Assembly (NCBI GenBank): GCA_040752415.1
Contig: JBFMGU010000270.1
Coordinates: 1 to 14,099 of the forward strand
Direction: 5' to 3'
Origin: Myxococcota bacterium
GTDB lineage: Bacteria > Myxococcota > JACRCW01
Length of the DNA stretch: 14,099 bases
The notes under the pieces were generated by a model that ran no database searches, had not been told where the DNA came from, and saw nothing but the letters and a program-made list of their open reading frames with translations. Of the stretch, positions 1 through 14,099 are shown piece after piece. Positions within the stretch are counted from its first letter, which is position 1; every line of letters begins with the position of its first letter. Position numbers and translations under genes: made by a program.

Positions 1-1
1 G

Positions 2-1177
2 CCGGGGCGCGACGGGGGCGGACGGGGCGGCACCATTGGGCGCCACCAGCGGAACTGGCGCGCTCATCACCGGTGCGTTGGCCGCGTTGAGGTCCGCTTC
101 CGTGGCAGGCTGCGCGCGTCCGCCCGGCGTGGGTGCCGCCGGCGCAATCCGCATGGTTCCCCGACGAGGTGCCTCCGCGATGGTGGCCGCGTTGTTGGTC
201 TGCGCGGCGCGCGGATGCTCCAGGAAGGCCTTCCACGTCTCCGCGAGCTCCTGCGCGGTCTGGTAGCGCTGGTCGCGGTTCTTGTGGAGGGCCTTGAGGA
301 TGATGGCCTCCACCTCCGCGCTGATGTTGAGGTCCGGTCGCGCCTGACGAGGTGGAACCGGCGCCTCCATGATGTGCTTGGTCACAATCCCGACGGCGGT
401 CTCCGCCTTGAACGGGATGTCCCCGGTGACCAGCTGGTACATGAGAACGCCGAGCGCGTAGATGTCGCTGCGCGGGTCCAGGCTCTCTCCGCGCGCCTGC
501 TCCGGGCTCATGTACTCCGGTGTGCCGCACACCATGCCCTGCTGCGTGAGCGCGCGACCTTCCTCCCCAGACGGGTCCTGGATCTTGGCAATGCCGAAGT
601 CCAGCACCTTCACGTAGTCCTTATGGTCGCGACGATCCTCGACCATGATGTTCTCGGGCTTGATGTCGCGGTGGATGATGTTCTGCTCGTGCGCTTCCGC
701 CAGCGCGGAGCACACCTGCACCATGATGCGACCCAGCCGCTCCTCCGGCAGCGGGAAGTCCTCCTGCAACACCGTGAACAGGTCACGACCGTGGAGCAGC
801 TCCATGGCCATGAACAGCGTGCCGTCCTCCGACTGGCCGAAGTCGATGATGGAGATGGAGTTGGGGTGGTTGAGGCGGGACGCGGCGCGGGCCTCCCGCT
901 GGAAGCGCTGGACCAGCTGCTGGTCGTCATTGAAATGCGGGTGCAGGATCTTGAGCACCACCGGCTTGTCCAGGCTCATCTGGCGCGCCTTGTAGACGCG
1001 GCCCATGCCGCCGGTGCCGAGCAGGCTCTCCACCCGGAAGTTGCGCGCAATGACCTTGCCGATGAGCGGGTCCGCGTCCTCGACCTTGGTGTGGGTCACC
1101 GTGGAGCCGCAGTTGGGGCAGAAGCGCGCGCCGGCGGCGACCTCGGACTGGCAGTTGGTGCAGAGCGTTGCGGACAT
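2..1177 (-). CDS. Ser/Thr protein kinase (Hanks type) with N-terminal zinc ribbon; 3' end runs off the window
   Basis: Absent from the ORF track because it has no stop in the window; translated by hand from ATG at 1177. MSATLCTNCQSEVAAGARFCPNCG (two CxxC), then LLGTGGMGRVY, VVLKIL, RFQREARAASRLNHPN, HRDIKPENIM, VKVLDFGIAK, GTPEYMSPEQ, SDIYALG, followed by a Pro/Ala-rich linker to the window edge. Confidence 0.96.
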   Translation of the reverse strand, partial: MSATLCTNCQSEVAAGARFCPNCGSTVTHTKVEDADPLIGKVIARNFRVESLLGTGGMGRVYKARQMSLDKPVVLKILHPHFNDDQQLVQRFQREARAASRLNHPNSISIIDFGQSEDGTLFMAMELLHGRDLFTVLQEDFPLPEERLGRIMVQVCSALAEAHEQNIIHRDIKPENIMVEDRRDHKDYVKVLDFGIAKIQDPSGEEGRALTQQGMVCGTPEYMSPEQARGESLDPRSDIYALGVLMYQLVTGDIPFKAETAVGIVTKHIMEAPVPPRQARPDLNISAEVEAIILKALHKNRDQRYQTAQELAETWKAFLEHPRAAQTNNAATIAEAPRRGTMRIAPAAPTPGGRAQPATEADLNAANAPVMSAPVPLVAPNGAAPSAPVAPR

Positions 1178-1188
1178 TGGAAGCGCGC

Positions 1189-1218
1189 ACTCTATCCCCG
1201 TGCGGAACGCGCCCTCAA
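1189..1218 (-). promoter_or_regulatory. Candidate sigma70-type promoter for the kinase gene
   Basis: Minus strand TTGAGG (1218-1213), 18-nt spacer, TAGAGT (1194-1189), ending 11 nt before the ATG. No Shine-Dalgarno sequence in between. Confidence 0.4.
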
Positions 1219-2615
1219 CTGCTCCGGCGGGGCTTCCTCGTCGGGCGCTTGGGCGCGGCCTGGGCCTGCCGGGCGGGGAGGAACCCGTGGCGCCGCATCA
1301 TGGCCCGCAGCGTGCTCCCGGGATCCGCCGCCATGCCCCGTCCCACCGTGCCGAGGAGGCGCGCCGCCCGGGCAGCGTTGCCGGAAGCGCGGGCCAGTGC
1401 CGCCTGCAGCGCCTTGCGCTCCAGCTCATCCACCGCCTCCCGCAGGTCCATCCGCCCCGCGTCCAGGAGCCGCTCCAACGCCGCGGTGTTGATGAGACCG
1501 CCGTCGTCCGTTGGGGGGGCGGCGCCCAGGATGCGTCGAGGGAGGTCCGCGAGCATCAGCTGACCGCCGCCCCGTTTGTAGACCAATGCCTCGAACACCA
1601 CGTTGCGCAGCTCGCGGATGTTGCCGGGCCAGGGGTGGTCGGTGAGGGCGGCCAGGGCCTCTTGGGTGATCTCGGTGACGGGGGTGCGGCCGGGTTGCGG
1701 GCCGGTCTCCGCCTGGAAACGCGCCATGAAGTGACGGGCCAGCGCCGGGATGTCCTCGCGTCGGGCGCGCAACGGGGGGAGCTCCACGGTGACAATGGCA
1801 AGGCGCTCGTAGAAGTCCGCGCCGAAGCTTCCGGAGGCGATGAGCGTGCGCAGGTCCCGGTTGGTGGCGGCGAGCAGTCGGAAATCCACGCGGTGCGGTG
1901 TGCTCTCCCCCAGCCGCGTGACGACGTGATCCTCCAGCACGCGCAGCAGCTTGACCTGCGTGGACACGGGCGTGTCGTCGATCTCATCCAGGAAGACCGT
2001 GCCGCCTTCCGCCGCCATCAACCATCCGTCAAAGCCCTTCACCGCGCCGGAGAACGCGCCGCGCGCGTAACCAAAGAGCTCCGCCTCCATGAGCTCATTG
2101 GGAATGGCCGCGCAGTTGATGGGGACAAAGCGACGCTCCGTGCGGGGCGACCACGCATGCAACAGACGCGCGCACAGCTCCTTGCCGGTGCCGGTCTCGC
2201 CGGTGAGGAGGACGGGCATGGACGTGCGCGCCGCCCGCGCCAGCTGCGCCAGCACCTTCCGCGCCGCCGCGCTCTCCGCGATGAATCCCGGTGGCACGGG
2301 AGGCGGTGTCTCGGCGTCGACGAGCTCGCGCAGGCGCAGGGCGAGGCGGTGGGTGGCGTCGGGGGCGGGCAGGGAGATGACGTCGTAGGCGCCGCGCAGC
2401 ACGGCCTCCCGTTGCACGGTCACCGGCAGTCTGCTCTCGCTCAGCCACAACCACGGAACCCCATCACCCACGACGGCAGGCACCTGCGCTCCCGACGTGC
2501 GCACCACCCGCAGCGTGGGGCGAGCGTGGCGTTGGTGCAGCGTGACTCCCAGCGCGAGCAGCGGCTCCGCCAGCCTTCCGCGCGGCAACGCGCCACGCCA
2601 TTCCACGTCCGCCAT
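1215..2615 (-). CDS. Sigma54-dependent enhancer-binding protein (NtrC/Fis family AAA+) with degenerate receiver-like N-terminus
   Basis: Walker A GETGTGKE, INCAAIP, ELFGYARGAFSGA (GAFTGA loop variant), Walker B FLDEID, QVKLLRVL, AATNRDL, WPGNIRELRN and a C-terminal Fis-type HTH (GNAARAARLLG). Start placed at ATG 2615 (MADVEW); the ORF-track start at 2651 is a non-ATG codon inside the palindromic sites. Confidence 0.95.
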   Translation of the reverse strand: MADVEWRGALPRGRLAEPLLALGVTLHQRHARPTLRVVRTSGAQVPAVVGDGVPWLWLSESRLPVTVQREAVLRGAYDVISLPAPDATHRLALRLRELVDAETPPPVPPGFIAESAAARKVLAQLARAARTSMPVLLTGETGTGKELCARLLHAWSPRTERRFVPINCAAIPNELMEAELFGYARGAFSGAVKGFDGWLMAAEGGTVFLDEIDDTPVSTQVKLLRVLEDHVVTRLGESTPHRVDFRLLAATNRDLRTLIASGSFGADFYERLAIVTVELPPLRARREDIPALARHFMARFQAETGPQPGRTPVTEITQEALAALTDHPWPGNIRELRNVVFEALVYKRGGGQLMLADLPRRILGAAPPTDDGGLINTAALERLLDAGRMDLREAVDELERKALQAALARASGNAARAARLLGTVGRGMAADPGSTLRAMMRRHGFLPARQAQAAPKRPTRKPRRSS

Positions 2616-2617
2616 GC

Positions 2618-2656
2618 CGTGAATCAAATCATGGCCACCGCGTGAATACAATCACG
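2618..2656. promoter_or_regulatory. Tandem palindromic protein-binding sites, CGTGA-N6-TCA(C/T)G x2 (candidate EBP enhancer/operator)
   Basis: CGTGA-ATCAAA-TCATG (2618-2633) and CGTGA-ATACAA-TCACG (2641-2656), 23 bp apart, 16/19 identical when extended to the trailing GCC. AT-rich spacers in GC-rich DNA. Confidence 0.7.
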
Positions 2657-2696
2657 GCCGCGCTGGTCCCGACGAGACGAAACGCTGGGAAATCAG

Positions 2697-4037
2697 TCAC
2701 TTGGCTCCTGGCAGGGCGCATGCACATTCGGTGCGCCATGACGCCGGGCAGTTCTTCCTCCCGGCAGGAGCGTTCCCATGTGGGTCCTGGGGACCGGGAT
2801 GACCCGCGCGCACCCAGGCCTCAAGCAGCGCCACGTCCTCGGGCGACAACGCGGGAAGACCCATGGGCATGCCGGGAGGCTCCGACGGGCGGGCGGCGCG
2901 GTGGTCGCGCAGGTCGTCGTGGCCGGGGAGGATGCGGTCACGTTGGGCCTCCACGTGACGGATGTGCACGCGCTCCAGCAGCACCGGCTCCCCGCTCGCG
3001 CCCGGGCGGAAGATGGACTGACGACGTCCGGAGGCGGTGCGGGAGCCACGCGTCACGTCGCGGTACGAGGAGAAGGAGAGGCCCACCGCGGGATAGCCGA
3101 AGCCGCCGCTGTTGCCTGGGCCTCCGTCGCCACCGGAGAGGGCGGGGTCCATGTGGCAGTGGATGCAGACGCGCGAGAAGATGCGCTCGTCGACCGCTTT
3201 CCAGGTCACCGGCCCCGATGGCGGAGGCGCGTTGTCGACGGGAAACGCAGGGGCGGGGGTGCCGGGTTCGCCGTACAGGATGAAGCACGCAAGCGCGAGC
3301 GCGTCGGCTTCCGACAGGGCAACGGCAGGCATGAGCGTGTCCGGCTTCAGGGACTGCGGCGCGCGAATCCACGTCGTCAGGAGCTCGGGGCGCATGCGGT
3401 CACGCGTGTGACGCAGGTCTGGCGCGAGCGCACGGCCAGGGTTGCGCGAGAATGTGAATTGTTCCGGGCCGGCGGTGACGAAGACGCGGTTGCCGAAGAG
3501 ATGACAAGCCACGCAGCCCTTCTCCTCGAAGAGCGCCGCGCCGCGGGTGACGAGCGCGTCCTCCCGTGGAGGTACCGGTCCCGGGATGGTGGGGGTGTTG
3601 CGCGTGAGGAAGGCCACCACGTCGTCGACGGTGCGGTCGTTCCAGCCGGGGCGGGGCATGGACTCCGAGAGGGTGGGGCGCAGGTCGTAGGGGTTCCGCA
3701 GGTAGGCGCGCAGCCAGTCTCGTCGGAAACGGCCCAGGCCGCGCAGGCTGGGCACGCCCACCGTGTAATGTCCCGTCGACACGCGTTGGACGTGACGGTC
3801 CCACAGCGGAAAGGACTCACGCGCCTCCGCGGCAGCGTCGTCGTTGGCGGCGGTCCGCACGATCCACTGGTGGCACCGCACGCACGCCGCATCCTGTGGA
3901 ACCGCGCGCACGCCATCGACGTCATGACAGCGCGTGCACTGCGCCTTCTCCACCGCCGCGCGACCCCGCGTCACGTCGCCACGAGCCAACACCACGCCGG
4001 GAAGCAGCGCGAGCAGCAGCGGCAGGAGCGCCTTCAT
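2697..4037 (-). CDS. Exported multiheme (4 x CxxCH) c-type cytochrome
   Basis: Signal peptide MKALLPLLLALLPGVVLA. Heme motifs CTRCH, CVRCH, CVACH, CIHCH. Class I cytochrome c-like segments with candidate axial Met: YLRNP..LRP...ESMP, WIRAPQSLKPDTLMP, PPGMPMG. Confidence 0.92.
   Translation of the reverse strand: MKALLPLLLALLPGVVLARGDVTRGRAAVEKAQCTRCHDVDGVRAVPQDAACVRCHQWIVRTAANDDAAAEARESFPLWDRHVQRVSTGHYTVGVPSLRGLGRFRRDWLRAYLRNPYDLRPTLSESMPRPGWNDRTVDDVVAFLTRNTPTIPGPVPPREDALVTRGAALFEEKGCVACHLFGNRVFVTAGPEQFTFSRNPGRALAPDLRHTRDRMRPELLTTWIRAPQSLKPDTLMPAVALSEADALALACFILYGEPGTPAPAFPVDNAPPPSGPVTWKAVDERIFSRVCIHCHMDPALSGGDGGPGNSGGFGYPAVGLSFSSYRDVTRGSRTASGRRQSIFRPGASGEPVLLERVHIRHVEAQRDRILPGHDDLRDHRAARPSEPPGMPMGLPALSPEDVALLEAWVRAGHPGPQDPHGNAPAGRKNCPASWRTECACALPGAK
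2708..2724 (+). promoter_or_regulatory. Candidate sigma54 (-24/-12) promoter, divergent from the EBP gene
   Basis: CTGGCAGGGCGCATGCA versus consensus YTGGCACG-N4-TTGCW: GG(2710-2711)-N10-GC(2722-2723), two mismatches. Predicted +1 near 2735, about 80-115 bp downstream of the tandem sites. Confidence 0.6.
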
Positions 4038-4045
4038 CGTCGTGG

Positions 4046-4663
4046 TCAGCCGTTCACGCGGACGGCGGCGCGACTGCGCTCCAGTTCACCCAACACCTTG
4101 CGCGCCTCCTGGTGCTTGGGCCGACGCGCGAGCACCTGGCGCACCGTCCGCTCCGCTGCGTCGGGAGACCCTTCCGCGAGCTCCAGTCGCGCCAACGTGA
4201 CCATGCCCTGCGGCGAAAGGGATTCACTCGCGATGAGCGGCTGCAGCTCGGCGCGCGCTTCCGCCAGGCGGCCCAGCGCGAGCAACGCGGCCGCGCGGGT
4301 CTCCTTCACCGTCGGAGTGGTGTCGGCGTCCTGAAGGTAGGAGAGCGTGCCGTTGACGTCGCCCAGCTGCCACGCTGCGAGGCCGGCAATGCGGGAGGCG
4401 CGCTGGCGGTCGGCGGGCTTCAGGGGTGGGCTGAAATAGGACAGGGTGGGATCCTGCTTGGGCGTGTCCAACACCGCGCGCGCCATCTTGAGCGCCGCCA
4501 CCGGCTTCCCCTGCGCCAGGAGCTTCTCCGCGCGGTCCACGCGCTGCGCCAGCGTCATCACGCCCATGGAACGACGCGGCATGGGGCAGGCCGCCACATC
4601 CACGACGGAAAGGGTGACGGCGCCCACCAACAGACCCGACCAGATCATCGTCCGGAAACCCAT
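4046..4663 (-). CDS. Exported tetratricopeptide-repeat protein (possible lipoprotein)
   Basis: GGAGGG just before ATG 4663. Hydrophobic N-terminus ending VAAC. TPR-like helices (AAALLALGRLAEARAEL, LARLELAEGSPDAAERTVRQVLARRPKHQEA). Ends 8 nt before the cytochrome start. Confidence 0.8.
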   Translation of the reverse strand: MGFRTMIWSGLLVGAVTLSVVDVAACPMPRRSMGVMTLAQRVDRAEKLLAQGKPVAALKMARAVLDTPKQDPTLSYFSPPLKPADRQRASRIAGLAAWQLGDVNGTLSYLQDADTTPTVKETRAAALLALGRLAEARAELQPLIASESLSPQGMVTLARLELAEGSPDAAERTVRQVLARRPKHQEARKVLGELERSRAAVRVNG

Positions 4664-4842
4664 GGAACCCTCCGAGGGTGCCAGCCTGGCGACCCACACC
4701 GCTGCCAACGGCCCACGCGCCCGAAGGATCTGACAACGCTCGCGCCCATGTTGTTCCGCCGGGCGGCTTGACGGGAGCGCCACCGCGCGGTTTCCATGTC
4801 CGGCCCGCGCGTTGGGACGCAGGCGGAACCCAGGACGAAAAC

Positions 4843-6067
4843 GTGGCCCGGATTGCGGTGGCGGATGACGACCAGCAGTTGCGCAGCGTCCTGGTGCGAC
4901 TGCTGAAGCAGAAAGGCCACGACGTCACCCCGTTCCCCGACGGAGGCGCGGCGCTGCAGGGCGTGCGACCGGGTGGCTACGAGCTGCTCATCACCGACGT
5001 GGAAATGCCCAACATGGACGGGGTCAACCTGACGCGCGCGCTGCGCCAGACGTTCACCAAGTCCCAGCTGCCCATCATCATCCTGAGCGGGCTGGAGGCC
5101 GAGGACGACATCCTGCGCGGCTACGACGCCGGCGCCAACGACTACCTGGTGAAGCCCTACAAGGCGCCCATCCTGCACGCGAAGGTGGCGCTCCTGTTGC
5201 GCGAGCGCGAGGCGCAGGGCGGGGCGAACATCTCGCTGGCTCCGTCGGGCGCGCAGGGCCCGCGGCTGCCGTTCACGTTTGACAAGTACACCGTGGAGCA
5301 GGAGCTGGGGCGCGGCGGGATGAGCGTGGTGTACCGCGCGGTGCGTCGCAGTGACGGGAAGATGGTGGCGCTCAAGATGTTCGAGCCCGACGTCACCGCG
5401 GACCGCCAGGGCCTGGCGCGCTACTTCCGGGAGATTGCCGCGCTGAGCACCATCTCGTCGGAGCGCGTGGTGAGCGTGGTGGATTCCGGCTTCGAGCAGG
5501 GGCGCTACTTCCTGGCCATGGATTACCTGGAAGGACGTTCCGCCAAGGCCATCCTCCTCGATGAAGGCCCGTTCCCCGAGCGGCGCGTGGTGCAGGTGGG
5601 CCGCGACGTGGTGGACGCTTTGCAGGCGCTGCGTGGGCAGGGGCTGGTGCACCGCGACATCAAGCCGGCGAACATCATGATCCGTCGTGACGGGCGCAGC
5701 ACGCTGGTGGACCTGGGGCTGGCCAAGAGCCAGAAGGATGACGACGTCACCGGCTCCGACGCGGTGCTGGGCACGCCGCAGTACCTGGCGCCCGAGCTGC
5801 TGCGCGGCATGATGGCCAGCGTGGCCAGCGACGTGTATTCGCTGGGCGTGACGCTCTATGAGCTGCTCAGCGGCCAGAAGCCGTACGCGGGACTGGCGGC
5901 CAGCGCGGTGGTGCAGAACAAGCTGGCGGGGAAGAAGCCCCCGACGCTGCGTGAGGTGCAGAGCGGGGTGAGCGCGCCGGTGGCGTCGTTGGTGGGCCAG
6001 ATGATGGAGCTGGACCCGGACCGCCGCCTGCGCGATCTCGACGAGCTGCAGGAAGCGTTGGAAGAGA

Positions 6068-6081
<14 letters not shown>
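4843..6081 (+). CDS. Receiver (REC) domain-Ser/Thr protein kinase fusion
   Basis: GTG start after AGGA. REC motifs IAVADDD, LITDVEMPNMDG, IIILSG, GANDYLVKP. Kinase motifs LGRGGMSVVY, VALK, HRDIKPANIM, DLGLAK, GTPQYLAPE, SDVYSLG. No TM segment. Stop overlaps the ppdK end convergently (6068-6081). Confidence 0.95.
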
Positions 6082-8731
<2,650 letters not shown>

Positions 8732-8750
8732 GCCAGACCCCAGCGGTTGT

Positions 8751-11507
8751 TCAGGGCCTGCGACGTCGCACGAGCAGGGCGGCGAGCGCAAGCACCATGA
8801 CTCCCGTGGGCAGTCCGTGCTGGACCGCGGTGCTGCTGCAGCCGTTGGACGACCTTGTCGTCGTGGAAGCCTGGTCCTTGACCGGGAGCGTGCCCACCTC
8901 GCCGGTGCGCATGATGGGACGCTTCTTGGCGCGCTCACCCAACGTGGAGAGGGCCACGTGACCGGCCTGGTCGCGCGCCTCCACCTCGATGAACGCGTCA
9001 GCCGCGACGTCATCCAGGTCCACGCTGCGCTCCGTCTCGCCGTCGACGTCGATCCACGCGATGTCATTCACGCGGTAGCGGACGTGGATGTCCTCGGGCT
9101 CGGCCACGCGGTCCCAGACGATGATGCGCAGCGTGTCGTCGGTGCGGGAGACCTGGAGGCGGGGGGCTTCGGCGTCGCTGAGCACGGGGATGATGACCGG
9201 CGTCTCGTCGAGCGTGCCTGGCGCGTCCACCACGCGGCTGCGCACCTGGATGGTGTGGGCGCCCTGGAGGTTCAGCTCCACGTCGGAAACCACGAGCTCG
9301 GTGCCCTGGCGGTACGGGTGCCACAGGCCGTTGTCCACGCGGTAGCTGTGCTCCACCGGCGTGTTGCCGGGCGCCGCGCTGTCGACGCGCAGGATGGCCT
9401 TGATGCGCTTGCGCGCCGCGCCGTTGCTGACGCTCATCTCCGCCGGCGTGGGAATCTCCATGCGCTCCAGCGACGCCACCGTCTGCACCCGCAGCGTGCT
9501 GGCGTTGGCGGCTGCCGCGTCGAAGGCGAGGTCCGCGAACACGCCGAGGAACTCGTAGCGGGTGTGACCGAACGCGGTGGTGCCAAACCCGTTCTCCATG
9601 CCCTTGAAGCGCACGCGCTGCAGCTCGAAGCCACGCATGCTGGGCAGGTCAAAGGTCTGGTCCAGGTCCGGGGCGAACTGCGGGAGGAACGCGGCCAACA
9701 GCTCCGGCACCGCCTGCGCAATCTCCTCCTCGGTCTGGTTGAGGGCGTCCGCGTTGCGCGCGCGCACCTCACGCAGCCAGGTGTCGACGGGATTGGCGAT
9801 GACGTGCACCTGGCCCTGCCCGTTGATCTCCAGGCCCAGCCCCACGGCGAGGTCGACGTTGAGGGTGACCAGCCGGACGTAGCGATCCTCGACGAGGACG
9901 TAGATGTTGATGTCCAGGTTGGGCACCGAGAGCGTCAGCAGCGGCTGGTCCAGGATGGTGCGCGTGGGGTCGTCGGGGTCGGGCGCGGTGGTGCCCAGGC
10001 CAATCTGCGCTTCCGGTGGCTCGCGCGGACGCAGCTCCATGATGGCGGGGCGCGGCGCGGGATTGGGCTCGTTGTAGAGCGCGGCCATGGCGTCGCCCTC
10101 GCCCAGCAGCAGTCCCACGATGCCGCTGTTGATGAGTCCCACGCGGTAGCTGCTGATCTCCTGGCAGAGCAGGCCGGCGCTGTAGGCCTCACCGAGCATC
10201 TCGCCGAGGAGCGCGTCGTGCGCGGCCATGCCCACCATGTACGTGCTGGCGGAGCCGCCGTTGGCGGGGGCCACGGTGGCGGGGAAATCAAAGCTGGAGA
10301 CGTTGATGGGGCCGCCGTTGCGCGGGGGAACGCACGGGTTGTCGTCGGCGTTGGCGCCGCCCACCAGACCCACGTTGAGCCCGTTGTTGCTGAAGTGCGC
10401 CGCGTTGGCGCCACCCTCACGCGTGCCACCTGCAAAGACGCTGAACTGCACGTCACCGTTGCCGGCGAGGAAGCTGGGCAGGTTGGCAGCGAGGTCCACC
10501 TGTCCCTCGACGCCGAGGAGGCCGGGGATGGGCGCCTCGTTCCCGTCGGTGAAATGGCACTTGCCGTCGGTGTAGCAGAGGCTCTCCCACACGCCGGGCT
10601 TGGCGGGGCACTGGTAGCCGGACGCGTAGGGCGTGCAGGCCTGCGTGCGCACGGGGTCCAGCGCCTCATTGAGGGCGTCCTTGAGCGTGGTGCCCAGGTC
10701 CCCCGCGAAGCTGCCGACGATCCAGTCCTTCACGAACCCGATGTCGGCGATGTCGCAGGAGAAGCCGCCGTCGATGGTGATGTCATCCCCGCTGAAGGGC
10801 ACGTCGACGCTGGTGACCTCGAAGGTGGCGCGGTCCGTGCGCGGCTCCCGCCCGACGGTGAGCTTGCCGGTGACGGTGCGGTTCTCGATGTGCGGGTACA
10901 CCGTGCAATTGGTCTCGAAGTACCACCACGGGTCGTAGCGGATCTTGATGCCGTTGGGATCCGGGGGAGAGCTCAGGTCCACGACGACACGGATGTCCAT
11001 GGTGCTGGCCGTGGCGGGGACGAGCTGGGTGGTCTTCAGCGTGGCGTAGACGATGCAGTTCCAGTAGTTGGCGCCAATCTCCTCGGTGCAGATGTCGGTG
11101 TCCTCCCCGTCGGAGGGCGGGATGCGGAAGCCCAGCTTGGGGTCCGCGTTGGGCGCGTTGTGACAGACCTTGGGGTTGTCCAGGTTGCACGCGGGATTGG
11201 CGGCGGGGCAGCTGTCGCAGGTCTCACCGTCGGGGCAGCGGCAGGTCTGGCCGGAGGCGCAGGGCATGCCGGTGGCGCCGTCGCAGGCGGTCTGCATGAA
11301 CGCGCTGACGACGGTGGGAAGCTTCTGGCCAATGAAGCTGAAGCCCTCCGGCGTGATGCGCGCCTGCACGAGCTGGTCGGTCCGTTTGTCCTCGGGGAAG
11401 GGCCCGGTGAGGGGCTCAACGCAGGAGCAGGAAGTGGCACCGCAACGGGCCAGCAGGATGGCAGCAACGGCAGCCTGCCAGGCACGACGGTGGAGGGCAC
11501 GAACCAT
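8751..11507 (-). CDS. Large Cys-rich surface lipoprotein with MYXO-CTERM-like sorting tail; possible BPI/LBP-like fold plus Ig-like domains
   Basis: GGAGG before ATG 11507. Signal-like MVRALHRRAWQAAVAAILLARC-GATSCSC. C-terminus SSNGCSS...GVMVLALAALLVRRRRP (GC motif, TM helix, Arg cluster). Beta-rich C-terminal segments HSYRVDNG.W, GAHTIQVRSR, IEVEARDQAG. Confidence 0.85.
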   Translation of the reverse strand: MVRALHRRAWQAAVAAILLARCGATSCSCVEPLTGPFPEDKRTDQLVQARITPEGFSFIGQKLPTVVSAFMQTACDGATGMPCASGQTCRCPDGETCDSCPAANPACNLDNPKVCHNAPNADPKLGFRIPPSDGEDTDICTEEIGANYWNCIVYATLKTTQLVPATASTMDIRVVVDLSSPPDPNGIKIRYDPWWYFETNCTVYPHIENRTVTGKLTVGREPRTDRATFEVTSVDVPFSGDDITIDGGFSCDIADIGFVKDWIVGSFAGDLGTTLKDALNEALDPVRTQACTPYASGYQCPAKPGVWESLCYTDGKCHFTDGNEAPIPGLLGVEGQVDLAANLPSFLAGNGDVQFSVFAGGTREGGANAAHFSNNGLNVGLVGGANADDNPCVPPRNGGPINVSSFDFPATVAPANGGSASTYMVGMAAHDALLGEMLGEAYSAGLLCQEISSYRVGLINSGIVGLLLGEGDAMAALYNEPNPAPRPAIMELRPREPPEAQIGLGTTAPDPDDPTRTILDQPLLTLSVPNLDINIYVLVEDRYVRLVTLNVDLAVGLGLEINGQGQVHVIANPVDTWLREVRARNADALNQTEEEIAQAVPELLAAFLPQFAPDLDQTFDLPSMRGFELQRVRFKGMENGFGTTAFGHTRYEFLGVFADLAFDAAAANASTLRVQTVASLERMEIPTPAEMSVSNGAARKRIKAILRVDSAAPGNTPVEHSYRVDNGLWHPYRQGTELVVSDVELNLQGAHTIQVRSRVVDAPGTLDETPVIIPVLSDAEAPRLQVSRTDDTLRIIVWDRVAEPEDIHVRYRVNDIAWIDVDGETERSVDLDDVAADAFIEVEARDQAGHVALSTLGERAKKRPIMRTGEVGTLPVKDQASTTTRSSNGCSSTAVQHGLPTGVMVLALAALLVRRRRP

Positions 11508-11636
11508 GGGGCCTCCCAAGACGGGGACCCACGGATCTTTAGCCGCCCCCGGGCGCCAAGGCCATGGCTGGGCGACGGATGGAGGGGACGGGACAACCGA
11601 GTGGAGCGCGGGAGATCCGGGGGTACGCGCCGCGGT

Positions 11637-11927
11637 TCACGGGCGGCTGGGAGCCACCGCTTGACGACGGGCGAAGGGCAGACCCAGCCCGGCAATGATG
11701 CCCCACACCGTGCCAAACACCAGCGCGATGACCAGGGCGTGCCAGTCGGTCACCTCGACGAGGGCACCGCGGATCAGCGCGGCCACCGTGCCCGCCGTGG
11801 CGTAGGTGCACAGCGACGGGATGCGCAGCGTGGAGCGCTCCGCCAGCCGACGGCCCATCCGCACCGTGACGTGGCGCGCGAGCAACCCCGCCGCGAGCAT
11901 GACCGTGAGCTTGATGACCCAATCCAT
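11637..11927 (-). CDS. Small hypothetical membrane protein (~3 TM)
   Basis: 96 aa, ATG preceded by GAGG, three hydrophobic stretches, fills the gap in the same orientation as its neighbours. Confidence 0.7.
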   Translation of the reverse strand: MDWVIKLTVMLAAGLLARHVTVRMGRRLAERSTLRIPSLCTYATAGTVAALIRGALVEVTDWHALVIALVFGTVWGIIAGLGLPFARRQAVAPSRP

Positions 11928-11977
11928 GGGCCTCGAGTTACCCCAACGCCGCGGAGGTTGCCATCACGGAACGCGGG

Positions 11978-12226
11978 TCAGCGGCGTCCGCCGTGATAGC
12001 CCACCAGGAAGGCCAGCGCGCTCCAGAGCAGCGTCCCGACGTAGAGGCCCGCCTTGTCGCGCCAGGCGGTGTGGGAGAACACGTCGCTGAGCGTGGCCCA
12101 GAGGCTGCGGATGGCGTCGAGGTGGAAGTAGGCGGGCAGGGTGAGCCCGACGAGGATCAGCGCCCAGAGCGCCAGGACGAACGCCGCGCCACGCAGGAGG
12201 CGTCGCCACGAGGGAAGAAGCTTCAT
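11978..12226 (-). CDS. Small hypothetical membrane protein (2 TM), coupled to larE
   Basis: 82 aa, basic N-terminus then two hydrophobic segments. Start overlaps the larE stop (ATGA at 12226-12223). Confidence 0.75.
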   Translation of the reverse strand: MKLLPSWRRLLRGAAFVLALWALILVGLTLPAYFHLDAIRSLWATLSDVFSHTAWRDKAGLYVGTLLWSALAFLVGYHGGRR

Positions 12227-13080
12227 CCACCCAGCACGGTGAGTCGCGGACGGCCCGAGGCGCGGTTGGCACCGCCCTGACGGTAGCCATCCAGGTCCAC
12301 CGTCACCTGTGTGAAACCCGCCTCGCGCACGCCGGCCACCGCCGCTTCACGCACCTTCTCGTCGAGCAGGCGCGGCAGCTCGTCGACGGCAACCTCGATG
12401 CGCGCGAGGTCACCGTGGTAGCGCACGCGCACCTGCACGAAACCGAGCTGTCGCAGCGCGAATTCCGCGCGGCCCACCTGGCCCAGCTTCTCCGCCGTGA
12501 TGGCGGTGCCGTGTGGGAAGCGGCTGGAGAGGCACGCCAGCGCGGGTTTGTGCGCGGAGGGAAGCCCGTACAGCTCGGCCACGGCGCGCACCAACGGCTT
12601 GCTGAGCCCGGCGGTGATGAGCGGCGCCTGGATGCCACGTTCACGCGCGGCGGTGTGGCCGGGACGGTCGTCGCCGAGGTCGTCGAGATTGGCGCCGTAG
12701 GCAACGTGCTTCAGTCCACGACGGGCCTTGAACGCATCACACGCGTCGAACAGTGCGCTCTTGCAGAAGTAGCAGCGGTTGGTGGGATTGGCGGCGTAGC
12801 GCGGGTCCTCCACCTCGTGCGTGTCGACGAGAACGAGCTCCGCGCCGATGCGCCGCGCACCCTCGCGTGCATCGTCGTATTCCCACTGCGGGTAGCTGGG
12901 GGAGATGGCCAACAGCCCCACGGCGCGCGGCCCCAGGGCCCGGTGCGCGGCCGCGAGCAGCACCGCGCTGTCGACGCCACCGGAGTACGCCACCACCGCG
13001 GATTCCAACGCCGCGCACGCCTCCTCCAGGCGCTGTGCGGCCTCCCGGGCGTCCATTCCACGCAATGCCGTGCTGGTCAT
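12223..13080 (-). CDS. larE: LarE-family ATP-dependent sulfur transferase (PP-loop), CxxC...C type
   Basis: PP-loop AYSGGVDS, YAANPTNRCYFCK, GANLDDLGDDRPG..AA.E, KPALACLSSRFP.G, AE..LRQLGF.QVRVRYHG..ARIE, GF..VTVDLDGYRQG. Confidence 0.95.
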   Translation of the reverse strand: MTSTALRGMDAREAAQRLEEACAALESAVVAYSGGVDSAVLLAAAHRALGPRAVGLLAISPSYPQWEYDDAREGARRIGAELVLVDTHEVEDPRYAANPTNRCYFCKSALFDACDAFKARRGLKHVAYGANLDDLGDDRPGHTAARERGIQAPLITAGLSKPLVRAVAELYGLPSAHKPALACLSSRFPHGTAITAEKLGQVGRAEFALRQLGFVQVRVRYHGDLARIEVAVDELPRLLDEKVREAAVAGVREAGFTQVTVDLDGYRQGGANRASGRPRLTVLGG

Positions 13081-13571
13081 GGCTGCTCCACCTTCGTCGT
13101 CGGAAGTTCCACCTTGTGCGGGTGGAAGCTGCCCGCGTCATAACGGAACAGGTTGGCCTCCACCGGCTTGCCGTCGCGCGTCCCGACCACGAGGTAGTCC
13201 ACGCCGGGGAAACGGGGTGCGCCGTCCCAGAGCGCCTGCGCCACGTCCTCGTCGCTGAAGTAGGCGCCCACGTCGATGTGCGAGTGGTAGATGACCCGCT
13301 CCACCTGCCCCTGCTCCTTTGCCTTCTCGAGGAGACGGAGGTGCTGCATGTCATTGAAGCGGTACGCGGTGCGGGAGGTGCGGGGGAACTGCACGGGGTC
13401 CAGCTGGTGGTAGCGGTCCTGCACGTTGTCCATGCGCTCGGTGGCCACCGCCACGTCGGGAGCGTCGGCTTGGGCGAGGAGGATGCCGCACACTTCCGAG
13501 GGATAACCCTCGATGACGTGCTGGAGCACACGTGCGAGCACCGGTTCAGGAATGCGGAAGACCTGCGACAT
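13077..13571 (-). CDS. JAMM/MPN+ (Mov34, M67 family) zinc metallopeptidase, Mec-like
   Basis: YPSEVCGILL and YHSHIDVGAYFSDED match the JAMM motif E...HxH-x7-S-x2-D. GAGGG before ATG 13571. Stop overlaps the larE start (ATGA at 13080-13077). Confidence 0.93.
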   Translation of the reverse strand: MSQVFRIPEPVLARVLQHVIEGYPSEVCGILLAQADAPDVAVATERMDNVQDRYHQLDPVQFPRTSRTAYRFNDMQHLRLLEKAKEQGQVERVIYHSHIDVGAYFSDEDVAQALWDGAPRFPGVDYLVVGTRDGKPVEANLFRYDAGSFHPHKVELPTTKVEQP

Positions 13572-13679
13572 GGGCAACCCTCGGGGAAGGCCCTCTTAGC
13601 GCAACGCCAGGGCGAGCGCAGCCCGTGATGACCCGCATGCAGCGGTAGCCGCGTGACGACGTGGGGACCCCCGCGCGTG

Positions 13680-14099
13680 CTAGAGGCAGCTGCCCACCAT
13701 GCCAAAGGAGACGGTGCGCACGCCGCTGTTGATGGCGGACGCCACGTCGGAGTTCATGAGGCCCAGGCTGTTGAGCATCTTGCCCGCCACCGGTGCGACG
13801 AGCAACGTGGTGACCAGGAACATCCCCAGCCCCACGCCGAAGATTGCCGCGCCGATGACCATGGTGATGGAACCCGTGGTGACCAGCCCCGGCGCGCCGA
13901 CCCACTGGACGAATCCCCAGATCCCGACGGCAAACCCCACCAGCATCACCACGGGTGACAGCACGATGGGGATTCCGACGACGCCCGCGGTCCCCAGCGT
14001 GCATCCCGCGGACAACGCCTTGCGGCCGGCACCGGGCTCATTCGACGTCGGGGTGACGTCCTCAGGCGGCGGGGACGGCGGGGGCACATAGGTCGGCGC
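13680..14099 (-). CDS. Hypothetical membrane protein with Pro-rich linker; 5' end outside the window
   Basis: Frame stays open to the window edge (APTYVPPPSPPPEDV...), followed by two long Gly-rich hydrophobic stretches. TAG stop at 13682-13680. Confidence 0.7.
   Translation of the reverse strand, partial: APTYVPPPSPPPEDVTPTSNEPGAGRKALSAGCTLGTAGVVGIPIVLSPVVMLVGFAVGIWGFVQWVGAPGLVTTGSITMVIGAAIFGVGLGMFLVTTLLVAPVAGKMLNSLGLMNSDVASAINSGVRTVSFGMVGSCL

What the first reader, a model, noticed from the sequence alone, without database searches (positions are those of the whole stretch)
2618..2800. Complete sigma54 enhancer-promoter module firing antisense into the cytochrome c gene
Seen: two palindromic sites (2618-2656) abut the EBP start. 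A near-consensus -24/-12 element (2708-2724) lies on the plus strand, followed by a hairpin GCCGGG-N11-CCCGGC (2743-2765) with a pyrimidine-rich loop, then AGGAG 7 nt before ATG 2778. All of this from 2697 onward overlaps the 3' end of the minus-strand cytochrome gene. Known: EBPs usually bind tandem sites ~80-150 bp upstream of a sigma54 promoter, often one divergent from their own gene, and sigma54-linked sRNAs exist (M. xanthus Pxr lies beside the EBP gene nla19). Inference: the EBP drives either (a) a structured sRNA or antisense RNA against the TPR-cytochrome transcript, or (b) a promoter and RBS orphaned by deletion of the original target gene.
Basis: partly seen in the sequence, partly recalled or inferred. 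Interest (0 to 1): 0.78.

Follow-up and report, generated by a model that had tools for sequence, protein, structure and literature searches.

The report
Orphaned sigma-54 promoter, target gene lost
This is a genuine, intact sigma-54 promoter with its activator's binding sites and ribosome-binding site; in relatives it sits directly in front of a membrane-scaffold (SPFH) gene, and here that gene was likely deleted, so the promoter is most likely a leftover pointing into a neighbouring cytochrome gene rather than a purpose-built small or antisense RNA gene.

Summary
Orthologous activators (EBPs) carry the same layout: tandem sites abutting the EBP start, -24/-12 box 71-111 bp away, leader hairpin, SD, ATG. 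In 54 of 85 distinct loci it fronts a divergent SPFH/band-7 gene; two front an OmpA/ABC operon. A DNA profile of those intergenic regions aligns to window 2613-2789 without a break (E 8e-10) and stops where the cytochrome's conserved end begins. No ortholog of either target is found in this 96.8%-complete genome. Option (a), a discrete sRNA, is not supported: no Rfam/Pxr match, no terminator, no unusual fold. The module shows no decay, so a recent loss is likely but a repurposed antisense switch (~12%) or misassembly (~8%) is not excluded. By-product: a widespread EBP-to-SPFH sigma-54 regulon with a predicted binding motif that my paper searches did not find described.

The parts
1215..2615 (-). 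sigma-54 enhancer-binding protein (466 aa): degenerate receiver-like N-terminus, AAA+ domain with GAFSGA loop, Fis-type HTH
   Evidence: Pfam PF00158 E 5e-59, PF02954 E 1.5e-5; Walker A/B, sensor II and loop as in most of 120 listed homologs; N-terminal 110 aa has no Pfam/NCBIfam hit, receiver-like by predicted structure only
2618..2633 (.). predicted EBP binding site 1 (palindrome), 3 nt from the EBP start codon
   Evidence: 20.0 bits on the ortholog-derived motif
2641..2656 (.). predicted EBP binding site 2 (palindrome), 23 bp from site 1
   Evidence: 17.1 bits; pair score 37.1 is the best in the genome and is reached by only 2 of 84 orthologous loci
2709..2724 (+). sigma-54 -24/-12 element (GG 2710-2711, GC 2722-2723); start of transcription predicted near 2735 from the usual 12-nt spacing (recalled rule)
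   Evidence: 23.4 bits core score, reached by 3 of 54 SPFH-linked orthologs; rpoN present in genome
2743..2765 (+). 5' leader hairpin immediately before the SD
   Evidence: -13.5 kcal/mol; similar placement in 26 of 28 long orthologous leaders
2766..2780 (+). AGGAG Shine-Dalgarno and ATG, likely those of the lost target gene
   Evidence: aligns to the AGGAG and ATG columns of the ortholog profile; GC-to-ATG 54 nt, orthologs 27-56 nt in 51 of 52
2781..2789 (.). inferred junction between the promoter module and the cytochrome gene
   Evidence: ortholog profile alignment ends at 2789; conserved cytochrome GHPGP begins at 2790 upward; no repeat of this stretch elsewhere in the genome
2697..4037 (-). 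multiheme c-type cytochrome gene; conserved part ends at 2790, codons 417-446 (2697-2789) are likely read-through over the promoter
   Evidence: PF00034/PF13442; closest homologs keep GHPGP then a different tail; tail lacks the GC3 bias (0.65 vs 0.85)
2778..4334 (+). 518-codon frame opened by the orphan ATG, in register antisense to the cytochrome gene; most likely a shadow frame
   Evidence: no Pfam hit at E 0.1; GC1 0.84 > GC3 0.74; 1482 of 3082 long gene-like ORFs of this genome have an equally open in-register antisense frame

Best explanation
The stretch is the intact divergent control region of a conserved EBP-to-SPFH sigma-54 module whose target gene was likely deleted in this lineage, leaving promoter, leader, SD and ATG fused to the 3' end of a convergent cytochrome c gene, where it is probably a functionless relic. 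In the ancestral state the EBP would bind the two palindromes, activate sigma-54 polymerase at 2709-2724 about 87-110 bp away, and transcribe an SPFH (flotillin-like membrane scaffold) mRNA; because the sites abut its own start codon and persist where the promoter is gone, the EBP is inferred to repress its own gene too. The deletion is inferred to have started within ~10 nt after the ATG and to have removed the cytochrome's own stop codon, so the cytochrome frame now runs 30 codons through the promoter to a chance stop at 2697. If the EBP is still activated, the promoter would fire an unterminated antisense transcript into the cytochrome-TPR operon as a by-product. Shown: the elements, their homology to target-bearing loci, absence of the target in the assembly, position of the junction. 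Inferred: binding, activation, autoregulation, the deletion event, lack of present function.
For: EBP orthologs in 52 of 400 sampled phylum genomes and 298 metagenome stretches, 80 kept. Of 129 loci examined, 41 were dropped for short upstream sequence and 3 as duplicates; of the 85 left, 54 have SPFH directly divergent, 12 further away, 19 (incl. window) none in the sequence held; SPFH identity PF01145 E 2e-22. A promoter of >=10 bits lies 55-125 nt from the EBP start in 53 loci (46+3+4); apart from the window, 51 of the other 52 have a divergent gene behind it (SPFH 46 plus L211; small gene then SPFH L098, L099; OmpA/ABC operon L085, L179); L110 is a doubtful match inside an ORF. Profile alignment 2613-2789, 40.4 bits, E 8e-10 against the whole genome. 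SPFH ortholog not found in the genome: search at E 1e-5 empty, tblastn best E 3e-4, 50-sequence profile best E 0.004 on a paralog, while orthologs are 50-80% identical to each other; OmpA-type target hits only the generic OmpA domain. The four closest cytochrome homologs keep GHPGP, three of them then an S-x-Y/F-G tail that the window lacks. Loss or displacement of the target recurs on the EBP tree (no-SPFH label needs at least 9 changes, quick tree), often leaving a co-directional gene ending 37-160 nt before the EBP start with sites kept, the state this locus is approaching.
Against: No decay: sites and promoter score among the best of all orthologs, which needs either a recent deletion or continued selection. 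The genome is an incomplete assembly (96.8%, 520 contigs), so absence of SPFH is not proof. Cytochrome tails of 0-43 residues occur naturally, and some more distant homologs have a P-x-G-R tail resembling window codons 424-427, so the junction could lie near 2757 and the SD/ATG be chance (0.26% strict, 5.5% loose SD); SD-ATG profile score is modest (8.0 bits, lower quartile). The window's EBP has no well-supported sister on the tree, so the lost target could have been the OmpA/ABC type or another gene. No close relative with the pre-deletion layout was found.
Confidence: 0.75

Rival explanations
1. Same origin, but the orphaned module has been co-opted: the EBP would now drive antisense transcription or transcriptional interference against the TPR-cytochrome operon (which reads co-directionally into the EBP gene 81 bp away), possibly reaching the plus-strand receiver-kinase gene near 4843 or translating the 518-codon antisense frame.
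For: All elements intact and top-scoring; no other site+promoter pair of comparable score in the genome, so this is the EBP's only strong predicted output; EBP motifs intact; no terminator-like site in 2500-4800; intragenic sigma-54 sites facing against their gene are known and some act as promoters (PMC3844500, passages seen).
Against: Not seen in any other of the 85 loci; none of the 26 other cytochrome loci was seen ending in such a promoter in the 120 nt downstream (read by eye); in promoter-less orthologs the -24/-12 box is simply lost; the open antisense frame is what 48% of long genes here have; recent deletion explains intactness equally well.
Confidence: 0.12
2. Assembly artefact: two real loci (EBP with its SPFH target; cytochrome operon with its own stop) were joined at ~2785 and the SPFH gene was left out of the bin.
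For: Single fragmented assembly (520 contigs); perfectly preserved module ending abruptly; no reads could be examined.
Against: No repeat covering the junction elsewhere in the genome (blastn); SPFH ortholog absent from all 520 contigs; no N or contig end near the junction; target loss is common in this family.
Confidence: 0.08
3. A discrete Pxr-like or other structured sigma-54 sRNA is transcribed from ~2735.
For: Hairpin with a pyrimidine-rich loop; EBP-adjacent sigma-54 ncRNAs exist (pxr, PMC5568312; DVU2359 target, PMC4641369; passages seen).
Against: No Rfam match of note at E<=10 in 2500-3100 (4 chance hits below gathering score); Pxr model finds nothing in this genome but does in both control myxobacteria; no terminator; fold z +0.34 and +0.63 for ~130 nt; in orthologs the same position is an mRNA leader of 23-67 nt with variable hairpin sequence.
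Confidence: 0.04

Closest known systems
One-component EBPs divergently transcribed from their sigma-54 target promoter (six cases in Desulfovibrio vulgaris; PMC4641369, passages seen)
   Same: EBP gene back to back with a -24/-12 promoter, binding sites in the shared intergenic region, GAFSGA listed there as a tolerated loop variant (also PMC6615313, one passage seen).
   Different: Different EBP family and target (SPFH/band-7); here the target is missing and a convergent gene overlaps the promoter.
PspF-pspA phage-shock module of E. coli (PMC7229158, passages seen; divergent layout recalled)
   Same: Works like it in outline: sigma-54 activator that negatively autoregulates and drives a membrane-stress protein; here autoregulation is inferred from site position and persistence.
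   Different: Target is SPFH not PspA; this EBP has a ~110-aa receiver-like N-terminus (PspF lacks a regulatory domain, recalled); no inhibition by the target tested.
Pxr sRNA of Myxococcus xanthus (Rfam RF01812; PMC5568312, passages seen)
   Same: Predicted sigma-54 promoter next to an EBP gene in a myxobacterium.
   Different: pxr is downstream of nla19 and folds into three stem-loops; this element is divergent, has one hairpin, carries SD+ATG, and does not match the model.
Intragenic antisense sigma-54 sites of Salmonella (PMC3844500, passages seen)
   Same: A sigma-54 site inside a coding sequence facing against it, with possible interference or antisense effect.
   Different: Those lack a known dedicated enhancer; this one has its cognate sites and EBP and demonstrably derives from an intergenic promoter.

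Membership tests
sigma-54 enhancer-promoter of a divergent EBP | GG-N10-GC (-24/-12) element | tested here: met
   GG 2710-2711, GC 2722-2723; top 4 of 22.0 M positions on ortholog profile
sigma-54 enhancer-promoter of a divergent EBP | upstream palindromic activator sites about 80-150 bp from the start | tested here: met
   site centres ~87 and ~110 bp from predicted +1; motif conserved beside orthologs, period 20-23 bp in 82 of 84
sigma-54 enhancer-promoter of a divergent EBP | cognate EBP with AAA+ sigma-54 domain, GAFTGA-type loop and HTH; rpoN in genome | tested here: met
   loop is GAFSGA in 114 of 120 listed homologs
sigma-54 enhancer-promoter of a divergent EBP | a target gene or RNA behind the promoter | tested here: not met
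   target of orthologs absent; convergent cytochrome gene instead
sigma-54 enhancer-promoter of a divergent EBP | EBP binding and rpoN-dependent transcription | not testable with these tools
   needs EMSA/footprint and 5' mapping
Pxr sRNA (RF01812) | match to the covariance model | tested here: not met
   (0 in own genome; both control genomes positive)
Pxr sRNA (RF01812) | located downstream of nla19, triple stem-loop | tested here: not met
   element is upstream and divergent of the EBP; one hairpin
sigma-54-dependent stand-alone sRNA | intrinsic terminator and stable conserved fold, no translation signals | tested here: not met
   0 terminators, fold z +0.34, SD+ATG aligned with orthologous mRNA starts
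PspF-pspA module | target is PspA/IM30; activator without N-terminal regulatory domain (recalled) | tested here: not met
   orthologous target is PF01145; 110-aa N-terminal domain present
PspF-pspA module | negative autoregulation by the activator | tested here: inconclusive
   sites 2-3 nt from the EBP ATG in 58 of 84 loci and kept in promoter-less loci (median 22-27 bits; profile was built from these same loci)

The most novel reading that the evidence does not exclude
A deletion has rewired a complete membrane-stress sigma-54 switch onto the antisense strand of a cytochrome c operon, and the cell now uses it: the EBP silences the TPR-cytochrome (and its own co-transcribed gene) by antisense transcription, while the inherited SD and ATG feed a 518-codon overprinted frame, a regulated proto-gene born in one step.
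Probability: 0.12. Interest if true: 0.65.

Novelty: new member of a known kind. Interest (0 to 1): 0.27.

Why it matters
As it stands it is a clear snapshot of regulon decay: promoter capture by a neighbouring gene's read-through tail. The more useful product is the regulon it came from: a GAFSGA, pseudo-receiver EBP family (1063 proteins at E<=1e-100) tied to an SPFH/flotillin-like gene, with a predicted palindromic motif and duplicated sites where the genes separate. Three paper searches listed no paper on that pairing; subscription journals and supplements were not searched, so it may be described elsewhere. It would give a direct handle on what signal induces these bacterial SPFH scaffolds. 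If the antisense reading were true it would show a regulated antisense switch and a proto-gene arising from a single deletion.

Tried and rejected
Rfam scan of 2500-3100: only chance hits. The search for related loci with the whole EBP returned generic EBPs at 35-50% identity and was not used; a C-terminal alignment was used instead. Sequencing runs: none was listed, so read support and expression could not be examined; this is no evidence either way. Earlier findings near this place or by sequence: nothing. Synteny with the nearest relatives: G001-G003 lack the EBP, the cytochrome and the receiver-kinase with these queries; G001 has the kinase ortholog with a PPDK-like gene (38% identical) about 0.8 kb upstream and none of the intervening block, suggestive of a lineage-specific block but not informative on the deletion. 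The 518-aa plus-strand ORF as a real conserved gene: rejected. A second strong target elsewhere in the genome: none. An anti-SD switch in the leader (CU-rich loop next to AGGAG; cf. bioRxiv 10.1101/086108, abstract and section list only) was considered; the MFE keeps the GC hairpin and loops vary among orthologs, so not pursued. The careful EBP tree did not finish; only the quick tree was read.

Full report
Observation. The window is contig C191 of an 11.0-Mb, 520-contig, 96.8%-complete genome; homolog names point to the myxobacteria. The cytochrome ORF as called ends at 2697. The sites are well beyond chance (3 matches vs 0.09 expected; the strict form occurs only here in the genome). The simple box pattern is weak alone (33 of 200 shuffles) but strong on an ortholog-derived profile (4 of 22.0 million positions). 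The hairpin is unremarkable (z -1.2 to -1.7).

What it is. The EBP (PF00158, PF02954) belongs to a large family (1063 proteins at E<=1e-100; 52 of 400 sampled phylum genomes). I gathered 129 loci (48 of the 52 genome hits plus the window, and 80 metagenome loci), dropped 41 with too little upstream DNA and 3 duplicates. In the remaining 85 the layout is fixed: two palindromic sites, 20-23 bp apart in 82 of 84 and 2-3 nt from the EBP ATG in 58 of 84; a -24/-12 box 71-111 nt from the ATG; then a leader, SD and ATG 27-56 nt after the GC in 51 of 52 measured. The window's values, 95 and 54 nt, fall inside. In 54 loci the gene behind it is an SPFH/band-7 protein (PF01145; one of these, L106, has a short truncated ORF in between), a 55th (L211) shows an SPFH-like start at a contig end, and two (L085, L179) have an OmpA-domain substrate-binding protein, heading an ABC operon in L085. 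Twelve have SPFH further off; 16 incl. the window have none of these in the 0.3-3.5 kb held. Of 52 other loci with a promoter of >=10 bits, 51 have a divergent gene behind it; the window does not.

A DNA profile built from 52 SPFH-linked intergenic regions aligns to the window continuously from 2613 to 2789, through both sites, the box, the leader, AGGAG and ATG (40.4 bits; E 8e-10 against the genome), and then stops. From the other side, the cytochrome's conservation with its four closest homologs (51-60% identical) ends at GHPGP, codon 416, whose last base is 2790; three of them continue with a shared S-x-Y/F-G tail that the window lacks. The window's last 30 codons lose the GC3 bias (0.65 vs 0.85). 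The two homologies meet within about ten bases. The SPFH ortholog is not found in the genome by three searches, although the genome has seven other band-7 matches; the OmpA-type target gives only generic OmpA-domain hits. A caveat: more distant cytochrome homologs have a P-x-G-R tail like window codons 424-427, which would put the junction near 2757 and make SD/ATG coincidental; I weigh this low because a strict AGGAG-ATG in the right window arises 0.26% of the time (5.5% for a loose SD) and the closest homologs lack that tail, but the SD-ATG profile score is only 8.0 bits.

How it likely works. Parent module (inferred from comparison and from general knowledge of sigma-54 activators): the EBP, with a degenerate receiver-like N-terminus (predicted-structure similarity only) and a GAFSGA loop (114 of 120 listed homologs; described as a tolerated variant in PMC4641369 and PMC6615313, passages seen), binds the tandem sites and activates sigma-54 polymerase (rpoN present) to transcribe the SPFH gene. 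The sites persist beside the EBP start where the promoter is gone (median 22-27 bits, profile not independent of these loci), and where genes intervene the SPFH promoter carries its own site about 55 nt upstream in 8-9 of 12 cases, which argues for autorepression plus activation. In this genome the target was likely deleted from just after its ATG to just before the cytochrome stop codon. Predicted consequences: the cytochrome gains a 30-residue read-through tail; TPR-cytochrome now lies 81 bp upstream of, and co-directional with, the EBP, with no terminator-like site between; an activated EBP would produce unterminated antisense RNA. Target loss recurs across the family (at least 9 changes forced on the quick tree), commonly ending with a co-directional gene stopping 37-160 nt before the EBP start and no promoter. 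The window looks like an early stage of that path.

Rivals. The module is not decayed: only 2 of 84 orthologs match its site score and 3 of 54 its promoter score, and it is the EBP's only strong predicted target in the genome (43.4 bits vs 25.1). That fits a recent deletion, but also selection on an antisense role (about 0.12). The 518-codon frame from ATG 2778 is in register antisense to the cytochrome, has shadow-frame composition, no Pfam hit, and 1482 of 3082 long genes here have such an open frame. Misassembly (about 0.08) cannot be tested without reads; no repeat covers the junction. A discrete sRNA (about 0.04) fails every test available: Rfam, Pxr model, terminator, fold; leader hairpins are usual here (26 of 28 long leaders, 18.9 expected; these loci are related, so not independent).

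Comparison and novelty. It works like the divergent one-component EBP regulons described for Desulfovibrio (PMC4641369) and, in outline, like PspF-pspA (PMC7229158, passages on autoregulation seen). It is not Pxr, which lies downstream of nla19 (PMC5568312). The orphaned promoter is an ordinary evolutionary relic. The EBP-SPFH regulon and its motif were not found in three searches of the open library (listings and abstract starts only); closed journals and supplements were not seen.

Noticed in passing
L081, L083-L110, L138-L235 (EBP orthologs): A widespread sigma-54 regulon: GAFSGA EBP divergent from an SPFH/band-7 gene, with a palindromic motif (C-N3-A-T-T-N2-A-A-T-N3-G) in tandem at the EBP start; not found in my paper searches.
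   Followed up: partly
L227, L231, L234, L228, L224, L110, L219, L220, L101: Where genes separate EBP and SPFH, a site reappears about 55 nt upstream of the SPFH promoter while the pair at the EBP start remains.
   Followed up: partly
L085/L236:5509-9999 and L179: The same module fronts an OmpA-domain substrate-binding protein instead of SPFH, followed in L236 by a permease-like gene and an ABC ATPase: a target swap.
   Followed up: partly
window 1215-2615: The family has F-G-x-D-L/F-Y-E-R-L where typical EBPs have an arginine in second place (typical form recalled); the later arginine is kept.
   Followed up: no
window 1177-6081 vs G001 L253:12890-17921: In the nearest relative a PPDK-like gene lies about 0.8 kb upstream of the kinase ortholog with none of the EBP, cytochrome, TPR or receiver-kinase genes between; the block may be lineage-specific.
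   Followed up: partly
window 8751-13577: MYXO-CTERM protein (922 aa, no Pfam hit), LarE-type sulfur transferase and a JAB-domain protein in a minus-strand run with pyruvate phosphate dikinase.
   Followed up: no
window ~4843-6081 (+): Receiver domain fused to a Ser/Thr kinase, on the same strand as the orphan promoter 2.1 kb downstream; not found in G001-G003 with this query.
   Followed up: no

Follow-up and report, generated by a model that had tools for sequence, protein, structure and literature searches.

In two bacterial phyla, Myxococcota and Chloroflexota, the gene for a JAMM peptidase and larE, the gene for an ATP-dependent sulfur insertase, form a conserved module, and their adjacency exceeds chance. 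The two genes overlap in the stretch of DNA analysed here (the window, 14,099 nucleotides), and the best reading is that they constitute one functional module. By analogy with TtuB, which feeds TtuA, it is proposed that a ubiquitin-like sulfur relay could be feeding LarE; the proposal is tentative and falls a little short of probable. The pairing points to a possible, undescribed sulfur-feeding route to the nickel-pincer cofactor. It is known that LarE adenylates both carboxylates of pyridinium dicarboxylate mononucleotide (P2CMN) and swaps oxygen for sulfur, toward the nickel-pincer nucleotide. To our knowledge, only one sulfur donor has been shown for a [4Fe-4S] LarE, namely cysteine with E. 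coli IscS in an in vitro reaction. The features of the window are as follows.

8751..11519, minus strand: 922-aa MYXO-CTERM protein (TIGR03901, 22.2 bits), downstream of the larE row
11637..11927, minus strand: 96-aa hydrophobic ORF, GC3 0.90, an uncertain gene with no Pfam family and no tblastn homologue
11978..12226, minus strand: 82-aa ORF with two predicted hydrophobic segments, GC3 0.93
12223..12226, minus strand: second ATGA overlap, larE stop (12223-12225) with the ATG of the 82-aa ORF (12224-12226)
12223..13080, minus strand: larE, 285 aa, ATP-dependent PP-loop sulfur insertase of the predicted tri-Cys [4Fe-4S] type (TIGR00268)
larE motif codons, minus strand: PP-loop S33-GGVDS38 12967-12984; C103 12772-12774; C106 12763-12765; C183 12532-12534
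13077..13080, minus strand: ATGA overlap of JAMM stop and larE start (translational coupling), read from the sequence
13077..13571, minus strand: JAMM/MPN+ (Prok-JAB) zinc peptidase gene, 164 aa from the ATG at 13571, 166 aa from a TTG at 13577
JAMM motif codons, minus strand: E28 13494-13496; H98 13284-13286; H100 13278-13280; S108 13254-13256; D111 13245-13247
13578..13679, minus strand: 102-bp gap before the JAMM gene, where the promoter of the row presumably lies
13680..14099, minus strand: 3' part of an ORF for a glycine-rich membrane protein, cut off by the end of the contig, no family match

The row thus runs from the JAMM gene to larE to the 82-aa ORF through two ATGA overlaps. The first of these had been described in the initial annotation and is borne out by the DNA: the JAMM stop TGA lies at 13077-13079, the larE ATG at 13078-13080, and the plus strand reads tcat at 13077-13080. 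The JAMM ORF (13077-13577, GC3 0.88) opens with TTG, and the alternative ATG start at 13571 has GAGGG upstream. The second overlap, between larE and the 82-aa membrane ORF, is absent from that annotation. The 82-aa ORF is probably a small, lineage-specific membrane protein coupled to larE; it had no Pfam match, and tblastn found no homologue across 168 fetched loci and the rest of the genome. A homologue of the 922-aa MYXO-CTERM protein comes after larE in three other genomes by tblastn, with 49% identity in G001 (locus L037) and 25-26% in G057 (L045) and G039 (L033). A scan of 11400-14099 for consensus types of site only gave 0 sigma-70-like promoters and 0 terminator-like sites. The upstream membrane ORF was compared with the membrane ORF that lies between JAMM and larE in G001, and the two are unrelated (BLASTP E 2.5). 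Just as the initial annotation had stated, the window is free of larA, larB and larC, since no ORF in it matched the LarA, LarB or LarC families in a profile search.

The protein encoded by larE scored 291.4 bits against TIGR00268 (equivalog cut-off 150), and it is the sole such gene in the genome. It matched the LarE structures 5udq/6b2o with E 1e-34 and the LarE-like 8cnz with E 1e-11, the CxxC and the third Cys of the latter being aligned. C103, C106 and C183 are invariant in alignments of 14 and of 89 LarEs, and the protein is predicted to be of the tri-Cys [4Fe-4S] type. S186, R187, R218 and R220 are conserved; across the 89 LarEs R218 and R220 are invariant and S186 is at least 90% conserved. 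In the alignment S186, R218 and R220 correspond to the residues that bind the substrate phosphate in L. plantarum LarE, Ser180, Arg212 and Arg214 (PMC9283937). LarB (290.9 bits) and LarC (178.1 bits) are encoded side by side on contig C151, and two larA homologues with Lar_N matches lie on contigs C497 and C203. With one LarE, a larB-larC pair and two larA homologues in the genome, the LarE of the window most likely serves nickel-pincer synthesis. It had also been suggested in the initial annotation that this LarE might thiolate a different substrate. Such a homologue would not act on P2CMN but would belong to a pathway set by the JAMM and a carrier, and LarE-like enzymes have indeed served as anchors for finding other pincer cofactors (PMC13524815); moreover, larB and larC lie away from larE in all 16 genomes that carry the JAMM-LarE pair. 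However, among 61 Myxococcota genomes LarE was found in 42, LarB in 41 and LarC in 43, and the 42 LarE genomes have one LarE each, together with LarC in 42/42 and LarB in 41/42, while LarB occurs in 0 of the 19 LarE-negative genomes. This co-occurrence, the equivalog score and the conserved P2CMN phosphate-binding residues make a different substrate very unlikely. The C-terminal tails of LarEs carry a hydrophobic LVQLG or LPVVG/S motif. A role of LarE as its own carrier through a C-terminal GG was considered and rejected, as a GG end is present in 1/23 cluster-linked and 3/99 other LarEs.

The JAMM protein scored 47.5 bits against PF14464 (Prok-JAB, cut-off 25) and matched PDB 2kcq, a Mov34/MPN/PAD-1 family protein, with E 1.4e-6. 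Its motif E...HxH-x7-S-xx-D is complete, with E28, H98-x-H100, S108 and D111 (numbered from the TTG and checked on the DNA). It is the only clear JAB gene of the genome and lies on contig C191. A word-indexed search for longer, fused relatives of this JAMM gave one match, a PAS-JAB-GGDEF protein.

The Myxococcota sample of 61 genomes holds 42 LarE loci, and a JAMM was counted as a neighbour when it lay within 5 kb on the same strand. By this measure a JAMM is found upstream of larE at 16 of the 42 loci, and a JAMM or an E1 at 18. The pair is present at 2/2 loci of family f1, 8/8 of f6, 4/4 of f11, 1/3 of f15 and 1/1 of f22, and the two further loci of f15 carry E1 and APS kinase only. The pair usually sits inside a cluster of E1 (ThiF with or without TusA), ThiF', CysO-like carrier and APS kinase, or of CysM. 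From Pfam and NCBIfam matches, the clusters are made up of ThiF(::TusA), CysO-like carrier, a ThiF' that is short and degenerate, JAMM, either APS kinase or a PUA_2 tail, and then LarE. The CysO-like carriers of these clusters end in GG or in GG followed by 1-7 residues. An E1 accompanies the pair in the same row in 11 of the 16 genomes and a carrier in 6. ThiF' was tried as a hidden fused carrier and rejected, as it is without a GG end and resembles a short E1 paralogue with CxxC pairs. Cystobacter fuscus, which is in culture, also has the module (locus L117), in a row that reads ThiS-JAMM-APS kinase-LarE.

An independent sample of 121 Chloroflexota genomes, 64 of them with LarE, was examined with the gap measured between HMM matches. 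A JAMM lies within 400 bp of larE in 13/64 LarE genomes and within 3 kb in 15/64, always upstream and on the same strand, in genomes of 1.5-7 Mb with 1-3 JAB genes each. The larE-adjacent JAMM is the sole JAB match (E<=1e-5) in 11 of the 13 genomes, and the row is often Rrf2-JAMM-LarE with abutting coordinates. In addition, JAMM and LarE are fused in one frame in three cases, G025 (L043), G084 (L157, 457 aa) and G141 (L161, 409 aa). The initial annotation had taken an adjacency unique to this genome as speaking against its idea; the pair instead recurs in two phyla and is fused in three genomes. A chance adjacency devoid of a functional link is contradicted by the same order and strand in two phyla, by the start-stop overlaps and by the fusions, and it is hardly credible.

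Among 80 pattern-selected LarE loci sampled across GTDB, a JAMM is found at 3 and an E1 at 2 more, which argues against the relay. An HMMER search with the G025 fusion against 1.84 billion representatives gave 9683 matches, of which the best 150 match the LarE part only and contain no JAMM::LarE fusion, a further point against the relay; the extra domains in 28 scanned proteins were LarB, LarC, NUDIX, RNase H-like, FGase, zinc ribbon and EF-Tu-like GTPase, with no JAMM. Placing the label "E1/JAMM neighbour" on the LarE tree requires at least 5-6 changes, the LarE of the window stands apart from the main myxobacterial clade, and the JAMM of the Chloroflexota locus L141 shares only 26% identity with that of the window. 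These three observations indicate that the JAMM-LarE link arose, or was kept, on several occasions, which favours the relay. Other neighbours from sulfur relays are a ThiF overlapping larE (L114) and, in Desulfitobacterium, a TusA-larE pair with a convergent ThiF (L099).

The partner genes of a relay are absent from the window, as had been remarked in the initial annotation, but they were found elsewhere: E1 and carriers stand in the rows of relatives, and this genome has adjacent cysO and cysM on contig C57, a PALP-ThiF on C489 and, on C13, a protein of the ThiF family with 389 aa, putatively MoeZ-like as read only from its length. The CysO-like carrier (C57:21754-22029) ends in AIAGG. In the main competing explanation the JAMM acts solely as Mec, a cysteine desulfurase supplies LarE with sulfur drawn from free cysteine, and the genes are merely co-located and co-regulated. 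Mec is known as the hydrolase that sets cysteine free from its adduct with CysO, which CysM produces. The genes would then stand together because of a shared sulfur and cysteine regulon, with LarE gaining from the local supply of cysteine. As the only clear JAB gene, the JAMM of the window is the sole candidate Mec of this genome for the cysO-cysM pair. In the JAMM tree it groups with the CysM-linked JAMMs of G010, G006, G052, G032 and G039, though with weak support (SH-aLRT 84), and a Mec role stays plausible because its nearest relatives in G010, G006, G052 and G039 adjoin CysM; in G052 and G039 the row reads carrier-CysM-JAMM-...-LarE. Such a plain role would suffice for the JAMM of the window, given this grouping and the cysO-cysM pair. 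A simple link through cysteine supply also fits the cysK-larE pairs seen at 6/42 loci of the Myxococcota sample and 5/80 of the GTDB-wide sample, with cysK directly before larE in family f4 (CysK 453.5 bits, cut-off 351), Geobacteraceae, Binatia, Brocadiaceae and one cyanobacterium; the Rrf2 regulator that heads the Chloroflexota rows points the same way. Finally, T. maritima LarE is catalytic with IscS and L-cysteine in vitro, its desulfurase genes being distant from larE (PMC9283937), and a carrier is therefore not required in principle.

However, a Mec-type hydrolase would be expected to be encoded with cysO and cysM, and here that pair is on C57 and the JAMM on C191. A CysO-type CysM (at least 54% identity) is found in only 3 of the 16 myxobacterial JAMM-LarE genomes (G000, G052 and G039), so that in most clusters the row holds no enzyme that uses sulfur apart from LarE. 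The other 13 retain the JAMM, and 9 of the 16 have no CysM match at E<=1e-50 (including G007, G012, G016, G025, G035, G046, G048 and G057). With profile A3 (E<=1e-6), a CysO-like carrier turned up anywhere in the genome in 8 of the 16 but not in the other 8 (G001, G007, G016, G025, G046, G057, G021 and G054), and these too retain the JAMM. The missing carriers speak against the relay as well: five of these eight have no ThiS/MoaD genes beyond 1-3 generic ones at a distance from the cluster, and in five Chloroflexota genomes all 4-7 ThiS-family genes are distant from JAMM-larE. The three fusions are hard to square with an enzyme that purely frees cysteine. The demand of the cofactor for sulfur would be tiny, which makes supply-driven co-regulation a weak reason for translational coupling. 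We regard an exclusive Mec role as a serious but somewhat unlikely explanation.

According to the relay that we prefer, an E1, for which the PALP-linked ThiF and the MoeZ-like protein are the candidates here, would adenylate a carrier, which would be turned into a thiocarboxylate, and the sulfur of the thiocarboxylate would pass to the open iron of the LarE cluster, like that of TtuB to TtuA. The JAMM would act on the Gly-Gly end of a ubiquitin-like carrier of CysO, ThiS or MoaD type and keep it usable, by trimming extra C-terminal residues where present and by freeing the carrier from adducts or from conjugates with LarE or E1. The transfer from thiocarboxylate to cluster chemically needs no peptidase, which speaks against this reading. 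The JAMM-carrier route put forward in the initial annotation is supported in part. The gene identities with their motifs, the coupling, the conserved pair, its fusions, the carrier and E1 genes and the joint occurrence of LarB and LarC with LarE are observed; the substrate of the JAMM and all the steps of sulfur flow from carrier to LarE we infer.

LarE itself could also be the target of the JAMM, which would strip carriers conjugated to LarE lysines, as has been proposed for TtuA and TtuB, or hydrolyse another amide-type adduct. It is the JAMM, frequently joined by an E1, and not a dedicated carrier that regularly accompanies LarE, the coupling is tight and in places a fusion, and the best NCBIfam match of the JAMM is a weak one to a desampylase (NF041370, 47.6 bits, under its cut-off of 130). 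A precedent for this role, and for the relay too, is seen in Thermus, where TtuA and TtuC carried aberrant TtuB conjugates once a JAMM had been deleted, and thiouridine was about 50% lower (PMC3980101). On the other hand, no conserved lysine or Gly-Gly feature was identified in LarE, the GG end of the LarE of the window is not conserved by the counts given above, and no documentation of carrier conjugation was met for these phyla. A LarE-directed role is improbable on this evidence. It is also conceivable, though doubtful, that a ubiquitin-like sulfur relay based on an Fe-S cluster has in LarE its first client outside tRNA, with the JAMM as an integral subunit and not a housekeeping protease. 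The JAMM stays beside LarE or fused to it even where a dedicated carrier or CysM is missing. As such a subunit it may dock the Gly-Gly tail of the carrier on LarE, and it may hydrolyse the thiocarboxylate and so deliver sulfide directly to the open iron of the cluster, or else strip carrier conjugates off LarE. The relay of the myxobacteria would then be charged by an apparent heterodimeric E1, made of an active ThiF::TusA and the degenerate ThiF'.

Comparison with known systems places the pair among pathways of sulfur transfer. A carrier, an E1 and a JAMM occur together in HcyS/HcyD/HcyF/MetY of Wolinella succinogenes and in the thiocarboxylate siderophore systems QbsCDE/Pdt, where the JAMM trims whatever follows GG. 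Qbs and Pdt end in aromatic thiocarboxylic acids, which chemically resemble the product of LarE. These systems differ in their acceptor enzymes (MetY, and AMP-ligases), and none includes LarE. PDTC and quinolobactin are named in a comment to Table 1 of PMC1779556, which lists operon classes 4b-4e with JAMM, CysO-like carrier, E1 with rhodanese or TusA/SirA, cysteine synthase and APS kinase (Iyer, Burroughs and Aravind 2006); the available parts of that paper hold no mention of a PP-loop enzyme or LarE. The JAMM is of the same type as that of the Mec+/CysO/CysM/MoeZ system of Mycobacterium tuberculosis, and that of the window is nearest to CysM-linked JAMMs. Unlike that system, most LarE-linked clusters are without CysM, and here cysO-cysM is on another contig. 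LarE and TtuA of Thermus thermophilus, which acts with TtuB and TtuC in tRNA 2-thiolation, are both ATP pyrophosphatases of the PP-loop kind, with three Cys as a [4Fe-4S] motif. The tri-Cys cluster of TtuA receives sulfur from the thiocarboxylate of TtuB, a GG-ended ubiquitin-like protein that an E1 charges, and the pathway is influenced by a JAMM isopeptidase (PMC9283937, PMC3980101). LarE, however, acts on P2CMN instead of tRNA, and the insertase and the JAMM are coupled in translation or joined in one protein; many of the clusters lack a gene for a dedicated carrier, and the use of a carrier by LarE is putative. The LarE of Thermotoga maritima and the LarE-like 8cnz share the SGGxDS PP-loop and CxxC...C, with Cys92/Cys95/Cys172 there and C103/C106/C183 here, and the same reaction is expected; the available parts of the report on the T. 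maritima enzyme describe no JAMM, E1 or carrier context (PMC9283937).

A literature search of main texts, by word matching that is partly unreliable, found no paper linking LarE with ThiS, CysO, MoaD, E1 or JAMM. The fusions, the E1, TusA and carrier neighbours and the occurrence in the cultured Cystobacter fuscus make the question of the sulfur donor of LarE directly testable. If the relay is true, JAMM peptidases would gain a role tied to a specific sulfur insertase, and an organometallic nickel cofactor would join tRNA, thiamin, molybdopterin and amino acids among the targets of ubiquitin-like sulfur transfer.

The window takes up the entire 14,099-bp contig C191 (70% G+C) of an 11-Mb genome in 520 contigs. 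Relatives that carry names put the genome in Myxococcota. Domain matches showed that the contig encodes Ser/Thr kinases, a sigma-54 activator and a MYXO-CTERM protein. It contains a row of minus-strand genes, each backed by codon-position G+C:

13680-14099, minus strand, partial membrane ORF, separated from JAMM by a 102-bp spacer
13077-13571/13577, minus strand, JAMM (JAMM/MPN+ peptidase)
12223-13080, minus strand, larE
11978-12226, minus strand, 82-aa hydrophobic ORF (GC3 0.93)
11637-11927, minus strand, 96-aa ORF
8751-11519, minus strand, 922-aa MYXO-CTERM protein

The overlap of the JAMM stop codon with the larE start codon, noted in the initial annotation, was borne out: the two share an ATGA at 13077-13080. 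A second ATGA (12223-12226) is common to the larE stop and the start of the 82-aa ORF, which belongs to no family and lacks homologues both among the fetched loci and in the genome. In G001, a genome of the same family, a 266-aa membrane ORF lies between JAMM and larE, whereas in the window the 82-aa ORF comes after larE. A large MYXO-CTERM protein directly 3' of the larE row was observed in four genomes of two families (window 8751-11519, minus strand; loci L037 10205-12967, L045 3332-6022 and L033 1768-4326); identity to the window protein is 49% in G001 and 25–26% in G057 and G039.

The JAMM protein matches Pfam Prok-JAB with 47.5 bits (cut-off 25) and has the motif residues E28, H98-S-H100, S108 and D111. 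The sole solved structure related to it by sequence is the MPN-family protein 2kcq (E 1.4e-6). LarE scores 291.4 bits with the NCBIfam equivalog (cut-off 150), and its alignments with L. plantarum LarE (E 1e-34) and LarE-like 8cnz are full-length. It contains a PP-loop and the CxxC...C motif; in T. maritima LarE, Chatterjee et al. (PMC9283937) showed that a [4Fe-4S] cluster is bound by this motif (Cys92, Cys95, Cys172). None of the three cysteines varies across the 14 LarEs of one alignment or the 89 of another, the 80 GTDB loci being biased in this respect because the search pattern itself included CxxC.

The genome has one LarE, adjacent larB-larC genes on contig C151 and two LarA-type genes. 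Among 61 Myxococcota genomes (this one and 60 relatives), LarE is present in 42, always in single copy, LarB in 41 and LarC in 43. LarC matches occur in 42/42 LarE genomes and LarB in 41/42, the exception being G050; in the 19 LarE-negative genomes LarB occurs in none and a weak LarC match in one (G040, 85% complete). Because of this co-occurrence and gene content, a substrate other than P2CMN, as the initial annotation had entertained, is highly improbable for the window LarE.

To survey the neighbours, 15–16 kb around every LarE was fetched and annotated with Pfam, NCBIfam and HMMs built from the proteins so annotated, with gene calls in relatives being our own ORF picks. A neighbour was counted at 35 bits or more, within 5 kb and on the same strand. 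The window JAMM as query found matches in 15/61 genomes and the Pfam model in 39/61.

Neighbours of larE at 42 Myxococcota loci
JAMM: 16/42
E1 (ThiF) and APS kinase, without JAMM: 2/42
Cysteine synthase only: 6/42
larB and/or larC: 8/42
None of JAMM, E1, cysteine synthase, larB or larC: 10/42

All six cysteine-synthase-only loci are from family f4; of these only L049 was scanned, and its enzyme scored as CysK (453.5 bits, cut-off 351). The following gene orders were found:

ThiF-carrier-ThiF'-JAMM-APS kinase-LarE: G048, G012
Carrier-JAMM-APS kinase-LarE: G035; Cystobacter fuscus L117
ThiF-ThiF'-JAMM-APS kinase-LarE: G021
ThiF::TusA-ThiF'-JAMM-LarE: genus g8
PALP-ThiF-carrier-ThiF'-CysM-JAMM::PUA_2-LarE: G052
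JAMM-266-aa membrane ORF-LarE-MYXO-CTERM protein: G001

The carriers, which are CysO-like, have a terminal GG in the window genome, G039, G035, G048, G012 and C. fuscus; in G052, G032, L115 and L134 another 1–7 residues follow the GG, and a JAMM would be needed there to expose it. In G025 the JAMM motif and LarE lie in one frame. Together with single ORFs in the Chloroflexota genomes G084 (457 aa) and G141 (409 aa), this makes three natural JAMM-LarE fusions.

Most myxobacterial clusters have, beside the full ThiF, a short degenerate paralogue, ThiF' (110–230 aa, CxxC pairs kept), located between carrier or E1 and JAMM (L039 8547-9185, minus; L038 7557-8246, plus; L055 5201-5890; L059 9339-10031; and others). 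This arrangement suggests a heterodimeric bacterial E1. In family f6, JAMM carries a fused tail of ~270 aa whose first part is the PUA-like domain found at the N terminus of ATP sulfurylase (L030 8251-9525, plus; L032 8140-9498, plus; L033 7275-8534, minus); other families have a true APS kinase gene at this position, between JAMM and larE.

It was correctly stated earlier that no carrier or E1 gene is visible in the window. HMM searches over all ORFs, with a listing of gene context, located cysO-cysM on C57 (21754-22962), a PALP-ThiF pair on C489 that is the pair opening the G052 row, and on C13 a 389-aa ThiF-family protein, MoeZ-like by length alone. The cluster is thus split in this genome. 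The usual CysH-APS kinase-sulfite reductase genes are on C502. C139:215-1696 (plus) encodes another GG-ended ThiS-like protein, of 100 aa, and after it a 390-aa protein resembling a cytoplasmic propeller. The window JAMM is the only JAB match over the cut-off in the genome.

It could be that a Mec-type pathway, in which JAMM hydrolyses the CysO-cysteine adduct made by CysM, is merely co-located with larE. In a quick IQ-TREE of 23 rows the window JAMM falls among CysM-linked JAMMs (SH-aLRT 84). However, orthologues of the genome's CysM (at least 54% identity) were found only in G010, G006, G039 and G052, each adjoining a JAMM, and are absent from 13/16 JAMM-LarE genomes; at E<=1e-50 there was no CysM match in 9/16, including G007, G012, G016, G025, G035, G046, G048 and G057. 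With the CysO profile A3, carriers turned up in 18/61 genomes and none in G001, G007, G016, G025, G046, G057, G021 and G054, in five of which the Pfam ThiS model matches only 1–3 generic genes distant from the cluster. From these searches, the constant partners of LarE are JAMM and usually an E1, and a dedicated carrier not always. This argues against a pure Mec role, which we consider rather doubtful, and also weakens a simple dedicated-carrier model.

The adjacency is unique neither to this genome, which the initial annotation had named as grounds for refutation, nor to its phylum. Among 121 Chloroflexota genomes (the flagged unpublished genome G102 counted as non-adjacent), LarE occurs in 64 and Prok-JAB in 104. 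On the same strand, 67–384 bp separate the end of the JAB match from the LarE match that follows it in 13 of these 64 genomes, and 1.1 and 2.7 kb do so in two others; the adjacent JAB is the genome's sole match at E<=1e-5 in 11/13. Pfam annotation of 14 of these loci revealed Rrf2-JAMM-LarE rows beside divergent GroEL, with Rrf2 in G087, G099 and G162 (in the latter two JAMM, outside the ORFs scanned with Pfam, was placed from the Prok-JAB genome search). G144 has Rrf2-ThiF-JAMM-...-LarE, its JAMM ORF lacking a Pfam match at 1e-5 and being placed in the same way, and G150 has Rrf2-JAMM-PALP-110 aa-MnmA-LarE. No ThiS-family gene lies near JAMM-larE in the five Chloroflexota genomes checked, each of which has 4–7 such genes. 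The Rrf2-family regulator (IscR/CymR type) heads the pair at L155 (4993-6756, minus), L158, L163, L167 and L168, and divergent GroEL adjoins it in 11/14 loci scanned.

The best 80 of 560 confirmed LarE loci, among at least 600 GTDB pattern matches, had as neighbours JAMM (3), E1 only (2), cysteine synthase (5), larB/C (15) or none (55); the HMMs were built from myxobacterial proteins, so distant JAMMs or carriers may escape these counts. Pfam confirmed a JAMM stop 3 bp before larE in L141 (Chloroflexota), a ThiF overlapping larE in L114, and TusA-larE with a convergent ThiF in Desulfitobacterium (L099).

In a FastTree phylogeny of 122 LarEs (local supports only), a single myxobacterial clade of 20 rows holds 18 of the 23 cluster-linked LarEs, and those of the window and G001 sit instead with LarEs from Chloroflexota and Planctomycetota (support 98). 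The cluster-neighbour label changes at least 5–6 times, and the window and L141 JAMMs are 26% identical. For these reasons the pairing is not one inherited accident. Chance adjacency is extremely improbable. It should be noted that adjacency counts overstate the number of events because kin are not independent.

Other partners of LarE were also observed. Cysteine synthase lies directly 5' of larE, often overlapping it, in Myxococcota f4, Geobacteraceae, Binatia, Brocadiaceae and a cyanobacterium (L049 4164-5938, minus; L050, L052, L053, L058, L068; L121, L129, L130, L131, L132), and seems to be another, distinct partner of LarE for sulfur supply. In a Myxococcota MAG (L144 5904-8696, plus), MnmA (tRNA 2-thiouridine synthase) is the gene just before larE, in a MnmA-LarE-NadA row that has two ThiF genes and sulfite reductase on its upstream side; MnmA also directly precedes larE in a Chloroflexota genome (L168 6887-8884, plus). 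LarE is fused to an EF-Tu/CysN-like GTPase in P0196 (702 aa), and elsewhere to NUDIX, RNase H-like (RVT_3) and N-formylglutamate amidohydrolase domains besides the expected LarB and LarC (P0161, P0182, P0142, P0155, P0249, P0273).

In the open-access literature searched, including PMC9283937, PMC11796402, PMC13524815, PMC13325395, PMC8305020 and PMC1779556, no link of LarE to ubiquitin-like carriers, E1s or JAMMs turned up. Iyer et al. 2006 (PMC1779556) catalogued ThiS/JAB/E1 operons that also include SirA, APS kinase or cysteine synthase; a term search of that paper turned up no PP-loop partner. T. maritima LarE was proposed, in PMC9283937, to act via a [4Fe-5S] state loaded by IscS. The same paper describes TtuA, a PP-loop enzyme whose cluster is held by three Cys, as taking sulfur from the TtuB thiocarboxylate. 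In a Thermus JAMM mutant, TtuB conjugates of TtuA and TtuC build up and about half of the thiouridine is lost (PMC3980101). JAMM could likewise act on LarE conjugates or adducts with the carrier not being the sulfur donor, which we consider improbable. Because of the TtuA/TtuB and Thermus mutant precedents we favour, tentatively, a relay in which an E1 would charge the carrier, the carrier thiocarboxylate would pass sulfur to the LarE cluster, and JAMM may serve as the carrier-handling subunit.
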